From Escherichia phage EC_OE_11, in the sequence record OQ108497.1: a stretch of DNA of 64,000 nt; one strand, 5' to 3'. This document shows, piece after piece, positions 1 to 64,000 of the stretch. Under the pieces are notes generated by a model, which worked only from the letters and a program-made list of their open reading frames with translations, did not search any database and had not been told where the DNA came from. Numbering within the stretch: position 1 is the first letter of the stretch; each line of letters starts with the position of its first letter. The position numbers were made by a program, and so were the translations under genes.

Positions 1-101
1 ACTGTTCTTAATTCAAAATCCCAAGTTTTTTACATGGGTAACGTACCTCTGAATGTCTTTTTACAAGATACAGTATATGTTTCTTCTTAAGGATCTCTAG
101 T

Positions 102-347
102 ATGAGAAAATTTTTAATAGGTATGTTTTGTACATATCCTGATAATAAAGTCAGTTCTACTAAAGTTTGGAATGCTATTGGTATGATTGTTATGTCCAGT
201 ATGTTTATTTATTTGGGAATTGATAAAGAAATTCCTGAATGGATGGGCTGGGCTTTTGTTTTTATGATCACACCATCCAGACTAATGAAGAATTTAATAG
301 ATTTACGTTGGGGCAGATCACCTGCCCCTGATAAGGAGGATAACTAA
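102..347 (+). CDS. hypothetical small membrane protein
   Basis: 81 aa ORF, AAGGA about 8 nt upstream of ATG, two hydrophobic segments; stop overlaps next start (ATGA-type coupling). Confidence 0.3.
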   Translation: MRKFLIGMFCTYPDNKVSSTKVWNAIGMIVMSSMFIYLGIDKEIPEWMGWAFVFMITPSRLMKNLIDLRWGRSPAPDKEDN

Positions 348-1834
348 TGGCAGATTATGGTTTAACAGATGCTGGTTTTGTCATTCCAACGTTTGATGAT
401 ATTTTAAATAATTATATGACAGCATTGAAAAACACTTTTGGTGCAGATACAGCTACATCTGAAGATACTGTCTTTGGTCAACTGTTCCGTATTATTGCAT
501 ATACAGATTACACCCTTTGGGAAGGTATGCAAGGTGTTTACAATACCCAAACCTTAGATGGTGCAGAAGGTATTTACCTTGATGAAATCTTCTCTAAAAG
601 AGGTTTTTATCGTAAAGCTGCTTCTGCTGGTAGTGGTTATGCTTATGTTAAATCTAACAATAAGGCAGCTTGGACTTATGAACTAAGCACAGATGTTTAT
701 TTTAATGCCGATAACGATTTGACATATTATGTCAGTGCACCAACAATGTTGAATGCTAAGATTGGAGCATATACCATTTCTAAAGCAAACGCAACAGCTT
801 CTGGTGAAACTTCTATTACTTTCTATATTCAAAGTGCTATTGATGGTGGTCTTAACAGTAAAACACTAAGTCCTAGCAATACAAACTTTATTGTAGATCT
901 CACGAATTTCATTAAAGCTAACGTATCAACAACAGATCGTGCTTTAGTATGGAATGATGCTAGTAATGTTTACATGGGTTATAATCCAGAAGATAATGTT
1001 AACCCAATAGGTCTAGTAACACCAGTGAAATTTTACGCATCTATTGCAATAGGTACAAAATGGAGTGAAATTCCAGTTACGTGTTCAGACGTTGGTTATA
1101 ATCCAGTAGGTACAGAAAGTATTACAGGTATTTCTTCAACGTTTACAGGCTTTTTAGATACAGGTAACTTCTACCCATTCTCTCCAGGTACAGATGTTGA
1201 AACAGATGCAGAATTCCGTTCTCGTTTCAATGATAATATGGATGAAGCTAATGCTGCTACTCGTGCTGCTATTGTTAAAGCTCTATTACTGACAGATGGT
1301 GTGACAAAGGTTAAGATTTATGATAACCCTACACTACACGATCAGGAACATGCTCCAGCTATGACATTCCAGACTATTGTGTATGGTGGTACAGCAGAAG
1401 AAGTTGCACAGGTTATTTATAATACTAAGCCTATTAACACCTTAACCTATGGTACAACAGCAATTACTATCATAACAGAAGATGGCGGTCAAGAAGTAAT
1501 TCGTTTTTCTCCTGGTGACAATGCTGAATATTCACTTAAACTGGTATATCAAACTGGCAATGGTAGTGTGTTAAGTACAACAGAAAGGGAAAATATTGTT
1601 TCTGCTCTTGCAAACTTACAGGCTTATTTTGAGTTAGGGTCAACAGTAACTAACGATCAGATAAAAGGTGTAATTTATTCTGCACTTGCGTTCGGACGCT
1701 TGACTTCTCTCCGTGTTTATGTTAAACTTAATACTGAGGATGACAGTAAATATAATGAGGGAGATATCACTCCAGCGTACAATGTTGTACCATCCTTTGA
1801 CCTTGATAATATTTCCTACGAGTACGGAGTCTAA
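347..1834 (+). CDS. baseplate J-like protein (baseplate wedge subunit)
   Basis: 495 aa; GGAGG RBS; N-terminal region resembles Baseplate_J/gp6-gp47 family by eye; followed by a small partner gene as in P2/Mu baseplate modules. Not HMM-verified. Confidence 0.55.
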   Translation: MADYGLTDAGFVIPTFDDILNNYMTALKNTFGADTATSEDTVFGQLFRIIAYTDYTLWEGMQGVYNTQTLDGAEGIYLDEIFSKRGFYRKAASAGSGYAYVKSNNKAAWTYELSTDVYFNADNDLTYYVSAPTMLNAKIGAYTISKANATASGETSITFYIQSAIDGGLNSKTLSPSNTNFIVDLTNFIKANVSTTDRALVWNDASNVYMGYNPEDNVNPIGLVTPVKFYASIAIGTKWSEIPVTCSDVGYNPVGTESITGISSTFTGFLDTGNFYPFSPGTDVETDAEFRSRFNDNMDEANAATRAAIVKALLLTDGVTKVKIYDNPTLHDQEHAPAMTFQTIVYGGTAEEVAQVIYNTKPINTLTYGTTAITIITEDGGQEVIRFSPGDNAEYSLKLVYQTGNGSVLSTTERENIVSALANLQAYFELGSTVTNDQIKGVIYSALAFGRLTSLRVYVKLNTEDDSKYNEGDITPAYNVVPSFDLDNISYEYGV

Positions 1835-1836
1835 AA

Positions 1837-2466
1837 ATGGCAGTGAGTGTTGACCATGTGACAACGTGGGATAGTATCAATGAAGATGTTAAAGACCTAC
1901 TGATTGAAGATTTTAAATCTTCTCCGAACATTGTCAAACTACTCTATATCATTTCTAGCGAAAAACAAAAGATAGATCAGGCAATGATCTATCTTGCCAA
2001 ACACCGCTTAATCTCTACTGCAACTGGTAAGTATTTAGATCTTATTGGTGAAGAAATGGGGATGGAAAGAAATGGTGCTACAGATGAAGAGTATCGTACA
2101 ATATTAAAAATCAGGGCTTATCGTGTTGCGTCTTCTGGTACGCGAGATGATATCATTGATATGTTCGCTCGTTTTACAGGAACAGAAAAAGAAACGATTA
2201 ATACATACGTTGGATTAAATAAAACATTCGACGTATTCTTTTATAATTTGTGTCTACAATCCGATCAGGCAGTAGCACAGTTACTTAACGTTTTCCCGAT
2301 CCTAAGTAGTTATCGCTTAGGTGCGAAAGCGGGTTCAGCCTTTGGTTTCACTTCCTATTATGCCACAAAGCCACCTCATGGTATAGGTGGTTTAGGTTCT
2401 CTTTACACAGAGGCTGAAGGAGATGATACAGGGCGAATGACTATGCTGATAGCTCAAATAGAATAA
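1837..2466 (+). CDS. putative baseplate/tail protein (gpI-like position)
   Basis: 209 aa, tightly coupled 3 nt after the baseplate J-like gene; call is by position only. Confidence 0.3.
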   Translation: MAVSVDHVTTWDSINEDVKDLLIEDFKSSPNIVKLLYIISSEKQKIDQAMIYLAKHRLISTATGKYLDLIGEEMGMERNGATDEEYRTILKIRAYRVASSGTRDDIIDMFARFTGTEKETINTYVGLNKTFDVFFYNLCLQSDQAVAQLLNVFPILSSYRLGAKAGSAFGFTSYYATKPPHGIGGLGSLYTEAEGDDTGRMTMLIAQIE

Positions 2467-2479
2467 GGAGTTACCCTTA

Positions 2480-3463
2480 ATGGCAAAGCCACAATACTAC
2501 CCTGACTGGGCGACACAAACAGTAACCCTCCCAGGAACGGGAAACACAAACAAGATTAGACCAAAAGAAACCATCCGTAATGTTGGTATGGACTTTGGTC
2601 AGATTATGACTTGTGAAGAAATGAACTGGATCTTAAACAATATTGGGTCTTGGATTCGCTATATGCAAGATGAATTCTTCCCAACATTGCCTATGACATA
2701 TCTTCCTATAGTCGGTACTAAAATTACAATGGCAGGTGATGCTACAGGTGAAGTTACATGGAATGGTAATGCTGCTGTAACATTGTCTATTCAAGTAGTA
2801 GATAACAGCCATAATCACTTATCAGCTAACATTACAGACGCAACATCAAACCAAGTTGTAGGGAATGTCCTTGTTAAGCGTGATAATGGTGGTGCTATCT
2901 ATGCAGGTGATATTTACACTTGTGGTACAAGTGCTACAGATCCTGCAACATTATTTTTTAGAAACTATAACGGACAAACAGTAGGCAATATGTCTTCTGA
3001 ACCAGGTGCAGGTGGTCAACTCTATATTTATAGAATAAATCCAGCTACTGGAAGAACATCTTGTGGAGTCCGTTTGTATGATGCAGGTTATGTTTTAATA
3101 GATAACCCTCGTTCTAATTCTGGTCAAGATACTGGTAATGGTAATGCTCTTGTAAGATTAGATTATCTTAACTCAAGACTAAACTCATTGCAAAGCACAC
3201 TGCAAAATAATATTAACAACGTTAATAGCAACTTGCAAGGCCAAATTAATAACATTAACAATAGAGTTTCTTCTGTTGTGTCTGCTATCCGTCTAGGAGC
3301 ACGTATCCAAGCTGGTGTATCTGAGTCTCGTTTCTATGCTGGTCACGTGATCACAGGTTGGGGCTTTGGTGATAAGAAAGAACTTCGTGGTGCTTGGTAT
3401 TGGTCAGCCCCGCTACAATATTATATTAATGGTAGCTGGATAACAGTAACCAACGTTTCATAA
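2480..3463 (+). CDS. putative tail fibre or baseplate-associated protein
   Basis: 327 aa; AGGAG RBS; Asn/Gln-rich coiled-coil segment (LNSRLNSLQSTLQNNINNVNSNLQGQINNINN) typical of fibre shafts. Confidence 0.3.
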   Translation: MAKPQYYPDWATQTVTLPGTGNTNKIRPKETIRNVGMDFGQIMTCEEMNWILNNIGSWIRYMQDEFFPTLPMTYLPIVGTKITMAGDATGEVTWNGNAAVTLSIQVVDNSHNHLSANITDATSNQVVGNVLVKRDNGGAIYAGDIYTCGTSATDPATLFFRNYNGQTVGNMSSEPGAGGQLYIYRINPATGRTSCGVRLYDAGYVLIDNPRSNSGQDTGNGNALVRLDYLNSRLNSLQSTLQNNINNVNSNLQGQINNINNRVSSVVSAIRLGARIQAGVSESRFYAGHVITGWGFGDKKELRGAWYWSAPLQYYINGSWITVTNVS

Positions 3464-3472
3464 GGAGAGTCT

Positions 3473-4024
3473 ATGAAAAAAGATGTTATTTTTACAGGTT
3501 TTGAATTGTACGAACCGGAATTAACAGAGGAAAACATTCTTTATCTTTCTGTTGGCGGTGGTTTTTTGCAAGACAAGGATGGTAATGATTGGTATCAACT
3601 TCAAAAAACTTTGATGGCTGAATATCCCGACGCTTATTTTATTACCTTAGATGATAATAATATTGTACGTGGTGCTACTAAAGATGTTACTACCTATTTC
3701 CCTGCCGGACAATCTATTTTAGTTACATATAATGCACCAGATAAAATAGAAGATGAAAGTAATATTGGCTCTTGGCAATATGTTGAAGGTAAATTTGTTC
3801 CTCACAATAGTCTTGCTATTGAAGATGCTACTCTTAAGTTAGAAAAGGAGTTAACTTGGGCTACGAATCAAGTGTCTGCGATTCAAGATTTAGAGGAATT
3901 ACAAGGTTTATCTGAAGAACAAAAAGATTGGTTAGGAAAAGTTAAACTCTATCGTGCAACATTAATTCAAATTAACGTTGAAGATGCACCTAATATAACT
4001 TGGCCTACAAGACCTAAGAAATAG
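3473..4024 (+). CDS. hypothetical protein (structural module)
   Basis: 183 aa ORF with AGGAG RBS in tail gene block. Confidence 0.25.
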   Translation: MKKDVIFTGFELYEPELTEENILYLSVGGGFLQDKDGNDWYQLQKTLMAEYPDAYFITLDDNNIVRGATKDVTTYFPAGQSILVTYNAPDKIEDESNIGSWQYVEGKFVPHNSLAIEDATLKLEKELTWATNQVSAIQDLEELQGLSEEQKDWLGKVKLYRATLIQINVEDAPNITWPTRPKK

Positions 4025-4033
4025 GGGTAATGT

Positions 4034-4375
4034 ATGGAGCTAACAGAAGTATGGGATATCGCTAAAGAGGCGATTATCCCTCTTATTGGCGTAATCTGGG
4101 TGGTCTTCAAACAGAAGATAGATGATATGGCAAGTGATTTGGACAAAATGGAAGAGAAATACCGTGAACTAGAAAAGAAGTTGGTGTTTGTTGAATCCAC
4201 TTATGCTACCAAAGCAGAACTTGCTCAAATGCTTAACCAGATCAACTCTACATTAATGGCAAATAATACTGCCTTAGAACAGAAGATTGAAAAAATAATG
4301 GATTTAAAAAATGCTCCTGTTCAATTAATGCTAGAGGAGATTACAAAGCGCACACAAAGTAAGGACAAAAATTAA
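4034..4375 (+). CDS. hypothetical coiled-coil protein with N-terminal hydrophobic segment
   Basis: 113 aa; hydrophobic IIPLIGVIWVVF then charged coiled coil; stop overlaps next start. Confidence 0.25.
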   Translation: MELTEVWDIAKEAIIPLIGVIWVVFKQKIDDMASDLDKMEEKYRELEKKLVFVESTYATKAELAQMLNQINSTLMANNTALEQKIEKIMDLKNAPVQLMLEEITKRTQSKDKN

Positions 4376-6789
4376 TGGCGAATTTTCCAACATATCCTGC
4401 TACGACACTAGAACAAGGTGTTGATCTGGTTATATTCTCGTCTAACCAGATGCATGATGTTATTAATGGGGATGCTACAGCAACTGTAGAAACCGAAACA
4501 GGTTTAATACCTACACTGCGTAAAGCACTTGTTGATAACTTCTTCTTTAAGAGTCCTGTTGCTTGGTCAGCAGGATCAACTGAAACTGTATTTAACCAGT
4601 TACGTTATTTTGAAAATGGTATCTTGAGTGGGTACTATTATGCTCCATCTGCCACTACTGCGAACCCTGTACCTATGCAGGGTACACCTGTAGGAGACAG
4701 TAACTGGACTCTGTACGCTCTTAAAACTGAACAGTTAGCTTCAGATGTGTATCCTTGGTATTTTAAAGGTGCTACAGGATATGAAACAGAAATCAGTCCT
4801 CCTTATATCTTTGATAATGCTATTGTCACCATTAACGGTGTAATTCAGATTCAAGGTGAAGCATTTACTATCAAAGATAGTAAAATTATTCTGGCAGAAC
4901 CATTAGGTTTAGATCCGTCTACTGGTCTACCTAACAAATTGTTTGCTTTTATTGGTAAAACAACAGCCTCTACTTCTTACGTAGAGAAAAACCTTTTGTC
5001 ATCTACTACTGGTGCAGCAATGGTTGGTCTTCCATCTGGAGGCAACCTGTTACAAGCTCAATACTTTGTAACGCCTGAGCAGTTTGGTGCAATTGGCGAT
5101 GGAGTTACCGATGATACTCAAGCAATTTTAAAAACCATTACTTTCGCTAACACGAATAACATTCAAGTACGTGCAGATAAGAATTATAGATTCACAAGCT
5201 CAATTGCTATGTCTGGTATTCGTTGGTATGGTGGTACATTCACTGGTAACGGTGGAACAATGATTTCTACTGTATCCTGCTGGATTGAAAACGTTCGCTT
5301 TGAAAAATGTTATGTTAAGATGTTAGGTGGGGATTGCCGATTCTATCGTAATATCTTCTCCAATGCAACATCTACAGCAGCATTCTTAATGCAAGCAATG
5401 ACTAGTGAAGGTACGTTGGACTTCAGTTACAACGAAATGTATGGTTGTAAATATGCGATCCTGCAACAAGGTACTGGAGAAGTAATGACCTATGGGCGTT
5501 ACTCTAACAACTATATTCACGATATCAAAGGTGATGCTATTGAACTTAATGTAGTTCAAAGACACTACACGGAAGGTTTGATTATCGAGAATAACCACAT
5601 TGCTAACGTAGATGCTTCTGGACAAGGTGCAAACTGGGGTATTGGTATTGGTGTAGCAGGTAGTGGCCCATATGGTGTTGATGCTCCTGATTCACAATAT
5701 GTACGTAATTTCAGTATCATTGGGAATAGGGTTTACAATTGCCGTCAATGTTTACACGTTGAAATGGGTAAAAACTTCACAATACGTGATAATGAAGTTT
5801 ATCCTAACACAGCAGTTTCAACAGGTACAGGTTTAACTACTTGTGGTGTTGCATTATACGGATGCCAAGACTTTGAAGTTGATGGTTTAACTGGTTATCT
5901 GCTTAATGATCCGTCTGTTTCAACACGCATGGTCTTTATTGACTGGGGTGTTAACGGTGGAAGATATGCGGGGCCACCAATTAACTTTACAATTAAGAAT
6001 TTGGATATTCCAGAATCTTCGATTGAGATTGCAACGGCTGGATCAGACGACTGGGAAAACTCTACAATTGTTAGTAACATCAATTGTAATGATTTTAAAT
6101 GGCGTGGGCTACCATCTAGCTCTACTTTTAATAATATTCGTTGCCGTAGTATTGACTTTATTGGTCAACACGGAAGCGGAGAAGGAAGTGGTGGCGGTTT
6201 CTATGCTCGCAGCCAATTCACGTATATGAAGTGGGTAGGATGTACAGCACTTAGCGGAGATGAAACAACAGTTTCTTTTGCTAAAATCTACACGGATCGT
6301 TGCGATCAGGTTGGAAATAACTTTGGTGTTCCAACTGCTGTTGATGGTACAGGTCATCGTGGGCCAGTCTTAACCACTATTTCTGAACAATATTTTACAA
6401 CTTATGATGAATTCCCAGGTGGGCGTGAATTCCCTACTGGAACAGTTATTCATTGTGCAAGCGGTAAAAAACATGTTGTTACAGTAGGTGGTGCTTTCTT
6501 TAGTGACAACGAGAAAATAAAAGCAACTGTTACAGGTCAAACCTATCTACAGTCTAATGCTTTAAACTGGGCTAGTAATAGCTACGCTAAAGCGGCAGGT
6601 ACTAAGATTGTTATTCCAGGTGCAGGAGCAAATGGTGGCGATCTTGTGACAACTATAGCACGTGCAACATATGTGACAAATAGTTTGTACACAATAGATA
6701 TTGCAGATCCAATTGTAACACCTACAGCAGAGAATACAAAAATTAAAGCTCTGAATCCTGTTACTTTTGTCACTGTCAATAATGCTTAA
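4375..6789 (+). CDS. tailspike/tail fibre with pectate-lyase-like beta-helix (putative polysaccharide depolymerase)
   Basis: 804 aa; motif FGAIGDGVTDDTQAIL matches the N-terminal signature of the Pectate_lyase_3 family; repeated NxxG/beta-helix-like rungs (NYIHDIKGDAIEL, IENNHIANVDASGQG). Confidence 0.65.
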   Translation: MANFPTYPATTLEQGVDLVIFSSNQMHDVINGDATATVETETGLIPTLRKALVDNFFFKSPVAWSAGSTETVFNQLRYFENGILSGYYYAPSATTANPVPMQGTPVGDSNWTLYALKTEQLASDVYPWYFKGATGYETEISPPYIFDNAIVTINGVIQIQGEAFTIKDSKIILAEPLGLDPSTGLPNKLFAFIGKTTASTSYVEKNLLSSTTGAAMVGLPSGGNLLQAQYFVTPEQFGAIGDGVTDDTQAILKTITFANTNNIQVRADKNYRFTSSIAMSGIRWYGGTFTGNGGTMISTVSCWIENVRFEKCYVKMLGGDCRFYRNIFSNATSTAAFLMQAMTSEGTLDFSYNEMYGCKYAILQQGTGEVMTYGRYSNNYIHDIKGDAIELNVVQRHYTEGLIIENNHIANVDASGQGANWGIGIGVAGSGPYGVDAPDSQYVRNFSIIGNRVYNCRQCLHVEMGKNFTIRDNEVYPNTAVSTGTGLTTCGVALYGCQDFEVDGLTGYLLNDPSVSTRMVFIDWGVNGGRYAGPPINFTIKNLDIPESSIEIATAGSDDWENSTIVSNINCNDFKWRGLPSSSTFNNIRCRSIDFIGQHGSGEGSGGGFYARSQFTYMKWVGCTALSGDETTVSFAKIYTDRCDQVGNNFGVPTAVDGTGHRGPVLTTISEQYFTTYDEFPGGREFPTGTVIHCASGKKHVVTVGGAFFSDNEKIKATVTGQTYLQSNALNWASNSYAKAAGTKIVIPGAGANGGDLVTTIARATYVTNSLYTIDIADPIVTPTAENTKIKALNPVTFVTVNNA

Positions 6790-6792
6790 TTA

Positions 6793-6814
6793 AAAAGGGG
6801 CGAAAGCCCCTTTA
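6793..6814 (+). terminator. rho-independent terminator-like hairpin
   Basis: GGGGC-GAAA-GCCCC stem-loop followed by TTTATAAAA, directly after tailspike stop. Confidence 0.5.
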
Positions 6815-6830
6815 TAAAAGGAGTAGTAAA

Positions 6831-8792
6831 GTGATTTTAACACGTCCAAATAGTGCCATTGCAGACATGGTAGAGTCTCGCTATAGAAAGCGTAGAAGTT
6901 TTGCAAGTGGTTTTACCTTAAGAGATGCTCGTGAAGCATTGCTCTTTGAAGCTGACGGTAACTACTATCAGTGGAAAGGTTCTCTACCTAAAGTTGTACC
7001 TGCTAACTCTACTCCTACATCGACTGGAGGGATTTCAGATACAGCTTGGAAAAATGTGGGTAATGCAGATGACATTGCTCAAATAGAATCAGAATTAGAT
7101 GCTATTGAAGCTGAAATTGAAGATCTTAGAGAATCCATCCCAGAAGCTGGTAAATCAGCTTACCAGATTGCCGTAGACAATGGTTTCCAAGGTACTGAGA
7201 CAGAGTGGTTGGCTTCTTTAAAAGGTGATCCAGGTGCTCCATTAAAGCTATTAGGAACGCTGTCTAATACCAACCAATTACCTACAACTGGAAACAATGC
7301 AGGGGATGCATGGATTGTAGGCGAGAATATGTATGCTTGGGATGGTACTGCTTGGAGAAAAGTAAACTCACAGGGGCCAGAAGGTAAATCTGCTTATGAA
7401 GTATGGCTTGCAGCAGGAAACGAAGGTACAGAACTAGATTATCTTGCCTCAATTAAAGGTGATAAAGGGGAGCCTGGCCCAGAGGGGCCACAGGGTGTGC
7501 CAGGTAACAATGCTAATGGTTTTGATTACCAAGGTGCAGCTAATTCCGTTTCAGATCTTCCTTCTGCATCTCCTGGAAACACATCTCAAGCATGGAGTGT
7601 TGGTACATATCTATACGTGTCAAACGGTGTAGAATGGATCAATATGGGTGCTATAGTGGGGCCAAAAGGAGATAAAGGCGACAAAGGAGATAAGGGTAAC
7701 ACTGGTGATTCCGCTTATCAAGTCTGGTTAAATGCTGGTAACGTTGGTACTATTGACGAATATATTGCCTCTCTGAAAGGAGAAAAAGGTGATAAGGGAG
7801 ACAAGGGTGATCAAGGTGAGCAGGGTATACAAGGCTTGACGGGGCCAACTGGCGCAGGGTTGACCATTATTGATATTCTGACTAACACTTCTGAACTACC
7901 ACAAACTGGAGAAGATGGTGATGGTTATCTGATCAATAATGAACTTTGGGTCTGGTTGCAAGGAGCCACAGAGTGGACAAATGTTGGTCGTTTAGCTGGT
8001 ACTCCAATCACTGCAAAAGGACACGTTGCGTCTGCAAGTGCACTTCCTCCTACAGCCAATTACGGTGATGCTTATCTGACGGAAGATACAGGTCATCTTT
8101 ACATTTACACCTATGATGAACAAACTCAAACTGCTGAATATGTAGATATGGGTAGTTTGAAAGGCGATAAGGGTGAAAAAGGTGACGCTGGTACTAATGG
8201 TACAGACGGTGCAACTTGGATTGTTAAAACAACAGATCCAATCTCTAGTGATGGTAAACAAGGTGATTATGCCTTTAATATCTCCACTGGCGAGGTGTTC
8301 TTAAAAACATCTGCAACTGTCTGGACTTCTCAAGGTACACTACCTAGCATTACAGATGCACCTAGTGACGGTAAAATTTATGCTCGTAAAGATGGAGCAT
8401 GGGAAGAACTCACTAGTTCTGTAGATGGTCAAGATATAGTTCCAACAAAAGTAACAACTAATTTTATAGAGGTTACAGCATATACCAACAATTCTGTTAC
8501 AGGTGACTGGACACCTCCAGGAACACATAACATGAATGTGTTGAATCTTACTGGTAACTCTACTATAAAAGCATGGCCTGGTGTCGAAGATAGCACAAAA
8601 CCTAAACCATTCTCTGCAATAGTTTATCTTATCCAAGATGCCACTGGAGGTCGTACTGTTACTTTAGATCCATCTTATAAAGTAATTGGTTCTAGTGATA
8701 TTAATACAGATCCTAACGGAGTAACAATACTACAACTAACATATTGTGGTGTTGGCGATTACGTGGATGCTATTGTTGCTAAACGCACATAA
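6831..8792 (+). CDS. tail fibre protein with collagen-like G-X-Y repeats and phage fibre repeats
   Basis: 653 aa, GTG start after AAAGGAG; GPKGDKGDKGDKGNTGD and GEKGDKGDKGDQGEQGIQGLTGPTG collagen-like runs; three copies of KSAYxxxxxxGxxGTExxxLASLKG, the known phage tail-fibre repeat. Confidence 0.65.
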   Translation: MILTRPNSAIADMVESRYRKRRSFASGFTLRDAREALLFEADGNYYQWKGSLPKVVPANSTPTSTGGISDTAWKNVGNADDIAQIESELDAIEAEIEDLRESIPEAGKSAYQIAVDNGFQGTETEWLASLKGDPGAPLKLLGTLSNTNQLPTTGNNAGDAWIVGENMYAWDGTAWRKVNSQGPEGKSAYEVWLAAGNEGTELDYLASIKGDKGEPGPEGPQGVPGNNANGFDYQGAANSVSDLPSASPGNTSQAWSVGTYLYVSNGVEWINMGAIVGPKGDKGDKGDKGNTGDSAYQVWLNAGNVGTIDEYIASLKGEKGDKGDKGDQGEQGIQGLTGPTGAGLTIIDILTNTSELPQTGEDGDGYLINNELWVWLQGATEWTNVGRLAGTPITAKGHVASASALPPTANYGDAYLTEDTGHLYIYTYDEQTQTAEYVDMGSLKGDKGEKGDAGTNGTDGATWIVKTTDPISSDGKQGDYAFNISTGEVFLKTSATVWTSQGTLPSITDAPSDGKIYARKDGAWEELTSSVDGQDIVPTKVTTNFIEVTAYTNNSVTGDWTPPGTHNMNVLNLTGNSTIKAWPGVEDSTKPKPFSAIVYLIQDATGGRTVTLDPSYKVIGSSDINTDPNGVTILQLTYCGVGDYVDAIVAKRT

Positions 8793-8794
8793 TC

Positions 8795-8820
8795 AAAGCC
8801 CCTTCGGGGGCTTATTATTT
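8795..8820 (+). terminator. rho-independent terminator-like hairpin
   Basis: AGCCCC-TTCG-GGGGCT followed by TATTATTT. Confidence 0.5.
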
Positions 8821-8831
8821 AAGGAGATTAA

Positions 8832-11660
8832 ATGTATCCTATTCCTTTATTTATGTCAACAACATCAGCTTCAGGAGTAACAGCTACATCTATAACCACT
8901 GCCTCTATTGGTATTGCAATAGTTGGTAGTAAAAAACAACTGACATACACAGTTTCACCGGAAGATGGTGCGTTATTTGATATAGCTTTTTCATCTTCAG
9001 ATAATACCAAAATGGTTATAGATAATAGTGGTATGATGGAGTTTGTTGCTGAAGGTGGTTTTGATGCAATAATGACAGCTAAAAATAATTTAGGTGCTGT
9101 CTTAACTGATCAATCTGGTGGTTATGCTTCAGAATTAAGTGTGTACACTGAAAGTCTATCTGCTATGGATGTAGGCACTACTCAACAGTTGGTTGCTACA
9201 ATCAATCCAGAAGGTGCTAAAGACCTTCCAGATATGGTAATTACGTACACCACAACAGATCCAGAAGTAGCTACTGTAAGCCCTACAGGATTAATAACTG
9301 CTCTTAAAGATGGTAATTGCCGTATAGGTTGTACTGCAACGTATCAAGGAACAGTTGTGGCCTCTGATAGTTCTTATTTAGGTGTTAATGCTATTCCTGT
9401 TATTTCTAATGTAACAGCCGTGGCAAACAGCTATGGAGACGTTCGTGTTGCTTGGGATGTAGCTGATCCGCTAGATGGTGATACTTATACTGTAGAAGTG
9501 TTAGATTTAAGTAATAACAGTGTTCAGTGGACTACAACAACCACGAATACTCATGCTTACTTTGATATCTCTGACTCTATTCCTCTTTATGGGTTTGCTC
9601 CAACATACCTTAAAATTAGCGTTAAGAGCACCAAAGCAGCACCTGTTATCTTTAATAACTCAATAGCTACAGATGATTCGTTCATTAAAGAAGTTATTGT
9701 CTTTGCTGGACAAGATAACGTAAATGCGCACTTTACAGAACTATCTGGTGCAAATAAAGCAGCAATGAGTAGCACAACAGCCCGTAATGCATATGCTACG
9801 CAACGTGGTTTAGCAAATGCTGAAGTTCTTCCGTTAAATACAGCTTCTGGATCATCAGCAGCAGATAAATATGCTGACGATAAAGCTGGAACAGGTACAC
9901 CAGACAACTACTGGTATGATCTGGATAACACAGCAGATGGGCCATGCTTAACTAATTTTATCACTAAAGTCACACCTTATGCAAGTAAGGTTAAAGCAAT
10001 TATTTGGGGACAAGGTGAAAATGATGCTGTATCAGCATCTTCAACTGTTGCAGGTAGATACAGTAACACTACACGTTACCATGATGCTACAATAGCTATC
10101 TTTGATAAGATGCGTACAATAGTTCCTGCTTCTCAAGCAAAAATTGTTTGGCAGATCCTAGGACGTTCTTATTTATATGGTGTAGAAGTTAATGGTGTGG
10201 ATTGGCAGAAATACAGAAATGTACAAAGAGCCATCTCTACGGCACGTGATGATGTTATCATTGGTTCTTGGGTAGATGGTGCTGAACGTTACAGTGGCTA
10301 TGTTTATGAAGAAGGTATTGATGGTCGTATCCATTATGTTTCTTCTGTATACCAGACAGCAGCTACAAAACTTGCTAAATCAGCAGCAGACGGTACAGAC
10401 CTAACATCAACGTCACCTGTTTGGGTTGATATGGCTGTTCCAACTGGAGCAACAGCTACTTCCCAACCTAATCAAGATACAATTTTAGCATGGGATGCTC
10501 AAGGCTATAGTAAACACTACTTCCGTAATATTAACGTCTTAACAGCATCTGTATTAACTGAACAAACACTTAATACGAACAGCTATACGTTTACCTATGC
10601 AGATCAAGTAGCACAATATGGTTTTGCAGCAGGAACTACTATATTTGATGTTGCATATTATGACGAAGCAAATGATGTGTTATCTCCTTTAGTACGTTTT
10701 AATGTTAACGTTACAGCAGGAACCGAAGAAGATAAACCTGTCGTGATGGACTATGATTTGACGCAAGAAACTCTTCCATCAGATGTGCGCGTAAACAGGA
10801 GCAACCATTATGCTAGGGCTTCTGGAGATATCCTTGTACCGACAGAGGTTTCTGCTCCTGTAGCACCTTTAGAATATATTGGTACAACGCCACAAGGTAG
10901 ACGTGTTGTAGCAGCCAACCGTACATATATCTTTGTCAACAATAACTTGACAACAGCTTCCCCGTGGTTGAAGACGAACTTGACAGTTACAGCATCAACA
11001 ATCAACTCTCCGGTTGGAACTACAGCTAACACTTACAAGTTAACACCTTCTACAACTTCAGGACAACATATTTTATCAGCAGTGAATACAGCTTCTGATA
11101 TTACAGCAGGTAGGCAATGGGCTGCATCTGTATTCTTGAAGCCAGACGGGATCACTAAAGTGAAGCTCAAATTGACTTCAGGAGATGAGGTTAACGAAGG
11201 GACTTATGATCTTGAAGCTGGAACATTTACAGGCACAGATGCAAATATGATCGACATGGGGAATGGTTGGTATCGTGTAATCTTACATAAAGTAACGGTT
11301 GCTAAACAAGCCTCTATGACTTATGAGATTATAGCTTTGAATGCCAGTGGATCAGACACTTTTGCAGGAGATGGCACTGGAGGTCTTATTGCTTGGGTTC
11401 CACAACTTGAAATGGGCGATATGACAAACCCAGTTTGGGCGGGGACACCATTTGTTTGTACTTATGCACGAGATACAGATAGTGCTGCCACCTTCACTAT
11501 TCCTAAGAACGGACACACTGGCGTGGATATTTACCACACAGATGGAACTGTGCAAAGAGAGATTTTCACGGGCACAGCTACTACCTGGATGTTATCATTC
11601 AACGCCGCAAGTGCAGATTGGGGATCGAAATTCATCTCTGGTTTGAAATATTACGACTAA
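8832..11660 (+). CDS. tail fibre/tailspike protein with Ig-like (Big_2-like) and SGNH/esterase-like domains
   Basis: 942 aa; AAGGAG RBS; Big_2-like segment (VITYTTTDPEVATVSPTGLITALKDGNCRIGCTATYQG); central region with esterase-like motifs (VIVFAGQDNVNAHF ... IWGQGENDA). Confidence 0.45.
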   Translation: MYPIPLFMSTTSASGVTATSITTASIGIAIVGSKKQLTYTVSPEDGALFDIAFSSSDNTKMVIDNSGMMEFVAEGGFDAIMTAKNNLGAVLTDQSGGYASELSVYTESLSAMDVGTTQQLVATINPEGAKDLPDMVITYTTTDPEVATVSPTGLITALKDGNCRIGCTATYQGTVVASDSSYLGVNAIPVISNVTAVANSYGDVRVAWDVADPLDGDTYTVEVLDLSNNSVQWTTTTTNTHAYFDISDSIPLYGFAPTYLKISVKSTKAAPVIFNNSIATDDSFIKEVIVFAGQDNVNAHFTELSGANKAAMSSTTARNAYATQRGLANAEVLPLNTASGSSAADKYADDKAGTGTPDNYWYDLDNTADGPCLTNFITKVTPYASKVKAIIWGQGENDAVSASSTVAGRYSNTTRYHDATIAIFDKMRTIVPASQAKIVWQILGRSYLYGVEVNGVDWQKYRNVQRAISTARDDVIIGSWVDGAERYSGYVYEEGIDGRIHYVSSVYQTAATKLAKSAADGTDLTSTSPVWVDMAVPTGATATSQPNQDTILAWDAQGYSKHYFRNINVLTASVLTEQTLNTNSYTFTYADQVAQYGFAAGTTIFDVAYYDEANDVLSPLVRFNVNVTAGTEEDKPVVMDYDLTQETLPSDVRVNRSNHYARASGDILVPTEVSAPVAPLEYIGTTPQGRRVVAANRTYIFVNNNLTTASPWLKTNLTVTASTINSPVGTTANTYKLTPSTTSGQHILSAVNTASDITAGRQWAASVFLKPDGITKVKLKLTSGDEVNEGTYDLEAGTFTGTDANMIDMGNGWYRVILHKVTVAKQASMTYEIIALNASGSDTFAGDGTGGLIAWVPQLEMGDMTNPVWAGTPFVCTYARDTDSAATFTIPKNGHTGVDIYHTDGTVQREIFTGTATTWMLSFNAASADWGSKFISGLKYYD

Positions 11661-11663
11661 TAA

Positions 11664-11690
11664 AAAAGGAGCCATTAGGCTCCTTTTCTT
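11664..11690. terminator. bidirectional terminator hairpin between convergent genes
   Basis: AAAAGGAGCC-ATTA-GGCTCCTTTT, A-run and T-run on both sides; between plus gene stop 11660 and minus gene stop 11696. Confidence 0.6.
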
Positions 11691-11695
11691 TTATC

Positions 11696-12127
11696 TTAAT
11701 CAGTGAAAATTACGCTTACATCTTCTTTAGAAAAGAGTTTATGATCTTCACCTTTTGTCTCAAGAGTTTCATACAGGTTAAGAAGTTCTGAAACATCTTT
11801 CTCTACCAGTTTCTTCAATGTTGCAATTTTCTGTTTGCGATTCTTAATACGTTCAGCTACAACCTTACGTTGGTATCCGGCAGTACGATAACCGGAGAAA
11901 GTTACACCAGTGAGACTTGCAGTTACAGGATCGTAATGACGTTCAATCTGAAATTTATTAAAAGGTACAGCGTCATCACGAATAATCTTACCGCCATTAC
12001 TTACTTGACGAAGACCAGTAACTTGTTCCAGTCGTGCCATAGAAATCTTTGGAGACAGACCAGAGTCCAAGTTCATACCGTTGTTAATCAGTGCCTTCAG
12101 GGTGATTTTGCTGTTCAGTGTACTCAT
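11696..12127 (-). CDS. hypothetical protein co-transcribed with DNA methyltransferase
   Basis: 143 aa; start overlaps upstream MTase gene (alternative ATG about 12076); no recognisable motif. Confidence 0.35.
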   Translation of the reverse strand: MSTLNSKITLKALINNGMNLDSGLSPKISMARLEQVTGLRQVSNGGKIIRDDAVPFNKFQIERHYDPVTASLTGVTFSGYRTAGYQRKVVAERIKNRKQKIATLKKLVEKDVSELLNLYETLETKGEDHKLFSKEDVSVIFTD

Positions 12128-12815
12128 TTAGTCGTTCCTCCGCTTGCTTAAAAATATTTACATCGGCTTCACAGCCTAAGTATTCTCTACCTGTTAAAAG
12201 TGCCGCAACTTGTGTTGTTGCACTTCCAGAGAAGAAGTCTAAGACTACATCTCCTTCGTTGGTGTGTATATTAATAAGGTCACAAAACAAAGTCAAGTGT
12301 TTTTGTGTTGGATGAAAACGATCTGCTCCTTGATAGATAGGATACTCAAACACACCCTTATGGTAGGAAGCATTGAAGGTTGGCTTCGAACCTTTAACAC
12401 AAACAATAGCCATCTCTTTAGCGTTACTAAGGTAGTTAACACCACTGTTGATGGGTACAGGGTTGGTTTTAATCCATTCAATAGTACGGAACATACGAAA
12501 ACCAAGCGGTTCAAGGATTTCACGTAGTTCCTGGATCTTCCAGATATCATACCAAACTATGCAAGTACCACCTTTTCTAAGCACCCTATAGGCTTCTTTG
12601 AATACTTCTTTAAAGTAAGGAATATCTACAACATCCCAGTCACCAAAGTTGTAAGATACACGGAATCTATCCGTATCTTTTCCAGTAGGCTCTCCAGATT
12701 GAAAATTTGTGTCACGAGAAATAGCATATGGTGGGTCAGTAAGAATCAAATCTACACTGTTGCTTTCGAGGGTTTGCAGGTAGTTTAATGCGGTGTTGTT
12801 TACAAATTCGCTCAT
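12084..12815 (-). CDS. DNA methyltransferase (beta-class, N6-adenine or N4-cytosine)
   Basis: 243 aa; GAAGGAG RBS; catalytic DPPY motif (ILTDPPYAI) precedes AdoMet-binding FFSGSATT, the circularly permuted beta-class order. Confidence 0.85.
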   Translation of the reverse strand: MSEFVNNTALNYLQTLESNSVDLILTDPPYAISRDTNFQSGEPTGKDTDRFRVSYNFGDWDVVDIPYFKEVFKEAYRVLRKGGTCIVWYDIWKIQELREILEPLGFRMFRTIEWIKTNPVPINSGVNYLSNAKEMAIVCVKGSKPTFNASYHKGVFEYPIYQGADRFHPTQKHLTLFCDLINIHTNEGDVVLDFFSGSATTQVAALLTGREYLGCEADVNIFKQAEERLNEYTEQQNHPEGTD

Positions 12816-12830
12816 TATATCTCCTTCAAA

Positions 12831-12853
12831 GAAAAGGAGCCGTTAGGCTCCTT
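12831..12853 (-). terminator. terminator-like hairpin (near-identical copy of hairpin at 11664)
   Basis: GGAGCC-GTTA-GGCTCC with flanking A/T runs; lies between SSB-like stop and MTase start. Confidence 0.5.
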
Positions 12854-12875
12854 ATATTCACACAATATTTAATTA

Positions 12876-13823
12876 TTAGAAACAGTGCAGGAAGTTTCGA
12901 CCATATTGCAAACCAATAGGAGCAAATGGGATATCATCATCGAAATCTTGAACAACAGGTTCTGGTTCTTTCGGTGCTGGCTCTTTCTTCTCTACTTTCT
13001 TAGTTTCTTTCTTAACTTCTTGTACTGGGGTAGACATTCCACGGATAGCAGCAGCTACTTTATCAGACAAAGCAAGAACTTCACGAGCAGCTTCAATAAT
13101 CTCTTCTGCCGTTACAGTTTTACCTGTATGATCACGACAAGCATTAAGAATTGCGTGTCCAACTGAAGCACCAAGATCATAATCAGTCACGTCAACGCCA
13201 CGATCTTTAGCAATTTCAGCTTTCAGAGTAACAGTTGCAGATTGTACCACACCAGCCAAATCGAAAGCATCACCTTTCACACCAGCACGTAGAAGCTCCA
13301 GAGCGCCGTTTACAGCGTGTCCTGTTTCAATCCCTACGGTATCACGTTTTTTGTAGTTAGGCTTGCTACCGTCATTATTAGATGGCTTATTTCCACCTTT
13401 TGAAGAAGATTGTGCTTGCTGAACACCTTCTGTTGAAAGAATAGTGATTTTACCTTTAGAGGAATTGTAGTATGTTTTGCCATTCCATTCGGAAGGTTTA
13501 ACATCCATAGTTAGTTCTACACCTTTTTCAATAGTAACCCACTTATCACCATCTTTAACTTGCAGGTTTTCATGTTCTGGGTGCAGTTTAACTTCACCTA
13601 GACTAACCCAAACGCCTTTATCCTCAGCACCAGCACCTTTCTCTTTAATAAGCAGAGATGCTTTGTGAGTTGATTCAATTTTCTTATCTGGCTGACCTGC
13701 AACCTTAATATAAGAGACTTTCATTTCATCAAACTTATCTAGTTTGACATATTCGACAATACCTTCAGCCCAGAATGCTTCTTTTTTAGTACGGCGGTCG
13801 ATTTCAGAATTAATTACTGGCAT
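12876..13823 (-). CDS. putative ssDNA-binding protein with E. coli SSB-like acidic tail motif
   Basis: 315 aa; contains DFDDDIPF (the E. coli SSB C-terminal tip) but followed by 17 more residues; Gly/Ser/Asn-rich linker; N-terminal beta-rich region. Confidence 0.4.
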   Translation of the reverse strand: MPVINSEIDRRTKKEAFWAEGIVEYVKLDKFDEMKVSYIKVAGQPDKKIESTHKASLLIKEKGAGAEDKGVWVSLGEVKLHPEHENLQVKDGDKWVTIEKGVELTMDVKPSEWNGKTYYNSSKGKITILSTEGVQQAQSSSKGGNKPSNNDGSKPNYKKRDTVGIETGHAVNGALELLRAGVKGDAFDLAGVVQSATVTLKAEIAKDRGVDVTDYDLGASVGHAILNACRDHTGKTVTAEEIIEAAREVLALSDKVAAAIRGMSTPVQEVKKETKKVEKKEPAPKEPEPVVQDFDDDIPFAPIGLQYGRNFLHCF

Positions 13824-13839
13824 AAATTCTCCTCTATAA

Positions 13840-14238
13840 TTACATTACTTTAACACAAAACTCTCGTAAAAGAGTAGCGTCAGTTTCTTCCAACAGGTAT
13901 TTACCAAGACCAATACCAAAGCCTATTTCACCACTTTCAAAATGGAGAATTTGTATCTTTTCTCCACCAAGATTAATTACTTTTGCTTTTCCAGGATTAT
14001 CCAAAACATCTCGTATTGTATCCTGTAGTAGCATAAGCTCACGTTTTGTGATAGTGGTTTCAGATATCTCTTTGTTTTCTACTCTCACTGTTAAACGATT
14101 GTATCCACCAAAGAGACATAGTATTTGAATAAAAAAGGTATTATCTTGAGGTTCAACATCTTTTTTGGTTAGCTCAAGACGATTAGTTTCTCTGCTGTAG
14201 AACGTCTCGACTAAGATTTTAGAACGATTATCTGTCAT
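13840..14238 (-). CDS. hypothetical protein
   Basis: 132 aa ORF in replication block. Confidence 0.3.
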   Translation of the reverse strand: MTDNRSKILVETFYSRETNRLELTKKDVEPQDNTFFIQILCLFGGYNRLTVRVENKEISETTITKRELMLLQDTIRDVLDNPGKAKVINLGGEKIQILHFESGEIGFGIGLGKYLLEETDATLLREFCVKVM

Positions 14239-14281
14239 TCAAGTCCTCATAATAACACATAATTATAATGTTTGTCAACAC

Positions 14282-14875
14282 TTAAATTTTAAATTCTTCG
14301 TTGTTAAATGAATCCAGTGTACGTACTTCCGGTTCTTTGGGAATGAATACGTCTTTTACAAAGCGGAACATAGGGAAACGTTCTGCCATTTTACGGACGT
14401 GTGCTTCTTTACCTGTGTATCGGTGATTAATAGTGCAAATATTAGTCTTCAATGCAAATTCAAAATCTGGATGATATACATAGTTTTGACCATCCCAGTA
14501 ACACAGGCAAATAGCTACATCAAAGTTCCATACGATTTCACTACGTACACCTTCTTCCATGATCATAAAGTTAAACTTAAGGTCTTTATAGTATGCTTCA
14601 AATACCCATTTCAAATGTGGTAGTTCGGCATAAGTGTGTTCTGTTTGCTTAGTAAGTTGTTTCACATTACGTGCACCAACACCCAACATTAAAAATTTCT
14701 CTACTAATACGAGTGTATTGTGGTTAGGCATACGCAAGTAAATGTCAATGTCTTGTGCAGGTTTCTCTAATCGCCAATCACGTACAGCGCCGCCAGCAAC
14801 AATTGCAAACGGATCTACCAGTTGGCACATACGTAATACTTCTAAAGCTCGTACTTTTTGATCTTCAATATTCAT
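14282..14875 (-). CDS. Pol-beta superfamily nucleotidyltransferase (CCA-adding/poly(A) polymerase head-domain-like)
   Basis: 197 aa; motif AIVAGGAVRDWRL ... DIDIYL resembles the GGxVRD ... DxD head-domain signature of tRNA nucleotidyltransferases. Confidence 0.45.
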   Translation of the reverse strand: MNIEDQKVRALEVLRMCQLVDPFAIVAGGAVRDWRLEKPAQDIDIYLRMPNHNTLVLVEKFLMLGVGARNVKQLTKQTEHTYAELPHLKWVFEAYYKDLKFNFMIMEEGVRSEIVWNFDVAICLCYWDGQNYVYHPDFEFALKTNICTINHRYTGKEAHVRKMAERFPMFRFVKDVFIPKEPEVRTLDSFNNEEFKI

Positions 14876-15012
14876 ATTTTCTCCTATCTCTTATGGTCTT
14901 TGCGTTATTCTAGATGTTCAAACATCTAATTATGAAATGGTTTAAAAGTGCGGAACAACCTTGGCAATCACAGATTGTTCCACATAAAAACTCCTTTAAA
15001 ATCAAATAGATA

Positions 15013-17592
15013 CTAGTGACAACTGGCCCATGAGTTACCAACATCGTAACCAGCAGTGAGAGGTACATTAAGATTGTAATACTCACCAGCTTTATTAACA
15101 GCGATAGATGCTAATTCTCCAGCACGACTGTAGGCTGTAAACCAACCACCTTTTGGAGACTCATGTACGTTAGCCCAAATCTTGCCAGTACGTTTCTCTT
15201 CCTCTTCTTTCCAGGCATTAACTTTATCCAAACATTCTTTATCAATTTTCTTTTGTTCATCTGGATCATCAACTTGAGTCCAACCTAAAGATTCTTTAGA
15301 GAACCATTTAAAATGCACCAGATCACGAGTTACTTCAAGCTGTGCTTCATCGTGATATGCAATCATTTGTTGAACGAACGACTTATTTTTCCAGTCATCA
15401 ACAAAAAAGTCAACAGCTAATCCTTCTTCTTCGATAAGATCGTCGTAGATAACCATTGCTCTTTTTGCACAAATAACACCACCACTCTGAAACAGAGAGT
15501 TAAGTATTGCGTGTGCAGATCGTGTAGGTACTTTCCTACCATCAATACCAAGAATGTATTTCTTACCTGTTTTAACCCAAAAATCATGCAGACGTTCTTT
15601 AAGAAGAGCAAGAGGTTTTGCAGCTTCCCAGAAAGCATCGTATACAAGCTGTCCTGTATACATATCACTACCAATGGTTTTTGCTACTTTTGCAGCTTGA
15701 GCACCATAAGTAATACCATACTTAACAGATTTAGCAGGGCTTCGTTCAAACTTACGACCAATAGTATCAGAAATACGTCGAGCCATCATTGTATGAACAT
15801 CGTTAGGTTTTTCCAACAACAGAGCATTACAATATTCGTGTGGTTCCTGCTCGTACCGCCAACAGTAGTGTGATTCTATTTTTGCCTCAAGAGAATCAAA
15901 GTCATAACCAATTTGGAAGTATTTTGGAACTTCTACACCAAATAAGTTACGCATTTCATATCCGTACAGAGATGTTACACGTGGGATATTTGCTACTAAC
16001 CTGTGTTTCATACGAGACGTAGCTGCATCACACGTTGCAGCAGGAGTTGGTATACGACCATCAGCCCTTACTGCCGCCAGATAACCTTTATCATAATCCT
16101 CTTCATCTTCTTCCCAATCAGCACCACCACCTAGAATAGAGTTTCTACGATGTTTATACGTAAGATACTGCACAATCTGCGTAGCATAAGGAAACTTTTC
16201 ACCTAGTGCTTCCAAGTTAGGACAAATATCCTTCTCTTGCCCTTTTGTAAAGGAAGGGTTAGTAAGCACTTTAACACCACGACCTTTAGCTTTAGCAATA
16301 CGATCTCTTAGTTTCCATTCCAAAGTTTCTGGGGTGCACTCCAGATGATCACATCTGTCCTGGCAGAAGTTAGATGCTAATGTTTGATCAACATAGTCAC
16401 GAATAGCTTTCTCCATTTGTGCTTCATCTTTCTTAATCTTAGTGCCAGATTTAAGAGTGATATCTTTATCTTTATATTCAGATGGACTCCAACCTAAACC
16501 AACTAACCAATTTTTAATATGTGTAGTGTCGTCTAAAGTAGCAGGTACTGTAGGATCACAAATAGGTTCTTCTGCTGGAATAGGGAGTTTAAACTCTTTA
16601 CCTAATGCAAATAACCACCAACCATCTTCTTTTTGTACAAGTTCACCAGAATGTTTCTCTGCAAACTTTATCATGTTACTTGAAGGTTCACCATTCTTTT
16701 TAAACTGTAGTTTAGGTGGAATGAATGATTTCAAATAACCTTTAGTAGCAGGTTTAGGAGGTAGTACAGGTTCTGCCTCTAAACGACATGCTTCCATTCG
16801 AGCATCCAGATCACGAATATTATCTTCTGCTTGTTTCATATTGAAAGCAAAGCCACGGTGCTCTTGACGTGTAATAATATCAGCTACACGTTGTTCTAAG
16901 TTAAATGGTTCAGACCACTTACTATAATCGCCCCACTCTTCCATCAAATAACGGAACACTGCGGTGTTAGCTTTGTTATCGTAAATACAGTAATACAGCA
17001 TATCTGCTGCAAATGTTCTAAATCTTTCAGTTTCAGGGATGTTTTTTCTGAAATCAATTTTAACATCCCCTCCAGCTTTCTTAGATAACTCTGCCAGACT
17101 ATGACCACCGAAGCGATCAGGGTTTAGTGTCTTACTTAAGATCATAGTATCACAAATTTCAATGTTACTATTACCCCAAGTATTGTACTTAACACTGTAG
17201 TTGAGTTTAAAAAATAATTTAATTGCCAGTAAGTCGAAGTTAATGATGTTGTGTCCAACTACTTTGGTAATTTTATAGTTTGAATTACCTTTAAATTTAC
17301 CTGTTCCATTTACAAAATCAGGAAAATCTTTAAGAGGGAAATGGGTATATTCTAAATGCTCATATTCCTCCAGTCGGTATTCATACTTTCCGTCAGTCTC
17401 AACATACGGACGACCATCGAAAAGATATTTATCACCATCATGGAAAGCAATAATCTCTCCAGTATCATGACTTTCGCACACAATACAGTGCATTGCAAAA
17501 CTATCTTTTAAACGATATGGACTTGCCAAGTAATCTACACTTTCGTCATTAAGCAAGTTGTTACTTTCAATGTCGAAAGTAAAAGCTCCCAT
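15013..17592 (-). CDS. DNA polymerase, family A, with 3-5 exonuclease domain
   Basis: 859 aa; Exo I-like FTFDIESNN at N-terminus; motif B-like KSVKYGITYG; motif C-like IAYHDEAQLEV. Confidence 0.85.
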   Translation of the reverse strand: MGAFTFDIESNNLLNDESVDYLASPYRLKDSFAMHCIVCESHDTGEIIAFHDGDKYLFDGRPYVETDGKYEYRLEEYEHLEYTHFPLKDFPDFVNGTGKFKGNSNYKITKVVGHNIINFDLLAIKLFFKLNYSVKYNTWGNSNIEICDTMILSKTLNPDRFGGHSLAELSKKAGGDVKIDFRKNIPETERFRTFAADMLYYCIYDNKANTAVFRYLMEEWGDYSKWSEPFNLEQRVADIITRQEHRGFAFNMKQAEDNIRDLDARMEACRLEAEPVLPPKPATKGYLKSFIPPKLQFKKNGEPSSNMIKFAEKHSGELVQKEDGWWLFALGKEFKLPIPAEEPICDPTVPATLDDTTHIKNWLVGLGWSPSEYKDKDITLKSGTKIKKDEAQMEKAIRDYVDQTLASNFCQDRCDHLECTPETLEWKLRDRIAKAKGRGVKVLTNPSFTKGQEKDICPNLEALGEKFPYATQIVQYLTYKHRRNSILGGGADWEEDEEDYDKGYLAAVRADGRIPTPAATCDAATSRMKHRLVANIPRVTSLYGYEMRNLFGVEVPKYFQIGYDFDSLEAKIESHYCWRYEQEPHEYCNALLLEKPNDVHTMMARRISDTIGRKFERSPAKSVKYGITYGAQAAKVAKTIGSDMYTGQLVYDAFWEAAKPLALLKERLHDFWVKTGKKYILGIDGRKVPTRSAHAILNSLFQSGGVICAKRAMVIYDDLIEEEGLAVDFFVDDWKNKSFVQQMIAYHDEAQLEVTRDLVHFKWFSKESLGWTQVDDPDEQKKIDKECLDKVNAWKEEEEKRTGKIWANVHESPKGGWFTAYSRAGELASIAVNKAGEYYNLNVPLTAGYDVGNSWASCH

Positions 17593-17659
17593 TCTCCCTC
17601 CTTAAAATATTTCTAAAGTCTTAATTTGTTAATACTGTACCATAAATTAATTGTTTTGT

Positions 17660-17678
17660 AAAGGGGCTTTCGCCCCTT
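17660..17678. terminator. GC hairpin between DNA polymerase and upstream gene
   Basis: GGGGC-TTTC-GCCCC palindromic stem-loop with T-rich plus-strand tail. Confidence 0.4.
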
Positions 17679-17682
17679 CTTG

Positions 17683-18078
17683 TTATTTATTGTCAGCACT
17701 TAATTGTACTTTAATAAGGCAATTAGGGACACCATTGGTATTTCTCAAGCCTACACGGTCAATTTTAACTGTTCCTGTTAAGCCACTAAAAGTGGAAACA
17801 ATGTTATTAATGTTTTCATCCTTACTAGCGATATCAAGAACAACTTTATCACTAACATTTTTCAGCATACGATCTACAAGCTCTCCCACAAAACCACTGG
17901 TAGTTTGAATGAGAAGGTATAGGCAACCATCCTCAAACCACAAATGTTCACCATAAGCATAACCATATGGTTCTAACTCCGATCCATCTTGAAATTTAAA
18001 CTTAGCAACAGTTTTCGTATAATCATACCCTAACGCAGAAGGGGATACCCCATAGAGGATGTTTTCGTTGTCTTTCAT
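17683..18078 (-). CDS. hypothetical protein
   Basis: 131 aa ORF between primase-helicase and polymerase. Confidence 0.3.
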   Translation of the reverse strand: MKDNENILYGVSPSALGYDYTKTVAKFKFQDGSELEPYGYAYGEHLWFEDGCLYLLIQTTSGFVGELVDRMLKNVSDKVVLDIASKDENINNIVSTFSGLTGTVKIDRVGLRNTNGVPNCLIKVQLSADNK

Positions 18079-18087
18079 ATTTTCTCC

Positions 18088-19860
18088 TTAATAAGAACCA
18101 GCAGGAATATTCTCTGGGTTACTTGTGTATTGATCGTAATCGTGAAGTGTAGCTGTTTTAATCTCATAGAAGAAACTACCTGCTGCACCAGTCTCTGAGA
18201 ACTCACGATTCTTTAGAATGTAGCAATATGTGCGGTTACGTTCCATAGGATCTTCAGCTTGTTTATCACGCTCCAGCGCAATTGTGATACCAGCACCTTT
18301 AGCAAGGAAGCTACTACCCATTGCATCATCTTCTACAATATGTTCATTGCTATTGTTAGAAGACTTTTTAACGTGTGAAATTACAACAATGGTGATTGCG
18401 TACTCTTTCATAATGCGTTTGAGCCACGTCGCAAGTTCCTCTTGTTGTGACACGTCCATACCAGAAAGCAAGTCAGAATAAGGGTCGATAACAAGAATGG
18501 TTACTCCGAAATAAATAATCATTTCCAGAACCTTCTCTTTAATCACATCTACGTTAGCTCCACGATCATCACAAACATAGAAACGTGGTGTTCCATCTTC
18601 TCGTTCGTAAAAATCACGAATCTTTTCTTCATTATCTTTTAAAATCTTTTCCTTCTCTTCTTTCGTTTTACGGTGAAGAGGGATATGCAAGAATGAAGAC
18701 AGTAAGTTACGAGAATACTTCTTATACGTTGCCTCCAAAGATAAAATACCAAGAGTATGTTCTGGGTGTGCAAGAATAATGTGCTTCGTAATCTCGTTAA
18801 CCAACAGTGTCTTACCGATACTTGTTTTTGCAAGTATAACAGTAATTTCTTCTTCTACCAAGCCTCCACCTAACATATTAGAAGCAACACGCATGAATGG
18901 AGGAAGGGTGATCATTTTAGCTTCCAGGCATTCCAGGGCTGCTTCGTACAGTACGTTAGAAGCATAAACACCAGCAGGTGTGTACAGTTTAGCTTTGAAA
19001 AAGCGATCAATAAAGTGATCAATTTTTCCTTCTACTAACGCTTGGTTAGGATCTTTAACATCCGTTAGTTCCATCACGTAAACTTTATTACGTGGTAAGA
19101 TTTTAACACATTTCTCAACTGCTGCACGTCCAGCTTCATCATTGTCCATACATAGAACAATCTTTTTAAATTGATCTAAGAATTTATAACGATGTTGAAG
19201 CTGCTTATGCAGAGATGTTTCGCCACAAGTACCAGATACTACAGCAGGAACAGGATATTTACCACCCTTGTTATAATCTTTTAGCATCTGTGTTGCAGCC
19301 AGCATATCGTGTTCACCACCAACGATTAGAATAGTACCGCTGTGGTTACGATATTTAAACTCCCCAAAAAGATCACAATCCTTTCCTGTTTCACCGATAG
19401 GATGCGAAAAATCTTTTGGATCGATACGTTGTTTATACCCAGCAATATTGTAATCTTTAGTTGTAGGGTATAGTGTTGAAATTACTTCGCCAGTAGCTTC
19501 ATCGTACATATAGCGTACACCGAAAGGCTTAGAGATATCTTCACGAATACCACGATAACCTTTTGGATTAGTTCCAGTGCTGGCTTTTAGCTTATCATGC
19601 ACTTCTGGATTAAACTCACTACCCAAGATATCCTCCTCTTCAATTTCTTCGCCGTGTGCATTTAACCATTTTTGATCAGGGATAGTAAAGCCACAAGAAA
19701 AACAATGTGCGCCTCGATGGTCTTCATCGGCATCTAAGCCATATACCATTAAATTGTTTTGTGATCGATCACGTCCTCCTTTCATACAACGAGGACACCC
19801 AGTATGTCCTTCTTGACTTAGATCAATGTTATACCCATATTTATTTACAACATAAGACAC
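18088..19860 (-). CDS. bifunctional DNA primase/helicase (T7 gp4-like)
   Basis: 590 aa; N-terminal zinc ribbon (CPRC ... CFSCG), TOPRIM acidic motif (CMDNDEAGR), C-terminal DnaB-like helicase with Walker A (AKTSIGKT) and Walker B (LVIDPYSDL). Confidence 0.85.
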   Translation of the reverse strand: MSYVVNKYGYNIDLSQEGHTGCPRCMKGGRDRSQNNLMVYGLDADEDHRGAHCFSCGFTIPDQKWLNAHGEEIEEEDILGSEFNPEVHDKLKASTGTNPKGYRGIREDISKPFGVRYMYDEATGEVISTLYPTTKDYNIAGYKQRIDPKDFSHPIGETGKDCDLFGEFKYRNHSGTILIVGGEHDMLAATQMLKDYNKGGKYPVPAVVSGTCGETSLHKQLQHRYKFLDQFKKIVLCMDNDEAGRAAVEKCVKILPRNKVYVMELTDVKDPNQALVEGKIDHFIDRFFKAKLYTPAGVYASNVLYEAALECLEAKMITLPPFMRVASNMLGGGLVEEEITVILAKTSIGKTLLVNEITKHIILAHPEHTLGILSLEATYKKYSRNLLSSFLHIPLHRKTKEEKEKILKDNEEKIRDFYEREDGTPRFYVCDDRGANVDVIKEKVLEMIIYFGVTILVIDPYSDLLSGMDVSQQEELATWLKRIMKEYAITIVVISHVKKSSNNSNEHIVEDDAMGSSFLAKGAGITIALERDKQAEDPMERNRTYCYILKNREFSETGAAGSFFYEIKTATLHDYDQYTSNPENIPAGSY

Positions 19861-19872
19861 ATGATTCTCCTA

Positions 19873-20142
19873 CTAAAATGATTCGTTTGTCTCCATAATA
19901 TATTGCATTTCCAAATCTTCCATATGTTTCTTAAATTGGTAAACAATTTCCGATGGGGAAATATCTATATCAAAAAGTTCTTTTGTACCAGAATAAAACC
20001 TAATACCATCAACAATAAGACCACCATAATAATCCCAATCACTTTCTCGTGAGAAAGGATTAGGTTCTTCATAATAGTAATCTACTTCAACAATAATAGG
20101 TTCTTTATTATCTTGTTTATACTCAAAATCAAAAGTGTTCAT
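19873..20142 (-). CDS. hypothetical acidic protein
   Basis: 89 aa ORF. Confidence 0.3.
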   Translation of the reverse strand: MNTFDFEYKQDNKEPIIVEVDYYYEEPNPFSRESDWDYYGGLIVDGIRFYSGTKELFDIDISPSEIVYQFKKHMEDLEMQYIMETNESF

Positions 20143-21086
20143 TATAAATCCTCGATAAGCAGTCTGCGGGTTTCATTTAAATCATCAATATTGTAGTTAT
20201 CTCTTACATACTTAGCAAGAGCCAATCCTTTCTCAATACAAACATCAGGAGATTCGATTAAGTATTCTACAATATCTTTCCACTCTTTAACTGAATCAGC
20301 AAAGAAGATTAGATCTTTAAACTCTTCAGTATAATAGTTCTCTCGTGGTGAACAAACGAGTGGCAAACCTTTAGCACCAGCTTCAAGAATTTTTAAATTA
20401 CTTTTGGCATTATTAAAATGATTATTTACTAATGGAGCTATGGAGATTTGATGACCATCGTATGCTTCCATATAGCACTCATAAGGACGAATACCTTCGT
20501 AAACACAATCTGGTTGAATATCTTCTTTAATTTGCAACCATTGAGCACTACTTAACTCTTCATGATCTCTACGAAATCCACATAAAGTTAAATCTTTACC
20601 AAAACTAGGAAGAATAGCTAAATCATGTTTATGTGTTTCACTTCCCGCCCAAACCAGTGGACTTTTAGAATAACGATCTTTCGTAAGAACAAACTGTCCT
20701 TCATCAAAAGGTAGTCCATTAGGCACAATATGTACATTATCATTGTATTGGCTTAATTCAACCTTTAATGCTGGAGTTGTTGTAGTTACAAGATCGCTTC
20801 TTTCAAGGAACCATTTTAGATCATCTCGGATTTGATTTTCAAATAATCCTTCAAGCATATGTCCTTCAGGAATAATTAAAGAATCATCCAAATCCATTAC
20901 CAATTTAAACCCAAGTTGTTTAAGAGCCAGGAAACCTGGCTTTCCACGGGTTGGTACTCCATTGAACACAAAAATATTATGCTTAGGATTAATGGTCAGT
21001 TTGCGTTTATATGGCAAAATGATTCTATGAAAATCACATACACTATACTTTTCATTTCCGCGTGTGTCAAGAATAATATTAGGCAT
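20142..21086 (-). CDS. glycosyltransferase-like protein (GT-B-like), paralog A
   Basis: 314 aa; C-terminal KILEAGAKGLPLVCSP resembles the GT1 donor-binding motif; paralogous to adjacent gene. Confidence 0.4.
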   Translation of the reverse strand: MPNIILDTRGNEKYSVCDFHRIILPYKRKLTINPKHNIFVFNGVPTRGKPGFLALKQLGFKLVMDLDDSLIIPEGHMLEGLFENQIRDDLKWFLERSDLVTTTTPALKVELSQYNDNVHIVPNGLPFDEGQFVLTKDRYSKSPLVWAGSETHKHDLAILPSFGKDLTLCGFRRDHEELSSAQWLQIKEDIQPDCVYEGIRPYECYMEAYDGHQISIAPLVNNHFNNAKSNLKILEAGAKGLPLVCSPRENYYTEEFKDLIFFADSVKEWKDIVEYLIESPDVCIEKGLALAKYVRDNYNIDDLNETRRLLIEDL

Positions 21087-21097
21087 ATCGCTCCTTA

Positions 21098-22072
21098 TTA
21101 AAGACTTTCAATAACTTGACGACGCAGTTCATTGGCATCTGCAAGATTATAATTAAGACGAACGTGTTCTGCAAGCATCATACCACGATCTTCTGTGTAT
21201 CTAGGGTTTCTCATTAGCTTAACAACTTCATAATGCCAAGATGCTTTAGAGTCTGCATAGATAACAGCCTTTGCATCTACCGGATTGAAGTACGGCAGCA
21301 CAGGAGAACAGATAATAGGAAGACCCTTTGCACCTGCTTCCAAAATCTTCAAATTGCTTTTACAATTGTTGAAGTCGTTATCTACCAGAGGAGCAATTGC
21401 AATACTGTGACCGTCATACACAGACATATACTCACCTAAATTTTTAATAGCTGGTTTATACTGTGCATTTGGAATTTTACGTTTTACTTTAACCCACTCC
21501 GCAGTAGTTAGATACTGACTATTATTTCCAACAGGTGCAGAAGGATACACTTCATACCCTGCAATTGTCAATAGTGTATCATCAAATGTATTAGCTACAA
21601 GAGATAAATCAGGCTCATGGCTTGCTCCTCCAGCCCAAATAATAGGTGTGTCAGAATAACGGTCTTTTGTCAAAGTAAATTGACCTTCGTCGTAAGGTAG
21701 TGCGTTTCTAATAACGACAACATTACGATTTAAATGACGAATTTTGTAAGCTAGGTATTCTGTTGTTACTGTAACAACATCTGCTAACTTAACCATCTCT
21801 ACAATAGTCTTTGAATGATTAGTAAATACGCCAGCCATATAATGTTCAGGATTAAGTGAATAAAAGTCATCTAAATCAACAATAATCTTAACACCTTGTG
21901 CCTTCAGGCGTTTAACTTCGTCTGCCCCATGAGAATACACTCTATTAAAAACTAAAACGTCTTTCTTAGGTTTAAACGTATTTCCAGCAAATGGCATTAC
22001 AATACGATGGTAATCACAACCACTGCCTAACTTATTATCACACTTAAGTACAGGAGTATTAGGATTTACCAT
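21098..22072 (-). CDS. glycosyltransferase-like protein (GT-B-like), paralog B
   Basis: Start moved to ATG at 22072 (MVNPNT) behind GAGGAGG RBS (ORF track extends to 22111); aligns with paralog A including KILEAGAKGLPIICSP. Confidence 0.4.
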   Translation of the reverse strand: MVNPNTPVLKCDNKLGSGCDYHRIVMPFAGNTFKPKKDVLVFNRVYSHGADEVKRLKAQGVKIIVDLDDFYSLNPEHYMAGVFTNHSKTIVEMVKLADVVTVTTEYLAYKIRHLNRNVVVIRNALPYDEGQFTLTKDRYSDTPIIWAGGASHEPDLSLVANTFDDTLLTIAGYEVYPSAPVGNNSQYLTTAEWVKVKRKIPNAQYKPAIKNLGEYMSVYDGHSIAIAPLVDNDFNNCKSNLKILEAGAKGLPIICSPVLPYFNPVDAKAVIYADSKASWHYEVVKLMRNPRYTEDRGMMLAEHVRLNYNLADANELRRQVIESL

Positions 22073-22745
22073 ATTTTTGAGCCTCCTCATAAGAGATAAA
22101 AGTTTTACCATTGCGAAGATCCTCCAGTGATTGTTTATATTGTTCCCAGTTTACACCAATCCCCTGTTCTTTCTCTTCTTTTGACAGATTCGCAAAAGGT
22201 AAAGGATTGTCTCCAAACACATCGTCAGGATGGATAAACGCCATAATTCGAATAGGACATGGTACGCCTGGAATACCTCGGTTCAAACCTGCCAGCGGAA
22301 CGCGCTGAATCCACTCTGCATCTTCATACCCATAACCGTGGGTGTATGAGCGGAAATAGCCAGCTTTCTCAATAACTGCACGGGAATACATACCAAACTG
22401 GCACATCCCTAGTTCCCAAATAACCACTTCTCCTTCAATACCTTTTACTTTATCTTTAAAGTATTCAGGCATACCAAAGAAATCCCAACCATTTTCTTTT
22501 GCCTGTTTTACAAAATATGTTTCCCAACCTGGAACAACAGGATAACAATCATCATCAAAAATAAACCAGTAGTCATACCCTTCATCATAAAACTTTTTCA
22601 TCAGTTCATTACGGGCATATGCAACACCTTTTCGTTCCCGATCATACTGCACAACAAAAGTAGCATTAGGATCAGTCACAAGATAATCTTTAAGAGGACG
22701 CTTACCTACAGTAATAACACCAACACCGATTTTTGTATTTTCCAA
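22059..22745 (-). CDS. putative GT-A-like glycosyltransferase (DxD motif)
   Basis: 228 aa; WFIFDDDCYP resembles the GT-A DxD motif; low certainty. Confidence 0.3.
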   Translation of the reverse strand: MENTKIGVGVITVGKRPLKDYLVTDPNATFVVQYDRERKGVAYARNELMKKFYDEGYDYWFIFDDDCYPVVPGWETYFVKQAKENGWDFFGMPEYFKDKVKGIEGEVVIWELGMCQFGMYSRAVIEKAGYFRSYTHGYGYEDAEWIQRVPLAGLNRGIPGVPCPIRIMAFIHPDDVFGDNPLPFANLSKEEKEQGIGVNWEQYKQSLEDLRNGKTFISYEEAQKYGKS

Positions 22746-22754
22746 AATAACTCC

Positions 22755-23318
22755 TTAAATAATTTTATTCATGTCTTGACAATGTAAAAGGTGTGAAACA
22801 GCTTTCCTAGGATCATCACTACCTAAACGGTATGTGTGAAATAAATATAACCCACGTAATAAACCTAGCCTTTTGTTGTTAGCATGTAATGCTTTAGAGA
22901 AAATTATATCAAATTGTATTGACCTTTCCTCAAAAGGGATTTCATTCCACAGGCTCTTACGAAAGAGAAGAAAGAATCCTGCTAAGATAGCATCTGTAGG
23001 TACTTCCTCTATTGAGTTTCCCCATTCTAGATGTGCTCTTTTTGCAATTTCAATGTGGTGTAATATATTTGGATCTTCACTTCTTTCATTATTAAATAAT
23101 TGATATGTTGATCCCAGTCTATTACAAGATGCACCAAGAACATCAAAATCAGGATTTGAACGGACTATTGATTCCAACCAAGCAGGTTGTTCTGGAAGAA
23201 GAAACATTGTATCAATGTCTCTTAGGCAAATCCAACTATCTTCTGGTAAGACACTTATTGTGTCATTGATACCTTTTCCAATATCTCCAGAAAGATAGGG
23301 AGTTATGTGAAATATCAT
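22755..23318 (-). CDS. hypothetical protein (possible glycosyltransferase-associated)
   Basis: 187 aa; ICLRDIDTMF motif; same operon as GT-like genes. Confidence 0.25.
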   Translation of the reverse strand: MIFHITPYLSGDIGKGINDTISVLPEDSWICLRDIDTMFLLPEQPAWLESIVRSNPDFDVLGASCNRLGSTYQLFNNERSEDPNILHHIEIAKRAHLEWGNSIEEVPTDAILAGFFLLFRKSLWNEIPFEERSIQFDIIFSKALHANNKRLGLLRGLYLFHTYRLGSDDPRKAVSHLLHCQDMNKII

Positions 23319-23375
23319 ACTCCCTCCGTATTATTACTTTAGCATTTTTAGACTAAAAAGTCCAAATGGTTTTAC

Positions 23376-23570
23376 CTATTGATTACGTTTTGCGAGTTCC
23401 ATTTGGATAGCTAAACTGTGATCTCGTGCTTCCATATACTCTTTATATGTTTCATTAAGATGATCACGACAAACATCACGCAGTTTAATCAGTTTATCTG
23501 TAGGGATACCACTAAGATCATCCCAAGACTTTACAACTTCACCAGTATCATTGATCCCAATGGTTTTCAT
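23376..23570 (-). CDS. hypothetical protein
   Basis: 64 aa ORF. Confidence 0.25.
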   Translation of the reverse strand: MKTIGINDTGEVVKSWDDLSGIPTDKLIKLRDVCRDHLNETYKEYMEARDHSLAIQMELAKRNQ

Positions 23571-23826
23571 CTACAACCTCCTTAATTGCTACAGCACAGT
23601 TTTTGCAGATACACTGCCCTTTACCTTTAGAAATCTGGATGTAAGGTTCATTTTCATTTTCGCCCTTACGTGAGTCATATATTACAGAATTGAAGCACAC
23701 AACGCAAATATTTTTTAAGATTGTATACTTATCAACTTTCTTTTTTGTTTTAAAGTTAACTTCAATAACATCAGCCATCAGTGTAACACTCCCAGTATGT
23801 TGTTTTGTGACATAACCATAGAACAT
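23548..23826 (-). CDS. hypothetical Cys-rich (zinc-ribbon-like) protein
   Basis: 92 aa; CVVC ... CICKNC cysteine pairs. Confidence 0.3.
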   Translation of the reverse strand: MFYGYVTKQHTGSVTLMADVIEVNFKTKKKVDKYTILKNICVVCFNSVIYDSRKGENENEPYIQISKGKGQCICKNCAVAIKEVVDENHWDQ

Positions 23827-24056
23827 TCAACATTATCGTGACTACGTGAAAAACGTTCCCAAACATCTTCATCGACTCGTAAAGCTATACAAGGATAGAC
23901 GTTATCATTGATCATTTCAATTGAATAAACATCCACATTGTCTTCGTCTTCGATGAACATCATTGCAAACTGTTCTAAATGTTTCCTAATGTAATGTACA
24001 TCCTCTTCTGTAAGACCAATAACAAGATAACTTGCAACGATAACGCCATCTTTCAT
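23778..24056 (-). CDS. hypothetical protein
   Basis: 92 aa ORF. Confidence 0.25.
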   Translation of the reverse strand: MKDGVIVASYLVIGLTEEDVHYIRKHLEQFAMMFIEDEDNVDVYSIEMINDNVYPCIALRVDEDVWERFSRSHDNVECSMVMSQNNILGVLH

Positions 24057-24066
24057 CTATATCTCC

Positions 24067-24576
24067 TTAGCGATAGAATTGATGTTCTTTGTAGCGGTAC
24101 ACTAGAACCATATCTTTTTCCCAGTGTGCTTTTATTGTAGATTTTTTAAAGTATAATGCGCCTTTTGTAATATCTAATGCAATTCGTAATTCTGGAAAAT
24201 GGTTATCGAGATAAAGTAGACGTTCTGCTATAGCCTTAGCTTCCTTCCACTTATCGTGTTCCATAACATTGAATGTCTTCGTGTAAGAGAATTGTCCTTT
24301 TTGAAACAAAACTTCTTTTATAGTATCAGGGAAATATGAATCTCTCGCCCTATTCAATACTACATTACCAACAGCAGACATACCGCGCTTTCCTTGATTA
24401 CGACTTTCTGCATAGATTGCACAAGCTAATAGATTTTCTTTACTATCACGCTTTGTACACTTGTGAACTACTTTAGCAGTTTTTACGTTTGCAGCTTCGG
24501 CTTGCGCCACAACAGGTGTAAATGTAAAAGCAGTTAAGGATAGTAACGCAATTGCGACAAAGGTTTTTATTGACAA
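24067..24576 (-). CDS. SleB/CwlJ-like cell wall hydrolase with signal peptide
   Basis: 169 aa; N-terminal signal peptide (AIALLSLTAFTFTPVVAQA); LACAIYAESRNQGKRGMSAVGNVVLNRA resembles the Hydrolase_2 (SleB) core. Confidence 0.5.
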   Translation of the reverse strand: MSIKTFVAIALLSLTAFTFTPVVAQAEAANVKTAKVVHKCTKRDSKENLLACAIYAESRNQGKRGMSAVGNVVLNRARDSYFPDTIKEVLFQKGQFSYTKTFNVMEHDKWKEAKAIAERLLYLDNHFPELRIALDITKGALYFKKSTIKAHWEKDMVLVYRYKEHQFYR

Positions 24577-24639
24577 ACTTGCCTCCTATTTTGTTAAACG
24601 AACTTTTATTGTAACACAGAAGAGGCTGTTTTGCAAGTG

Positions 24640-24661
24640 GAGGGGGATAATCCCCCTCTTA
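24640..24661. terminator. GC hairpin
   Basis: GAGGGGG-ATAA-TCCCCCTC stem-loop in intergenic gap. Confidence 0.35.
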
Positions 24662-24668
24662 GACTCTG

Positions 24669-25283
24669 TTAGATATTGTAAACCTTTGTATGAGTTACTA
24701 CACCATCTTCTACAAAATCAATACGTTCTTGATCCGTAACTAGTGCAGACAACACTTTAAATTTAATTTTTACACGTTCAAAAGCTGGTTGACCATCTTT
24801 AAGATAATTATGTTCAGTTGTCACTGTCTTGTTTACAAAATCAACTTTTGCTTTACCGTTTTCGCGCAAATGGAATGTTTTCCCTGCTTTATACACAATT
24901 TCAACATTACCTTCAAGAGTAATTCCTTCAAAAAGTTCACCCTCGTCTTCATTTTCTTCTTCATTTTCTTCACTTTTGAACAGACGACGAAACTCTTCCA
25001 TATCAAGATAAACAACATCTTCAGAATGACTATCAGTAAGGTATGTCCTACCATCCATTAACCCGAAATATTGCCAGATTGCAGAATAAACATCACAAGT
25101 TGATCCTGCGGTTTCCTTTAGTTTAGTTCCACGGATTACTTCATAAACTTCAAAATTGAAACCAGATTGCAAAGCATTAAACAGTACATCACTAACCTCA
25201 AAAGCATAATCTTTATTGCTGTTAATATCTACAAGAAAATTGCCACTGCGAATAAGTTTTTTACCTTCTAAAGTAATACCCAT
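24669..25283 (-). CDS. hypothetical protein with acidic low-complexity stretch
   Basis: 204 aa; EENEEENEDEGE run. Confidence 0.3.
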   Translation of the reverse strand: MGITLEGKKLIRSGNFLVDINSNKDYAFEVSDVLFNALQSGFNFEVYEVIRGTKLKETAGSTCDVYSAIWQYFGLMDGRTYLTDSHSEDVVYLDMEEFRRLFKSEENEEENEDEGELFEGITLEGNVEIVYKAGKTFHLRENGKAKVDFVNKTVTTEHNYLKDGQPAFERVKIKFKVLSALVTDQERIDFVEDGVVTHTKVYNI

Positions 25284-25310
25284 TGTTTTCTCCTCTTTTA
25301 TTTCGAATAT

Positions 25311-25326
25311 GCGCCCCGAAGGGCGC
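25311..25326. terminator. GC hairpin downstream of TerD-like gene
   Basis: GCGCCC-CGAA-GGGCGC stem-loop. Confidence 0.35.
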
Positions 25327-25335
25327 TATGATTTA

Positions 25336-25932
25336 TTACTCGAACCAATCGTCGCCAGCGCCAAACGCTTTAACTACATCGTAAATGTCAAGCCCAGCTT
25401 TACCTACACCATATGCTTTCAGTTTCCATTCGCTATCTTCTCGCACCAGGGAGGCAACGTGGCAAATGGTGTTACCTGCAAGTTCTGGAGCCAAGAAGTC
25501 AAAGTCCAGCAGTTCAACATTACGTTCATCATCGAAGATTTTAAGGAAACCTTCGGTAGCGTGACCAAGGCGTTTCTTACCCGTTTCGTCATCAATAGTA
25601 ATTACGAATGCAATTTCCTGTGCTTCAGCAGAGATATTATCCAGTGTAACATCAATCTGCTCCATTTGTCCTACACCGTCACGAACATCTTCACCTGCAA
25701 AAGTAGAACGTTCAGGATCAAATTTCTGCGCGTAGCATACCAGGTGGCGAGGAGACAACAGTTCCGGCAGACCAGATGCGTTGTGTCGGCAAATCAGAGC
25801 ACTAACATCCAGATCCAGTTTTTCGTTAGATTTCCAAGAGAATTCCAGACGAATGCGTTTCAGTGCTGGTGCGATCTTTTTCAGAGAAACTTTTTCGCTA
25901 GAACCTTTTTTCAGGGAAATTTTCTGAGTCAT
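25336..25932 (-). CDS. TerD-domain protein (tellurium resistance TerD family)
   Basis: 198 aa, typical TerD size; N-terminal KISLKKG ... VSLKK; acidic Ca-binding-like segment FAGEDVRDGVGQMEQIDV; next to vWA, TelA-like and TerC-like genes. Confidence 0.6.
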   Translation of the reverse strand: MTQKISLKKGSSEKVSLKKIAPALKRIRLEFSWKSNEKLDLDVSALICRHNASGLPELLSPRHLVCYAQKFDPERSTFAGEDVRDGVGQMEQIDVTLDNISAEAQEIAFVITIDDETGKKRLGHATEGFLKIFDDERNVELLDFDFLAPELAGNTICHVASLVREDSEWKLKAYGVGKAGLDIYDVVKAFGAGDDWFE

Positions 25933-26004
25933 AATTTATTATCTCCTTTGTTGTTAATTTACGTTGTCTATTTTACTAATCTTTTCTACAAAGTCAAGCG
26001 TTTT

Positions 26005-26799
26005 TTACGCTTTTGCTCCAAATTTTTTAACCCACTCGCCAAACTCTTCGGATAACAGTTTATCGTAAAGTTCTTCATCAGACAAGGACAAATCTGCAAT
26101 ACCGATAAAATCAACATTATCGTACTCTTTTGCCAAGTCTTTCAGGAATTTAAAGTTTGCATTACCTACACCAACCATAAACCAGTAAACAGGTGTATTG
26201 CGGTGTTTGTTCAGCAAGCTACGTACTGCTGAAGTATCCATGTTCTCCCCGTCAGTTTGGAAGAAAATCATTGCAGGAGTACGATCAACTTGTGCATTAG
26301 TATCTACAACCTGTTCTACAACAGTACGTGTAACTTGTACAAGTTCTTTTTTACCAGTTAGTTTAGCAAGGAAACCTTTAGCCGGAACTTCTTCATACTC
26401 AACGACTTCGCGTGTAATATTTTTCATAGGTACACTGCCGAAGTATGTATCATAAATCTCTTGCATTACTGGAGCATAAGCTGTACCACCGTTGATGCAA
26501 ACATTAGACATGCAAGAGCCGACATAATCATCATACACATCAGCCGTTGCAGGAGGCAGTTCAAAAGAAGAACTATTGAAAGCCCACATGTCAATCTGTG
26601 CATTATCATCAAACTTCATACCAAACGGCAGCAGTTTACCTACAAAATCACTAACAGTGCCATCACGATACAGTTCACACATACTGCCCGAAATATCTAA
26701 GGCGCTACCGACACGAAGAACAACATCGTTAATCTTTTTCTTACGCAGAGATACAGTAAGAGTTTCTTGACGTTTTTTAAGACTGATTTTATTGGACAT
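26005..26799 (-). CDS. von Willebrand factor A (vWA) domain protein, TerY-like
   Basis: 264 aa; MIDAS motif LDISGSM; vWA-size domain; adjacent to TerD-like gene. Confidence 0.6.
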   Translation of the reverse strand: MSNKISLKKRQETLTVSLRKKKINDVVLRVGSALDISGSMCELYRDGTVSDFVGKLLPFGMKFDDNAQIDMWAFNSSSFELPPATADVYDDYVGSCMSNVCINGGTAYAPVMQEIYDTYFGSVPMKNITREVVEYEEVPAKGFLAKLTGKKELVQVTRTVVEQVVDTNAQVDRTPAMIFFQTDGENMDTSAVRSLLNKHRNTPVYWFMVGVGNANFKFLKDLAKEYDNVDFIGIADLSLSDEELYDKLLSEEFGEWVKKFGAKA

Positions 26800-26800
26800 A

Positions 26801-27070
26801 TTATTTCTCCTTTCTGAGTGTAATGTTAGTAACTTCTAAATCCACTTCTACTACTTCTGTATCATATAAAATACAGTTAAGTTGACCTCTTTGTGAACCA
26901 TTCAGACACATTGCTTGGTTTGTATTAACCTTAATAAACACTAAGTTTCTGAACGTATCTAAACCAGCATCTTGATAGGCAACATAATATACGAATGTAT
27001 CACCTGCGTCAAGTTCTCCAAAAGATTTAGGTTCATCTGATTTGTCGTCTTTGATATTAAATTTAAGCAC
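26801..27070 (-). CDS. hypothetical protein
   Basis: 89 aa ORF, 1 nt after vWA gene start. Confidence 0.3.
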   Translation of the reverse strand: MLKFNIKDDKSDEPKSFGELDAGDTFVYYVAYQDAGLDTFRNLVFIKVNTNQAMCLNGSQRGQLNCILYDTEVVEVDLEVTNITLRKEK

Positions 27071-27626
27071 TGTCTTCTCCTTTACCTGCTCTCAAGCCTA
27101 AATAGAAAGCCTCTCTGGTGATCTTTTGCAACTCGTTTAAAGAGATAGTTACAACTAAATCATCTTCAATTTCTAGCCTTGAGTCTTCTTCTGTCTCAAT
27201 GCAAGTATTATGCACTTTGTGGTAAGGATTGTCAACACGTTTAAATTTATTATTTTCAGTGCTGAAGAAGCAATCTGGATCTTCTTCTCCATCACCCCAG
27301 CCCTGGTTAGGGTCTTCTTCAGATCTTTCTGTTGGGATCTCACCTGTAAAGTGCTCTTCTAATACCAGAGCAATACCATCCCCAAGATCGGAAGAGAACA
27401 TCAAATTACAAACTTCTTCCCAAGGCATAGACCACTTGAATCTTTTACGATTGCCATGTTTATCTTCTTCGTTAGAGAAAACACCACCATAGCTATCATA
27501 ATTGCCATACATCTCTTCAACAACTTTACCACCTTTCAAAAGAAATAGGTAGCAAGGAGAGCCATCGAAAGAGGTAGAAAGAGCAGCATTACCAGACTCT
27601 TTGCACAAGAAACTAAAGCACCCCAT
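27063..27626 (-). CDS. hypothetical acidic protein
   Basis: 187 aa ORF. Confidence 0.3.
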   Translation of the reverse strand: MGCFSFLCKESGNAALSTSFDGSPCYLFLLKGGKVVEEMYGNYDSYGGVFSNEEDKHGNRKRFKWSMPWEEVCNLMFSSDLGDGIALVLEEHFTGEIPTERSEEDPNQGWGDGEEDPDCFFSTENNKFKRVDNPYHKVHNTCIETEEDSRLEIEDDLVVTISLNELQKITREAFYLGLRAGKGEDSA

Positions 27627-27826
27627 TATACACCAGCCTTAAGATCAATTAAAGCCAAAGTTGTTTCAGAATGTGTTTGCTCGTCTACAGGTGCAGTCAT
27701 ATGATAATACAAAAAGTCTTCGGCATCATACCAATCTGACTCTTGACCTTGTTTCCAACCATCAATGAAAGCATCTTCCATGATGGTTTGTAACTCTTCA
27801 CGAGTTAAGTGAATATCTTTACTCAT
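27626..27826 (-). CDS. hypothetical protein
   Basis: 66 aa ORF, translationally coupled. Confidence 0.25.
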   Translation of the reverse strand: MSKDIHLTREELQTIMEDAFIDGWKQGQESDWYDAEDFLYYHMTAPVDEQTHSETTLALIDLKAGV

Positions 27827-28059
27827 TACACATTCTCCTCTTTTACCAATTCCATCGTTGAACTATCAAAACCATCTTTAGAAGAATAGGTATAGACAGG
27901 ACGTAGTTCTCGCAGGACAGTGAATACATTAGGATCATCTAACCAAGCATCCTGGAGGAGAACATAACGATCTTCATTGTCGTACTGGACAGCAATCATA
28001 GAACCAGACAGTTTGTAAATTTTAATATTCATAATATATTTCTCCTTAAAGTAGACCAC
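27826..28059 (-). CDS. hypothetical protein
   Basis: 77 aa ORF, translationally coupled. Confidence 0.25.
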   Translation of the reverse strand: MVYFKEKYIMNIKIYKLSGSMIAVQYDNEDRYVLLQDAWLDDPNVFTVLRELRPVYTYSSKDGFDSSTMELVKEENV

Positions 28060-29149
28060 GTTTAACAGTTTGAATCATACCATCTTCAAGAGATTGTACT
28101 TCTTGGATGTAATCAATACGAGCAGCACGGGCTTCAGTGTTGATTCGGTTAGTTTCTTCCAACATTTTAACTAAGTTTTCTTGATCGCGACGTAGTGTTT
28201 CAATATCCAATACTTGACGATTAGCAAGTTGTGTAGCTTCAATTTGGTTTTGTGCAGCCAGATCACTACCCATTGCAATAGCAGCATTAAATTCATTCAG
28301 TACATTGTTCTGTGTATCGGCTGCTTTCTTCTGGCGTAGACTTTCAATATACATAGAAAAGTTTGCAGAGTAAGCAGGGATAACATTATTCACAATGTTA
28401 CGTGCTGATCGCATCAAACTTGCAGATACTTTCTGCATACTTTGTACACGTGGCCCCATCTGAACACACAGTAAACGCAAGGCTTTCAGGTCTGCAATAC
28501 GAATTTCAAGCAGATCCATAGTATCACGAGTACGTTGACGCTCTTCTACTTCATTTTCAGGTAGAGTATTAAGGCGAACTTCTTCTTTTTCATAAGTAGC
28601 TGTTAGAAGCTCTATATCCCTGTTTAAGCTAAGAGCATATTTTGCAATAGCCTCTTCTAAACGTTGCAGATATCGTAAAGAATCTTCTTCTTTTTTCAAG
28701 TCTGTTTGGAGTGTCTTTACCAAACCTTCAATACGATTATTGATGGTGTCAAACTCTCCAAACAAATCTTCTTTCATACCTAACACTTTCTTAACTAGCT
28801 TACCTAAACCTTTAGATTGTTTAATAGAATTAGGATCAAGTTGCTTTGCTTGCTTAATAAGTGCAGTTAAACGTTCACTCATTTCATCTCCCTGGGATGA
28901 ACGCTGGTGTTTAAGCACTTCAGCATTAAGGTTACGAAGAGTAAGTCCTGCATCAGCACCAACTTGTTCAATCTCTTCACGAGACATTGGAGGCAGCATT
29001 TGTACAGGTCGTGCAACAGCAGGTGCATATACAGGGCTTGCATCCATAGCACTTGGAGCAAACAAAGACTTACTCTTTTCTGTTGTTGCCGTGAATACAC
29101 TCATTTCAGACGGTTTGCTTTTTACGGCACTGATAAAAGGACTGGACAT
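28046..29149 (-). CDS. TelA-like (toxic anion resistance/KlaB-like) protein
   Basis: 367 aa, mostly helical/coiled-coil, size and composition like the TelA family; within TerD/TerC neighbourhood. Assigned by context and composition, not alignment. Confidence 0.4.
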   Translation of the reverse strand: MSSPFISAVKSKPSEMSVFTATTEKSKSLFAPSAMDASPVYAPAVARPVQMLPPMSREEIEQVGADAGLTLRNLNAEVLKHQRSSQGDEMSERLTALIKQAKQLDPNSIKQSKGLGKLVKKVLGMKEDLFGEFDTINNRIEGLVKTLQTDLKKEEDSLRYLQRLEEAIAKYALSLNRDIELLTATYEKEEVRLNTLPENEVEERQRTRDTMDLLEIRIADLKALRLLCVQMGPRVQSMQKVSASLMRSARNIVNNVIPAYSANFSMYIESLRQKKAADTQNNVLNEFNAAIAMGSDLAAQNQIEATQLANRQVLDIETLRRDQENLVKMLEETNRINTEARAARIDYIQEVQSLEDGMIQTVKRGLL

Positions 29150-29217
29150 TCAATTTCCTCCATATTCTTTAGTAGATGGTGATACCTCTGTACCACCATC
29201 ATAACACAAATTAAGTA

Positions 29218-30069
29218 TTAAACAAACATATCTAAATAATTTGTAGTAATAAATGCTCCATCTGCTTCCAGATTAACATAACCAGTAGCATTAGTGGTTA
29301 AGAAATCCAGATCGAAGGACTCTTTAACACCCCGTACCTCAACACGAGAGATATCGAATACAGGTAGTGTAACAGCCTCTTCGTGCAATACCGTACCTTT
29401 GTAGGTTGCCTTAATGATAAACTTGATATTACCCGTTCCAGCATCATACAAAACACTTTCAAACCCTTTGAGAGTATATTTATCACCAGAAGTGAAGTGC
29501 AAAGTTGCTTTGTTTACAGTACGTTTTTTACGAGGAGTTCCTTTCACACGTTTATGATCACTACGTTTTTTGTATTTAGGAATGAATACAAACGATACAC
29601 TCTCAAGAAAGGTATCAACATCAAGGATTTTAATATCCTCTGTTGCAGCAAATTTTGAAGTCGTTGCATCAAAATGCTTTCCCCTGCGATCATACATAAA
29701 GATATCAAACCGATCTTCTAAATCAAACAAATTATGTATCTTAATTTCAGAATGCTTGCACATTGCAGCAACCTTAAACTCTTCAAAACGTGGGTGTTCT
29801 ACCAGTTCTTCAAGTTTTACACCAAAGACAGTATATGGTTTCGAAGTTTTTTCTGGTGTTGGCATTACAGAAGCATAATCACCGATTGCGCTCTTAAAGC
29901 AAAATTGTTCTTGACCTGTATTTTTACCAACGAATTTACAGTATTCGTCATCGTGCATGCTTTCCTTGGTAGTACCAACAAACTCAAAACCATCTTTATT
30001 CTTCTCAAGAATTTCTTGATTAAAGATCCAACCTTCCAGGCGATACACTTTACCAACTTCTAGTTTCAT
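29218..30069 (-). CDS. hypothetical protein
   Basis: 283 aa ORF between TelA-like and lipoprotein genes. Confidence 0.3.
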   Translation of the reverse strand: MKLEVGKVYRLEGWIFNQEILEKNKDGFEFVGTTKESMHDDEYCKFVGKNTGQEQFCFKSAIGDYASVMPTPEKTSKPYTVFGVKLEELVEHPRFEEFKVAAMCKHSEIKIHNLFDLEDRFDIFMYDRRGKHFDATTSKFAATEDIKILDVDTFLESVSFVFIPKYKKRSDHKRVKGTPRKKRTVNKATLHFTSGDKYTLKGFESVLYDAGTGNIKFIIKATYKGTVLHEEAVTLPVFDISRVEVRGVKESFDLDFLTTNATGYVNLEADGAFITTNYLDMFV

Positions 30070-30104
30070 CTGTTTCTCCTTCTTGTTTAATCTGTATTAA
30101 ATTA

Positions 30105-30695
30105 TTAACGACGACGTGAGCTACTAAAACTACGTTTCGACGAAGAATAACTTTTCGAAGACTTACTATAAGAGCTAATAGGACTTGAGTAAGACTTACG
30201 AGCAGAGTAATCACTATTCACTTTTGTTGTTGATGGGCGTGAATACGTTTGTACACTTTGCTGCTTAATTGTGTTTTGTTTAGTGGTTGTATATGTATTT
30301 ACAGGTTTATCATAAAAACTACGCTTTTGTGTTGTATATGATTTACTGTTAGTTGTAGGAGCAGCATTGTTATTAATAATGGTTGTATTGCTACCACCAT
30401 CTCTATAACCACCACCGCCACTATTACCACTCAACATATGACCAAGAAGCATACCTGTAGCAAATTCACCTACACCAGAAGAACTACTACCGCCTCCTTG
30501 CACAACAACTGTTGAAGGTTGTGCAGGTGCTGCTTGAACAACTTGAGGTGCAGGTTGATTTACATATTGTTCATCTACCATCTGATTTGGTGTTTGTTGG
30601 TAACGTTGATTTTGTACATTTTCAGAATCATCACAACCTACCAGCAATACACTACCTAATACAACTGCAACAATAAAAGATTTAATGTTTTTCAT
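30105..30695 (-). CDS. lipoprotein with Ser/Gln/Tyr-rich low-complexity region
   Basis: Start set at ATG 30695 behind GAGAGGG RBS; signal peptide plus lipobox (SVLLVGC); long Q/S/Y/T-rich tail. Confidence 0.45.
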   Translation of the reverse strand: MKNIKSFIVAVVLGSVLLVGCDDSENVQNQRYQQTPNQMVDEQYVNQPAPQVVQAAPAQPSTVVVQGGGSSSSGVGEFATGMLLGHMLSGNSGGGGYRDGGSNTTIINNNAAPTTNSKSYTTQKRSFYDKPVNTYTTTKQNTIKQQSVQTYSRPSTTKVNSDYSARKSYSSPISSYSKSSKSYSSSKRSFSSSRRR

Positions 30696-30888
30696 TTGTA
30701 ACCCTCTCATTTAAAGTCTCAACACAATTTTTAAAATCCCTAGAGAAACAATACATCTGTTCTCCGTTCCTGTTGATAGTAATTGTATGATTATCAATGT
30801 ATGTTGTCAAGATAAAAATCAAACAAAATAACCCTAAAGCAAAACAAATATTTTCAAACAGAATCCAAAGAACACGTAAAACCACCAT
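30682..30888 (-). CDS. small membrane protein
   Basis: 68 aa with hydrophobic FALGLFCLIFILTTYI segment. Confidence 0.3.
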   Translation of the reverse strand: MVVLRVLWILFENICFALGLFCLIFILTTYIDNHTITINRNGEQMYCFSRDFKNCVETLNERVTNEKH

Positions 30889-30904
30889 CAGATCACCTCA
30901 ACAA

Positions 30905-30922
30905 AGCCCCCGAAGGGGCTTA
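30905..30922 (-). terminator. GC hairpin downstream of TerC-like gene
   Basis: AGCCCC-CGAA-GGGGCT stem-loop. Confidence 0.4.
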
Positions 30923-30927
30923 ATGAA

Positions 30928-31905
30928 TTAAGCAACAGCCTGGTCTTCTTTTTCAGGGAAGATTAAACTTGCAATGACACCCAGCCCCAGAGTACCTAAC
31001 ACAATATACATACTGATCGTCGGATCAATGTGTGCTGGCAGGAAACTCACTTTTGCGTGCAGAGTTTCTGCAAACGGGTGATACATCAGTTTTACACCCA
31101 CAAATACCAGGACTACGATAACTGCTTTCTCCAGATGAACCAAATATTTCAGTGCAACACTAAGGACAAAGAACAGAGCACGTAGACCTAAAATTGCACA
31201 CAGCATTGAAGAAAATACAAGCAGAGGTTCTTGTGTCACTGCAATTACTGCTGGAACAGAGTCTACTGCAAAGATTACGTCAACCATTTCCATTACAAAC
31301 ACACAAACCAGAGCCGGAGTTGCTACACGAACACCATTTTTGATTGTGAAGAACTTCTCACCATCCATCTGATCAGATACAGGGAACAGCTTACGAACAA
31401 TGCGAGTAGCCCAGTGTTTAGAGTAATCAACTTCTGCGTCATTATCTCCAGCGAATACCATTTTAGCTGCACAGAAAAGGATGACCGCACCGAAGAAGAT
31501 ATTAACATACCAGCCCAAACTCAACAAATAAGTGCCTACTGCTACAAACACACCTCGGAAGACAATCGCACCTGCAATACCCCAAAGTAGAATCTTGTGT
31601 TGCAAGTGTGTGCTTTTAATACCAAAACTTGCGAATACTGCCACAAATACTACTAAGTTATCTACAGAAAGAGATTTCTCCAACACATATCCACTCAAGA
31701 ACAAGCTCGCAAAATCAGCACCGTGCTGGAAGTATACAAAACCATAGTAGGCTAATGATACCCCAATCCAGAAAATTGACCAACCAATTGCAGATTTAAA
31801 TGAAATTTCTTTGTTTTCTCTGTGTCCAAAGAAATCAATACAAATCGACAACACTAAAATACCCACTAAAACAACCACATCAATAATTGGGAAACCCAGT
31901 TGCAT
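30928..31905 (-). CDS. TerC-family integral membrane protein
   Basis: 325 aa, multiple TM helices; duplicated TerC signature (LEKSLSVDNLVVF and EMVDVIFAVDSVPAVIAVT). Confidence 0.7.
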   Translation of the reverse strand: MQLGFPIIDVVVLVGILVLSICIDFFGHRENKEISFKSAIGWSIFWIGVSLAYYGFVYFQHGADFASLFLSGYVLEKSLSVDNLVVFVAVFASFGIKSTHLQHKILLWGIAGAIVFRGVFVAVGTYLLSLGWYVNIFFGAVILFCAAKMVFAGDNDAEVDYSKHWATRIVRKLFPVSDQMDGEKFFTIKNGVRVATPALVCVFVMEMVDVIFAVDSVPAVIAVTQEPLLVFSSMLCAILGLRALFFVLSVALKYLVHLEKAVIVVLVFVGVKLMYHPFAETLHAKVSFLPAHIDPTISMYIVLGTLGLGVIASLIFPEKEDQAVA

Positions 31906-31982
31906 TCTTATCTCCTCTTTAATGCGGAGGACAATCCTCCGCTCTATGTCTTATACTATAAACTGTTTTTAAAGAAAGTCAA

Positions 31983-32231
31983 CTAGTTCAGTTCTGTAAT
32001 TTTAAGTTTATCTTCTTTGTTAATGATAGGGAAAGCTACAGCATCACCTACGTCATCAATAAAGCAAATAGCAAGACCACCTTCCACTTTACTAATCTGA
32101 CCCTTAAAGGCGCGATACGGGGCAGGAACTTTATCTCCATCTTCAAGGATAATAGCCTCGTAAACCTTGCCGATAGTACAATCACGAGTGTTTCTAAATT
32201 TTTCAAGCACTTCAACATTTACTTTACGCAT
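31983..32231 (-). CDS. hypothetical protein
   Basis: 82 aa ORF. Confidence 0.3.
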   Translation of the reverse strand: MRKVNVEVLEKFRNTRDCTIGKVYEAIILEDGDKVPAPYRAFKGQISKVEGGLAICFIDDVGDAVAFPIINKEDKLKITELN

Positions 32232-32246
32232 ATAAAAAATCCTCTC

Positions 32247-32453
32247 TTATTTGTTAGATTGAAAGATACCACGAAGTACCGCAAGAATGAACGTCACACA
32301 GACTACACTCCAAAACGTTACAGGAACATGATGCCAGTCTAAACCGATAATGTCAATCATATAGTTGTATGCTAAAAGCAGCAGCCAACTAGGGATTAAC
32401 ACAATCAAAAACACAACAATAAAACAACCTAATACTGCTAAAACACCTGCCAT
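32247..32453 (-). CDS. small membrane protein
   Basis: 68 aa, two hydrophobic helices. Confidence 0.3.
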   Translation of the reverse strand: MAGVLAVLGCFIVVFLIVLIPSWLLLLAYNYMIDIIGLDWHHVPVTFWSVVCVTFILAVLRGIFQSNK

Positions 32454-32462
32454 ACTTTCTCC

Positions 32463-33179
32463 TTATTTCAGTTTGTAAACAATTACATTTAAACCTTTGT
32501 TTACTAGAGTTTCTTCGATCATAAGTTTTACAATATTCCAAGAACCTCCAGCCAAACCACAACCAAGCATTGGTAAACCTACAATTTTACCGCCTGAAGA
32601 TACAACATCGTCTCCCATACTATCTAGCGCATTGTAGATAGCTTCATAATTCAGATCACGCTTACCTTCCTCACGACTACTATAACCATATTGTCCATAT
32701 AAATTATAAATTGTCAAATTGTTTTCTGTATATTTGGTAAACGTACCTAATTTTTTATAATCACCACGTTTAGTGGCACAATCTGCTTTAAACGCACCAG
32801 GCCACTTGCTTTTAATTTTTGGTGCAATACCACTACCCATAGTGCAAAAACAGTTACAGCAGTGTGCTATAGCGTCTATATCGCCTCTCTCGGCTGCTGC
32901 TAAAAGATCACCGTATACCTCAACGATACCTGCTGGATAACTTGTTACAATTTCATCTTCCCAGTACATTTTCTCTACACCACCGATCAGTGCAAAGTTT
33001 TGTGTAATGCGATCATCAATATAGTTAAGACCTGAAACATACACAGCGTATTCATCCTGTGCTGTAATACCTTGCACACGAATTCTTAAGACACCATCTT
33101 TATCTGTTGCTACACGCCCAAAATCTTTTTCTGTAATATTGGTGATAGGATCTCCGAAAGTCATTACTTTATTAGACAT
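32463..33179 (-). CDS. macro-domain-like protein (ADP-ribose binding/processing)
   Basis: Start set at ATG 33179 (MSNKVM), 2 nt after PRTase stop; motif GDLLAAAERGDIDAIAHCCNCFCTMGSGIA resembles the macro-domain N-terminal core (DAIVNAAN ... GGGV). Confidence 0.45.
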   Translation of the reverse strand: MSNKVMTFGDPITNITEKDFGRVATDKDGVLRIRVQGITAQDEYAVYVSGLNYIDDRITQNFALIGGVEKMYWEDEIVTSYPAGIVEVYGDLLAAAERGDIDAIAHCCNCFCTMGSGIAPKIKSKWPGAFKADCATKRGDYKKLGTFTKYTENNLTIYNLYGQYGYSSREEGKRDLNYEAIYNALDSMGDDVVSSGGKIVGLPMLGCGLAGGSWNIVKLMIEETLVNKGLNVIVYKLK

Positions 33180-34029
33180 AATAATCCCCTTTAACATTAG
33201 ATTTGTTGATAATGTTGCTTTCAAAAAATTGACGTAGGAAATCAAAGTTCTCTTTGTATTTTTCAATGTTATTGTAGCCTTCTGCAAGGCAACCAAAGAA
33301 CAGTTGTTCTACATAATACAAAGGAAGCTGTGAAAGTGCAATTTTAAAATCAACTTCGCTTTGACTCATTAGATACTTAATAGGACGAACCAAACATTTA
33401 GCATCAGTTTCTTGCTTAATCATTTTAATAAAAGCTGCCAGGTTATTGATATAGTTGAAGTTAAGTGCAGCTTCGGTGTTGGCTTCTGTACCTTCATACT
33501 TTGCAAAGTACAGGAAAAACGTATCGTTTTCAACACCTTCTTTGTCTAAAATTTCAATAAGTTTTTCTTCGTGTGTTCCTGTAATATTAACATCATCAAT
33601 GAAAATCAGAGTTTTATTACCCCAGAAATCACGATTGATAGAGAAAGTGTCACCATCGATCAAAGCCTTACGATCTTCTTTGCTAAGAAATCCATAATCA
33701 TTGATATAGCTCACTTTACGATGAACGATATCCCACTCCACTGGTTTACCACCTTTGATAGAGATTAGGTAGTTGAGGTGATCTACAAAATGTTCAGATA
33801 ACACTGTAGCTGCATTTTTCACATAGTTATATGGAGATGGAATAACAACAAAACTTTCATTTACCAGTCGTTCTTCATACTTAGAAAAGAAACTTTCAGC
33901 CAGAATGCGCCCCATTCTTTTTGCTGCCTGGTTACTACCAAACTTTAGTTTGGAATAATCTGCAATGTTAAATTTTGCTTCCTTCAGGTTAGTAAAAGTA
34001 TTAGCAAAATGTTGAATTTGATTACGCAT
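33172..34029 (-). CDS. type I phosphoribosyltransferase-like protein
   Basis: 285 aa; PRPP-binding-like motif LIFIDDVNITGTHEE (hydrophobic run, DD, then T-G-T). Confidence 0.5.
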   Translation of the reverse strand: MRNQIQHFANTFTNLKEAKFNIADYSKLKFGSNQAAKRMGRILAESFFSKYEERLVNESFVVIPSPYNYVKNAATVLSEHFVDHLNYLISIKGGKPVEWDIVHRKVSYINDYGFLSKEDRKALIDGDTFSINRDFWGNKTLIFIDDVNITGTHEEKLIEILDKEGVENDTFFLYFAKYEGTEANTEAALNFNYINNLAAFIKMIKQETDAKCLVRPIKYLMSQSEVDFKIALSQLPLYYVEQLFFGCLAEGYNNIEKYKENFDFLRQFFESNIINKSNVKGDYYV

Positions 34030-34696
34030 TAATAAGTTCCTCTTTTTTAAGTTTAGCCAACAAGTTTTCTGGATTAATAATATGACAGAACTTCATCCCT
34101 ATGTCAACAGCTTTTCCATCATAGATCAAACTATCTCCAACGTGTAAGATCTCCTCTGGTGCGAGATCAAACGTTACCATTTCATCAAAAGAGAGTTTAA
34201 AAAACCTAGGATCTGGTTTACACAAGCAAAACTCATCAGAAAAATGCATAAAGTCGAATGGTAATTTTGTCAAGCCAGAATATACAGCTAAGAAACTACC
34301 AGGTACAAAATTGGTATTGCTCTTAATACTCAAAGAATAGGTTGAACTTAGCTCTTCCAACTTCTTGCAAAGTTCAGGGTTTAATGTTGGAGGATGTTTT
34401 ATAAACATTGCTAAACAGTCTCTTTTTAACCCATCCACCTTATCAAGATCAATGTTCAAATGAGCAGAAAGTGTTTCCCAAGCATTTCTAGATGTTCCAC
34501 AAATGCCTTTTTCTGCTTTTAAATCCAAGAGAGTTTTTACCTCTTTATATACGGTAGCTGCTTCTACCTCAGAACAAGAGGCATACTCGGCAATAACCTT
34601 GTTGCGTTCTTCTGCATACAAAGGATTAGCAGTAATAAGAGTATTCCATACATCAAAAGAAATATGCTTAACAGTCATTTTTAATCCTCCGTCCAA
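34022..34696 (-). CDS. HAD-superfamily hydrolase-like protein
   Basis: 224 aa in ORF track (true start probably the internal ATG at MTVKH); motif ISFDVWNTL resembles HAD motif I (DxDxT); C-terminal HVGDSLIYDGK resembles motif IV. Confidence 0.45.
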   Translation of the reverse strand: MDGGLKMTVKHISFDVWNTLITANPLYAEERNKVIAEYASCSEVEAATVYKEVKTLLDLKAEKGICGTSRNAWETLSAHLNIDLDKVDGLKRDCLAMFIKHPPTLNPELCKKLEELSSTYSLSIKSNTNFVPGSFLAVYSGLTKLPFDFMHFSDEFCLCKPDPRFFKLSFDEMVTFDLAPEEILHVGDSLIYDGKAVDIGMKFCHIINPENLLAKLKKEELINA

Positions 34697-34836
34697 AAGA
34701 ATATCATCTGCTTAATTTTATTGATCTCTTGATGTAGTAACTTTCCAGCATGTAATTGATCTTTAATATTGACAGCAAGAATTTCAAGCTCCGTCAGTTT
34801 TTCTTGGATAGCTTTATATTCATCATCTGTAAGCAT
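34681..34836 (-). CDS. hypothetical small protein
   Basis: 51 aa ORF (below ORF-track cutoff), AAGGGGAAGAAA upstream of ATG. Confidence 0.25.
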   Translation of the reverse strand: MLTDDEYKAIQEKLTELEILAVNIKDQLHAGKLLHQEINKIKQMIFFWTED

Positions 34837-34847
34837 TTTCTTCCCCT

Positions 34848-35051
34848 TTAGAATGGTAATCTTTGTATGTCACTTGTCCCCACACCAAGAAGTCTAGCAA
34901 TATCCTTATCTAAAAGCAACTCTTTTTGTTCTAAAATGTTAATCAGATCTCCTAATACTTCTTTAATGTCACGATCATTTTTAGCAACGTGACCACCTGC
35001 GGTATCAACTTTATCTTTAAAAATAAAATAATGATCCATAATACCCTCCAT
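34848..35051 (-). CDS. hypothetical protein
   Basis: 67 aa ORF. Confidence 0.25.
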   Translation of the reverse strand: MEGIMDHYFIFKDKVDTAGGHVAKNDRDIKEVLGDLINILEQKELLLDKDIARLLGVGTSDIQRLPF

Positions 35052-35058
35052 ATAAATA

Positions 35059-35080
35059 AAGGAGGCTTTCGCCTCCTTTT
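35059..35080 (-). terminator. rho-independent terminator-like hairpin after AAA ATPase gene
   Basis: AGGAGGC-TTTC-GCCTCCT, followed on minus strand by TTTATTTAT. Confidence 0.5.
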
Positions 35081-35085
35081 ATCAC

Positions 35086-36246
35086 TTAGTAAGAACGACC
35101 ACCAAACACATACTCTGTGTAGTTTTTACGTTCTTTGTTTTTAATAACAACTTCAATGTTGTTACCTTTATCATCGGTGAACATAAAGTGATAACCGTCA
35201 CCACCCATTGTACGGATGTGTTTTTCATCATACGTTAGCAAGATACGGTCTACACCCCAGTAGTAGTCACCTTCTTCATCTTTATCTTCTACGGTAACGA
35301 TCCCTTCCATTTCAGGAAGATGCTCTTCACCTAGTTTATGGTCTACAGCTACAACATAACGATTACCACTAAACAAACCTTGTGCTGTCATACCGTCAAT
35401 ATCGGTATCTGCCGAAACATCTCCTGTACGATCTACACCGTTAACTTTCAGAAGTTTAACCTCTTTTGCAGCATAGCGGTGTTCAGTAATACTGATACCC
35501 ATTAGTGCAAGTGCATCAGAGAATTTGTCATTAGGGTAACGGTTAAGTTCTTCTACTAATGACTGAACAATATCAAAGTTCAAATCCACGGAGAGATTAT
35601 AAAGCGTTTCAAAGTCTGGTAAGAAGGCTTTGTTCTCCAGATTTTTAGCCAGATAATCATCCATAGTAGCTTTAGGTAGTTTCTTATAGCTAAAACTGTA
35701 GAAAATACGGCTAGGACGATTACGCAAAAATTCTGATACATAACCATCATTTTTAGTCAATACAAACAGTTTGTCGTAGCCACCAACACCATCCAGCAGG
35801 GTAAGCAAACCATCTTGTGCATCTTTTTCAGCATACAGTTTATCAAATTCATCGATCATAATCATTACAGGTTGTGTGATTTTAGACATAAAATTGATAA
35901 AGCCTTCACCATTAAAAGCACTGCCGATAGAAATAGTAGGAATACCCATTTCACGAAGAGCAGAAGACAGCATTTTAGCTTGCAAAGTTTTACCGCTACC
36001 TTTCGTACCTTCAAGGAGAACACCTGTGTTTTTACCTTTGCGGCTAAGGAACGTTTTGATAATACGTTCTGATTTATCATCAGTATCACCGTATGTTACT
36101 GAAGGGACTTCCATATCGTTTTTAGGATACAGGAAGAACTCACCACTTTGAGTAACACCTACACCAAAAGTTCCTGCTGGAATTTCTTCAATATCTGTAC
36201 CAGATTTCTGACGCAGGAAGATTTGATTGCCGAATACTGTAAACAT
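35086..36246 (-). CDS. AAA-type ATPase (paralog 1)
   Basis: 386 aa; Walker A GTKGSGKT; Walker B-like IMIDEFDK; paralogous to 49973..51100 along most of the length. Confidence 0.5.
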   Translation of the reverse strand: MFTVFGNQIFLRQKSGTDIEEIPAGTFGVGVTQSGEFFLYPKNDMEVPSVTYGDTDDKSERIIKTFLSRKGKNTGVLLEGTKGSGKTLQAKMLSSALREMGIPTISIGSAFNGEGFINFMSKITQPVMIMIDEFDKLYAEKDAQDGLLTLLDGVGGYDKLFVLTKNDGYVSEFLRNRPSRIFYSFSYKKLPKATMDDYLAKNLENKAFLPDFETLYNLSVDLNFDIVQSLVEELNRYPNDKFSDALALMGISITEHRYAAKEVKLLKVNGVDRTGDVSADTDIDGMTAQGLFSGNRYVVAVDHKLGEEHLPEMEGIVTVEDKDEEGDYYWGVDRILLTYDEKHIRTMGGDGYHFMFTDDKGNNIEVVIKNKERKNYTEYVFGGRSY

Positions 36247-36266
36247 AGTTTTCTCCTCTATTTAAT

Positions 36267-36737
36267 TTAGTCAGATTCCCAAATGTTGTCTTTCTTAACC
36301 CACATTCGTTGATTATCTGAACCTCTATAACGTTTCGTTGTTGGTTGATTCATATCATACTTACCATCTATCACTATGTCAACCAGTTTTTTAATTTTTT
36401 CTGGAATTTCTTCAAAAAGATATCCTGTATATAAAACAATATCTTTTTTGTTTCCAAAACAATCTCTTACCTTCTCAAGAACATACTCTACAGTGTCAAT
36501 GTTCTCTTTGTCAAGAGGTTCACCACCTAAAACTGTTAATCCTTTAATGAAAGGTCGAGATAAATCTTCCAAGATAAGATCTAATGTTTCAGCAGTGAAC
36601 TCTTGTCCGTAGTTATACGACCAGGCTTTCTGGTTAAAGCAGCCACGGCAACCGTGGCTGCAACCGCTCACCCACAAAGAGCATCTTACACCGTCACCGT
36701 TGAGCATGTCAACAGGTTCATATCCGGCGTAATTCAA
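36267..36737 (-). CDS. nrdG: anaerobic ribonucleoside-triphosphate reductase activating protein
   Basis: 156 aa; radical-SAM cluster motif CSHGCRGCFN; directly downstream of nrdD with 4 nt overlap. Confidence 0.8.
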   Translation of the reverse strand: MNYAGYEPVDMLNGDGVRCSLWVSGCSHGCRGCFNQKAWSYNYGQEFTAETLDLILEDLSRPFIKGLTVLGGEPLDKENIDTVEYVLEKVRDCFGNKKDIVLYTGYLFEEIPEKIKKLVDIVIDGKYDMNQPTTKRYRGSDNQRMWVKKDNIWESD

Positions 36738-38533
36738 AAGTGTTTCTCCCTTTCTAGTACCTCTTGCATTTTACCTTTATTATAAGGGCGAGAGTTAGGG
36801 GCAGAAAGGTATCCTGACACTCTTCTGATCACAGATATGGATTCTTCTTCATGATTACCGCAACTTGGACACTCGAAGCCTTTAGCCGTTGCTTTAAATT
36901 CACCATGAAAACCACATTTGAAACACTGATCTACAGGTTGGTTCACGCCAAAATAAGGAATTTTGTTGTAGGCATAATCTACAAGAGTTTCCAGTGCTTG
37001 CAAGTTATTTTTAAGGTTTGGTGTTTCTACATAACCTATGTTCCCACCATTACTAATTTGTGCAAAACCTTCCTCATAATCCCATTTTTGGAACGGGGTA
37101 GTGTGCATCCATACAGGTTGATGGAAAGAGTTTGTCAAGTAGTCACGATCAATAGAACCAGGATAGCGATCATTTAACGCTTTGGCAAATTTATAGCACA
37201 AGGATTCTGCTGGTGTTCCATACAAACTAAAAGCTAAACCAGAACGTTCTTTAAATGTGCAACAGATATCCTTCATATATTGAAGGATGTTTTTACCCAT
37301 TGCTTTTGGATTGGTGTTATTTGGGTATAAAATTTCCATAGCTTCTGCTAAACCTACATAACCGATACTAATAGAGGCATAACCACCCTCAAATAGTTTA
37401 CCAATCTCTTCATTAGCTTCTAGTCGAGCTAAAGCCCCTTCCATAAACAATGTAGGGTTTTGAGATGCTTTGGTATGTCTAATACGGTTAACACGTAGCA
37501 TATGTGCCTTATACGCCATCTCCATATGTTGTTCCAACAGTTCAGTAAATAAGATGCCCTTTTCACGGGACTCTGCTGCAATGATAGGTAAGTTTAAAGA
37601 AACCACGCCTAAGTTGAAACGACCATCATATTTTTCACCTTGCTCTGTTGCATAATATGACAAGAAACTACGGCAACCCATGCTTGTGACGCGACCATCT
37701 GAAGATCCTGTAACTTCTTTGTTTAAAGGTACAGAGATAAAATCAGGATAAATGCGTTCAGCACAACACTCCATTGCCAGTTGCTTCAAATCATAGTTTG
37801 GATCGCCAGCTTTCATGTTAACACCATCTTCCAAGAAGAAGATAACTTTAGGAAACACAGGAGTTACCCTATCTTTTCCTAATCCTTGTTTGTGCACCAT
37901 TAGGTAGTTTTTAGTGATCATTCTACCAAAAGCAGAGGTATCCAAGCCTAAACTAATTGTTATAAAAGGTGACTGACCATTTACACTCATCAAGGTGTTC
38001 ACCTGGTAGATTAAAGTTTGCATTGCATCGTAAACCTGTTTATCTACCATACGCATAGCAATATCATAATCGCCAACATCGGCATAGATTTTATTAAAAC
38101 TTGCTTTAACGTATTGACTAAGCCCAGTATCAATATGTGCACAAGTTTGTCCACCATATTGGCTAGAAGCTACTGCTTGAATAATTTGAGTTAGGACAGT
38201 AGTTGCTACACCGATAGATTTTGGTTTTTCAATATGTGCATTACCAATACGGAAACCGTTCTCAAGCATATCTTGGTAATTTACCAGGCAACAATTAGTT
38301 AGAGGTGAGAGTAAATAATCTAAATCGTGAATATGACCATACCCACTTTTATGCCATTCTGCCAGATCTTCCGGTAAAATATGGGTCATTGCCATGTGCT
38401 TGCTTAGGATACCTGCTAGTAAGTCTCGGTGAGTATTAACAATCATTGCAGGTTTGTTTGCATTTTCACGAGTAAATTCTTCGGATGTTTGTTCGAGGAA
38501 TCCGATTACATCCTCATATAGTTTTTGGGTCAT
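36734..38533 (-). CDS. nrdD: anaerobic ribonucleoside-triphosphate reductase (class III)
   Basis: Start set at ATG 38533 (MTQKLYEDV) behind GGAGG RBS; C-terminal Zn-ribbon (CFKCGFHGEF ... CPSCGNHEE) and glycyl-radical motif RRVSGYL. Confidence 0.85.
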   Translation of the reverse strand: MTQKLYEDVIGFLEQTSEEFTRENANKPAMIVNTHRDLLAGILSKHMAMTHILPEDLAEWHKSGYGHIHDLDYLLSPLTNCCLVNYQDMLENGFRIGNAHIEKPKSIGVATTVLTQIIQAVASSQYGGQTCAHIDTGLSQYVKASFNKIYADVGDYDIAMRMVDKQVYDAMQTLIYQVNTLMSVNGQSPFITISLGLDTSAFGRMITKNYLMVHKQGLGKDRVTPVFPKVIFFLEDGVNMKAGDPNYDLKQLAMECCAERIYPDFISVPLNKEVTGSSDGRVTSMGCRSFLSYYATEQGEKYDGRFNLGVVSLNLPIIAAESREKGILFTELLEQHMEMAYKAHMLRVNRIRHTKASQNPTLFMEGALARLEANEEIGKLFEGGYASISIGYVGLAEAMEILYPNNTNPKAMGKNILQYMKDICCTFKERSGLAFSLYGTPAESLCYKFAKALNDRYPGSIDRDYLTNSFHQPVWMHTTPFQKWDYEEGFAQISNGGNIGYVETPNLKNNLQALETLVDYAYNKIPYFGVNQPVDQCFKCGFHGEFKATAKGFECPSCGNHEEESISVIRRVSGYLSAPNSRPYNKGKMQEVLEREKHF

Positions 38534-38553
38534 TAATCCTCCGTGGAAAATAA

Positions 38554-38576
38554 AAGCCAGCATTAAGCTGGCTTTA
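38554..38576 (-). terminator. rho-independent terminator-like hairpin
   Basis: AAGCCAGC-ATTA-AGCTGGCTTT; on minus strand followed by TTTTATTTTCC; between 38623 stop and nrdD RBS. Confidence 0.5.
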
Positions 38577-38622
38577 GGGTGGATCTTTATTTTAAATCTT
38601 TTTCGTAAGATTGTCCTTGATC

Positions 38623-39573
38623 TTAGTCAAGGTTTTTGGTAATACGTGTACAACCGTCAGAAGTCAAACCGTCAACTTGAGTTTCCCAAGTACCATGAAT
38701 ATTTCGGAACAATGTTGTTACACCTTTTGGTTCATTAATAATGATTGCCATAACAAGTTTAGGATCGATAACAGACATAATCTTTTCCTCAATACCCTCT
38801 GTAATAACGTTATTGCGCACAATATTAATTGCATCTTCTTGTACAGTAAGAACACTTACGTTCTTAAGAGTATATACCTGCTGTGTAGTGTAAATGATAC
38901 GAACATAACTTACAGAACGAGTAGGCACAGGTTTACGCGGTCGGCGAAAACGTGGTTTTGGTGAAGATTCAGTTTTACTTTCATCTTTTGAATAATACTC
39001 CTCAAACAGTTTAGTAAATGTTTTTACATCAACTACAAACCGATCTTTCCGATATGGAGAATTCTTATGTGCACCATTAATACCACTGTTTTCATCGAAG
39101 AAAGTAATGTTTTCTTCAGTTGAATACATTAGATAATGATCTGCATTGTTCCAATGTGGTTGTGGACAACGAGAATTACAAACGGAAAGCAGATAATTAA
39201 TATTTTCTTTCGTGGCCTCAGTATCCAGGAAACACGTATTATGCACAGTCAGTTGTACTTTTTCAGCCATATCCTTTTCTTTATCCCCATTGGTAAGATA
39301 TTCAGTACGAAGAATTTCCAGAAAATTTTCAGGTGTTACTTCCATAAATGTATATTCAGGATGAAGTTCCATATATTCAAATCCACAACCATCTAATTGC
39401 TGTAGAAAGTTAGGGTAGAAGAACAAATCATTAACACTGTGAATCAGATCATTGATTTCTGCTTCAGTTGTGTAACCAAAACTTTTGTGAATTGCCTCGT
39501 TAAGAGTATGCAGGATACCCATCTCTTCTGCTGCTTTTTTAACTTCCAGTTTATTAGCGTAAAATGCAATCAT
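38623..39573 (-). CDS. hypothetical protein
   Basis: 316 aa ORF; no recognisable motif. Confidence 0.35.
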   Translation of the reverse strand: MIAFYANKLEVKKAAEEMGILHTLNEAIHKSFGYTTEAEINDLIHSVNDLFFYPNFLQQLDGCGFEYMELHPEYTFMEVTPENFLEILRTEYLTNGDKEKDMAEKVQLTVHNTCFLDTEATKENINYLLSVCNSRCPQPHWNNADHYLMYSTEENITFFDENSGINGAHKNSPYRKDRFVVDVKTFTKLFEEYYSKDESKTESSPKPRFRRPRKPVPTRSVSYVRIIYTTQQVYTLKNVSVLTVQEDAINIVRNNVITEGIEEKIMSVIDPKLVMAIIINEPKGVTTLFRNIHGTWETQVDGLTSDGCTRITKNLD

Positions 39574-39590
39574 TATGTTCTCCTTCTAAA

Positions 39591-40025
39591 TTAGTTTAAA
39601 ATTTCTTTTGCAATGGTAGAAGCAAGTTTTCCATCATATTGATTCGGATACTCTGCTTTAAGGTGTTTCATCATATCTGGCATTTTCTTGCCTGTCAAGG
39701 CAAATTCTTCAGCAATAGCTCGAAGATCATCTTCAGATAGCATTTCTGGCAAATATTTTTCCAGAGCGGTGATATCACGCATAGCTCGCTCACATTTGCT
39801 AATGGAGGCATTAACTTTCTTAAGTGAGTCTAGTTCCTCTTTAGCGTGTGCAATACCAATCTTAACAATGTTAATCATAATATCGTCTTCTGATTTGTTT
39901 AGATTTGCCTTTTGAGTACGAGCAAGGTCAAACTCACCAATAATATTAGTTAACAAAGCAAAAGCACCCTTATCGGTTGTACGTGCTAAGATACGATCTG
40001 CTTTCATTTGTGTCACAATAGACAT
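39591..40025 (-). CDS. GatB/YqeY-domain protein
   Basis: 144 aa; pattern LEKYLPEMLSEDDLRAIAEEFALTGKKMPDMMKHLKAEYPNQYDGKLASTIAKEILN matches the YqeY family consensus. Confidence 0.55.
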   Translation of the reverse strand: MSIVTQMKADRILARTTDKGAFALLTNIIGEFDLARTQKANLNKSEDDIMINIVKIGIAHAKEELDSLKKVNASISKCERAMRDITALEKYLPEMLSEDDLRAIAEEFALTGKKMPDMMKHLKAEYPNQYDGKLASTIAKEILN

Positions 40026-40037
40026 TCTATTCTCCTC

Positions 40038-40610
40038 TTATTTGCTAATGCTTTGAGTTTTGTTTACAACACGGTTTATTGCCAGTGAAGCCCTAGGCTC
40101 TGCAATACCTGTTGCATAGATATAAGGATGACCTTTTGGAGACTCCCTCATACCGAATGAACCTAATTCTAAACCATATTCATCCTCTACGTCAACCCCA
40201 ATATTAGTGGGTACTAAATATGTTTTAACTCCATAATAAGTAGAGAAGAAACAGCGCATAGCGTTAGCATACTCTTCAATTGTAGCATCAGGGTAGAACT
40301 CAATCAACTCCAATTTCAAGAAAATATTAAAATGGGTATCATCTAAATTTTCTTCTGTACGGTAACATGGTGTTAGTGCCATATACGGATTACCTGCTGC
40401 AAATTCAAAACCATCCTTCTCCATTTGCAGGAAAGATTGTTCTGCACTAGCTACATAGTATTTACCGTTAGGATGCCCTAATGGGCGATCCTCTTTATTT
40501 TCTGGTAGTGTGTACGCCAGTATATCAGTATCCACGAGATATGGAACTTCTAACATTTGTGCAAATCGACCATAGTAATCAATAGCTTGAGCTATTACTG
40601 CAACATTCAT
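40038..40610 (-). CDS. hypothetical protein (possible class II aaRS-like core motifs)
   Basis: 190 aa; LTPCYRTEE (fRxE-like) and ATGIAEPR (GxGxxxR-like) are weakly reminiscent of class II aminoacyl-tRNA synthetase motifs 2 and 3; tentative. Confidence 0.25.
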   Translation of the reverse strand: MNVAVIAQAIDYYGRFAQMLEVPYLVDTDILAYTLPENKEDRPLGHPNGKYYVASAEQSFLQMEKDGFEFAAGNPYMALTPCYRTEENLDDTHFNIFLKLELIEFYPDATIEEYANAMRCFFSTYYGVKTYLVPTNIGVDVEDEYGLELGSFGMRESPKGHPYIYATGIAEPRASLAINRVVNKTQSISK

Positions 40611-40858
40611 GATCGACCTCCGTTGCGGAATGCACGTTTAGTAATGTTTGACATAGTGATCAAATCTTGAAGCGTCATATCAGGAAAATGCTGTTCAAGA
40701 ACACCCTCAACAGCGCCTACAATATCTGATAACTCAATAAGTTGCATCAGCTTGCAATCTTGATCAATAGCATCTTGAAGTTCATAAAGCTCTTCTTGAA
40801 TCTTAGCAACAGAACCATATTCCTCTTTGCTAATCTCCTTCAAATGATACCCTGCCAC
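40607..40858 (-). CDS. hypothetical protein
   Basis: 83 aa ORF overlapping next start by 4 nt. Confidence 0.3.
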   Translation of the reverse strand: MAGYHLKEISKEEYGSVAKIQEELYELQDAIDQDCKLMQLIELSDIVGAVEGVLEQHFPDMTLQDLITMSNITKRAFRNGGRS

Positions 40859-40868
40859 TTTAACCCCC

Positions 40869-42605
40869 TTAGTTTACCAGTTTATTTATGTCTGGTAAAA
40901 GATTTATTTCACCTAAAAAATCACCTTCACCTTCCTCTAGCCAACTCTCATATGCTTGTGCATGATTATAGTTACCATCAAAAGACTCTGCAACAAATTT
41001 TTCTACAGTTTTTCGAGATGTGCCAGCGCCAAATACACCAAGTTTAATACCATTGATCGGTAAAGTGGTGCTTGTAGGTACTTTCTCTGTTGCAACACGG
41101 TTGATATCTATAATCTCCTGTACGGTTGTGTTCCATTGTAAGCATTTAACACAACGGGTATGCGCTACATACAGTAGGTTTCGCTCTGCCTCTTCTAGTC
41201 CTACCCACTCACCAGTCTTTTTATCATAGTTGGAAGGAAAATCATTAGCAACAATAACCTGATCCCACTCCAAACCTTTAGACTTATGTGCTGTAGTCAA
41301 TGTGACTTTTGCTGTAGGAGAATTTCTATGCGTTCTAAGTGTATGTGCTATAGTGTTTGCCTTACCAGAAACTACAATGTTTAACAAGCGTTTAGCATCT
41401 GGATCAGCCTCTGCACACTCGACAAATTCATTCCAGTCTGCGTAAGGTAATACAGTTTCATGTTTTACTTTCTCAATATCTCCTCTCCGAAGAGCATTAA
41501 CACTATCTACCATAGAGATAAAATCCCTGGTATCTACGTTAATAATAATTTCTTCCCCATCTGCAATACGATCCATTGCCTCCATAAGCAAGGTTAAATT
41601 CTTGCGAAAGATGATGGTGTAAGGTTTTGTATAGTCTACAACATCTGATTTGTAGCTACCTACTACAGTATCAAAGCCTTTACCAACCAAAGGATGACGC
41701 AAAGGTTCTTTATCACTTAAAATCATATTCGCAATGTTTGCCACTTTGGGGCCAAAACGGAAGCAAGCAGTTAATGGAAGCTCTGCCCCATATGTAGAGG
41801 TTTCCTTCATCATATTTTGGCTTCCACGGAACTGGTAGATGCTCTGATATTCATCCCCCACCACCACTACTTGTTTTGCAGATTTAGCATTTCGCAGAAT
41901 AGACAAGAATGCAGGGTTAACATCCTGGAATTCATCCCCAAAAATAATGTCATAACCAAGATCAGCACCTGATAACTCAAACAATTTTACATAGGTGTCA
42001 TGAGTCATCAAAGTATCTGTGTTAGGATCAATGCGCTCTCGCCACAATTGTTTTGCATACTTAACTACTTCTGTAATTAGTTTGTGTTCGTTAATACCTT
42101 TTCTTTTAATATCTGCAAGATGTACACTAGGAAAATGTTTACGGCTGATAAAAGGATCATCCGAAAATTCAAACTTACCTACGGTTTGCTTGATCATTAA
42201 ACCAATCATAGCACGAGTTAAAAGTGTTTTCCCTCGTTTATCAATAAGATTATTAATCTTGAATTTCTTTGCTATCTCGCTACCTGTACCTGCAACGTTA
42301 ACATACTGTCCTTCTGGTCGTGACAGTTTTGCACGTAAACGATGATCCAGGAATTGATAGCAAATGGAATGCAATGTACGGCATTCTACATTTGGTGGCA
42401 TCTTACGCCGTGCTTCTTCTGCCATGCTTTTATTGAAAGCTAAGTAAAGAATGCGATCTTCTGTACTGTTAGCCAGCAAATAAAGTGTTGACGTTTTGCC
42501 TGACCCAGATTTAGCTTGGATAGTTAAAAAGCGATGATCTGGAAAAGCCTCCTTAATAGCTGTTTGCTCTTCTGTTGGAGTAAAACTCAACTCTTTCTTA
42601 GCCAT
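40869..42605 (-). CDS. UvrD/Rep-family (SF1) DNA helicase
   Basis: Start set at ATG 42605 (MAKKELSF) behind AGAGAGG RBS; Walker A AKSGSGKTST; motif II IFGDEFQDVNP; UvrD-like arrangement. Confidence 0.7.
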   Translation of the reverse strand: MAKKELSFTPTEEQTAIKEAFPDHRFLTIQAKSGSGKTSTLYLLANSTEDRILYLAFNKSMAEEARRKMPPNVECRTLHSICYQFLDHRLRAKLSRPEGQYVNVAGTGSEIAKKFKINNLIDKRGKTLLTRAMIGLMIKQTVGKFEFSDDPFISRKHFPSVHLADIKRKGINEHKLITEVVKYAKQLWRERIDPNTDTLMTHDTYVKLFELSGADLGYDIIFGDEFQDVNPAFLSILRNAKSAKQVVVVGDEYQSIYQFRGSQNMMKETSTYGAELPLTACFRFGPKVANIANMILSDKEPLRHPLVGKGFDTVVGSYKSDVVDYTKPYTIIFRKNLTLLMEAMDRIADGEEIIINVDTRDFISMVDSVNALRRGDIEKVKHETVLPYADWNEFVECAEADPDAKRLLNIVVSGKANTIAHTLRTHRNSPTAKVTLTTAHKSKGLEWDQVIVANDFPSNYDKKTGEWVGLEEAERNLLYVAHTRCVKCLQWNTTVQEIIDINRVATEKVPTSTTLPINGIKLGVFGAGTSRKTVEKFVAESFDGNYNHAQAYESWLEEGEGDFLGEINLLPDINKLVN

Positions 42606-42606
42606 T

Positions 42607-43083
42607 TCAACCTCTCTTAATTTGTTTAACAAGCATAGGAACAAAATCTCGTTTTAAAATTTGTTCAATAATGTGATCAGGTAGCTGTTGGAAATTATAA
42701 TTAAAAGCTACTGTTTCACCTTTAGGTGTTTCTACTCGCACATATAACATGTTGCGAAGTTTATCCACTTGTGCTGTATATTCTAAACCACGTAATTGAT
42801 GCATTGCAAACATCAAATCATCAGTTTCAGTTTGGAATCTATCCCTTGTCTGCATCAAGGATAAGGCAAAAGGTAGATTTTCCCTAAGAGCCACCTTCTT
42901 AGGCACTAGTGAAGGGAAATACTCCCCAATAACTTCCTGTGTAAGCTGAATACACTCTTTTTCAAGCTGGTTTTGTTCCTTGAGTTCACAAACACTTTTT
43001 TGTAAAGTGTTAACCTCTTTTTGCAAAGCTGCTAGTTGAGCACTTAACTTTCTTTTTTGATTACGACCAAAACGTTTAGACAT
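42607..43083 (-). CDS. hypothetical coiled-coil protein
   Basis: 158 aa. Confidence 0.3.
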   Translation of the reverse strand: MSKRFGRNQKRKLSAQLAALQKEVNTLQKSVCELKEQNQLEKECIQLTQEVIGEYFPSLVPKKVALRENLPFALSLMQTRDRFQTETDDLMFAMHQLRGLEYTAQVDKLRNMLYVRVETPKGETVAFNYNFQQLPDHIIEQILKRDFVPMLVKQIKRG

Positions 43084-43091
43084 ATTTCCCC

Positions 43092-43607
43092 CTAGTAAAA
43101 CCCCTTAACAATTTGTATTAACTCGGCACAACGGTTGACCAACTTTTCCTCGTACAATACACGTTGTGGCATATGTTGTATAATATACTCCATTTGCTCA
43201 TGCCATGTCCACTTTTCTTTTTTGTCTGGGATAACATCACTAGCACGAGAATTATCTTTTAATGTTTGTATAATCCAATTGCTTGGAAAGTGCTCTCCAC
43301 CTTTCTTAAATGGTTTATAGTGGCCTAGAGTGAATTGAGAATCCCCTGTTAGAGCACCCAATTTATTTAGATGGATAATCAAACTACGAAACACGTAGTA
43401 TTCATAGATGTTATCCACCGTATAGCAAGCATAATATTTCAAGATGCCCTTATCTCGCGGATACTTACCAACATCCAGATTACACCAGTTGACATTTTCT
43501 GGATCATAGTGGTGTTCCTTAAGCCATATTTCTCTTTCATCAAAGTCTGGATATATTACCGCCCTGCTTACAGAGTCAACAAGTGGAGATTGAGCATCAA
43601 AAAACAT
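43092..43607 (-). CDS. hypothetical protein
   Basis: 171 aa. Confidence 0.3.
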   Translation of the reverse strand: MFFDAQSPLVDSVSRAVIYPDFDEREIWLKEHHYDPENVNWCNLDVGKYPRDKGILKYYACYTVDNIYEYYVFRSLIIHLNKLGALTGDSQFTLGHYKPFKKGGEHFPSNWIIQTLKDNSRASDVIPDKKEKWTWHEQMEYIIQHMPQRVLYEEKLVNRCAELIQIVKGFY

Positions 43608-43628
43608 TATATTTTCCTTATTGGTTTG

Positions 43629-43994
43629 TTAAACGTTTTCTAAATCTTTTAAGGCATTACCCAACGTTAGAACAATAACATCGTTTGCTGCCTCTTCCCC
43701 ATTGATATTGGTGAAATTTGGTGTGACAAAAGTAACCATATAAAACTCGTCCACCTGGAAGATAGCAATAACACCATCCATCTTAACATCTTGACGAAAG
43801 GAAAAACCAATCATCTTCTCTTGCAAAGGCATATCCCCTTCCTTCATTACCGCCAGGGAGTTTTCAGGAATGTTATATTTATCTGCTCCGATGTAGATGT
43901 ACGTAATGTTATCTTTATCGTGATGATACAGGGTTGCTTTTTCCATGTCTAAACCTGACAGATCAAATACGTTAATTTCTTGTGTAGTCTTCAT
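43629..43994 (-). CDS. hypothetical protein
   Basis: Start set at ATG 43994 behind GGGAGGA RBS (ORF track extends to 44069). Confidence 0.3.
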   Translation of the reverse strand: MKTTQEINVFDLSGLDMEKATLYHHDKDNITYIYIGADKYNIPENSLAVMKEGDMPLQEKMIGFSFRQDVKMDGVIAIFQVDEFYMVTFVTPNFTNINGEEAANDVIVLTLGNALKDLENV

Positions 43995-44358
43995 AAATAT
44001 CCTCCCAAATCCAATAATCATCTGTGTAAGTAGGATGCCTTTTATCCCACTCTGTTCTAGCCCAAGCAACCGCTGCTACCAACACATCACCATGACAAGG
44101 TTGAGGTGAGCAGAAGCAAACTAAGTCTTTCCCTTCTAATTCTAACAAATCTTCAAGAGTGATTTTACCACAACGAATTTGCTCCCACAACCACTCTTTA
44201 TATCTTTGTATAGTTGATCCTCGTGGTTCATCATCCTTTAACTTGAAAGGATTTGCAAACTTTGAGGCTTTTAACCCCATATGAGGCATAGCTCTACCAA
44301 TGTACACTGCACCTTCAGGTATTACTTTACCTAAGTGGTAAAAATTTAATACTTTCAT
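43972..44358 (-). CDS. hypothetical protein (DUF4326-like Cys/His motif)
   Basis: 128 aa; motif CFCSPQPCHGDVL resembles the DUF4326 signature; tentative. Confidence 0.3.
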   Translation of the reverse strand: MKVLNFYHLGKVIPEGAVYIGRAMPHMGLKASKFANPFKLKDDEPRGSTIQRYKEWLWEQIRCGKITLEDLLELEGKDLVCFCSPQPCHGDVLVAAVAWARTEWDKRHPTYTDDYWIWEDIYEDYTRN

Positions 44359-44359
44359 A

Positions 44360-44710
44360 TTAACCCAAACACATCCGCGCGATCAAGCCTTGTATAAATT
44401 TATTAGCTTCTTTACTGTCGTAGTCAGTCTCTTCTGGATATCCATCTTCATCGTACACAACTGTACCTTCAATATACCCTGCCTCAATTAAGGCGCGGAT
44501 CATATCAAATTGCCAGCATGAGTTACCAAATGGACGTTTACCATTAAAACACTCTTCTTCTCTCCATAACGTAGAGAGTAGTTGTCGGAAATATTCCCGT
44601 ACAGTGACAGTACCAAGATCTGAATCCTCAAACATAACATCCAGAGCATCAGGATTGCTTTTCTCTACGTAAGGAATATATTTAACACCATTAATAGTTA
44701 CATCAAGCAT
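44360..44710 (-). CDS. hypothetical protein
   Basis: 116 aa. Confidence 0.3.
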   Translation of the reverse strand: MLDVTINGVKYIPYVEKSNPDALDVMFEDSDLGTVTVREYFRQLLSTLWREEECFNGKRPFGNSCWQFDMIRALIEAGYIEGTVVYDEDGYPEETDYDSKEANKFIQGLIARMCLG

Positions 44711-45073
44711 TTATTTCTCCTTATCATCATATTCTAGGAACATATCTGCACGATATGCTTTACGCTCTTCAAACTTAGCAGGATTTACAACAATAAGCAA
44801 TACAAGGTTAACATCTAAATACTTCTTAACAAATAGAAATAAATCTTTTCCACAGTTAAAACCTACACCAGTATAGGCATCCCCATATTGATCTACTGAT
44901 TTAATCTTCTTACTAACCGTACACTCTATGCTATTCTTTTCTTCTTGGTATAAGGCTTTCCCACCCCAATATGTAAAGAATTTAGTACCGTCAGCACCAA
45001 GTTTAAAACCTTCTGTTGCATGTCCAGCAAATGAAAGTAAACATAACCAAGTAATCATCAGGTACTTTAGCAT
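44711..45073 (-). CDS. hypothetical secreted protein
   Basis: Start set at ATG 45073 (MLKYLMITWLCLLSFAGHA signal peptide). Confidence 0.3.
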   Translation of the reverse strand: MLKYLMITWLCLLSFAGHATEGFKLGADGTKFFTYWGGKALYQEEKNSIECTVSKKIKSVDQYGDAYTGVGFNCGKDLFLFVKKYLDVNLVLLIVVNPAKFEERKAYRADMFLEYDDKEK

Positions 45074-45074
45074 T

Positions 45075-45557
45075 TTAACCACCCAATTGCAAATGTTTAG
45101 AAAGAACAATATCCCATTGATCACCACAACCGTTATCTATGCGGAACATAATGTACGTATCATCTTCTTCTACAACATACCGTACCTCATAGGAGTTACA
45201 ACAGCCTTCCCAATTTTTAACGGCTTCTGGTGTATGATGTGTAAGAATTTCATTACCATCATATGACCAAAACAAAGGGGTAAGGTTTTCGAAGGTCAGT
45301 GAAGTAGGGTTTACTTCATCTTTAACTGCTTCCTCATATTCCTTATGCGTTTGTACTGCTTTAGTTAGTGTACTCATGTCTATCTCCTTTTCTCCTTCTT
45401 GACTATGGAGGATAGCGAACTCTCTAAACTCCACCTCACGCCATGTTTTCAGGTAGTGCTTTATAATTTGATCAACATCTGCCTGTTCAACGTTACTTTT
45501 CAAGCAATAGTAGTCATGGTCTTCACCCATTCTACCCCATATGCTATACATTGTCAT
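45075..45557 (-). CDS. hypothetical protein
   Basis: 160 aa. Confidence 0.3.
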   Translation of the reverse strand: MTMYSIWGRMGEDHDYYCLKSNVEQADVDQIIKHYLKTWREVEFREFAILHSQEGEKEIDMSTLTKAVQTHKEYEEAVKDEVNPTSLTFENLTPLFWSYDGNEILTHHTPEAVKNWEGCCNSYEVRYVVEEDDTYIMFRIDNGCGDQWDIVLSKHLQLGG

Positions 45558-45825
45558 CTGATTGATCCTTCACATTGTTCTTGGCATACACAGGAATAAC
45601 ATCATGGTGATCTTTATTACTTTCGTCTGTTAAAGCCCAAAACAACTTACCTGCCGGATGTTTAAAGATGTAAGCAATAGGTTCCTCTTCCTGTGCTTCT
45701 TTGCTACGGATGCCATCCCGCCAGGCAAGCCAAGTGTAGATCATCATCTCTTGACGTTCTTCTTCATTAGGCCACAGATGGGGTAGAAAGTTTTTATCAA
45801 ACCATTGCTTAAACTCTTCAGTCAT
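45544..45825 (-). CDS. hypothetical protein
   Basis: 93 aa; AAGGAG RBS. Confidence 0.3.
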   Translation of the reverse strand: MTEEFKQWFDKNFLPHLWPNEEERQEMMIYTWLAWRDGIRSKEAQEEEPIAYIFKHPAGKLFWALTDESNKDHHDVIPVYAKNNVKDQSDDNV

Positions 45826-45835
45826 AGTCTACTCC

Positions 45836-46000
45836 TTAGCGTACAAAGTTAACTTCTGCTTCTTTCAGCTTTGACACTTCTACATAACCACCATGATCAT
45901 CTTTAATCCATTCTTTTCCTTTACGGATGATAACAGGATATGTAGAGTGAGTAAGTTTAGGTACAGATCTTTTTGTTTTAGTGATAGAAATGTTTTGCAT
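45836..46000 (-). CDS. hypothetical small protein
   Basis: 54 aa ORF (below track cutoff) with AAGGAG RBS. Confidence 0.25.
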   Translation of the reverse strand: MQNISITKTKRSVPKLTHSTYPVIIRKGKEWIKDDHGGYVEVSKLKEAEVNFVR

Positions 46001-46060
46001 AGTAATCTCCTTAGTAAATTTTACATAGAGTCTAGATTATTTAGTAGGTAGAGTCAATAA

Positions 46061-46327
46061 CTAATTACTGTTAGATCTGTACTCTGTCTTCCATTCACAA
46101 TGGTAAACTTCAACAGGTTCTAACTTCCAGTGTTCAGGAACTAGTTCAGGACAATATCTACAAAAGAGAAATAGATAGATAACTAAGACAGGTATTAAAT
46201 AGTAAAATGGTATACGATCATAACCATACTTACGAGATAACATGTAGACATATAGATAGGGTATAACAATTAATCCTATAACTATAAGTAAGAAGAGAAG
46301 TATAAACCTTAGTGTAGTAACATCCAT
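46061..46327 (-). CDS. small membrane protein
   Basis: 88 aa, two TM helices. Confidence 0.3.
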   Translation of the reverse strand: MDVTTLRFILLFLLIVIGLIVIPYLYVYMLSRKYGYDRIPFYYLIPVLVIYLFLFCRYCPELVPEHWKLEPVEVYHCEWKTEYRSNSN

Positions 46328-46491
46328 AGTATTCTCCTATACAGTAATATACTCTGTTCCTGCCCCTCCATGAGTGACAGGAACAATATCTATAGAGAAT
46401 ACTAACTCGCTTCGCTCGTCACCTTTCAGGTTTAGGGTAGCATGTTTTTCTGAAAAAGTCAATACTCTCCACAAAACTTTACAAAATACTT

Positions 46492-46764
46492 TTACATAGG
46501 TACAACAGAGTCTGTTTTGAAGTCGTACATATGATTTACACCTGTGATTTTTGACATAGAGATTGCACGTTTAACACCTGCAATTACCTGGTCTGTCTTC
46601 TTAATCTCTTCACGGAACTTACGCACAGTTAGAGAGAAGAAACGATGATCCATCCATTGACGATTCACACGATCACGCTTGAAGTGACGGAAATCTTCAA
46701 TCTGTTTATTGCGCAATCGGCGCAGTACATGCAATAATTTATAGTAAGGGTGTTTATTTTTCAT
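46492..46764 (-). CDS. hypothetical basic protein
   Basis: 90 aa. Confidence 0.3.
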   Translation of the reverse strand: MKNKHPYYKLLHVLRRLRNKQIEDFRHFKRDRVNRQWMDHRFFSLTVRKFREEIKKTDQVIAGVKRAISMSKITGVNHMYDFKTDSVVPM

Positions 46765-46767
46765 AAT

Positions 46768-47196
46768 TTATTCTCCAAATCGAAAATCGTCAATATCATC
46801 AAACCATACACAATGGTGAGTCCTTTCTTTTTCTGTTGCAGACATTGTTTCAACAGCTTTAGGACTAAGCACAACAGGAATGTAACGAATAGGTCGTTCA
46901 TAATAGTAGCCATACTTTTCTGTATTAGCTGCCTCAAAGACTTTACGGCGTTCTTCAAGATCTTCTATGGTGAATCCTACCATATAACCATCATATTTGC
47001 TACCCCATCCTTCCTCACTTTCAACAATCGGGATATAAAAGCCGTTACGCGTCCCTGACGCTGGTTCTTCTTGAGCCTGAAGGCAAGCCTCCCATCCTGC
47101 TTTAAAGACGTTATAGAGCGATTTACGCACGTTATGAGTGCCGCTTTCGCTTGCTGGATAGAGTTCATTAAATTTATCTTGGATTTGTTGTGTCAT
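46768..47196 (-). CDS. hypothetical protein
   Basis: 142 aa. Confidence 0.3.
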   Translation of the reverse strand: MTQQIQDKFNELYPASESGTHNVRKSLYNVFKAGWEACLQAQEEPASGTRNGFYIPIVESEEGWGSKYDGYMVGFTIEDLEERRKVFEAANTEKYGYYYERPIRYIPVVLSPKAVETMSATEKERTHHCVWFDDIDDFRFGE

Positions 47197-47339
47197 ACTC
47201 GCCCCTTAGTGATTATTTGACCAGCTAAACAAATAGCTTGTAGTACAATAAAGAAGTAGCCTAATTTTACACTACCCAATACCCAGAATGCAATGTTTGC
47301 AAACAAACAAAAAGCAATATTAAGTCTAAAGAATAACAT

Positions 47340-47606
47340 TTAATCCCCTTCATATTTAGGTAAAGGCATATATGCCACAATAGGAGGGTAATCAAAGTGA
47401 AAATGATGGTTCACCACAATAATCTTACCAGACATACTTTTATGCACTTCACAATACCCTTTTTCACCATCTTCCATTACCACCACATACTCACCTAGTG
47501 GGATATCGTATGGATCTTCTACTTTTACCCATTCTGTCATTTTGTAAACTCCTCGTAGTAAGGTAAAGCCTTGACCAGTTGTTCTGAAGTGCCATTTTGC
47601 ACCCAC
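47340..47606 (-). CDS. hypothetical protein
   Basis: 88 aa. Confidence 0.3.
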   Translation of the reverse strand: MGAKWHFRTTGQGFTLLRGVYKMTEWVKVEDPYDIPLGEYVVVMEDGEKGYCEVHKSMSGKIIVVNHHFHFDYPPIVAYMPLPKYEGD

Positions 47607-47685
47607 GTAACACCATTGTCAACAGAAACATACCCTTTTTTGTCAATAAATTTACGCAGACAGCCAGTGAACTTATTTTTGTAGA

Positions 47686-47853
47686 TCATTTCTTCTTTCC
47701 TTTTTGATTACAGCCCCCATCACTCTCTTGCCAAACTTCCGATCTGAATTCCATCTCAAACCACTCACCACCGCAAAAACGGTTATGTTCAACACGTCTA
47801 TCTTCCTTCATTGCTTCTTTAGCTTCGATAGAAGTTAGTTCGATGTTTTGCAT
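47686..47853 (-). CDS. hypothetical small Cys-containing protein (first gene of leftward block)
   Basis: Start set at ATG 47853 behind AAAGGAG (ORF track version runs into the divergent region). Confidence 0.3.
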   Translation of the reverse strand: MQNIELTSIEAKEAMKEDRRVEHNRFCGGEWFEMEFRSEVWQESDGGCNQKGKKK

Positions 47854-47905
47854 TTGTTTTTCTCCTTTCATTTGGTATGCGCTAATCTTAACAAAATAAA
47901 AATGT

Positions 47906-47927
47906 ATGTCAATACTTGATTTGACAT
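47906..47927. promoter_or_regulatory. palindromic element in divergent promoter region
   Basis: ATGTCAA-N8-TTGACAT inverted repeat containing a TTGACA -35 hexamer, between leftward and rightward gene blocks. Confidence 0.35.
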
Positions 47928-47971
47928 TAGTTTCTGGTACTCTGTGGGTATCGTAACAAAAGAGGTTAGAT

Positions 47972-48262
47972 ATGAACATCACACTAGCAACTAAGAATAT
48001 TACAGAAACTTTTGATGGTTTTGGCATTATTATTGCTGTTCATGGGCATAACGAAAAATGGTTAGCCTCTTTTGAAGAGGACAAAGAACGTAATGTACGT
48101 TTGAATGCACCAATCAAAGTTTTACACCAGGTAAGTGAGAATAAGAAACAATGGAGATCATACAAAGAGTGGAACATTACGAACGAGTTAATACACAAAC
48201 TTGACAAAGTGATAAACATGTTCGACAATGCACCAAGCAGTGCAAAACGTGTTTTACTATAA
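47972..48262 (+). CDS. hypothetical protein
   Basis: 96 aa; AGAGG RBS. Confidence 0.3.
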   Translation: MNITLATKNITETFDGFGIIIAVHGHNEKWLASFEEDKERNVRLNAPIKVLHQVSENKKQWRSYKEWNITNELIHKLDKVINMFDNAPSSAKRVLL

Positions 48263-48273
48263 AGGAGAGTGAT

Positions 48274-48627
48274 ATGAAAATTGTACACGATGAAATTCAA
48301 TTTGAAGAGAGTGATCTTCTTGATCTGGATGTGACACTAAGTAAACTGATCTACAACGCACTTTCTGCATATCGTGCAAAAGTGATAGCCACAAACAATG
48401 TTAAAATTCCTAGTGGGTTACTTCGTCGGATGTACCCACACGCTAAAGGTGACTATCTACCTTATATGGAAGAACGAGCAGCAGAACACTGGTTAGAAAT
48501 TCTTGAAAAAATGGAGTCCTCTTTTAAAGATTCAACTCCACCTGAAGAAGTTAATGAAAAACAACGGCAAGAGCGTTTAGAAGGTCGTATTTTGTTTGCT
48601 AAGTATTTCCATAATTTGTGGAGCTAA
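48274..48627 (+). CDS. hypothetical protein
   Basis: 117 aa; AAGGAG RBS. Confidence 0.3.
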   Translation: MKIVHDEIQFEESDLLDLDVTLSKLIYNALSAYRAKVIATNNVKIPSGLLRRMYPHAKGDYLPYMEERAAEHWLEILEKMESSFKDSTPPEEVNEKQRQERLEGRILFAKYFHNLWS

Positions 48628-48725
48628 ACATATCTGGTAAAATCACTTATATGTTCTTAGTATACTTGTGTAAAGAAGTTATCTAATAGGTGTTGAGTGG
48701 ACTATTAAATTAGGAGGGCTTTAAT

Positions 48726-49064
48726 ATGTTTAGTAAAGAAATGAGAGAAGTAATTGCCACTTTGGTAGTTGATCATGGTGTTGAAGTTGAGCGTCACGTT
48801 TGGAACGATGAACCTCCTTTCTTCGATTTGGCATCACGAGCTAAAAGTCATATGCACCTGCTGGAAGACGGTAATGAGTTTGTTCTCCGTATGCGTTATG
48901 ATCGAGAGTTTCGAATTCCGCTTGACACTGAACCAGATGGTGTAGTAATGTGGTTGGCAGAACATTTCGCATACGATGCACTACATGGAAGAAGTTTTGG
49001 TAATGAGCGTTGGGATGCCATTTGTCGTAAGCATAATATTGAACCAGAGTACGGAGTTTTATAA
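48726..49064 (+). CDS. hypothetical protein
   Basis: 112 aa; AGGAGGG RBS. Confidence 0.3.
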   Translation: MFSKEMREVIATLVVDHGVEVERHVWNDEPPFFDLASRAKSHMHLLEDGNEFVLRMRYDREFRIPLDTEPDGVVMWLAEHFAYDALHGRSFGNERWDAICRKHNIEPEYGVL

Positions 49065-49315
49065 TGTTAAGTATCAAACCTAAAATGATAACAGCAGATG
49101 AAGCAGACTTTATTTTCAAATGTGGACGTGTATGGAGAGAATTCACAAAAGGGAATGAAGTGGTTGTTGTTGTCGAACACAAGATATCTATCCAGGATCT
49201 GTTTGGACAATATGTTGATGTTATTAAATTAGGTATTGACAAGGGTTTAGTTGAGGTGTTAACATTAGATCAAGTTGAAGCAGAGCACCTCGATAAAGTG
49301 GTGGTTGAATTTTAA
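49064..49315 (+). CDS. hypothetical protein
   Basis: 83 aa, overlapping start/stop. Confidence 0.3.
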   Translation: MLSIKPKMITADEADFIFKCGRVWREFTKGNEVVVVVEHKISIQDLFGQYVDVIKLGIDKGLVEVLTLDQVEAEHLDKVVVEF

Positions 49316-49335
49316 AATACAGACGGGAGAAAGGT

Positions 49336-49509
49336 ATGAGTTTCTTTGTTACAGTATTTATGGCTATCTGGATTGTAGTCTCACTCGTTCTTTTCCTGGT
49401 GGGTTGTCTGGAAGAGATTAAGAAAGCAGTTATTTGCGGTTTCTTTGGCTTTATTATCTCTCCTGCCTGGATGTGGTTCTTCATTATGATTGGTTTCCTT
49501 AAAAGGTAA
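49336..49509 (+). CDS. small membrane protein
   Basis: 57 aa (below track cutoff), GGGAGAAAGG RBS, two hydrophobic helices. Confidence 0.3.
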   Translation: MSFFVTVFMAIWIVVSLVLFLVGCLEEIKKAVICGFFGFIISPAWMWFFIMIGFLKR

Positions 49510-49523
49510 GTGAGGAATAAAGA

Positions 49524-49961
49524 ATGAGTAAAACAAACGCAATCGCAGATAAAGCAACGGATGTACTTCTGAACATGGTTAACGTCACTATTCAAACAAT
49601 GAGTGATGTTGTGGAGTTTGGAAAACAACAAATTCCAGAAGTAATCCATCAATTACTAGTGTGGAAAGCAGTATCCGCAGGTTTATGGCAACTTTTTAGT
49701 ATTTGCTTTATGTTTATTACTTTTATTGCTGTGCGGAACCTCGTAAAAGCAATTAAAGATAAAGAATGCCTGTGGTCACGAGATCGCTATGGTGAAGTAT
49801 CTGCTTTACCTATTGTTGGTCTTGTTGTCTGTGCTTTCTTTTTCTTTTTAGGATTTGTTATTTTCTTTTCGAATTTTGATTGGCTAAAAATCATTATTGC
49901 ACCAAAAGTGTATCTGATTGAATTTGCTGCTGATTTAATTCGTTCATCTCAACAAAAATAA
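49524..49961 (+). CDS. membrane protein
   Basis: 145 aa with two long hydrophobic helices; function unknown. Confidence 0.3.
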   Translation: MSKTNAIADKATDVLLNMVNVTIQTMSDVVEFGKQQIPEVIHQLLVWKAVSAGLWQLFSICFMFITFIAVRNLVKAIKDKECLWSRDRYGEVSALPIVGLVVCAFFFFLGFVIFFSNFDWLKIIIAPKVYLIEFAADLIRSSQQK

Positions 49962-49972
49962 AAGGGGTTAAA

Positions 49973-51100
49973 ATGAAATACACGATTTATGGTGATATTG
50001 TAAGTGTAAATAAAGATATGGGTGTGGAATCTAATTATCTTCCACCTGGATTCTATACTGTTAGTCGTGATCCCCTTGGCAATTATTTTTTAAGCCGTGG
50101 TAATCTAACAGGTGTACCGGATGTTCTGTATGGTGAAACAGAAAAACGAGCAAATCACGTTATCCGTACATTCCATCGCCGGAGTGCACAAGGTAAAAAT
50201 ACAGGTTTGCTTCTGACAGGAACTAAGGGCAGTGGTAAAACTATGTTAGCCAAGCTCATTAGTCGTGACCTTGTAGAAGAAGGTATTCCAACTATTATGG
50301 TTACTCAAGCCTACAGTGATGCTAATTTCATTGAACTTATTAGCAAGATCACCGACAAAGCAGTGATTATTTTTGACGAGTTTGATAAAGTATATGAGAA
50401 GAAACAAGATCAAGAAGCACTTCTCACTTTGTTAGATGGTACTGGCAGTGGTAATAAACTGTTTATTCTAACTAAAAACAGTGGCTTTATCTCTGAATTC
50501 TTTCTAAATCGTCCTAGTCGTGTGTTTTATAATTTTAATTATGATAAAATCTCACTAGAAACTATGATTGACTATTTAGATAAAAACCTGGATAACAAAG
50601 CACACTTTGATAATTTCCAAAGACTTTGGGATGTAAGTTTAGAGTTGTCCTTTGATGTGATCCAAGGTATAGTAGAAGAACTTAATTTCTACCCTGATTT
50701 ATCCTTTAAAGAATGCATCTCTATGATGGGCGTTTCTTTGGGTGGTGGTAATAAATGGGATATCAGTAGCGTTATTATTAATGGAAAACTTCAGAAAGTT
50801 AGCTGGGTATCTAGTTGGCATAACTTTACACCTGCAATCTTTTTAGGTGGCTCGTGCACACTAGACGTGTACTTGTCATCTCCAAGTGATGCAGATTCTA
50901 AAGAAGCCCTTGCTAATAGCTCTTACGTGGTTTTTGATGATGAAGGCGATGCTCGAATTCCGTTGAATGCGACAAAAATGAAAGCAGACCTTATCACAGG
51001 CGGTAAAATCGTTGTGTTTAGTGATGATCCAGAAGATTCTTTCCGTATTGTTCTGGAACCAACTATCACCAATGGTGCAACTTTGGCAAGTGTGTTTTAA
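49973..51100 (+). CDS. AAA-type ATPase (paralog 2)
   Basis: 375 aa; Walker A GTKGSGKT; Walker B-like IIFDEFDK; colinear similarity to 35086..36246. Confidence 0.5.
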   Translation: MKYTIYGDIVSVNKDMGVESNYLPPGFYTVSRDPLGNYFLSRGNLTGVPDVLYGETEKRANHVIRTFHRRSAQGKNTGLLLTGTKGSGKTMLAKLISRDLVEEGIPTIMVTQAYSDANFIELISKITDKAVIIFDEFDKVYEKKQDQEALLTLLDGTGSGNKLFILTKNSGFISEFFLNRPSRVFYNFNYDKISLETMIDYLDKNLDNKAHFDNFQRLWDVSLELSFDVIQGIVEELNFYPDLSFKECISMMGVSLGGGNKWDISSVIINGKLQKVSWVSSWHNFTPAIFLGGSCTLDVYLSSPSDADSKEALANSSYVVFDDEGDARIPLNATKMKADLITGGKIVVFSDDPEDSFRIVLEPTITNGATLASVF

Positions 51101-51115
51101 GTAAGCCAGCAAATA

Positions 51116-51140
51116 AAAACCCGCTTCGGCGGGTTTTCTT
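51116..51140 (+). terminator. rho-independent terminator
   Basis: AAAACCCGC-TTCG-GCGGGTTTTCTT. Confidence 0.6.
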
Positions 51141-51174
51141 GTATTGATGCCAGATTTAATAAAAGGAGTAGTAG

Positions 51175-52347
51175 ATGGTAGCACTAAAATCATGGGAACA
51201 ATATAAAGAAGAATTAATACCCCTTGCTAAAAATCACAATATTCAAATCTTGGGTTATGTTGGTGAATGGAAAGGGAACAAGACTAAACTTAAGCTATCT
51301 TGCCCTAAACATGGAGAGTGGAACACCACGAACATTAATGATTTTAAGAAGGGACGTGGTTGTCCTATCTGTTCTGGTAAGAAGCCGTTAACATGGGAAA
51401 CAGAATTGCCGATCTTGGAAGAGATAGCACAGAAGAGGGGGTATCAGGTGTTAGGGTACGTGGGAGAATGGAAAGGGAATAAAACAAAACTTGATTTGTT
51501 GTGTCATTGTGGTAATAAATGGGATACTACAAGTATTAACAATTTTAAACGTGGTAGCGGTTGTCCACAATGTAAGAGGGAGAGACAAACAATGTCCGAC
51601 GATCAACATATTGCAGATTTCTTTTCTACAGGGGAATTTAAGGAAGGCACTATCTTCACCAATACAGGGAAACGTAACAAGCGTGATGCAGTATGGATGG
51701 TTGAGTGTCCTGTTTGCTCCCATGATGAATATGTTCAAGCAGGTGTTTGTGATGGTAAATTTTACTCTGCAGGACATAACCTTAAACAAGGGTATATTCC
51801 GTGTCGTTGTGGGAACTATCAGTATACAGAAGACCAGATCACCTATAGGGTAAAAAAGGAAGTAGAAGGGAAAGGGTATGTCTGGGTAGATTGGATTACC
51901 AAACCCTCTTCTATAGGTAAGTTTAAATATCTTTGTCTTGTGCATGGTGAGCAGATAGGGAGTGCTCGTAATTTATTAAGCCTCGGTCAAGGTTGTCCAC
52001 AGTGTGCTGGTCATAATCAACAGCAATTATATATTAATATTGTTAAAGATAATGATATTATAGTTGCTCTTAAGTTTGGCATAGCTAAAGATAGTGACAG
52101 GCGATTAAACAATCAAAATAGGCGTAATATGTTTTTTATGGAGCGTATTTGTTTATATGATTTTAGTACAGTGAAACAGTGTAAGGCTGCTGAAAGAGCT
52201 ATAAAGAAAAAACTAAAAACTGGTATTTTAACAGCAAGAGAGTTGAAAGATGGTTATACAGAAACAGTAAGTGTTTCTGATTTGGAAAATCTTCAAAAAA
52301 TTATTACACAATATGGTGGCAAGTTAGTATACAGTAAGGAGGTGTAA
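51175..52347 (+). CDS. zinc-ribbon repeat protein with C-terminal T5orf172/GIY-YIG-like domain
   Basis: 390 aa; two near-identical modules (GYVGEWKGNKTKLxLxC ... GxGCPxC) plus more CxxC pairs; C-terminal LKFGIAKDSDRRL resembles the T5orf172 family. Confidence 0.35.
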   Translation: MVALKSWEQYKEELIPLAKNHNIQILGYVGEWKGNKTKLKLSCPKHGEWNTTNINDFKKGRGCPICSGKKPLTWETELPILEEIAQKRGYQVLGYVGEWKGNKTKLDLLCHCGNKWDTTSINNFKRGSGCPQCKRERQTMSDDQHIADFFSTGEFKEGTIFTNTGKRNKRDAVWMVECPVCSHDEYVQAGVCDGKFYSAGHNLKQGYIPCRCGNYQYTEDQITYRVKKEVEGKGYVWVDWITKPSSIGKFKYLCLVHGEQIGSARNLLSLGQGCPQCAGHNQQQLYINIVKDNDIIVALKFGIAKDSDRRLNNQNRRNMFFMERICLYDFSTVKQCKAAERAIKKKLKTGILTARELKDGYTETVSVSDLENLQKIITQYGGKLVYSKEV

Positions 52348-52899
52348 ATGCGGATTACTGATAAGTATGTGTTCTTCTTCTCGGCAAAAGATGAATTTAG
52401 CAACTGGTATCTATCATCTTTTATTGAACCTTTAGCTCCCAAGTATAATAATTCTATTACAAGTTCTGTTGAATTTACTTGTGTGGAACAATATATGATG
52501 TGGAGAAAAGCATGTTTGTTTTATGATTACAACATTGCATCTTCTATTTTAACCGGAGATCTAAGATATACAGGAGAAAAAGAACAGGCATATTATAAGC
52601 GACTAGGTAGATTAGTTAAAGATTACGATGAAGCTACTTGGACTTCTTTACGGGAGAAGATTGTCAAGCGTGGTTTGTATCTTAAATACACACAAAATGA
52701 AGATCTCAAAAATAAACTTATAGCTTACGCAGATAAGGAGTTTGTAGAGGCAAGTCCTTATGATTCTATTTATGGTATCAAAATGGGGATGTGGGATCGG
52801 GACGTGGAAAATAAGGATTGTTGGAAAGGACAAAATCTTTTAGGAAAATGGCATACAGACCTTGCTGTTTATCTAAAATCACAATCTGATATTTCCTGA
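52348..52899 (+). CDS. NADAR-domain protein (YbiA-like, DUF1768)
   Basis: 183 aa; motifs FFFSAKDEFSNWY, EQYMMWRKA, LGR and YDSIYGI match conserved NADAR blocks (compare E. coli YbiA FYS ... FSNF, EHYFQAQKF). Confidence 0.65.
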   Translation: MRITDKYVFFFSAKDEFSNWYLSSFIEPLAPKYNNSITSSVEFTCVEQYMMWRKACLFYDYNIASSILTGDLRYTGEKEQAYYKRLGRLVKDYDEATWTSLREKIVKRGLYLKYTQNEDLKNKLIAYADKEFVEASPYDSIYGIKMGMWDRDVENKDCWKGQNLLGKWHTDLAVYLKSQSDIS

Positions 52900-53110
52900 T
52901 ATTTTGAAAATTTTTACTTTTATAAAAAGGGGTGTGGGTTTCATGTACGGAAATCCACCCTCTGAATAATATATCCAGAGTAAATATTATTCTGTACTCT
53001 GTTAATAAAGTATTTAATTTGTTTGTTGGACTATGGTATCTGATCTTTAAAAGGCATACTATCTCTTAACTACTATTTATAACAGAACAGTAAAATCATT
53101 TTTATAAAAA

Positions 53111-53320
53111 GGACAAAATTATTTAAAGTTTTTACAGATTTTTGGATACAAATTTTGAAAATGAAAAGTTCAAGTTTGGTCAAAATTATTTAAAGTTTTT
53201 GTACGTATTTCTATCCAGATTTTGAAAATGAAAACTTCAATTTTTTAAAAATTCCCCAGTTTATTTAAAGTTTTTTTGCCTTTTTCCGTAGAAAAATCAA
53301 AAATGAAAAGTTCAATTTCG
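53111..53320. repeat. three tandem ~70 bp AT-rich direct repeats (iteron-like)
   Basis: Each unit has ATTATTTAAAGTTTTT (at about 53118, 53184, 53260) and TTTGAAAATGAAAAGTTCAA (at about 53152, 53220, 53296); no ORF across 52900-53340. Confidence 0.6.
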
Positions 53321-53335
53321 TGTTTTTATAGGTGT

Positions 53336-53460
53336 GCGTATGATAATCATTCTCATTTGTAAATGAGAATCATTATCATTTAATTATGTAAGTGATAATC
53401 ATTCTCAGTAAGAGAATGAGAATCATTAGCAAATGAGAATTTTTCTCATTTAGAGAATAA
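53336..53460. promoter_or_regulatory. cluster of Fur-box-like palindromic operator sites
   Basis: TGATAATCATTCTCATT, AATGAGAATCATTATCATT, GTGATAATCATTCTCA, GAATGAGAATCATTAGC and the perfect palindrome AAATGAGAATTTTTCTCATTT; close to the enterobacterial Fur consensus GATAATGATAATCATTATC. Confidence 0.45.
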
Positions 53461-53684
53461 CGCGCAGGGGTGGTGTTTGTCTCGCGCTCCCGTGTCCCTC
53501 GCCATACAATAAGAATAGCATAACCAACAACAAAAGCAAGCGATTATTTTTATCTTTACATTTCTTTACAAATTTATTTTAGACGAGCTACCGGCGATCA
53601 ACCTTCCAACCAGTGCCCCTGGTATGTTAGCCCCGCCTTTACGCCGTGGGGGTGGCGCTTCCTCTTCTGTATGTAAAACAGTAT

Positions 53685-53724
53685 AAGCCCGATCCCTGGG
53701 CTTGTCAAGATTATTTTTTGTTTT
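53685..53724 (+). terminator. candidate rho-independent terminator in GC-rich island
   Basis: AAGCCCGATCCCTGGGCTT hairpin followed by TTATTTTTTGTTTT. Confidence 0.35.
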
Positions 53725-54087
53725 CTTGCCAGGAAAGGACACCTAACCAAAAATACATATCGCCCCGCGCCCCTGGCGGGATCTTGCTTTCCCCGCCGCC
53801 ACTGCAAGCCCATAAATAACCATCAGCGAACGGATCAAAATGTTCTATCTCTTCCACCTTATGATCGCCCAGGTTGAGAACGGTTTCAACCTTTAAGCCC
53901 GTTGCGCTTGCTACCTGGTGCACCGTGCCGCCTTGCCAGCCCAATGAGTGCATGAGATGTAAAGGAGTATTTGTCATGGTATCGCCCTTTCTTTGATGTG
54001 CGCCCTGGTTGGCGCGGTAGAAAGATAATAGCCGTTTCCTTTATAGATAGCAAGCAAAAAGAAATGAAAAAAAGATTAAAAAATGGT

Positions 54088-54116
54088 TGACGTTCCTCAC
54101 CTGGTAGCGTAGTATT
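54088..54116 (+). promoter_or_regulatory. sigma70-like promoter
   Basis: TTGACG - 17 nt - TAGTAT. Confidence 0.4.
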
Positions 54117-54242
54117 CATCTTGTCGAGGGGGGCAAGGCACAACGACAATAAACAATAGGCGGGTGCAATGCAGGACGGGCAAAGGTGAGGATCTCCACA
54201 ATCCACCGTCACAATAACATTACTTATAAAAGGTTGATAACG

Positions 54243-54338
54243 ATGATCAAGAAAGAAAACAGCTTGACGGTTGGAACGATTAACGCTATCATTCTAGCCG
54301 TTCCATTTTGGATTGTAGTAGCGGTTGTTATTTTCTAA
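54243..54338 (+). CDS. small hydrophobic peptide (31 aa)
   Basis: MIKKENSLTVGTINAIILAVPFWIVVAVVIF; AAAAGG upstream; about 120 nt structured leader from promoter at 54088. Confidence 0.3.
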   Translation: MIKKENSLTVGTINAIILAVPFWIVVAVVIF

Positions 54339-54347
54339 AAAATATTC

Positions 54348-54405
54348 TTGACAACGTTTTTTAATCTGATAAGATGTATCACATAGGGCGGCAATAGTGC
54401 CGCTC
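54348..54405 (+). promoter_or_regulatory. early promoter with leader hairpin
   Basis: TTGACA (54348) - 16/17 nt - TAAGAT, then CATAGGGCGGCAATAGTGCCGC hairpin about 25 nt before ATG. Confidence 0.5.
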
Positions 54406-54427
54406 ATAACAGAAGAGAGAAATAATC

Positions 54428-54700
54428 ATGGCATCATATAGCGCATCAATGATCGTAACGGGCATGACTGGTAAACCTATGCGCGGTGGCGGATCTTTCG
54501 CTAACATCAATATTGATGGGCGTTTATCCCTGGATGCAGCGATCACCGTGGCACGGGAAACATTTAAAAAAGAATGTAATTTCAATAAACAAGATTATCT
54601 CGGCTTCGTTATTGAAAAAACCGCGCGCTTTGTTGATTATAAAAGCCCGAAAATGATCGACACTACACTAAAAGCGCAAGATGTAGCATTTTTGCTTTAA
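54428..54700 (+). CDS. hypothetical early protein
   Basis: 90 aa ORF behind promoter-hairpin and AGAAGAGAGA RBS. Confidence 0.4.
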   Translation: MASYSASMIVTGMTGKPMRGGGSFANINIDGRLSLDAAITVARETFKKECNFNKQDYLGFVIEKTARFVDYKSPKMIDTTLKAQDVAFLL

Positions 54701-54703
54701 GGC

Positions 54704-54763
54704 TTGACACTGAAAAATAATTTAGTAATATATACCACATAGGGCGGGAAATGGTTTCCCGCC
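54704..54763 (+). promoter_or_regulatory. early promoter with leader hairpin
   Basis: TTGACA - 16 nt - TAATAT, then GGCGGGAAATGGTTTCCCGCC hairpin. Confidence 0.5.
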
Positions 54764-54785
54764 AAATCAAAGAAAGGGTAACACA

Positions 54786-55148
54786 ATGAGCAAGCAAATC
54801 AATACTATCATGTTAAACCTGGTATCTTTCCGCGATGACGTGAAAAATCTTTCGCGTGATGCAGTGGATGCACGGATCGAAAGCTATCGCACACAGATCG
54901 CGACATTACCGTTAAAACGTGATCAACATGCCGCTAATATGATGCTTGATGCTATGATTAAAAAGATGATTCAATGTGATCTTACCCTGGCTTATGAATA
55001 TGCTGGCGATCTTTTTGTAACGTATAATAAACCCGTTCCAGGTATGAGCACCACGGAAGAATTGCATGCCTTAAATCTGCGACAAGATGCATGGGATAAC
55101 ATGCGCCGTGTTATGGTATGGGTAGAAAGCGGTAAAATTTACGAATAA
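54786..55148 (+). CDS. hypothetical early protein
   Basis: 120 aa ORF behind promoter-hairpin. Confidence 0.4.
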   Translation: MSKQINTIMLNLVSFRDDVKNLSRDAVDARIESYRTQIATLPLKRDQHAANMMLDAMIKKMIQCDLTLAYEYAGDLFVTYNKPVPGMSTTEELHALNLRQDAWDNMRRVMVWVESGKIYE

Positions 55149-55154
55149 AAACGG

Positions 55155-55208
55155 TTGACATTGCACGAAAACCTGATAAGCTATCTTAAAGCGGGAATTG
55201 TTCCCGCT
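55155..55208 (+). promoter_or_regulatory. early promoter with leader hairpin
   Basis: TTGACA - 16 nt - TAAGCT, then AGCGGGAATTGTTCCCGCT hairpin. Confidence 0.5.
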
Positions 55209-55226
55209 TACATAGGATAAAACTTT

Positions 55227-55373
55227 ATGAAACAATATGTAATGAGTATCCACACCAAAAACGGCGCTACTGTTACGACTCCGGCACGGTTTGCACTTGT
55301 AAACCGTTGCAAGAGACTAAAACGAGAGTTAAAAAATAACCGTGCAACGGGCTTTAAACGCTGGGGAGGATAA
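55227..55373 (+). CDS. hypothetical small basic early protein
   Basis: 48 aa ORF (below track cutoff) directly behind promoter-hairpin. Confidence 0.3.
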   Translation: MKQYVMSIHTKNGATVTTPARFALVNRCKRLKRELKNNRATGFKRWGG

Positions 55374-55375
55374 TC

Positions 55376-55636
55376 TTGTTTTTTCTAAAAGTTTGTGATA
55401 ATGTGATCGCTTTTGAACATGCTACAACGTTCGACCTGGCGAGATACGCTATCAGGTTTAAAGATAATGTTTATCCCCGTGCTGGCGGCGGTTACACTAT
55501 TTTTAATCACCGTAACGCTCAATTAACGGATATAACTAATCCAGATCCTGGAGTGTATCGCATAGGCTGGCTACCGTCAAAAGACGCTGCAAGCATGTTT
55601 AAGGTGTGCAAACTACTAACAGAAGAGGCGAACTAA
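55376..55636 (+). CDS. hypothetical early protein
   Basis: 86 aa; TTG start in ORF track, GGAGG 6 nt upstream; an in-frame GTG downstream is an alternative start. Confidence 0.3.
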   Translation: MFFLKVCDNVIAFEHATTFDLARYAIRFKDNVYPRAGGGYTIFNHRNAQLTDITNPDPGVYRIGWLPSKDAASMFKVCKLLTEEAN

Positions 55637-55637
55637 C

Positions 55638-56192
55638 ATGGGGCGTGAATATGTGATCCAGTCCTGGGTAAAGCATGATGCTAATGATCCGCGCATAATA
55701 CCAGATGACATGATCGATCACATGGTAGGGTATAGCGGGGAGCAGATAGGAAATCGAGCGGCAAAGAGCAACGGCAACACCAGGACGCGATCCGTTCGCC
55801 CTGGATGGCTGGCGAATGGTAACGCTGACATTGCAAGCGCCGCAGATCCAAGCGATGACGCTAAAAATAATCCCTTATACAGCATTGATCCGGCTTTTAA
55901 GGTGTTAGAAGAGTATCCCGCTAAATTAGCCGCACTAGATAAGGCATACGAAGAAAAGCGCATGGCATGGACTGTATACAACACCGCTAAAATGGTGCTA
56001 GATGCAAAATTGATTAAAGCCCAGGAGAAGATCAATAAACTTGTTACCATAGCGCAAGAGGAAGACCAGGACTACCAGGAGGAAGCGGAAGAAATCATGC
56101 CTACTCTGGAAGAGGAAGAGATCCAGCCATACATGCCGACGGAAGAGGAAAAAAGACAAGCCCTAAAAAATTATGAAAATTGCATTGTGTAA
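55638..56192 (+). CDS. hypothetical early protein with acidic C-terminal region
   Basis: 184 aa; start overlaps upstream stop; Glu-rich tail. Confidence 0.4.
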   Translation: MGREYVIQSWVKHDANDPRIIPDDMIDHMVGYSGEQIGNRAAKSNGNTRTRSVRPGWLANGNADIASAADPSDDAKNNPLYSIDPAFKVLEEYPAKLAALDKAYEEKRMAWTVYNTAKMVLDAKLIKAQEKINKLVTIAQEEDQDYQEEAEEIMPTLEEEEIQPYMPTEEEKRQALKNYENCIV

Positions 56193-56195
56193 GGC

Positions 56196-56251
56196 TTGAC
56201 ATAGGCAAACAAGCCCCGTAATATGTACCACATAAAGCGGGGCAACGCCCC
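56196..56251 (+). promoter_or_regulatory. early promoter with leader hairpin
   Basis: TTGACA - 17 nt - TAATAT, then GCGGGGC-AAC-GCCCC hairpin. Confidence 0.45.
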
Positions 56252-56273
56252 ATAAGGTGAAATAAAAAATCAC

Positions 56274-56301
56274 TTGACACCTGAAATCAGTAAGCTATAA
56301 T
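56274..56301 (+). promoter_or_regulatory. early promoter (no hairpin)
   Basis: TTGACA - 16 nt - TATAAT consensus. Confidence 0.5.
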
Positions 56302-56338
56302 GCTTATATAGATTGAAACATTACTAAGGAATAAAAGC

Positions 56339-56518
56339 ATGGCTATTATTGCAAAGACTGAGATCGTAGGTTTAGATTCTATCATCCTGGCATATGAGGA
56401 AGCTATAGAAATGTATGTGGTTTCCTATGGTGATTATATCCGTGAATATAAATCTATTGATCTAGCTTTTGAATGCTATATTCGCCAGGTCAATAAAGCA
56501 TATGATGATTATCGTTAA
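56339..56518 (+). CDS. hypothetical small early protein
   Basis: 59 aa ORF (below track cutoff) behind tandem promoters. Confidence 0.3.
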   Translation: MAIIAKTEIVGLDSIILAYEEAIEMYVVSYGDYIREYKSIDLAFECYIRQVNKAYDDYR

Positions 56519-56537
56519 AAGTTTTAGTCTTGTGCTA

Positions 56538-56566
56538 TTGACAACGAACGATAGTACAAGCATAAT
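56538..56566 (+). promoter_or_regulatory. early promoter
   Basis: TTGACA - 17 nt - CATAAT. Confidence 0.45.
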
Positions 56567-56613
56567 AACTTTTATCGGGAATACTCCTAACTAATCAAAA
56601 GAGATTAAAGACT

Positions 56614-56979
56614 ATGGCTAAAAATATCAATGTTTCTGCTTATGCTACCCTGGCTAACACTGCTAAAATTGAACTATCCAGCATTGAAGCGGTACATATT
56701 AGCGCCCGTCGCTGGTTTCAAAAGTCTTATGGTAATACTTATTTCTCTTTGATGGTTGACGTTGAGATCGGCGGTAAACTGATCGAAGTAGTTAACGTTC
56801 CGTTTCAATATGGTTATGGGGATCATTTTGATACCGTTGCCCTAGAAGAGTTTAGCAAGGTTATCAACCTGGAAGGTAAAGACTTTTCAAATTATGCTTA
56901 CCTTTCCCGCTTTTGCCGTGATAATGGGATCGCTGTATACAGTCATGCAAGCGATGTAAAACGTAAAAAAGATTTATAA
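56614..56979 (+). CDS. hypothetical early protein
   Basis: 121 aa. Confidence 0.4.
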   Translation: MAKNINVSAYATLANTAKIELSSIEAVHISARRWFQKSYGNTYFSLMVDVEIGGKLIEVVNVPFQYGYGDHFDTVALEEFSKVINLEGKDFSNYAYLSRFCRDNGIAVYSHASDVKRKKDL

Positions 56980-56985
56980 AAAGCA

Positions 56986-57044
56986 TTGACAGCACGAATA
57001 AAAAGCATATAATACTTATATCGAGAGCGGGAATAGTTCCCGCC
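56986..57044 (+). promoter_or_regulatory. early promoter with leader hairpin
   Basis: TTGACA - 16 nt - TATAAT, then AGCGGGAATAGTTCCCGCC hairpin. Confidence 0.55.
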
Positions 57045-57067
57045 TCACTGAAAAAGAGATTAACATC

Positions 57068-57307
57068 ATGGCTAAATCTAAAATGTACAACGGTCACAAA
57101 AATAAAACTCATTGGAATGTAAGCCTTTGGATTAATAATGATGAATCGTTATACTTATACGCTGTAGGTTTAATAAATGAGTGCGGCAATAAAGATAAAG
57201 CGGCGGATCTGATGTGCTACAGATTAAAACAGGATGGAATCACTCATACACCTGATGGTTTCAAGTATAGTAAAACTGCAATCCGTGCCGCTATGGTAGG
57301 AATGTAA
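57068..57307 (+). CDS. hypothetical early protein
   Basis: 79 aa. Confidence 0.4.
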   Translation: MAKSKMYNGHKNKTHWNVSLWINNDESLYLYAVGLINECGNKDKAADLMCYRLKQDGITHTPDGFKYSKTAIRAAMVGM

Positions 57308-57316
57308 TAAAAGCAG

Positions 57317-57376
57317 TTGACAACGTTTTTTAATCTGGTATAGTTTATCGCATAGGGCGGGAAATGGTTTCCCGCC
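57317..57376 (+). promoter_or_regulatory. early promoter with leader hairpin
   Basis: TTGACA - 16 nt - TATAGT, then GGCGGGAAATGGTTTCCCGCC hairpin. Confidence 0.55.
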
Positions 57377-57398
57377 AAATCAAAGAAAGGTTATCATT

Positions 57399-57626
57399 AT
57401 GGCTATCGTTATTGTTCGCGTATCCGGCACGGTTGGAATCTCCCAGGTAGTAGCAGTTATCACCGAGAAGAAAGGGGATGATCTTCACTCCTCATTGAAT
57501 AGCTGGGCGGTCGCTAACTTTGGGCAATGGTCGAGCGTTGAGTACATCGAATCCTACCAGGTGCCAACGATTAGCCTGACCGATCTCAACGTTGATCGTC
57601 TGTTATGCCTGGATCAATTAAACTAA
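57399..57626 (+). CDS. hypothetical early protein
   Basis: 75 aa. Confidence 0.4.
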   Translation: MAIVIVRVSGTVGISQVVAVITEKKGDDLHSSLNSWAVANFGQWSSVEYIESYQVPTISLTDLNVDRLLCLDQLN

Positions 57627-57635
57627 AAATAATAT

Positions 57636-57692
57636 TGACAAGACAACTAAAATTAGTAAAATGTAATTCATAGGGCGGCAATAGTGCCGCCC
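57636..57692 (+). promoter_or_regulatory. early promoter with leader hairpin
   Basis: TTGACA - 16 nt - TAAAAT, then GGCGGCAATAGTGCCGCC hairpin. Confidence 0.55.
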
Positions 57693-57713
57693 CTAGTAAG
57701 AGAGATTATCAAA

Positions 57714-57929
57714 ATGGCTAATATCCGCACCTTGTTAAAAAATGCAAAGCAAGTTTTATTTTCAGATGACGAGTATTTCAACAAAGACATTACAGGCGTG
57801 AAAAATTTAAAAGACGTGAAGGATGTTATCGGTATCCGTGGATCTTTACGTAAAGGTGACATATACGGTAACAAGGTGCAATATAAACTGTCAAAAGATT
57901 ATGATTTTACTTTGACAATTATTTCATAA
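57714..57929 (+). CDS. hypothetical early protein
   Basis: Start set at ATG 57714 (MANIRTLL); ORF-track start 57684 lies inside the leader hairpin. Confidence 0.4.
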   Translation: MANIRTLLKNAKQVLFSDDEYFNKDITGVKNLKDVKDVIGIRGSLRKGDIYGNKVQYKLSKDYDFTLTIIS

Positions 57930-57974
57930 AACTACTTGTAAACCTGGTAAAATAAAGTAAACTATATTCATCAA

Positions 57975-57996
57975 GGCGGTGGAATAGCCCACCGCC
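57975..57996 (+). promoter_or_regulatory. leader hairpin (promoter unclear, possible extended -10)
   Basis: GGCGGTGG-AATAG-CCCACCGCC; upstream TGGTAAAAT may be an extended -10; no clean -35. Confidence 0.35.
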
Positions 57997-58020
57997 TAAC
58001 AAAGAGAAGAGGAAAATATC

Positions 58021-58191
58021 ATGATCACTTTCGCTACCCGTGAAGCCGCTCGCAACGTTGCACGTAAAGTTAACGCCGCAAACCTGGGCGCTACGCTTAA
58101 AGCCCCGGTGAAAGATGAATCAGGAAAATGGATCTTTCCTGGTCTGCGTCACGCTGATAAGCTGGGAACATTAACGTTAAAAAATAAATAA
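58021..58191 (+). CDS. hypothetical small early protein
   Basis: 56 aa ORF (below track cutoff). Confidence 0.3.
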   Translation: MITFATREAARNVARKVNAANLGATLKAPVKDESGKWIFPGLRHADKLGTLTLKNK

Positions 58192-58198
58192 TATCCGC

Positions 58199-58257
58199 TT
58201 GACAGTAGCATCATTTATAAGTAAAGTAACAACAACGGCGGGAAATGGTTTCCCGCC
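58199..58257 (+). promoter_or_regulatory. early promoter with leader hairpin
   Basis: TTGACA - 17 nt - TAAAGT, then GGCGGGAAATGGTTTCCCGCC hairpin. Confidence 0.55.
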
Positions 58258-58277
58258 ATCAATAAAGAGATAAGATT

Positions 58278-58637
58278 ATGAAATCAGTAAAAGCAATTAA
58301 AACTTACATTGTGTCGGCTATTTCTTTTGATGGTACTACAACCGAAAAAGAAAAAATCACCGAACTGATGCGCCGTTTTAACTCTGAATACTGGTATCAA
58401 TCTAATCGTGATCGTTATAATAACAATATGGTACAAGCTGTTAAAAGCTGGTTGCAAGGTTTACCGTCAGATATCAATATCGCTTTTAATTATAACGAGA
58501 TCGATCAATTATTAATTGAATGGAAGTACATAAAAGAAACAAGCAAAGAAACAACCGTTACCCGTGAGCGGGAAAATTATTGGTTATATATTGCAAGCAT
58601 GATCGTAACTTTGGCAAAATATCATAACGTAGCGTAA
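58278..58637 (+). CDS. hypothetical early protein
   Basis: 119 aa. Confidence 0.4.
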   Translation: MKSVKAIKTYIVSAISFDGTTTEKEKITELMRRFNSEYWYQSNRDRYNNNMVQAVKSWLQGLPSDINIAFNYNEIDQLLIEWKYIKETSKETTVTRERENYWLYIASMIVTLAKYHNVA

Positions 58638-58651
58638 TCGAGAGGAAAAAC

Positions 58652-58789
58652 ATGAACGCATCACAGCAGATCGAAAAATTCAACCGCAACAAAGCGCGTA
58701 AAGATTGGAACGAAGAGATCACCAAGAAAGGCGACAAGCGGAACAAAACAAAGAGAGATCGCAGCAGCAAAAGATACTGGAACGAATAA
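58652..58789 (+). CDS. hypothetical small basic protein
   Basis: 45 aa Lys/Arg-rich ORF, GAGAGG RBS, followed by terminator. Confidence 0.3.
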   Translation: MNASQQIEKFNRNKARKDWNEEITKKGDKRNKTKRDRSSKRYWNE

Positions 58790-58791
58790 CA

Positions 58792-58817
58792 AAAAAGGGC
58801 GCAATAAGCGCCCTTTT
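58792..58817 (+). terminator. rho-independent terminator
   Basis: GGGCGC-AATAA-GCGCCC then TTTT. Confidence 0.6.
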
Positions 58818-58907
58818 AGCTTATATAGGGGCTTGTTAGTTATAGGCAATGGTAACGCCAGGATAAGCCTATAAACCACGTTAGACAGCTTTACAGGAGC
58901 TTTAAAA

Positions 58908-59090
58908 ATGAAATTAGACGAAATAAGCAAGGCACTAGCCCAGGGGCAAAGGTTATGCGCCCGATATCGTGATCAATATGGCTTTATAACTAGCGGCGTG
59001 ATCCTGGGGATTGAAGACAATAAAATTTTTATTGACACGTGGAAAAACGTTGTATATAGTGACAATATAATCTCAATAAAACATATATGA
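58908..59090 (+). CDS. hypothetical early protein
   Basis: 60 aa; AGGAG RBS. Confidence 0.3.
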   Translation: MKLDEISKALAQGQRLCARYRDQYGFITSGVILGIEDNKIFIDTWKNVVYSDNIISIKHI

Positions 59091-59098
59091 GGCAAGAA

Positions 59099-59500
59099 AT
59101 GAAAAAATTATTGATCGCTGGTTTACTCTCTTTTGGTATGGTTGGAACATCTAGCGCGGCGATATCCTCCACAGTAGCAGAATTAAGCGCCGTTGATGCA
59201 ATGGAAAACGTCATGATCATTAATAATGCGATCCCCGATGAAATCATGGAGGATTCACACATGATCGCTTATGGTGCTATTACACAACTGACGGCAAAAA
59301 TAGATAAATCTATTGTTAATGGCTTAAATGAAGATGTACCATGCGAAATTATTACCAGTGTGCTCACTACTCAAAATTTTACGCCGTGGTTAAAAAGTAT
59401 TCAAAAAGTACACAGTACAGCCGCAGATCGTAGCAATGAAAAACTAGTGTCAGCACTTGCAACGTATACCCTAGCAAAATGTACTGAAATAAAAGATTGA
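59099..59500 (+). CDS. hypothetical secreted protein
   Basis: Start set at ATG 59099 (MKKLLIAGLLSFGMVGTSSAA signal peptide). Confidence 0.4.
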   Translation: MKKLLIAGLLSFGMVGTSSAAISSTVAELSAVDAMENVMIINNAIPDEIMEDSHMIAYGAITQLTAKIDKSIVNGLNEDVPCEIITSVLTTQNFTPWLKSIQKVHSTAADRSNEKLVSALATYTLAKCTEIKD

Positions 59501-59525
59501 CAACATAGAAAGCACGTTATAAGAT
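59497..59525 (+). promoter_or_regulatory. early promoter
   Basis: TTGACA - 17 nt - TAAGAT. Confidence 0.45.
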
Positions 59526-59547
59526 ACACACAACAAAGGAGAACTAC

Positions 59548-59850
59548 ATGAACGGCATAGCTAAAACGTTTTTTCTTTTTTCTGGTGTAAATGATCCATC
59601 AATAAAAGTCGATAGCGTAAAAGAAAACAATACTATCACCGCTAAATTATTTCAAGATGAAACAAATAACGTGCTAATCATTAATCTTAAAGAAATAACA
59701 AAAGGTTATTATACTATTGCTTACCATGCGATCTATAATGCTGATACTAGTGAGGAAGTGCAAACAAGCAACAACGAAAGCGCGGCGCTACCTGGTGATC
59801 TGGTGCTGGGCGTTATCAGTTTAATTGTCAATGATTTTTTTAAGGAGTAA
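59548..59850 (+). CDS. hypothetical early protein
   Basis: 100 aa; AAAGGAG RBS. Confidence 0.4.
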   Translation: MNGIAKTFFLFSGVNDPSIKVDSVKENNTITAKLFQDETNNVLIINLKEITKGYYTIAYHAIYNADTSEEVQTSNNESAALPGDLVLGVISLIVNDFFKE

Positions 59851-59854
59851 AACC

Positions 59855-59950
59855 ATGCCCTATTTACATTTATTTTTCGGTATCTTATTGACAGGATCTT
59901 TTTTCTTCTGTATGCTTGTTTCTATTGTAAACCACGTTTTAAGACATTAA
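59855..59950 (+). CDS. small hydrophobic peptide (31 aa)
   Basis: MPYLHLFFGILLTGSFFFCMLVSIVNHVLRH with GGAG RBS; below track cutoff. Confidence 0.3.
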   Translation: MPYLHLFFGILLTGSFFFCMLVSIVNHVLRH

Positions 59951-59959
59951 GGAAACAGC

Positions 59960-60079
59960 ATGAAAATTATTCCCGTACAGTATAGCGTAATAAATCCAGC
60001 ATATGAGGAAGGAAGGAAAACAAGCATGGCTTTATGTTGTATTGCTACTATAACCATGTTGTTATACATTGTGTTTTAA
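59960..60079 (+). CDS. small peptide with hydrophobic C-terminus (39 aa)
   Basis: MKIIPVQYSVINPAYEEGRKTSMALCCIATITMLLYIVF; AAGGAAAC upstream. Confidence 0.25.
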   Translation: MKIIPVQYSVINPAYEEGRKTSMALCCIATITMLLYIVF

Positions 60080-60108
60080 TAGGTTTTATAGTTGTACGCT
60101 TTAAAGGC

Positions 60109-60136
60109 TTGACAATTTTTTGTTATGCTTTAAAAT
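60109..60136 (+). promoter_or_regulatory. early promoter
   Basis: TTGACA - 16 nt - TAAAAT. Confidence 0.5.
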
Positions 60137-60179
60137 ATATCTTGAAAACGGCAAAGGCCGCAAACAAAAGGGTAAAATT

Positions 60180-60503
60180 ATGAAATCTGTGATCGGTGTT
60201 TATTTGGATAACTCTGATTTTTTCTATCATCGCGCTCGTTTCCTTGATGCGATTGAAATGATAGAATCAGGCTTTAAAGAGTATCGCCTTGCACATGATG
60301 ACCTGGAAGCATTACAGGACAATAGTGTTTTTACATTGCAAGCTAAAGCACTATGCAAAAGCCGGATCGACATTGCAAGCAAAAAGATAGAACGCGGCAT
60401 GTCCTGGTTGCGCACCGCAGAAATCAACATGGGGCAATGGTACGGCGAAAACTTAGAAAATAAACACACTTTTGTAAATGTAGAAAATATTAAAGATTAT
60501 TGA
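60180..60503 (+). CDS. hypothetical early protein
   Basis: Start set at ATG 60180 (MKSVIGVYL). Confidence 0.4.
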   Translation: MKSVIGVYLDNSDFFYHRARFLDAIEMIESGFKEYRLAHDDLEALQDNSVFTLQAKALCKSRIDIASKKIERGMSWLRTAEINMGQWYGENLENKHTFVNVENIKDY

Positions 60504-60566
60504 TTGACAGCACACCTGATAAGTAATATATTGTATCTCATAGAGCGGGGAAATGGTTTCCCCGCC
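60504..60566 (+). promoter_or_regulatory. early promoter with leader hairpin
   Basis: TTGACA - 17 nt - TATATT, then GCGGGGAAATGGTTTCCCCGC hairpin. Confidence 0.55.
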
Positions 60567-60585
60567 TTAACAGAAGAGATAAGAT

Positions 60586-60870
60586 ATGAAGATCACAAAA
60601 GCACTTTCCAACTATGCAGCACGTCGCGGCTTATGTTTAACCGTTGAAAACCTGGGGAAAGAAGATTTTTTGTGCTTTTGGGAGCTTGAGAATGATAATG
60701 AGTGGATCTTCTCTTATTCTATCTGCGAAGATCAAAACGGTTGTTTATTAACCTGGCGCGGTAATATCTATTTACCGCAAGAAATCAAAGAGGAACTACC
60801 AGGCACGATCATGACTGAGAAACAGCTTAAGGAAGTGATCAATTTTGTAGGGCAAAACATTAAAAAATAA
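60586..60870 (+). CDS. hypothetical early protein
   Basis: 94 aa. Confidence 0.4.
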   Translation: MKITKALSNYAARRGLCLTVENLGKEDFLCFWELENDNEWIFSYSICEDQNGCLLTWRGNIYLPQEIKEELPGTIMTEKQLKEVINFVGQNIKK

Positions 60871-60871
60871 T

Positions 60872-60931
60872 TTGACACTAGGCAAACAACGTAGTAAAGT
60901 TTATCACATAGGGCGGGAAATGGTTTCCCGC
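60872..60931 (+). promoter_or_regulatory. early promoter with leader hairpin
   Basis: TTGACA - 17 nt - TAAAGT, then GGGCGGGAAATGGTTTCCCGCTC hairpin. Confidence 0.55.
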
Positions 60932-60954
60932 TCACAGTAGAAGAGAAACAAATC

Positions 60955-61125
60955 ATGATCCCAACTATGTTTTATGTATCGCGCAAAGGTCACAATATTT
61001 TTTGGTCTGAAGATTTAAATGAAGCCATGACGTTTGCCCGTGATCGTGTTGCTATTGGTGGCGTTAATATCACTGTAACCGATGAAAATGGCATTGAATA
61101 CTATAACGGCGACGATGAAGAGTAA
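60955..61125 (+). CDS. hypothetical small early protein
   Basis: 56 aa ORF (below track cutoff). Confidence 0.3.
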   Translation: MIPTMFYVSRKGHNIFWSEDLNEAMTFARDRVAIGGVNITVTDENGIEYYNGDDEE

Positions 61126-61132
61126 TTAATGA

Positions 61133-61154
61133 GGCGGGGGGAGTATTCCCCGCC
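61133..61154 (+). promoter_or_regulatory. leader hairpin without recognisable promoter
   Basis: GGCGGGGGGAGTATTCCCCGCC directly upstream of RBS of ORF 61174; no TTGACA/TATAAT pair. Confidence 0.4.
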
Positions 61155-61173
61155 GTCAATAAAGAGATAAATC

Positions 61174-61443
61174 ATGAAAATATCATTAGACGTTGCAATC
61201 AAGGCCATCGAATCCGGTTACATCCTGGTAAAAGATGATAAGGCTAAAACCGTGCACCACGTTAACAAGGAAACAGGCGAAAGCATGATCACATATAAAG
61301 CCGCCTACTTTCTCCAATCAGTAGCAGATCCGCGCGTACAACGCCAGGTTACAGCGGCTATTGCTAAAAAATTATGTGCTTTACAGGGCACAAGTTTTAA
61401 CGAGATCGCCCCGTGTTTTGACTGGTCGAGCTTGAAAAAATAG
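61174..61443 (+). CDS. hypothetical early protein
   Basis: 89 aa. Confidence 0.4.
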   Translation: MKISLDVAIKAIESGYILVKDDKAKTVHHVNKETGESMITYKAAYFLQSVADPRVQRQVTAAIAKKLCALQGTSFNEIAPCFDWSSLKK

Positions 61444-61444
61444 T

Positions 61445-61500
61445 TTGACAACAATTATAAATCGGGTAGAATGTATTTCGTAGGGCGGCAATAGTGCCGC
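61445..61500 (+). promoter_or_regulatory. early promoter with leader hairpin
   Basis: TTGACA - 16 nt - TAGAAT, then GGCGGCAATAGTGCCGC hairpin. Confidence 0.55.
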
Positions 61501-61523
61501 TCACAACTAAAAGAGAAATCATC

Positions 61524-61718
61524 ATGGCGCTTAAAAAATTAACAAGCAATACTCGTTGGGATGAAATCGACGGGGAAGTATACATTTTCGCCCGTAAACC
61601 AGGTGATCAAAAATGGTCAAAGGCTTTTACTTGCCACCCTGCAACAATAGATCTAATAAAAAGTAAAGGTTTACGTGAAGCAGTAGCAAGGAGCTTACTG
61701 ATCCCTTATAAAAAATAG
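61524..61718 (+). CDS. hypothetical early protein
   Basis: Start set at ATG 61524 (MALKKLTSN). Confidence 0.4.
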   Translation: MALKKLTSNTRWDEIDGEVYIFARKPGDQKWSKAFTCHPATIDLIKSKGLREAVARSLLIPYKK

Positions 61719-61719
61719 T

Positions 61720-61781
61720 TTGACAATACGCGGTTATCTGGTAAAGTGTACGACATAGGGCGGGGCAATAAGGCAACGCCC
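61720..61781 (+). promoter_or_regulatory. early promoter with leader hairpin
   Basis: TTGACA - 16 nt - TAAAGT, then GGGCG-GGGCAATAAGGCAA-CGCCC hairpin. Confidence 0.5.
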
Positions 61782-61799
61782 ACTAATGAGGGTAAAATC

Positions 61800-61904
61800 A
61801 TGTTAGAGAAAATTTTCACGGTTGTAGTAGTGGGCCTGGCGTTATCGGTTGGAGTGATTGCAACTATGGCTAACATGATCCTATCTTCCCACGGTATTGG
61901 ATAA
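61800..61904 (+). CDS. small hydrophobic peptide (34 aa)
   Basis: MLEKIFTVVVVGLALSVGVIATMANMILSSHGIG, single predicted TM helix. Confidence 0.3.
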   Translation: MLEKIFTVVVVGLALSVGVIATMANMILSSHGIG

Positions 61905-61914
61905 GGTGAATCAA

Positions 61915-62130
61915 ATGATCACGAATAAGACAGGTAAAACAGAATTTTTACGCGGCTTGCAAATAGGTAAACCTGAAATCTGGCATTGCACTAAAACACC
62001 ACGTGACGAAATGAAAGATTTCACCGCTACTTTACAACGTGTTAAAATATCTATCACACAGAAAAAAGCCTTGTTAGTAGTAGAAAACGAGATCCCGCAA
62101 ACCATTATTATTGTTGAGCGTACAGCATGA
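61915..62130 (+). CDS. hypothetical early protein
   Basis: Start set at ATG 61915 (MITNKTGK) behind AAGGTGA. Confidence 0.35.
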   Translation: MITNKTGKTEFLRGLQIGKPEIWHCTKTPRDEMKDFTATLQRVKISITQKKALLVVENEIPQTIIIVERTA

Positions 62131-62513
62131 AAACAGAAATCATTATTGAAATCATCAACGGTTATAAAGAAGCCTTTATTTTTGCTGAATCCGCCAGGGA
62201 TCATGAAGGTAATTTTATTGATAACTTAGACGATTATGATTTTTCAGATCAAGCCCATCAGCGGATTATACGTGACGTGGCGGCGTTTTGTGATGCCAAT
62301 GATGCCGCTATCTCTGAGGCAATGAGCGACGGCGCAACAGCCAACCAGATCGGGAATGATTTACATTTTACCCGTAATAGTCACGGCGTAGGCTTTTGGG
62401 ATCGCCCTGAAATATACACTACTAACACCGCCAACCGCTTAACTAATGCAGCTAAATTGATGCCATCGGTGCATGCTTACATTGGTGAAGATAATTTGAT
62501 TTATATTGAATAA
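62127..62513 (+). CDS. hypothetical early protein (acidic)
   Basis: 128 aa; ATGA overlap with upstream gene. Confidence 0.4.
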   Translation: MKTEIIIEIINGYKEAFIFAESARDHEGNFIDNLDDYDFSDQAHQRIIRDVAAFCDANDAAISEAMSDGATANQIGNDLHFTRNSHGVGFWDRPEIYTTNTANRLTNAAKLMPSVHAYIGEDNLIYIE

Positions 62514-62519
62514 AAAGTA

Positions 62520-62578
62520 TTGACACCGATCCCCAATATGGTATGATTTACCACGTAGGCGGGAAATGGTTTCCCGCC
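62520..62578 (+). promoter_or_regulatory. early promoter with leader hairpin
   Basis: TTGACA - 16 nt - TATGAT, then GGCGGGAAATGGTTTCCCGCC hairpin. Confidence 0.55.
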
Positions 62579-62601
62579 AGGTAATCAAAAAGGTAAATAC
62601 T

Positions 62602-62991
62602 ATGCGCAACCTGGTTTCTGTTTCTAACGTTGAAAAATTTCAATCCTTGCAGGGTATCGTTAACAACGTAGCGCCTTTTTTAGTCAATGGCTTGATTGCA
62701 AAGATGAAGAATAAACATCATGCGGCATGGTCTGCTTACTGCTTTGATAATGATGAAAAAGCGGCTGAAATGATGTTAAATATGCTGTTAGATAGTGTAG
62801 AATCATCTTTACCGGAAAACATCGCAGAAGAGATCACCTATCGTTATAATATGGCGATCACTTACCAGGAAGTGGCGCAATTTAATATGATGGATGATGA
62901 CGAACAACAGGATCAGGAAATTTTCTGGGAGTATGCAGATCGTCAATCAGCTTTTGATGAAAAATTAGCGATGTATTATAACGAATATTAA
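62602..62991 (+). CDS. hypothetical early protein
   Basis: Start set at ATG 62602 (MRNLVSVS); ORF-track start 62566 lies inside the hairpin. Confidence 0.4.
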   Translation: MRNLVSVSNVEKFQSLQGIVNNVAPFLVNGLIAKMKNKHHAAWSAYCFDNDEKAAEMMLNMLLDSVESSLPENIAEEITYRYNMAITYQEVAQFNMMDDDEQQDQEIFWEYADRQSAFDEKLAMYYNEY

Positions 62992-63005
62992 TACACGGTA
63001 AAAGA

Positions 63006-63031
63006 AAGGGGCGCACTAAGCGCCCTTTTTT
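63006..63031 (+). terminator. rho-independent terminator
   Basis: GGGCGC-ACTAA-GCGCCC then TTTTTT. Confidence 0.65.
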
Positions 63032-63377
63032 GTATTCTTTTTTTCACGATGGAAACAACACGTAAAGAATAGGCGTAAAGGTGGCGTAAAACCATCTAAA
63101 ACCGACTGTAACCGCTTAAACAAGGTAGGAATGATTAATCACCTTACCAGGATGAAAAAGCTGTTAGAGAGCTATTCAGAGCGTTTAAAGCACATAGGAA
63201 ATAATTTGCTTTTTATCTTGCCTTTTATCCTGCTTTTGATTATTATTATGGAACGGGCGGCACCTGGGGACAGGGGAAGATAATCACCGGAAGATCCCGC
63301 TATATATTAATAGCTAATACCTATTAAACAACAAAACATCAAAGGTATAAACTATCAAATCTTTACAATTCTACCTA

Positions 63378-63406
63378 TTGACACCGGATCACGCTTACAC
63401 TATTAT
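63378..63406 (+). promoter_or_regulatory. early promoter (degenerate hairpin)
   Basis: TTGACA - 17 nt - TATTAT, then CACGTAGGGC remnant of the leader motif. Confidence 0.45.
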
Positions 63407-63452
63407 TTATCACGTAGGGCAAATCATTTTAAACGGTAAACGAGGAATCACC

Positions 63453-63836
63453 ATGAGCAATATCATCAACCTGGCAGCGACTGTAAACGGTAAAGACTTT
63501 AACGGCGCTGTAGACCGTGATCCTATGTGGTGCTTGTCAGTGTTTAAAGGCGATCTGGTTGAAGTTAGAACAACCGAAGGTTATAGCGACGATTATAAAT
63601 GCGAGATCCATTTACATAACTGGTACACGGGGAAAACTTATGCGCTGAATCACGCGTTTATCGGGAAAATTGAATATCGCGAGATGATCGACGAAGAAAC
63701 GGGGCAAGATTTTAGCGATTATGTTTATATCCGTTCAGAAACATTAGCCGAACGTTTGATCGAGAAAATGAAAGCAAAAAATAAAATTAATTTATCTCAT
63801 TGGATTGATATAACAAACGATCCTGCTTATCAGTAA
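63453..63836 (+). CDS. hypothetical early protein
   Basis: Start set at ATG 63453 (MSNIINLAA); ORF-track start 63378 is the TTGACA hexamer itself. Confidence 0.4.
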   Translation: MSNIINLAATVNGKDFNGAVDRDPMWCLSVFKGDLVEVRTTEGYSDDYKCEIHLHNWYTGKTYALNHAFIGKIEYREMIDEETGQDFSDYVYIRSETLAERLIEKMKAKNKINLSHWIDITNDPAYQ

Positions 63837-63851
63837 ATAACATTTCATACC

Positions 63852-63879
63852 AGGGCGCACAAAGCGCCCTTTCTTTTTA
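63852..63879 (+). terminator. rho-independent terminator
   Basis: GGGCGC-ACAAA-GCGCCC then TTTCTTTTT. Confidence 0.6.
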
Positions 63880-64000
63880 CCTAAATAAAGATGATAGCTT
63901 TTACCTATCAAAAACGTTCACCGAAAAAAGTGAATAGATCGCGGTATCGAGCTAATCAAGGAGCAGATGAACAACCATACCATGAAGATCATAAGGCGCT

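Follow-up and report, generated by a model that had tools for sequence, protein, structure and literature searches.

The receptor-binding apparatus of the phi92-like phages has been likened to a "Swiss army knife", in which varied receptor-directed modules serve adsorption to multiple hosts (PMC11984140, PMC8594841, PMC13450770). These phages, which are candidates for therapy and biocontrol, have host ranges that rank among the broadest for phages of E. coli and Salmonella. One protein of the apparatus, gp150 of phi92, hydrolyses colanic acid according to Xu et al. 2025, cited in PMC13450770. In a 2026 cryo-EM study of phi92 the density of fibre II was fitted by neither gp150 nor gp151. A second system that bears on the locus described here is the podovirus N4. 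Its protein gp65 (PDB 9LC0, 9YF4/5) is a sheath subunit of 1382 aa and 10 domains which has gp64 as its partner and touches the tail plug, and gp65 is itself the N4 receptor-binding protein (PMC13434306).

We analyzed a window of 64,000 nucleotides, that is, the whole stretch of DNA under study, from Escherichia phage EC_OE_11 (OQ108497.1). The source phage is a Justusliebigvirus (phi92-like) myophage, and its locus with three large tail genes is 98.9% identical at the nucleotide level to Escherichia phage JohannJBalmer/Bas62. The elements of the locus are as follows.

4034 to 4375, plus strand: small upstream open reading frame of 113 aa, orthologue of phi92 gp149; its stop overlaps the start of gene 1
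4375 to 6789, plus strand: gene 1 (804 aa, ATG start), orthologue of phi92 gp150 and by sequence orthology a predicted colanidase tailspike
6793 to 6815, plus strand: GC-rich hairpin in the gene 1/gene 2 interval (-14.5 kcal/mol, z -3.5)
6831 to 8792, plus strand: gene 2 (653 aa), orthologue of phi92 gp151, a collagen-like and presumably trimeric tail fibre
8796 to 8813, plus strand: terminator-like hairpin in the gene 2/gene 3 interval
8832 to 11660, plus strand: gene 3 (942 aa, ATG start), a putative modular adhesin
11664 to 11687, no strand assigned: terminator-like hairpin between gene 3 and the convergent minus-strand genes (-15.4 kcal/mol, z -3.8)

The three adjacent open reading frames lie exactly where an earlier note on this DNA had placed them, and all motifs quoted there are present. 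All three proteins match PHROG tail families with E-values from 1e-269 down to 0. Given these values and the identity of the locus to a phage in GenBank, the matches are far beyond chance; the annotations of about 90 related phages also support the identity of the locus. Upstream of the three genes lie baseplate-wedge genes together with genes for the short tail fibre and a chaperone; the families recognized there include Baseplate_J, DUF2612 and, for the chaperone, Caudo_TAP. The gene order is that of phi92 from gp145 to gp153. Gene order, context and the proposed role in binding multiple receptors are the same in phi92, Bas60-62 and other members of Justusliebigvirus. The small gp149 orthologue has a hydrophobic helix at its N-terminus and a coiled coil; it contains neither a Cys nor a lipobox, though several records annotate it as "lipoprotein". 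The last hairpin marks the end of the structural operon. The three genes close the cluster in which a phi92-like myovirus encodes its receptor-binding proteins. The cluster is real and ordinary and has already been described as the gp150, gp151 and gp152/153 set of phi92, apart from a minor feature of gene 3 that has not been reported. We suggest, with a probability of roughly 80%, that the cluster provides a colanidase, a non-enzymatic fibre and a glycan-binding adhesin for multivalent adsorption.

The first protein is 98.4% identical to phi92 gp150 over 804 aa. Three of its segments could be delineated.

4375 to 4914, plus strand: N-terminal anchor region, aa 1-180, recognized by phiTE and PHROG matches
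5083 to 5130, plus strand: motif FGAIGDGVTDDTQAIL at the start of the beta-helix, aa 237-252
6484 to 6750, plus strand: C-terminal TSP_Ig-like domain, aa 704-792 (Pfam PF20745, E = 2.8e-13, above cutoff)

Residues 180-804 match the crystal structure of gp150 (PDB 6E0V, E = 0, 1412 bits), and it is this structure which establishes the beta-helix fold. The Pfam family Pect-lyase_RHGA_epim (PF12708, Pectate_lyase_3) matches only weakly (aa 236-293, E = 1.1e-4); with 22.5 bits the match stays below the gathering threshold of 27 bits and covers only the stretch with the FGAIGDG motif. The suggestion that gene 1 encodes a pectate-lyase-type beta-helix and probably a polysaccharide depolymerase is therefore borne out by the orthology to gp150 and by 6E0V, whereas the Pectate_lyase_3 match expected for it exists below threshold. 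The protein belongs to PHROG 6117 "colanic acid degradation" (E = 3e-269), and its residues 358-552 are homologous to WcaM, a protein of the colanic-acid cluster (TIGR04004, E = 1e-28). At 98% identity to gp150 it would hydrolyse colanic acid, acting as a hydrolase rather than a lyase as reported for gp150. The N-terminal region (aa 12-126) matches the same end of the long tail fibre of phiTE, modelled in the phiTE baseplate (PDB 9CUY chain g, E = 9.5e-18), and also the tail-fibre N-termini of PHROG 4549 and 2710. We suggest that the protein is a trimer anchored to the baseplate by its N-terminus, and that its beta-helix could cut colanic acid so that the virion tunnels through this common enterobacterial slime.

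The second gene starts with GTG behind an AAGGAG ribosome-binding site. Its product is 98.5% identical to phi92 gp151, is covered over its full length by PHROG 15437, and has the following parts.

6861 to 7061, plus strand: Tail_spike_N (TSP1/gp66-type) N-terminal domain, aa 11-77 (Pfam PF18668, E = 3.3e-21, 75.6 bits versus a cutoff of 25)
7146 to 8216, plus strand: shaft, aa 106-462, in which SAY-type repeats alternate with collagen runs and beta-rich "GDAW"-type segments
8334 to 8417, plus strand: foldon-like motif APSDGKIYARKDGAWEEL, aa 502-529 (19.5 bits with Pfam Fibritin_C, E = 1.1e-3, narrowly short of the cutoff of 21)
8418 to 8789, plus strand: C-terminal knob, aa 530-653, presumably the tip that binds the receptor (C-terminus of PHROG 4549, E = 6e-39)

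The Tail_spike_N segment is also found in the structures of CBA120 TSP1/3/4 and of G7C gp63.1. Four G-X-Y runs of 6-9 triplets each (aa 210-227, 277-294, 317-343 and 445-462) give a Pfam Collagen match above cutoff (PF01391, E = 1e-7, 32 bits versus 27.2). The three copies of a repeat of about 27 aa, SAY[QE][IV]...L.GxKG (starting at aa 109, 187 and 294), are real. The collagen-like fibre with three repeats proposed earlier is thus found, but the assignment of the repeats to Phage_fiber_2 had to be dropped, since this Pfam family gives no match to gene 2 even at E = 10. Residues 557-652 share 48% identity with the C-terminal end of the tail fibre of rV5, and searches of Pfam, NCBIfam and PHROGs returned no enzyme family for gene 2. 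We picture the protein as a non-enzymatic trimeric fibre in which the Tail_spike_N domain, the collagen/SAY-repeat shaft, a foldon-like clamp and the distal knob follow each other, and whose knob end may bind some surface ligand.

The third gene is the intact counterpart of the fragmented gp152/gp153 of phi92 and is composed of several modules.

8898 to 9401, plus strand: two tandem Ig-like domains, aa ~23-190 (Pfam Big_2; PHROG 215, 885 and 28902)
9408 to 10718, plus strand: N4-gp65-type cassette, aa 193-629, consisting of a beta-sandwich, a SASA/CE6-type SGNH domain (aa ~287-522) and a further beta-sandwich
9708 to 9719, plus strand: block I "GQDN", aa 293-296, with Asp295 at the position of the SGNH nucleophile Ser
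10008 to 10028, plus strand: block III "GQGENDA", aa 393-399, aligned with block III of the SASA-family esterase 2APJ
10920 to 11426, plus strand: C-terminal "GTA head-spike fibre" jelly-roll domain, aa 697-865 (NCBIfam NF048003)

That this protein joins a Big_2-like Ig domain with an SGNH fold of the SASA/DUF303 type is confirmed, and Big_2 is found well above cutoff (PF02368, aa 112-170, E = 7e-14, 52 bits versus 22.8). The C-terminal domain is recognized by the GTA_spike_fiber model NF048003 (E = 5.9e-20, 72.6 bits versus 36), and residues 674-886 match the Rhodobacter capsulatus GTA head spike fibre Rcc01080 (PDB 6TB9, E = 2e-13). The AlphaFold2 models used for gene 3 are monomers; the core of the C-terminal domain is predicted with pLDDT >80 and the parts outside the core with low confidence. 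With this model Foldseek retrieves the tail fibres of Pa193 and E217 as well as CBM61/70/4/27/29. The predicted tip thus resembles carbohydrate-binding modules and appears lectin-like. Like Rcc01080 and CBM-type lectin domains, it is a jelly-roll; Rcc01080, however, sits on the capsid, whereas the gene 3 domain forms the C-terminus of a tail-module protein.

Gene 3 is a mosaic of an ECGD1-type part (residues 1-628, 94% identity) and a phAPEC8-type part (residues 637-942, 92% identity), and its C-terminal tip is exchanged between phages. In the phi92 reference genome, by contrast, the third gene is broken: gp152, an unannotated piece and gp153 share its sequence across three reading frames, and residues 199-272 and the C-terminal lectin-like domain are missing. 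Gene 3 is therefore dispensable at least for that laboratory strain, and its contribution may be small.

The three-domain cassette of gene 3 is homologous in sequence and structure to N4 gp65 (BLASTP E = 5e-11; family profile E = 6e-151), and both proteins have a non-canonical block I motif. Gene 3 differs from gp65 in belonging to a myovirus, in its Ig-like N-terminal domains and in its other C-terminal tip, and a non-contractile sheath partnered with gp64 as in N4 is not expected. One possibility, which we consider doubtful, is that gene 3 encodes no baseplate fibre or spike but an accessory Ig-rich tail decoration, like an Ig-tagged major tail protein or Hoc, which adheres weakly and non-specifically to glycans and is dispensable. 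For the Ig domains, the PHROG matches carry the annotations "major tail protein" and "structural protein with Ig domain", and the identity to annotated major tail/Ig-domain proteins of ~53-kb Salmonella and E. coli myophages is 42-48%. Likewise, gp152 of phi92 is annotated as "lambda protein V like fold", phi92 carries the gene only in pieces, gene 3 yielded no trimerisation element, and gp65, its closest structural relative, runs along the tail and is no trimeric fibre. Yet gene 3 ends the receptor-binding cluster directly behind two fibre/spike genes, its CBM-like tip is swapped between phages as expected of a specificity determinant, intact copies are under strong purifying selection, and gp65 is a receptor-binding protein as well as a sheath subunit. 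We therefore prefer a beads-on-a-string adhesin, in which two Ig-like domains, the gp65-type cassette and a lectin-like jelly-roll tip would follow each other.

The unreported feature concerns the middle of the cassette. The domain has the three-layer alpha/beta/alpha SGNH fold and is closest to SASA-family structures. Block I reads GQSN in canonical members, and the Ser is present in 46 of the 68 aligned family domains, but all seven members of the gene 3 clade carry an Asp at the nucleophile position (motif G[QG]DN). In the gene 3 model the Asp sits where strand 95-101 passes into helix 103-109. With the SASA/CE6 esterases (1ZMB, At4g34215 2APJ, NanS 3PT5) and phage SGNH fibres such as G7C gp63.1, gene 3 shares block III (QGE-N-D) and the block V His (RIHY, His501). 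It differs from them by the missing nucleophile Ser, by a canonical DxxH Asp that is not evident in the gene 3 subfamily, and by a Pfam SASA score below threshold (15.0 bits versus 24.8, E = 0.019, matching only the block III region). In two clade members the block V His is replaced by Gln. Since the Ser is replaced throughout the clade and the His is lost in two members, conventional deacetylase activity is unlikely. This weakens the earlier proposal of an O-antigen or capsule deacetylase: the SGNH fold, block III and the block V His are there, but the block I Ser and a significant SASA/DUF303 match are not.

Loss of the Ser is, however, not proof of lost catalysis. Asp serves as the nucleophile in other hydrolase superfamilies; we know of no SGNH hydrolase that uses one. 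One could imagine an unconventional carbohydrate esterase in which His501 and the block III Asn/Asp would assist Asp295, itself the nucleophile or general base, and this we regard as quite unlikely. Just as improbable is the corollary that the protein deacetylates O-antigen, capsule or exopolysaccharide at adsorption in the way of the G7C-type SGNH tail fibres. The SASA/CE6 SGNH fold with block III GxND and the block V His would suit an enzyme, most cassette homologues look catalytically competent with the full GQSN / QGExD / HY signature, and two relatives carry the pipeline annotation "tail carbohydrate esterase". The pocket is also constrained: in a clade whose members share only 48-53% identity, Asp295, Asn296, His300 and block III do not vary, and the dN/dS ratio of the SGNH-like domain against ECGD1 is 0.058, which shows that the domain is maintained. 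The invariance of Asp295, Asn296 and block III fits a binding pocket as well as an altered active site. A conserved mechanism is hard to reconcile with the two members carrying Gln in block V, the nucleophile Ser is missing from every clade member, and Pfam SASA stays below its threshold. Moreover, other branches of the family, including the second N4 gp65 domain, have degenerate motifs (GINQFGG, GPGETTGI), so that repeated loss of catalysis is a pattern in this family. A precedent for the preferred reading is given by the CE2 esterases (CtCE2 2WAO; 2W9X), in which the active-site cleft also serves to bind glycans without catalysis, as the title of 2W9X states; these enzymes keep a Ser-His dyad, whereas gene 3 lacks the Ser. 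We infer that the esterase-like domain works as a glycan-binding module and does not deacetylate.

The published link between N4 and the phi92-like phages is a different one, in which the "GMSHY" segment of gp65 and the deacetylase domain of gp64 match the gp142-type fibre. Indeed, the gp64-like and GMSHY segments are found in another protein, the gp142 orthologue bas62_0026, which is encoded outside the window. The parts of N4 gp64 and gp65 appear to be distributed, with the GMSHY segment and the deacetylase domain of gp64 in the gp142-type fibre and the gp65 cassette in gene 3. It is a very unlikely reading that gene 3 is an unrecognised second piece of an N4 host-recognition machinery split between two Justusliebigvirus proteins, with the Ser-to-Asp domain as a dedicated lectin or a new type of Asp-based esterase that helps to recognise the NGR glycan or NfrA. 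If true, the gp65-type cassette would be an exchangeable module common to podoviruses and myoviruses.

For the cluster as a whole we suggest that the three proteins are displayed together with the spikes encoded upstream (orthologues of phi92 gp141-143, outside the window) and would form a multivalent apparatus. The displayed proteins could serve as alternative first contacts on different hosts, and as the last step the short tail fibre would bind irreversibly to the LPS core. The idea of a multi-host strategy put forward in the earlier note thus agrees with the published phi92 model, but "several receptor-modifying activities" is overstated, as an enzymatic activity is demonstrated or well founded for just one of the three proteins.

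Colanic acid forms an outer slime layer which a phage has to cross on its way to deeper receptors. The three proteins might therefore act one after the other on a single host, where colanic acid is stripped, then the fibre binds and the adhesin comes last. The degradation of colanic acid by gp150 (Xu et al. 2025, cited in PMC13450770) and the final step of the short tail fibre at the LPS core in all phi92-like phages (PMC8594841) would agree with such an order. However, phi92-like phages infect K-12 via the NGR glycan with a specificity attributed to the gp142-type fibre outside the region (10.64898/2026.04.02.716166; PMC8669472), a single spike such as the endosialidase gp143 is required only where the capsule type matches (PMC13450770), and phi92 is infectious even though it lacks an intact gene 3. 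A fixed sequence on one host is thus unlikely, and we favour alternative keys for different hosts.

In summary, engineering the host range of these phages needs the role of each protein in the cluster. The colanidase is the only well-founded enzyme of the three genes. The labels "carbohydrate esterase" or "deacetylase", which pipelines and motif reading give to gene 3, overlook the missing catalytic serine, and the cassette which gene 3 has in common with the N4 receptor-binding protein gp65 is a concrete and testable lead on its function.

The three consecutive genes of the earlier note are present as adjacent open reading frames on the plus strand, with coordinates that agree exactly, and they follow a run of baseplate and fibre genes on the same strand.

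Genes of the locus in their order
Upstream, plus strand, Baseplate_J wedge gene
Upstream, plus strand, DUF2612 baseplate gene
Upstream, plus strand, short-tail-fibre gene, 327 aa
Upstream, plus strand, Caudo_TAP fibre chaperone
4034-4375, plus strand, gp149-like open reading frame, 113 aa; overlap of its stop codon with the gene 1 start
4375-6789, plus strand, gene 1, 804 aa
6831-8792, plus strand, gene 2, 653 aa, GTG start with AAGGAG in front
8832-11660, plus strand, gene 3, 942 aa

The gp149-like protein has a hydrophobic helix at its N-terminus followed by a coiled coil. Many related records label it a lipoprotein; it has neither a cysteine nor a lipobox, and we reject the label. The genes 3′ of gene 3 (a hypothetical protein, a Dam-like methylase and a DNA polymerase) are on the opposite strand. 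Gene 3 thus closes the structural operon. A stable GC-rich hairpin of -13 to -15 kcal/mol is found 3′ of each of the three genes (6793-6815, 8796-8813 and 11664-11687), the last one between the convergent genes. With these hairpins the three proteins may be expressed to different extents. A promoter scan gave no excess of sites (21 versus 22 +/- 5.7 in shuffled sequence). The GC skew flips sharply near window position 48000, from about -0.15/-0.23 to +0.21, and switches a second time near 12 kb, where gene 3 meets the convergent genes. Both switches probably reflect changes of transcription direction between modules.

With Megablast the region 4375-11660 matches 91 phage records. The best match, 98.9% identical over 100% of the query, is Escherichia phage JohannJBalmer (Bas62, Justusliebigvirus, Stephanstirmvirinae), whose record labels all three genes "lateral tail fiber protein". 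In the type phage phi92 the corresponding context runs from gp145 to gp153; gene 1 is the counterpart of gp150 (98.4% amino acid identity) and gene 2 that of gp151 (98.5%). In one paper on the proteomics of rV5 and one on the Stephanstirmvirinae genus we found nothing on orthologues of the three genes. Three records (MG065639, MG065656 and MG065672; hits H26, H27 and H81) are named Campylobacter phage A150, C3 and A141 with the host C. jejuni. A150 and C3 have about 97% DNA identity to the Justusliebigvirus locus; A141 matches gene 2 alone and there just the ~96 aa at the C-terminus with 48.5% amino acid identity, as in rV5-type phages. Probably these hosts are mislabelled or the samples were contaminated.

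Residues 180-804 of gene 1 match the crystal structure of phi92 gp150 (PDB 6E0V, "Bacteriophage Phi92 gp150") with E=0, and the protein matches PHROG 6117 "colanic acid degradation" with an E-value of 3e-269. Further matches are to WcaM of the colanic acid gene cluster (aa 358-552) and to Pfam TSP_Ig-like (aa 704-792). The motif from which a pectate-lyase-type depolymerase had been proposed, FGAIGDGVTDDTQAIL, is located at aa 237-252 within a sub-threshold match to Pect-lyase_RHGA_epim. According to a 2025 biochemical study, as cited in PMC13450770, gp150 cleaves colanic acid hydrolytically at the beta-1,4 Glc-Fuc bond. The depolymerase assignment is therefore right, with the refinement that this pectate-lyase-like fold belongs to a hydrolase. 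Residues 12-126 resemble the N-terminus of the long tail fibre of phiTE; since that segment has been modelled inside the baseplate (9CUY), the likeness suggests that the N-terminus of gene 1 serves as a baseplate anchor.

Gene 2 begins with a Pfam Tail_spike_N domain of the TSP1/gp66 type (aa 11-77, E 3e-21), which is also present in the structures of CBA120 TSP1/3/4 and G7C gp63.1. In the shaft (aa ~106-462) SAY repeats and G-X-Y runs alternate with beta-rich "GDAW"-type segments. The four G-X-Y runs have 6-9 triplets, and the collagen-like character proposed for them is borne out by a Pfam Collagen match above threshold. The repeat SAY[QE][IV]...L.G.KG is indeed present in three copies (aa 109, 187 and 294), but its attribution to the classical phage fibre repeat does not hold, as Phage_fiber_2 has no match in gene 2 at E <= 10. 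In front of the C-terminal knob we found a foldon-like sequence, APSDGKIYARKDGAWEEL (aa 502-529, window 8334-8417), which is very similar to the hairpin that trimerises T4 fibritin at its C-terminus and scores 19.5 bits with Fibritin_C at a cutoff of 21. The knob itself (120 aa) is common to rV5-type fibres. No enzymatic family was detected in gene 2. The protein is 95-99% conserved in Justusliebigvirus and about 60% identical in Phapecoctavirus. In a 2026 cryo-EM study of phi92, gp151 is listed as a candidate fibre which could not be fitted to the density. We take gene 2 to be an adhesive fibre.

For gene 3 the earlier note had claimed an Ig domain of the Big_2 type and an esterase-like region, possibly an O-antigen or capsule deacetylase. 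Pfam finds Big_2 at aa 112-170. Around GQGENDA the SASA match stays below threshold (E 0.019), so that Pfam alone does not decide the esterase question. With the SGNH cassette (aa 193-629) a word-indexed homologue search returned only 6 proteins; exhaustive HMMER was needed, and of 1.84 billion proteins searched it gave no more than 77 representatives. The proposed esterase-like fold proved correct. All domains of the family were aligned to the gene 3 query. The nucleophile position of block I is occupied by Ser in 46 of 68 domains, typically within GQSN and usually accompanied by W.QGE.DA in block III and (I/V)HY in block V. Gene 3 instead has GQDN with Asp295 at this position. The same Asp is present in a homologue 98% identical to the gene 3 protein (P0007), in the orthologue of ECGD1 and in the gene 3 fragment of phi92; Avunavirus Av-05 and its relatives (P0001-P0005, about 41-53% identical) have Asp in the motif GGDN. 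Judged from the secondary-structure positions of the model, Asp295 is located where strand 95-101 joins helix 103-109, which is the site of the nucleophile in SGNH enzymes. Gene 3 keeps the block V His, which is replaced by Gln in two members of the clade with Asp at block I. Other branches including gp65 of phage N4 have clearly degenerate motifs. Compared with ECGD1 the SGNH-like domain has 15 synonymous and 3 non-synonymous differences (dN/dS 0.058) and is thus maintained.

The conserved Ser-to-Asp change argues, at the level of sequence, against the deacetylase and against "carbohydrate esterase" annotations. In our reading the domain would descend from an esterase, have lost conventional catalysis and have been kept as a binding module. 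CE2 esterases, which are among the structural matches, offer a precedent for a binding role as their catalytic cleft also binds glycans. An unconventional Asp-based activity of the cassette is conceivable. Most likely, however, gene 3 is a non-catalytic, multi-domain glycan adhesin.

In the C-terminal part of gene 3, residues 697-865 match NCBIfam "GTA head spike fibre" above the cutoff as well as RcGTA Rcc01080. In the AlphaFold2 model of aa 630-942 confidence is high in the core alone (aa ~705-865) and low in the linker (aa 630-700) and in the final ~80 residues; the core is a jelly-roll similar to the tail fibres of Pa193 and E217 and to several carbohydrate-binding modules. Relatives of gene 3 occur in four architectures.

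Architectures of gene 3 and its relatives
Form 1, 942 aa: window, Bas62, Bas61
Form 2, 628-647 aa, second beta-sandwich at the end: ECGD1, Av-05
Form 3, SGNH cassette missing, Ig domains joined straight to the lectin-like tip: phAPEC8 gp086
Form 4, fragments gp152, an unannotated piece and gp153 over three frames: phi92

In phi92 (NC_023693) the orthologue at 11321-12983, equivalent to window 8832-10718, lacks aa 199-272 and the C-terminal lectin-like domain; either the laboratory strain has a true pseudogene here or the fragmentation is due to sequencing errors. Gene 3 is itself a mosaic, with aa 1-628 94% identical to ECGD1 and aa 637-942 92% identical to phAPEC8 gp086. As the synonymous divergence from ECGD1 jumps from ~0.09 in the SGNH-like domain to 1.3 in the adjoining aa 535-628, we place a recombination junction at aa 535-637 (window 10434-10740). 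The 3′ end varies across the Megablast matches, as is usual for a specificity-determining tip.

Over the whole cassette the best structural match is gp65 of N4, the non-contractile sheath and receptor-binding protein of this phage (Foldseek TMq 0.82, E 1e-32). Direct BLASTP gives E-values of 4e-12 and 5e-11 and the family profile 6e-151; the matching part of gp65 is aa 426-1077. The preceding part of gp65 (aa 356-416, "GMSHY") and aa 107-367 of gp64 match bas62_0026, the gp142 orthologue of Bas62 (5641-7716 of its genome, upstream of the window). Parts of gp64 and gp65, the sheath pair of N4, are found in two separate Justusliebigvirus proteins, bas62_0026 and gene 3. The gp142-type fibre is known to have the gp64 deacetylase domain and the gp65 "GMSHY" segment, and the targeting of the NGR glycan is ascribed to it (10.64898/2026.04.02.716166, PMC8669472); we confirm this link to N4 for bas62_0026. 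The gp65-like cassette of gene 3 is a second, longer link, of which we found no mention in the papers examined. We also considered gene 3 as the NGR-binding protein. We mostly reject this, as NGR is assigned to the gp142-type fibre through "GMSHY", which is absent from gene 3. Moreover, NGR-dependent Vequintavirus phages match only the Ig region of gene 3 (tblastn) and the phi92 copy is broken, so that phages probably do not need the cassette for NGR use.

In the model for phi92-type phages, different surface glycans are recognised by several spikes and fibres that are expressed together, and binding to the LPS core by the short tail fibre comes next (PMC8594841, PMC11984140, PMC13450770). The three genes probably make up the distal part of this multivalent apparatus of phi92 and its relatives, to which gene 2 would contribute an adhesive fibre; virion positions, oligomeric states and the ligands of genes 2 and 3 are inferred. 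The idea of a multi-receptor adsorption matches the published "Swiss army knife" concept. The idea of several receptor-modifying activities fares less well, as the colanidase is the only well-supported enzyme among the three genes. The original observation is therefore confirmed and its interpretation partly supported. Given near-identical deposited genomes, the crystal structure and reported activity of the gene 1 orthologue and the published concept, the feature as such was already known. The remaining interest is in gene 3, whose conserved Ser-to-Asp cassette is shared with the receptor-binding protein gp65 of N4 and provides a testable lead.

Follow-up and report, generated by a model that had tools for sequence, protein, structure and literature searches.

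The beta-class DNA methyltransferase gene of Escherichia phage EC_OE_11 (OQ108497.1) and the small gene that overlaps it probably form a two-gene operon, conserved among phi92-like phages, that descends from a restriction-modification operon of the NlaIII/IceA1 (CATG) type, in which the endonuclease has been reduced to a noncatalytic remnant; we assign this reading a probability of about 0.7. The stretch analyzed, 64,000 nt of that record (hereafter the window), comes from a phi92-like coliphage of the genus Justusliebigvirus and is 98.6% identical to JohannJBalmer. The two genes correspond to phi92 gp155 (methyltransferase) and gp154, and their surroundings are listed in Table 1. JohannJBalmer is the same phage as Bas62, and phages of this kind are held in the public BASEL collection. 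A literature search found neither a methylome or functional study of phi92 gp154/gp155 nor a transcriptome of any phi92-like phage.

Table 1. Coordinates of the gp155/gp154 genes and flanking features in the window
Feature	Position	Strand	Remarks
Lateral tail-fiber gene (942 aa)	8832-11660	+	convergent with the gp155/gp154 genes
Hairpin 1	11664-11687	both strands	predicted bidirectional intrinsic terminator
gp154 homolog (143 aa)	11696-12127	-	phrog_20244; ORF, family search
gp155/gp154 overlap, 44 nt	12084-12127	-	3′ end of methyltransferase gene and 5′ end of gp154
Methyltransferase, phi92 gp155 (243 aa)	12084-12815	-	PF01555, beta-class N6/N4 DNA methyltransferase
gp154 Shine-Dalgarno GGAGG	12137-12141	-	within the methyltransferase gene
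Methyltransferase Shine-Dalgarno AGGAG	12821-12825	-	annotated ribosome-binding site in phi92
Hairpin 2	12834-12853	-	predicted terminator or attenuator in the gap between the SSB-like and methyltransferase genes
HNH homing-endonuclease remnant MVETSCTVSNN*	12873-12904	-	
SSB-like gene, phi92 gp156 (315 aa)	12876-13823	-	

The Methyltransferase and Its Overlapping Partner Gene

The original prediction of a beta-class DPPY methyltransferase was confirmed by a match to PF01555 with an E value of 1.9e-30 (106.9 bits against a gathering cutoff of 26.7) that covers profile positions 1-221 of 221. The beta-class assignment follows from the motif order, since in the protein the motif IV sequence DPPY (aa 27-30; 12726-12737) precedes FSGSATT (aa 195-201; 12213-12233), the sequence of AdoMet motif I. 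The closest relative of solved structure is the Helicobacter pylori DpnA-like enzyme 5hek, aligned over the full length (E = 1.1e-28). Judged by these matches the methyltransferase is intact, and protection of phage DNA from restriction is a plausible role for it; phi92-like phages were very sensitive to the restriction-modification systems tested in the BASEL study, which were non-CATG systems. Database records label the protein "Dam-like" or "type III"; despite the former label, it is probably not GATC-specific.

The AGGAG sequence of the methyltransferase gene is separated from the ATG by 5 nt and from hairpin 2 by 8 nt, and the 18 nt between hairpin 2 and the ATG offer no room for, and contain no convincing match to, a promoter of the cassette's own. 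The sole nearby match to the promoter consensus (12900-12872; 9/12 positions) is upstream of hairpin 2, and such matches are no commoner than in shuffled sequence.

The 143-aa ORF overlapping the methyltransferase gene was as originally described. The extent of the overlap, together with a Shine-Dalgarno sequence inside the methyltransferase gene, makes it likely that gp154 is translationally coupled to the methyltransferase, and both genes are under purifying selection. The gp154 protein has a pI of 9.55, no cysteine, and two histidines. No match to it was found in Pfam, NCBIfam, or PADLOC; a NUMOD4 match to one gp154-family member (E = 0.011) was dropped as noise. An AlphaFold model built on 29 sequences from an exhaustive profile search reached a pLDDT of 94.9 (53 with a four-sequence alignment) and consists of a domain at residues 19-82 followed by a long helix at residues 83-125. 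Foldseek found nothing significant for this model in the PDB. Winged-helix DNA-binding proteins (TFE-alpha, the CodY C-terminal domain, CtsR, and the MarR family) are among the comparators for the N-terminal domain.

Homology of gp154 to Part of IceA1-Type Endonucleases

Residues 19-82 of gp154 align with residues 62-124 of ICEA (PF05315) over 62 columns, with an hhalign probability of 94.7% and an E value of 6.4e-8. An HMM of the gp154 family scored at least 12 bits with 98 of 120 ICEA proteins; among the controls, 1 of 1200 shuffled sequences and none of 120 reversed ones did so. With Foldseek the gp154 model matched a viral "ICEA1" model with a probability of 0.96. At a threshold of E ≤ 10 the Pfam ICEA model matched none of seven members of the gp154 family but detected two control ICEA proteins, with E values of 6.7e-21 and 3.9e-28. 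None of the invariant HNH and cysteine residues of ICEA (D158, H159, N188, H194, C195, C198, C226, and C229) has a counterpart in gp154. As far as profile and model comparisons reach, the N-terminal domain of gp154 is homologous to the noncatalytic part of IceA1/R.NlaIII-type (CATG) endonucleases.

Gene order points the same way. A methyltransferase of the window type accompanies 37 of 80 bacterial ICEA loci, and at 35 of these 37 it is encoded directly upstream on the same strand; gp154 occupies, next to its methyltransferase, the position of the PF05315 endonuclease gene, while being homologous to part of ICEA only. At 36 of the 37 loci this methyltransferase is 45-56% identical to gp155, the one at L086 being a partial match of 46 residues only; for all the bacterial methyltransferases compared that are encoded directly upstream of ICEA genes the range is 45-57%. 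Further loci at which the methyltransferase-ICEA synteny can be followed are L029/L030 and L027. At still other IceA loci the accompanying methyltransferase is of a different type, C5 enzymes being one example. A cluster look-up of the bacterial methyltransferase and ICEA proteins returned no informative names.

CATG as the Likely Target Site

Published work describes IceA1 as a functional enzyme with NlaIII-like specificity for CATG. The homologs of gp155 that neighbor ICEA genes, together with site depletion, indicate that CATG is likely the target of the methyltransferase, assuming iso-specificity across the IceA endonuclease family. Across the JohannJBalmer genome the ratio of observed to expected CATG sites is 0.53; it is 0.24 for two divergent gp154-carrying lineages (L009 and L010) taken together and 0.45 for six other gp154-carrying loci, versus 0.62-0.92 in comparators without gp154 (Mann-Whitney p = 0.0055, for a comparison set that is small and non-independent). 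Depletion is not confined to carriers, as relatives lacking the cassette are moderately depleted as well (0.62-0.70), nor is it universal among them: one gp154-carrying locus (L021) has no CATG depletion. In 58 kb of Pseudoalteromonas phage J2-1, which encodes a gp154 homolog, there are 0 CATG sites against 125 expected.

Distribution and Age of the Gene Pair

All 55 Justusliebigvirus records carry the cassette, with at least 98.6% amino acid identity. It is also found in L009 and L010, whose methyltransferases are 79-80% identical to that of the window and whose DNA polymerase is 82% identical; for L009 the two values (80% and 82%) suggest vertical inheritance of the cassette. The sister genus Phapecoctavirus (phAPEC8, nieznany, and ZCKP1) has the same tail-fiber and SSB-like neighbors and a slot with one hairpin but no cassette, and in nieznany and ZCKP1 an HNH gene occupies the slot.

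Beyond these phages, a gp154-family gene was found immediately downstream of a PF01555 methyltransferase of 232-260 aa at L009, L010, L016, L017/L018, L019, L020, L021/L022, and L026, and the gp154 family and this methyltransferase subfamily are paired in eight unrelated phage contexts. Pairwise identities across eight contexts (L026 left out) are 51-82% for the methyltransferases and 26-66% for their partners, and the two genes overlap by 29-44 nt in seven of the eight tabulated contexts. A scan of IMG/VR yielded two near-identical loci only. These comparisons support the view that gp155 and gp154 constitute a mobile unit. The original description of an acquired cassette, to be checked by its presence or absence in related genomes, therefore stands insofar as the cassette is missing from the Phapecoctavirus slot and the pair recurs in unrelated phages, but within Justusliebigvirus the cassette is fixed. 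A reading of it as a recent moron was not borne out, given that fixation and a methyltransferase divergence in L009 and L010 similar to that of DNA polymerase.

The Two Hairpins and the Neighboring Genes

Both hairpins were recovered where the original prediction had placed them: hairpin 1, AAAAGGAGCC-ATTA-GGCTCCTTTT, has a 10-bp stem, a 4-nt loop, and a T-run on either strand, and hairpin 2, AAGGAGCC-GTTA-GGCTCCTT, has an 8-bp stem and a 4-nt loop followed on the minus strand by TTTTCTTT. RNA folding predicts stabilities of −13 to −18 kcal/mol (z-scores of −2.7 to −5.3), and in a terminator scan both have the G+C-rich stem-loop and U-tract of an intrinsic terminator. In phage Paula the counterpart of hairpin 1 carries a terminator annotation for each strand, and as a predicted terminator hairpin 1 is common to the tail-fiber gene (plus strand) and the methyltransferase/gp154 operon (minus strand). 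The two hairpins share a 22-nt core only, AAGGAGCCTAAYGGCTCCTTTT, and their flanks lack homology.

The pattern AAGGAGCCNNNNGGCTCCTT occurs twice in the window versus 0.01 expected, and in the 144.8-kb genome of the closest relative the GGAGCC/GGCTCC stem is restricted to the two hairpin sites; the idea that it is a common genome-wide terminator type was rejected on this count. The claim that other terminators have different stems was thus correct for this stem, but other stems recur too (AAGGGGC-tttc-GCCCCTT three times, AAGCCCC four times, and AAACCCGC-ttcg twice), so a repeated stem alone does not mark a cassette. The reading of the hairpin pair as the boundaries of an insertion fails in L009 and L010, where the two hairpins flanking the cassette are unlike each other. 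L010 keeps hairpin 2 exactly, within an identical 35-nt stretch comprising the hairpin and leader, and its tail-fiber-side hairpin resembles that of phAPEC8, the single orthologous hairpin of which has a different stem (GGGAACC). Because the flanking hairpins of L009 and L010 differ mutually, the near-identity seen in the window is, on these alignments, a derived genus-level state that arose within Justusliebigvirus and not an insertion scar.

On the other side of hairpin 1, the 3′ part of the tail-fiber gene is mosaic among relatives, with a breakpoint at the hairpin; the alignments of many relatives start only at query position 1148 or 1164, corresponding to window positions 11647 or 11663. 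Upstream of hairpin 2, comparison with nieznany, ZCKP1, rV5, and L010 identified MVETSCTVSNN* (12873-12904) as the remnant of a free-standing HNH homing-endonuclease gene, which is intact at this position in the first three and has lost its start codon in the last. The SSB-like protein has a canonical tip, DFDDDIPF (12924-12947), beyond which it continues for 15 aa (12879-12923), a vestige of the overlap that its gene once had with the HNH gene.

Proposed Origin and Alternative Explanations

In the reading we favor, the ancestral operon would have had the methylase gene followed by the endonuclease gene, and the endonuclease would have been cut down to its N-terminal noncatalytic domain fused to a long helix, yielding a gp154 that does not cut DNA. 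The operon would have been acquired by the ancestor that Justusliebigvirus shares with its nearest relatives and kept from then on, having landed between the SSB-like gene (with a homing HNH gene, later deleted) and the bidirectional terminator of the tail-fiber gene. The methyltransferase would produce N6-methyladenine in CATG on phage DNA, and gp154 would be a basic, probably dimeric DNA-binding protein, made by coupled translation, that retains the site-reading or partner-binding domain of the endonuclease. Hairpin 1 would act as a bidirectional terminator ending the tail-fiber gene, and hairpin 2, behind the SSB-like gene, as a terminator or attenuator reducing read-through to the methyltransferase gene.

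Two other histories were weighed. That the cassette is a recent moron, with the near-identical hairpins as insertion scars or a duplicated target, appears quite unlikely: the confinement of the stem to the two boundaries, the sister genus with exactly one hairpin and no cassette, and the HNH insert in the same slot of nieznany and ZCKP1 would all fit, but the presence of the cassette throughout the genus under strong purifying selection, the unlike hairpins around it in L009 and L010, the repetition of other terminator stems, and the failure to find a promoter of its own speak against it. Loss instead of gain is conceivable though improbable; the cassette would then be ancestral to Stephanstirmvirinae and would have been deleted from Phapecoctavirus by recombination between directly repeated hairpins, with one hairpin left. 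The 22-nt direct repeats, spaced 1.17 kb, are a plausible substrate for such a deletion, the corresponding neighbors in phAPEC8 are separated by exactly one hairpin, and three lineages bear the cassette versus one that does not. However, in the outgroup rV5 the SSB-like and HNH genes are present without the cassette, the GGGAACC stem of phAPEC8 corresponds to the hairpin on the tail side in L010 and L009 and not to hairpin 2, and Phapecoctavirus carries a different Dam-like methyltransferase elsewhere that is absent from JohannJBalmer. Furthermore, a single gain suffices, because by DNA polymerase identity L009 stands nearer to the window (82%) than to phAPEC8 (74%).

The present role of gp154 is a separate matter. 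The original prediction had offered a specificity factor, an anti-restriction protein, or a toxin kept in check by methylation; the last is unlikely because gp154 has neither a nuclease motif nor a cysteine, and a role as toxin or active endonuclease was rejected for want of a catalytic motif. A DNA-mimic or charge-based anti-restriction role was likewise rejected, the protein being basic, as was a split endonuclease, since the HNH gene beside the gp154 homolog in J2-1 is unrelated to the HNH half of ICEA (hhalign probability 0.3%). Strict adjacency and the short gene overlaps suggest coupled expression and fixed stoichiometry, as would be expected if gp154 simply served the methyltransferase, as an accessory or specificity subunit or as its controller, and had no function of its own. 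We nevertheless regard this as unlikely: the J2-1 homolog adjoins no methyltransferase, and none of the window type was found in the 58 kb examined, which weakens the specificity-factor proposal; 5hek (232-240 aa), of similar size to gp155, was deposited as a methyltransferase alone; and sequence divergence has been far more rapid in the partner than in the methyltransferase. Homology to the noncatalytic domain of an endonuclease, and occurrence alongside both methylation and site avoidance, two further measures against CATG, might instead mean that gp154 poisons host NlaIII/IceA-type enzymes through mixed dimers or site occupation. This has some small chance of being correct. Against it, J2-1, with no CATG in 58 kb, would have no need of such a factor and yet keeps the gene. 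We know of no IceA-type system in the usual E. coli hosts, which also counts against it. Only tentatively do we suggest that gp154, devoid of a nuclease, reads unmethylated CATG and that the phage uses this reader to tell its own DNA from that of host or competitor: self would be marked by CATG methylation or, in J2-1, by complete removal of CATG, and the reader would block non-self DNA or recruit other factors to it. Such a reader, if real, would account for three observations: the remnant always stays with the methyltransferase, carriers also avoid CATG, and a phage free of CATG has kept the reader but not the methylase.

Comparison with Known Systems

The cassette resembles the morons of lambdoid phages in its presence or absence between conserved neighbors of sister genera and in having a terminator-like hairpin on either side, the downstream one being hairpin 1, though this is common to the tail-fiber gene. 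It differs from them in having no detected promoter of its own, in belonging to a virulent phage, and in being old, fixed genus-wide, and made up of two genes of common origin. The best solved-structure relatives of gp155 are the H. pylori DpnA-like methyltransferase (5hek/5hfj) and CcrM, and 5hek has the same motif order and size, but identity to gp155 is low and their recognition sites are not transferable.

Phage "orphan" methylases are usually seen as the lone survivors of restriction-modification systems. Like the orphan methyltransferases of T4, T1, and P1 (Dam), gp155 is phage-encoded, without an active cognate endonuclease, and presumed protective; unlike the Dam enzymes it is of the beta class and probably not GATC-specific, and unlike all three, methyltransferases of its type travel across unrelated phages with a conserved, selected endonuclease remnant. 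The noncatalytic domain of an endonuclease would thus have persisted under purifying selection as a small, methylase-coupled protein, which provides a testable lead to the function of phrog_20244, predicts a CATG site for a methylase labeled "Dam-like" or "type III," and may explain the avoidance of CATG in gp154-carrying phages. The closest parallel is with the type II NlaIII and IceA1-HpyIM systems, which combine a PF05315 ICEA endonuclease with an adenine methyltransferase. In bacteria, methyltransferases 45-57% identical to gp155 are encoded directly upstream of full-length ICEA, so that the gene order is shared; the homology of gp154 residues 19-82 to ICEA and the depletion of CATG in gp154 carriers extend the likeness. 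The phage version departs from these systems in that gp154 has a long helix in place of the HNH/zinc catalytic half and escapes the Pfam ICEA model, and in that its genes overlap and reside in virulent phages.

Gene Order and Hairpins

The window belongs to a phi92-like myovirus of the genus Justusliebigvirus (Stephanstirmvirinae), and its region 10500-14500 matches 91 phage records, the closest relative, JohannJBalmer (Bas62), being 98.6% identical there. Four records labeled "Campylobacter phage" (host C. jejuni: MG065639, MG065645, MG065656, and MG065689) are ~98% identical to these Escherichia coli phages across the region and are probably mislabeled or contaminants. Two genes between near-identical hairpins were the core of the original prediction, and both hairpins and both ORFs are present.

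The cassette and its neighbors in the window
Feature	Position	Strand	Remarks
SSB-like gene (phi92 gp156)	12876-13823	-	First in minus-strand order
Short ORF MVETSCTVSNN* (11-codon stub)	12873-12904		Remains of HNH gene
Hairpin 2	12834-12853	-	Between SSB-like gene and methyltransferase
Methyltransferase, 243 aa (gp155)	12084-12815	-	
ORF, 143 aa (gp154)	11696-12127	-	44-nt overlap with methyltransferase
Hairpin 1	11664-11687		After gp154, last in minus-strand order
Tail-fiber gene	8832-11660	+	Ends 3 nt short of hairpin 1

Both hairpins scored positive in an intrinsic-terminator scan, have folding energies of -13 to -18 kcal/mol, and are annotated as terminators in phage Paula; they have a 22-nt core in common and flanks without homology. 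The window contains exactly two copies of the pattern AAGGAGCCNNNNGGCTCCTT (0.01 expected), and in the complete 144.8-kb JohannJBalmer genome the GGAGCC/GGCTCC stem is restricted to the two cassette-flanking sites, so it is not a common terminator type genome-wide. The statement that other terminators have different stems holds in that sense, but reuse of a stem is not peculiar to the cassette: in JohannJBalmer, AAGGGGC-tttc-GCCCCTT recurs three times, AAGCCCC four times, and AAACCCGC-ttcg twice. Within the window, hairpin AAGCCCC-TTCG-GGGGCTT at 8796-8813 and the one at 30904-30921 are exact reverse complements, and 17661-17678 is a further site of stem reuse.

The loop of hairpin 1 (11674-11677) varies among otherwise near-identical genomes (L011, L012, L024, and L025) over a constant stem and is seen in both orientations (ATTA or TAAT; AATA or TATT), a pattern suggesting that a perfect palindrome flip-flops by inversion; the GTTA loop of hairpin 2 shows no variation. 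Many Justusliebigvirus genomes align to the window only rightward from 11647-11663; the 3' part of the tail-fiber gene is mosaic, with a recombination breakpoint at hairpin 1. The 38-nt stretch at 11658-11695 (TAATAAAAAAGGAGCC-loop-GGCTCCTTTTCTTTTAT) is ~95% identical to positions 3001-3038 of a compared locus (L005) and is matched in about 60 Drexlerviridae records at a tail-fiber/SSB gene junction. The T1-like phages with this match (Tlsvirus Sazh, Citrobacter CF1, and Klebsiella K50 phages) are unrelated to the window phage, and in them too the stretch sits between convergent tail-fiber and SSB genes, reflecting either common ancestry of the junction or convergence.

Age of the Cassette

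Among 55 records with an SSB-like gene at ≥90% identity, all 55 encode gp154 (at least 98.6% identity) and the methyltransferase (at least 99%), with no presence/absence polymorphism within Justusliebigvirus. The sister genus Phapecoctavirus has the same neighbors and lacks the cassette: phAPEC8 has the tail gene, one hairpin (AAAAAGGGAACC-CGCAAA-GGTTCCCTTTT), 25 nt, and an SSB-like gene ending DFDDDIPF*, and in nieznany and ZCKP1 the slot holds a free-standing HNH endonuclease gene. The outgroup rV5 has the SSB-like gene, then an HNH gene, and likewise no cassette. Two more divergent metagenomic relatives, L009 and L010, carry the cassette at the same place. Acquisition is thus borne out in outline by its absence from Phapecoctavirus, but the insertion is old, as the 55 records and L009 and L010 indicate.

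The idea that hairpin identity marks the insertion boundary fails, because in L009 and L010 the flanking hairpins differ from each other. L009 (a 151.5-kb contig) has AAGGGGC-TTCG-GCCCCTT before the methyltransferase and AAAGGGAGCCTC-TTGC-GAGGTTCCCTTT after gp154; upstream, L010 matches the window without a difference over 35 nt of hairpin and leader, and its downstream hairpin, AAAGGGAACCTC-GAAA-GAGGCTCCCTTT, is similar to the lone one in phAPEC8. The window and L009 are 82% identical in DNA polymerase and 80% in the methyltransferase, and the phAPEC8 polymerase shows 79% identity to that of the window and 74% to that of L009. The simplest reading is that the common ancestor of Justusliebigvirus, L009, and L010 gained the cassette once, long ago, and passed it on vertically; within Justusliebigvirus the tail-side hairpin would later have come to match hairpin 2 by conversion or a few compensatory changes. 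Loss from Phapecoctavirus, instead of gain elsewhere, is a less probable alternative. The gap separating hairpin 2 from the methyltransferase ribosome-binding site is too short to hold a promoter, and nothing close by matches one convincingly; the term "moron-like" therefore applies only loosely, to an insertion between conserved neighbors.

The SSB-like C terminus, in the stretch 12873-12947, consists of the canonical DFDDDIPF tip and a 15-residue extension (APIGLQYGRNFLHCF). In nieznany, ZCKP1, and rV5, each with the same extension, the 3' end of the SSB-like gene is overlapped by an HNH gene, which L010 still has but with its start codon missing. The extension and the short ORF are remains of this gene: in the window the HNH homing-endonuclease gene has been deleted to a stub, and the SSB extension has nonetheless been kept. 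Partner proteins of E. coli SSB bind its free C-terminal Phe, and by analogy the extension may alter partner binding.

The Methyltransferase and gp154

The methyltransferase matches PF01555 across the whole model, with DPPY at residues 27-30 and FSGSATT at 195-201, the beta-class order. Its closest relative of solved structure is an H. pylori DpnA-like enzyme (232-240 aa, E 1.1e-28), followed by CcrM. Records label it "Dam-like," "type III methylation subunit," or "site-specific methylase," labels for which we found no supporting data in the literature. The subfamily is large in metagenomes (4702 matches at E ≤ 1e-20); across 50,697 cultured-phage records it occurs only in Justusliebigvirus and three giant uncultured phages. 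phAPEC8 encodes a different, Dam-like methyltransferase, gp078 (L003 11287-12081), directly after its DNA polymerase gene; JohannJBalmer has no homolog of it, so the sister genera carry different methylases at different places.

Searches with gp154 against Pfam, NCBIfam, and PADLOC gave no match; the protein belongs to phrog_20244, a family without assigned function, and only 32 relatives turned up when 1.84 billion representative proteins were searched exhaustively by profile. Where the context is readable, the relative directly follows a PF01555 methyltransferase of 232-260 aa, usually with a 29-44 nt overlap (L023 was left out as uninformative because its upstream gene is truncated at the contig end). 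The surroundings of the pair are unrelated between contexts: a predicted RNase H-like gene before it and NT5C, Thy1, and RNR genes after it (L016, L017/L018), PhoH before it and ClpP after it (L019), ThyA and DHFR before it (L020, L026), or a T7 gp5.9-like gene and DUF3310 before it (L021/L022). Across eight contexts (L026 not among them), pairwise identities are 51-82% for the methyltransferases and only 26-66% for the gp154-family partners. The sole exception to adjacency is Pseudoalteromonas phage J2-1, whose 33%-identical gp154 homolog has no neighboring methyltransferase. Five of the eight compared contexts have a stem-loop that precedes the methyltransferase ribosome-binding site by 8-20 nt, and one unrelated gp154-carrying contig (L020, 2226-2315) has a near-perfect sigma-70 promoter (TTGACT-17 nt-TATAAT) immediately before the methyltransferase.

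Both cassette genes are under strong purifying selection within the genus: summed over six comparisons, synonymous and nonsynonymous differences number 56 and 3 in the methyltransferase and 45 and 5 in gp154, which rules out gp154 as a dead remnant.

Relation of gp154 to ICEA Endonucleases

Three independent lines, two from sequence and one from a structure model, tie gp154 to the ICEA endonuclease family (PF05315). Profile-profile comparison of the two family alignments gave a probability of 94.7% (E 6.4e-8), aligning gp154 residues 19-82 with ICEA residues 62-124 around a common motif of the form sNGxx[IW][IA]RxD. A gp154 HMM scored ≥12 bits with 98 of 120 ICEA proteins; among the controls, 1 of 1200 shuffled sequences and none of 120 reversed ones reached that score. 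In BFVD, the confidently predicted gp154 structure (pLDDT 94.9) finds a viral "ICEA1" model at probability 0.96. The invariant ICEA catalytic and zinc residues D158, H159, N188, H194, C195, C198, C226, and C229 lie beyond the aligned region and have no counterparts in gp154, which there is modeled as a 43-residue helix and contains no cysteine.

Methyltransferases 55-57% identical to that of the window adjoin ICEA genes on a phage-like contig (L027) and bacterial contigs (L029/L030). Of 80 ICEA loci scanned in species-representative genomes, 37 had a window-type methyltransferase, at 45-56% identity in 36 (L086 being a 46-residue partial match only) and directly upstream on the same strand in 35. 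Some database proteins of 336-394 aa (P0188, P0250) contain both PF05315 and PF01555 and would represent endonuclease-methyltransferase fusions belonging to this system.

CATG Depletion

CATG occurs 276 times in JohannJBalmer against 518 expected (ratio 0.53), the third most depleted palindromic tetramer, and GATC is not depleted (1.02). GGCC (0.36) and CCGG (0.52) are as depleted as CATG or more in the window and JohannJBalmer. In L009 and L010 CATG is the most depleted of 16 tetramers (0.24), and in six unrelated gp154-carrying loci, pooled, the second most depleted (0.45); the 58 kb of J2-1 that were read have none against 125 expected. Comparators without gp154 range from 0.62 to 0.92 (one-sided Mann-Whitney p = 0.0055 for carriers against comparators, from a small, nonindependent sample). 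The depletion supports CATG as the relevant site, and J2-1 (L111, L013) is an extreme case of site avoidance. The first 50 kb of J2-1 (L111, 1-50000) also has no CCGG against 35 expected.

Proposed Role and Comparison with Known Systems

The methyltransferase would methylate phage DNA at CATG, giving m6A. Hairpin 1 would end both convergent transcription units, and hairpin 2 would damp transcription continuing past the SSB-like gene to a gene needing less expression. For gp154 we rank first, at a probability of about 0.2-0.35, a reader of unmethylated CATG acting on nonself DNA or as a regulator. A purely protective methylase would leave unexplained why carriers should both methylate and avoid CATG, and why CATG-free J2-1 keeps the putative reader. 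Ranked second, and unlikely, is an inhibitor of IceA-type host enzymes, to whose family gp154 is related; a methyltransferase accessory factor, as the pairing might suggest, ranks third and is more doubtful still, being weakened by the J2-1 homolog without a neighboring methyltransferase. To our knowledge, none of the BASEL-tested restriction-modification systems recognizes CATG. The BASEL study's description of phi92-like phages as "exceptionally susceptible" to restriction-modification systems therefore speaks neither for nor against CATG-specific protection.

We found no earlier description in the literature consulted of a nuclease-less endonuclease derivative traveling with a methylase in phages; the new element here is such a conserved derivative accompanying its own methylase. 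Papers citing Xu et al. (2002) describe IceA1 as a functional CATG-specific isoschizomer of NlaIII. Together with ICEA synteny, gp154 homology, and the missing nuclease residues, this makes the cassette look, from sequence comparison, like an NlaIII/IceA1-type restriction-modification operon whose endonuclease lacks its nuclease half. The order of methyltransferase then ICEA at bacterial loci is the same as that of methyltransferase then gp154, whereas the ICEA nuclease half, with its catalytic and zinc residues, is replaced in gp154 by the predicted helix.

What the first reader, a model, noticed from the sequence alone, without database searches (positions are those of the whole stretch)
12876..13823. 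SSB-like protein carrying an internal copy of the E. coli SSB C-terminal tip (DFDDDIPF) followed by a 17-residue extension
The octapeptide DFDDDIPF is identical to the extreme C-terminus of E. coli SSB, which recruits many host replication and repair proteins and normally needs a free terminal Phe. Here it is followed by APIGLQYGRNFLHCF before the stop. Either the extension is real and changes or masks partner binding, perhaps acting as a decoy for host SSB-interacting proteins, or the true C-terminus is created by processing, or the extension reflects a frameshift or sequencing error.
Basis: partly seen in the sequence, partly recalled or inferred. Interest (0 to 1): 0.45.

Follow-up and report, generated by a model that had tools for sequence, protein, structure and literature searches.

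The report
Capped SSB tip left by homing endonuclease
A phage DNA-binding protein carries the host SSB docking tip followed by a conserved 15-residue cap, a real and widespread tail module that here arrived with a selfish homing-endonuclease gene that was later deleted.

Summary
ORF 12876..13823 (-) encodes 315 aa ending DFDDDIPF + APIGLQYGRNFLHCF. The extension is 15 residues, not 17.

It is not an error. Close phi92-like phages share it, and 85 distinct versions of the same 14-17 aa cap end many phage and prophage proteins: canonical SSBs, this SSB-like family, and primase-helicases. The consensus is A-P-[IV]-G-L-x-[YF]-x4-[IL]-[HY]-x-[ILV]-COOH.

The cap evolves under protein-level purifying selection (pN/pS 0.39 in frame, against 1.2-1.6 out of frame). 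The now-internal tip is constrained even more strongly (0.03).

The N-terminus models as an OB fold, followed by a four-helix bundle. The protein is homologous to Bas52_0087, the reported DRT10 trigger.

Cap presence is patchy: 21 of 100 family clusters have it. Four sister pairs differ by one cassette inserted at the last Phe codon, carrying the cap plus an overlapping HNH endonuclease gene. Phage ZCKP1 has the window's exact cap with an intact endonuclease. The window keeps only that gene's first 11 codons.

What the cap binds is unknown. My best inference is a two-part docking motif that changes which partners the tail binds. I found no published description.

The parts
12876..13823 (-). 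Gene for a 315-aa SSB-like protein (PHROG 4477 family; homolog of the DRT10 trigger Bas52_0087)
   Evidence: ORF. phrog_4477 at E=4e-101. No Pfam hit. BLASTP against Bas52_0087 gives E 2e-15 and 1e-14. 100 homolog clusters found.
13434..13823 (-). N-terminal OB-fold domain (residues 1-130)
13044..13343 (-). Four-helix bundle domain (residues 161-260). D161 aligns with the DRT10 escape site D252 of Bas52_0087.
12948..13043 (-). Disordered Lys/Glu/Pro-rich linker (residues 261-292)
   Evidence: pLDDT 48-66 and no secondary structure. Variable in the family alignment.
12924..12947 (-). Internal copy of the host SSB C-terminal tip, DFDDDIPF (residues 293-300)
   Evidence: Translation. Matches the terminal residues of solved SSB chains. 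In cap-bearing alleles these 8 codons have pN/pS 0.03 with saturated synonymous change.
12879..12923 (-). 15-residue cap APIGLQYGRNFLHCF (residues 301-315); stop codon at 12876-12878
   Evidence: Translation. 85 distinct cap peptides of 14-17 aa share one consensus. pN/pS is 0.39 in frame against 1.17 and 1.56 out of frame. The amino-acid sequence is identical to the caps of ZCKP1, ECO340P2 and PsgM04F, and the differences from ZCKP1 and ECO340P2 are all synonymous.
12869..12904 (-). Remnant of an HNH homing-endonuclease ORF in the +1 frame (MVETSCTVSNN*). Its ATG sits inside the cap codons Q306-Y307-G308.
   Evidence: Translation. ZCKP1 has the intact ORF MVETSCIASKVCFKCG... starting at the same ATG. 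Alignment shows the endonuclease body deleted in the window.
12834..12853 (-). Intrinsic-terminator hairpin after the gene, shared with cap-less and endonuclease-bearing relatives
   Evidence: Terminator scan gives AAGGAGCCTAACGGCTCCTT followed by a T run. The same hairpin follows the gene in L066, L067, ECO340P2 and ZCKP1.

Best explanation
The gene encodes the phage's SSB-like replication/recombination protein. It has an OB fold, a four-helix bundle and a disordered tail. The tail is a composite of the host-type SSB tip DFDDDIPF plus a conserved 15-residue cap.

Shown:
- The cap is genuine and translated.
- It is kept by protein-level purifying selection.
- It is a portable module that always sits at the extreme C-terminus of tip-bearing phage and prophage proteins: canonical SSBs, several other SSB-like families, and primase-helicases.
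- The tip stays under very strong constraint when internal.

Shown by comparative anatomy:
- In this lineage the cap entered as the left end of a free-standing HNH homing-endonuclease cassette inserted at the last Phe codon.
- The endonuclease gene's start codon lies inside the cap codons.
- The endonuclease body was later deleted, leaving 11 codons.

Inferred:
- The endonuclease homes to the conserved tip-coding DNA and carries the cap with it by co-conversion.
- Tip and cap work together as a two-part docking peptide. Loss of the free Phe carboxylate should weaken classical tip binding. The conserved A-P-[IV]-G-L...[IL]-[HY]-x-[ILV]-COOH block supplies a second contact.
- This would change which host or phage partners the tail recruits, while keeping the invaded gene functional.
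For: Reality of the cap:
- Every close relative shown has the same full-length ORF.

Module:
- 21 of 100 family clusters carry the cap.
- 57 of 59 IMG/VR loci, mostly prophage SSBs, carry it.
- 64 cluster representatives in a 1.84-billion-protein scan match the tail profile, and most of them carry the cap.
- Carriers fall in at least 14 PHROG families; only 5 of 28 scanned are Pfam SSB.
- Primase-helicases carry it too.

Selection:
- Third-codon-position entropy is 1.56, against 0.88 and 0.59 for positions 1 and 2.
- pN/pS is 0.39 in frame, against 1.17 and 1.56 out of frame. The first six codons in lytic phages give 0.03.
- Tip codons give 0.03 in cap-bearing alleles.

Fold and family.

Endonuclease cassette:
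- Four sister pairs differ by it: Bas52/Bas54, L066/L067, phAPEC8/ZCKP1 and KE22/KE23.
- ZCKP1 has the identical cap plus an intact endonuclease. ECO340P2 shows a clean internal deletion. The window keeps a remnant.
- Of the nine close endonuclease homologs I inspected, eight sit directly after a tip-bearing gene, across several unrelated phage groups (Phapecoctavirus and relatives, Vequintavirinae including Seunavirus, Drexlerviridae, a Vibrio phage).
- The endonucleases fall in phrog_2340 and phrog_1035.
Against: - No binding partner was identified. The docking function is inference only.
- AF2 models the cap as disordered, with pLDDT below 50.
- Most prophage SSBs with the cap have no endonuclease downstream. 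The endonuclease therefore explains the spread in large lytic phages, not the origin of the cap.
- One close endonuclease homolog (Alux-21) sits at an unrelated site.
- Cleavage specificity of the endonuclease is untested.
- From established SSB structural work (my own knowledge), the Phe alpha-carboxylate is a key contact. An internal tip may therefore bind classical partners poorly.
Confidence: 0.6

Rival explanations
1. The extension is a sequencing, assembly or frameshift artefact, and the true protein ends at DDDIPF.
For: Most orthologs (79 of 100 clusters) end exactly at DDDIPF.
Against: All close-relative records shown carry the same full-length ORF. The same cap occurs on unrelated proteins with many synonymous differences.
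Confidence: 0.01
2. The cap is a functionless read-through scar. The endonuclease cassette replaced the stop codon, and the added residues are merely tolerated.
For: The cap and the endonuclease gene arrive together in four sister pairs. The endonuclease start codon lies inside the cap codons. In the window the endonuclease is gone and only the cap remains.
Against: pN/pS is 0.39 in the SSB frame, against 1.17 and 1.56 in the other frames. It is 0.03 for the first six codons, which no endonuclease ORF overlaps. In the overlap the SSB frame (0.44) is better conserved than the endonuclease frame (0.77). The window differs from ZCKP1 and ECO340P2 only at synonymous sites. Prophage SSBs keep the cap with no endonuclease nearby.
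Confidence: 0.1
3. Mask or decoy. The cap only buries the Phe carboxylate. The protein then avoids recruiting host SSB-interacting nucleases and helicases, or avoids defence sensors that read foreign SSB tips.
For: From established structural knowledge (my own), SSB partners contact the terminal carboxylate. The family homolog Bas52_0087, which ends at DDDIPF, triggers DRT10, and ExoI/SbcB modulates that system (bioRxiv 10.64898/2026.04.29.721553). Patchy gain and loss is typical of arms-race traits.
Against: A steric cap needs no specific sequence, yet A1, P2 and L5 and the [IL]-[HY]-x-[ILV] end are conserved across 85 variants. If the tip were inactivated it should decay, but it shows pN/pS 0.03 in cap-bearing alleles.
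Confidence: 0.2
4. Pro-peptide or degron. The cap is removed by a protease after Phe300 to expose a functional tip. Alternatively, its non-polar C-terminus targets the protein for cytoplasmic tail-specific proteolysis, limiting its level.
For: The junction F|A-P is almost invariant, the cap ends in non-polar residues, and its length is fixed. The tip remains strongly constrained, as expected if it is later exposed.
Against: I know of no protease with this specificity, and none can be inferred here. Nothing in the data shows processing. A degron would not need the conserved A-P-[IV]-G-L block next to the tip.
Confidence: 0.15

Closest known systems
E. coli SSB C-terminal tip (SSB-Ct, DDDIPF) and its interaction hub
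   Same: The octapeptide DFDDDIPF is identical, and it follows a disordered linker after an OB-fold DNA-binding domain.
   Different: Here the tip is internal and followed by a conserved 15-residue cap. The OB domain is not a Pfam SSB family member, and a four-helix bundle lies between the OB domain and the tail. No solved structure contains the cap.
Bas52_0087 of phage RudolfGeigy, the SSB-like trigger of the DRT10 reverse-transcriptase defence (bioRxiv 10.64898/2026.04.29.721553)
   Same: Homologous in both the OB and helical regions (BLASTP E 1e-14 and 2e-15). Same gene neighbourhood type. It carries an FDDDIPF tip. Escape site D252 aligns with the nearly invariant D161 here.
   Different: Bas52_0087 is 408 aa, is described as having two OB folds, and ends exactly at the tip. 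Its sister Bas54 has the cap plus an endonuclease. The preprint passages I read describe the tip motif but say nothing of a cap.
T7 gp2.5 SSB and gp4 primase-helicase acidic C-terminal tails
   Same: In some phages an SSB-type protein and the primase-helicase carry the same kind of acidic, Phe-containing tail. Seu621 and K54_rec1 have two capped proteins per genome. This suggests a shared docking site, as in T7 (my own knowledge).
   Different: There is no sequence or family relationship. The T7 tails end at the aromatic residue, whereas here 15 more residues follow.
Free-standing HNH and Seg/Mob homing endonucleases of T4-like phages
   Same: A small endonuclease gene is inserted between conserved genes. 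It is present or absent between sister phages with precise boundaries and carries flanking sequence with it.
   Different: The insertion point is the last codon of tip-bearing genes from unrelated families. The cassette adds a selected 15-codon extension to the invaded gene, and the endonuclease start codon lies inside that extension. Cleavage was not tested.
HK620 SSB tail (NDYPPF) that recruits the phage annealase Sak4 (PMC5928155)
   Same: A phage SSB whose last residues mediate a specific partner interaction. Capped canonical SSBs likewise sit next to Erf-type annealases.
   Different: The HK620 tail is terminal and has no cap. No partner is known for the cap.

Membership tests
Bacterial/phage SSB family (Pfam PF00436) | Sequence match to the SSB OB-domain profile | tested here: not met
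   No Pfam family at E<=1. No PDB sequence match outside the tail.
Bacterial/phage SSB family (Pfam PF00436) | OB-fold ssDNA-binding domain | tested here: met
Bacterial/phage SSB family (Pfam PF00436) | Disordered linker ending in an acidic tip with a free C-terminal Phe | tested here: not met
   The linker and DFDDDIPF are present, but Phe300 is followed by 15 residues.
PHROG 4477 / Bas52_0087-like SSB-like proteins of Stephanstirmvirinae and Vequintavirinae | Profile match and collinear homology across the OB, helical bundle and tip regions | tested here: met
   phrog_4477 at E=4e-101. 100 homolog clusters. Family alignment A1. BLASTP to Bas52_0087.
PHROG 4477 / Bas52_0087-like SSB-like proteins of Stephanstirmvirinae and Vequintavirinae | ssDNA binding, and triggering of DRT10 | not testable with these tools
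   Reported only for Bas52_0087 by genetics.
Tip-plus-cap tail module (defined here) | The tip [DE]-x-[DE]-[IVT]-P-F is followed directly by A-P-[IV]-G-L-x-[YF]-x4-[IL]-[HY]-x-[ILV], and the protein ends 14-17 residues after the Phe | tested here: met
   The window tail fits every consensus position except the last, where Phe is seen in only 1 of 57 caps.
Free-standing HNH homing-endonuclease cassette | An intact endonuclease ORF next to the invaded gene | tested here: not met
   Only an 11-codon remnant, MVETSCTVSNN*, remains. The next gene is a DNA methylase, PF01555.
Free-standing HNH homing-endonuclease cassette | Left-end and right-end homology to an intact cassette at the same site in a relative | tested here: met
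   The window aligns with ZCKP1 through the cap and the first endonuclease codons, then again at the endonuclease 3' end and the terminator.
Free-standing HNH homing-endonuclease cassette | Site-specific cleavage of cassette-free alleles and biased inheritance | not testable with these tools
   Inferred only from eight of nine inspected close homologs lying after tip-bearing genes, and from four sister pairs.

The most novel reading that the evidence does not exclude
The 15-residue cap is a previously undescribed short linear motif. It would turn the universal gammaproteobacterial SSB tip into a two-part ligand with a different partner specificity, for example tight capture or exclusion of one host SSB-interacting enzyme such as ExoI. 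It would be spread among unrelated phage replication and recombination proteins by a family of HNH homing endonucleases that use the tip-coding DNA as their homing site. That would be a selfish element carrying a functional C-terminal mini-exon for the gene it invades.
Probability: 0.35. Interest if true: 0.8.

Novelty: new variant of a known kind. Interest (0 to 1): 0.6.

Why it matters
The SSB tip is the docking handle for more than a dozen genome-maintenance enzymes, and the accepted view (my own knowledge) is that it must be terminal. A conserved, selected cap on that tip occurs in many phage and prophage proteins across Gammaproteobacteria. Either the tip can work internally with help from the cap, or phages deliberately re-tune the host SSB interactome. 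Peptide-binding assays can test both ideas directly.

The family is also relevant to defence. A homolog triggers DRT10, with ExoI involved. Capped and uncapped natural alleles are therefore ready-made test material.

The endonuclease link would add a clear case of a homing element targeting a short coding motif shared by non-homologous genes. It also explains why the tail of this protein is mosaic between otherwise distant phages.

Tried and rejected
- Pfam on the whole protein found nothing.
- PDB sequence searches matched only the tail.
- Full-text literature searches for the cap strings (DIPFAP, APIGLQY and others) found no paper. Searches on SSB tip, extension, prophage, mimic and homing endonuclease found no description of the cap or of tip-targeted homing.
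- I first suspected that the cap is always just the 5' end of an endonuclease cassette. I rejected this as a general rule. Cap-bearing prophage SSBs are followed by other genes (an Rv2179c-like exonuclease, P22 Abc2, small unknown ORFs) that start 9-21 nt after the stop.
- By eye, the cap does not fit the beta-clamp motif QL[SD]LF or a PIP box. This rests on my own knowledge and was not tested with a tool.
- A word-indexed search with the tail profile returned only short fragments. The exhaustive scan was more useful.
- A Gad2 (anti-Gabija) label on homologs of the gene two upstream was not confirmed for the window copy.

Full report
**Observation.** The ORF at 12876..13823 on the minus strand encodes 315 aa. 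Its last 23 residues are DFDDDIPFAPIGLQYGRNFLHCF. The extension after the tip is 15 residues, not 17. A profile of the tail matches the final 22 residues of solved SSB chains, for example 1eqq_A residues 157-178 of 178, and the printed alignments read PPMDFDDDIPF. No solved chain matches the extension. The motif occurs once in the window.

**Where the window comes from.** The region is 95-99% identical in DNA to 55 phage records of the phi92/Justusliebigvirus type. All close-relative rows shown by tblastn cover residues 1-315. A frameshift or sequencing error is therefore excluded.

**What the protein is.**
- Pfam finds nothing. PHROGs places it in phrog_4477, function unknown, at E=4e-101.
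- An AF2 model built on 38 homologs has a beta domain (residues 1-130), a disordered stretch, a four-helix bundle (163-260) and a disordered tail that includes the extension.
- The protein is homologous to Bas52_0087 of phage RudolfGeigy (BLASTP E 2e-15 and 1e-14). A 2026 preprint reports Bas52_0087 as the SSB-like trigger of the DRT10 defence system, with ExoI/SbcB as a modulator (bioRxiv 10.64898/2026.04.29.721553). Escape site D252 of that protein aligns with the nearly invariant D161 here.
- Neighbouring genes are a family-A DNA polymerase and an N6/N4 DNA methylase.

**The extension is a module, not a peculiarity of this gene.**
- Among 100 homolog clusters, 79 end exactly at the tip and 21 carry a 14-17 aa extension of one recognisable type.
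- The nearest relative of the window's cluster that lacks the extension is 93-95% identical in the core. At least eight capped lineages are closer to an uncapped relative than to any other capped one.
- A tail profile scanned against 1.84 billion cluster representatives found 64 matches, most of them with tip plus cap. Of 28 carriers scanned, only 5 are Pfam SSB. Carriers span at least 14 PHROG families.
- The cap also ends prophage SSBs of Escherichia, Salmonella, Proteus and Tatumella.
- It ends Vibrio phage SSBs.
- It ends the primase-helicases of Seunavirus and Mydovirus phages, whose uncapped relatives end natively in ...DDDTPF.
- 57 of 59 IMG/VR loci fetched with the tip pattern carry the cap, always 14-15 aa long and always at the very end of the protein.
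- Across everything fetched there are 85 distinct cap peptides, 57 of them exactly 15 aa. The consensus is A-P-[IV]-G-L-[QPM]-[YF]-[PGA]-[RN]-[HN]-[AFL]-[IL]-[HY]-[ACVM]-[ILV]-COOH.
- A scan of one genome per bacterial species found the coding pattern in 30 species, nearly all Gammaproteobacteria.

**The cap is selected as a peptide.**
- In 33 unique cap DNA sequences, entropy at codon positions 1, 2 and 3 is 0.88, 0.59 and 1.56.
- Over 40 unique sequences, pN/pS is 0.39 in the SSB frame, against 1.17 and 1.56 in the shifted frames.
- In the lytic-phage subset it is 0.29 overall and 0.03 for the first six codons.
- The window differs from ECO340P2 and ZCKP1 only at synonymous sites.
- In cap-bearing alleles the eight tip codons have pN/pS 0.03 with saturated synonymous change. 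The tip is therefore still needed although it is internal.

**How the cap reached this lineage.** Four sister pairs differ by one cassette inserted at the final Phe codon.
- Bas52 ends ...DDDIPF*, followed by a terminator. Bas54 has the cap APVGLQYGKSRIHAL plus a 207-aa endonuclease gene, and the flanks are collinear.
- L066 is uncapped. L067 has a cap plus an overlapping 142-aa ORF with an HNH motif.
- phAPEC8 is uncapped. ZCKP1 is capped with an intact endonuclease.
- KE22 and KE23 show the same difference in the primase-helicase gene.

The endonucleases match phrog_2340 and phrog_1035, annotated as endonuclease and endonuclease VII. Both share an N-terminal C-x-K-C-G...EFYKH...CK-x-C module. 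Their start codon lies inside the cap codons for Q-Y-G. Of the nine close homologs I inspected, eight sit directly after a tip-bearing gene. They occur in Phapecoctavirus and relatives, Vequintavirinae (including Seunavirus), Drexlerviridae and a Vibrio phage. One, Alux-21, sits elsewhere.

ZCKP1 carries exactly the window's cap together with the intact endonuclease MVETSCIASKVCFKCG.... ECO340P2 is the same arrangement with a clean internal deletion of the endonuclease. The window keeps only MVETSCTVSNN* (12869..12904) and a trace of the endonuclease 3' end before the shared terminator. The window's cap is therefore a surviving left end of a homing-endonuclease cassette.

That the endonuclease cuts the tip-coding DNA, and that the cap makes invaded alleles immune to it, is inference.

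**Limits of the endonuclease explanation.** Cap-bearing prophage and Vibrio-phage SSBs have no endonuclease. Their downstream genes start 9-21 nt after the stop and include an Rv2179c-like exonuclease and P22 Abc2. The cap therefore exists and is conserved independently of the endonuclease. The endonuclease explains its spread among large lytic phages, not its origin or its function.

**Mechanism.** No partner was identified.
- Sequence-specific conservation in two blocks (A-P-[IV]-G-L next to the Phe, and the terminal [IL]-[HY]-x-[ILV]), the fixed length, the strict terminal position and the retained constraint on the tip all argue for a two-part docking peptide. They argue against a neutral scar or a simple steric mask.
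- Carrier N-domains are unrelated, so an intramolecular partner is unlikely.
- The carriers are spread across Enterobacterales, Vibrionales and Alteromonadales. This points to a conserved host partner, or to a partner class shared by many phages.
- Some phages carry the cap on both the SSB-like protein and the primase-helicase. This recalls the shared polymerase-docking tails of T7 gp2.5 and gp4 (my own knowledge).
- Masking of the host-type tip, or removal of the cap by proteolysis, remain live alternatives.

**Novelty.** Full-text searches for the cap strings found no paper. Related searches found no description of the cap or of tip-targeted homing. Subscription-only literature was not searchable. 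I rate the finding a new variant of known kinds: tip-bearing phage SSB-like proteins and free-standing homing endonucleases.

Noticed in passing
L001 3001-3078 (KE23), L072 (NINP13076), L002 (K54_rec1); uncapped relatives: Primase-helicases of Seunavirus and Mydovirus phages end natively in an SSB-like tip (...DDDTPF). Sister phages KE22 and KE23 (98.6% identical here) differ by the cap plus an endonuclease gene.
   Followed up: partly
L006 2600-3223 (Bas54), L067 3444-3872, L071 1174-1668 (ZCKP1): Two different nuclease families (phrog_1035, endonuclease VII type, and phrog_2340) share the same N-terminal zinc-finger-like module (C-x-K-C-G...EFYKH...CK-x-C). They occupy the same insertion site after the tip codons. 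This suggests the shared module sets target choice.
   Followed up: partly
L077 370-2450 (Salmonella phage NM-3, P22-like); L069 (ACG-M12); L075 (Vibrio phage BT-1011): Capped canonical SSBs sit inside recombination modules. In NM-3 the order is erf, ssb, exonuclease, anti-RecBCD Abc2. In ACG-M12 and BT-1011 the SSB follows an Erf-like or recombination protein.
   Followed up: no
window 14282..14875 (-): The precomputed annotation of this gene's homologs in L066 and L067 lists Pfam PF26128 (Gad2, an anti-Gabija family; marked weak in L066). phAPEC8 annotates its copy as a tRNA nucleotidyltransferase. The window copy itself gave no Pfam hit at E<=0.001.
   Followed up: partly
window 12084..12815 (-) and 11696..12127 (-): An N6/N4 DNA methylase gene and a small ORF follow the SSB-like gene here. 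In Phapecoctavirus and the metagenomic relatives L066 and L067, the SSB-like gene is followed directly by a convergent tail-protein gene. The methylase block looks like a lineage-specific insertion.
   Followed up: no
L070 1108-1137 (Vibrio phage 207E29.1): A tip-bearing gene ends ...DFDDDIPFN*, a one-residue extension. A close homolog of the same endonuclease starts a few dozen bases downstream (exact start codon not determined). The endonuclease can therefore sit at this site without the 15-residue cap.
   Followed up: no
L086 5713-5744 and 6261-6292 (Rheinheimera MAG): Two copies of the tip-plus-cap coding pattern lie about 550 bp apart on one contig.
   Followed up: no
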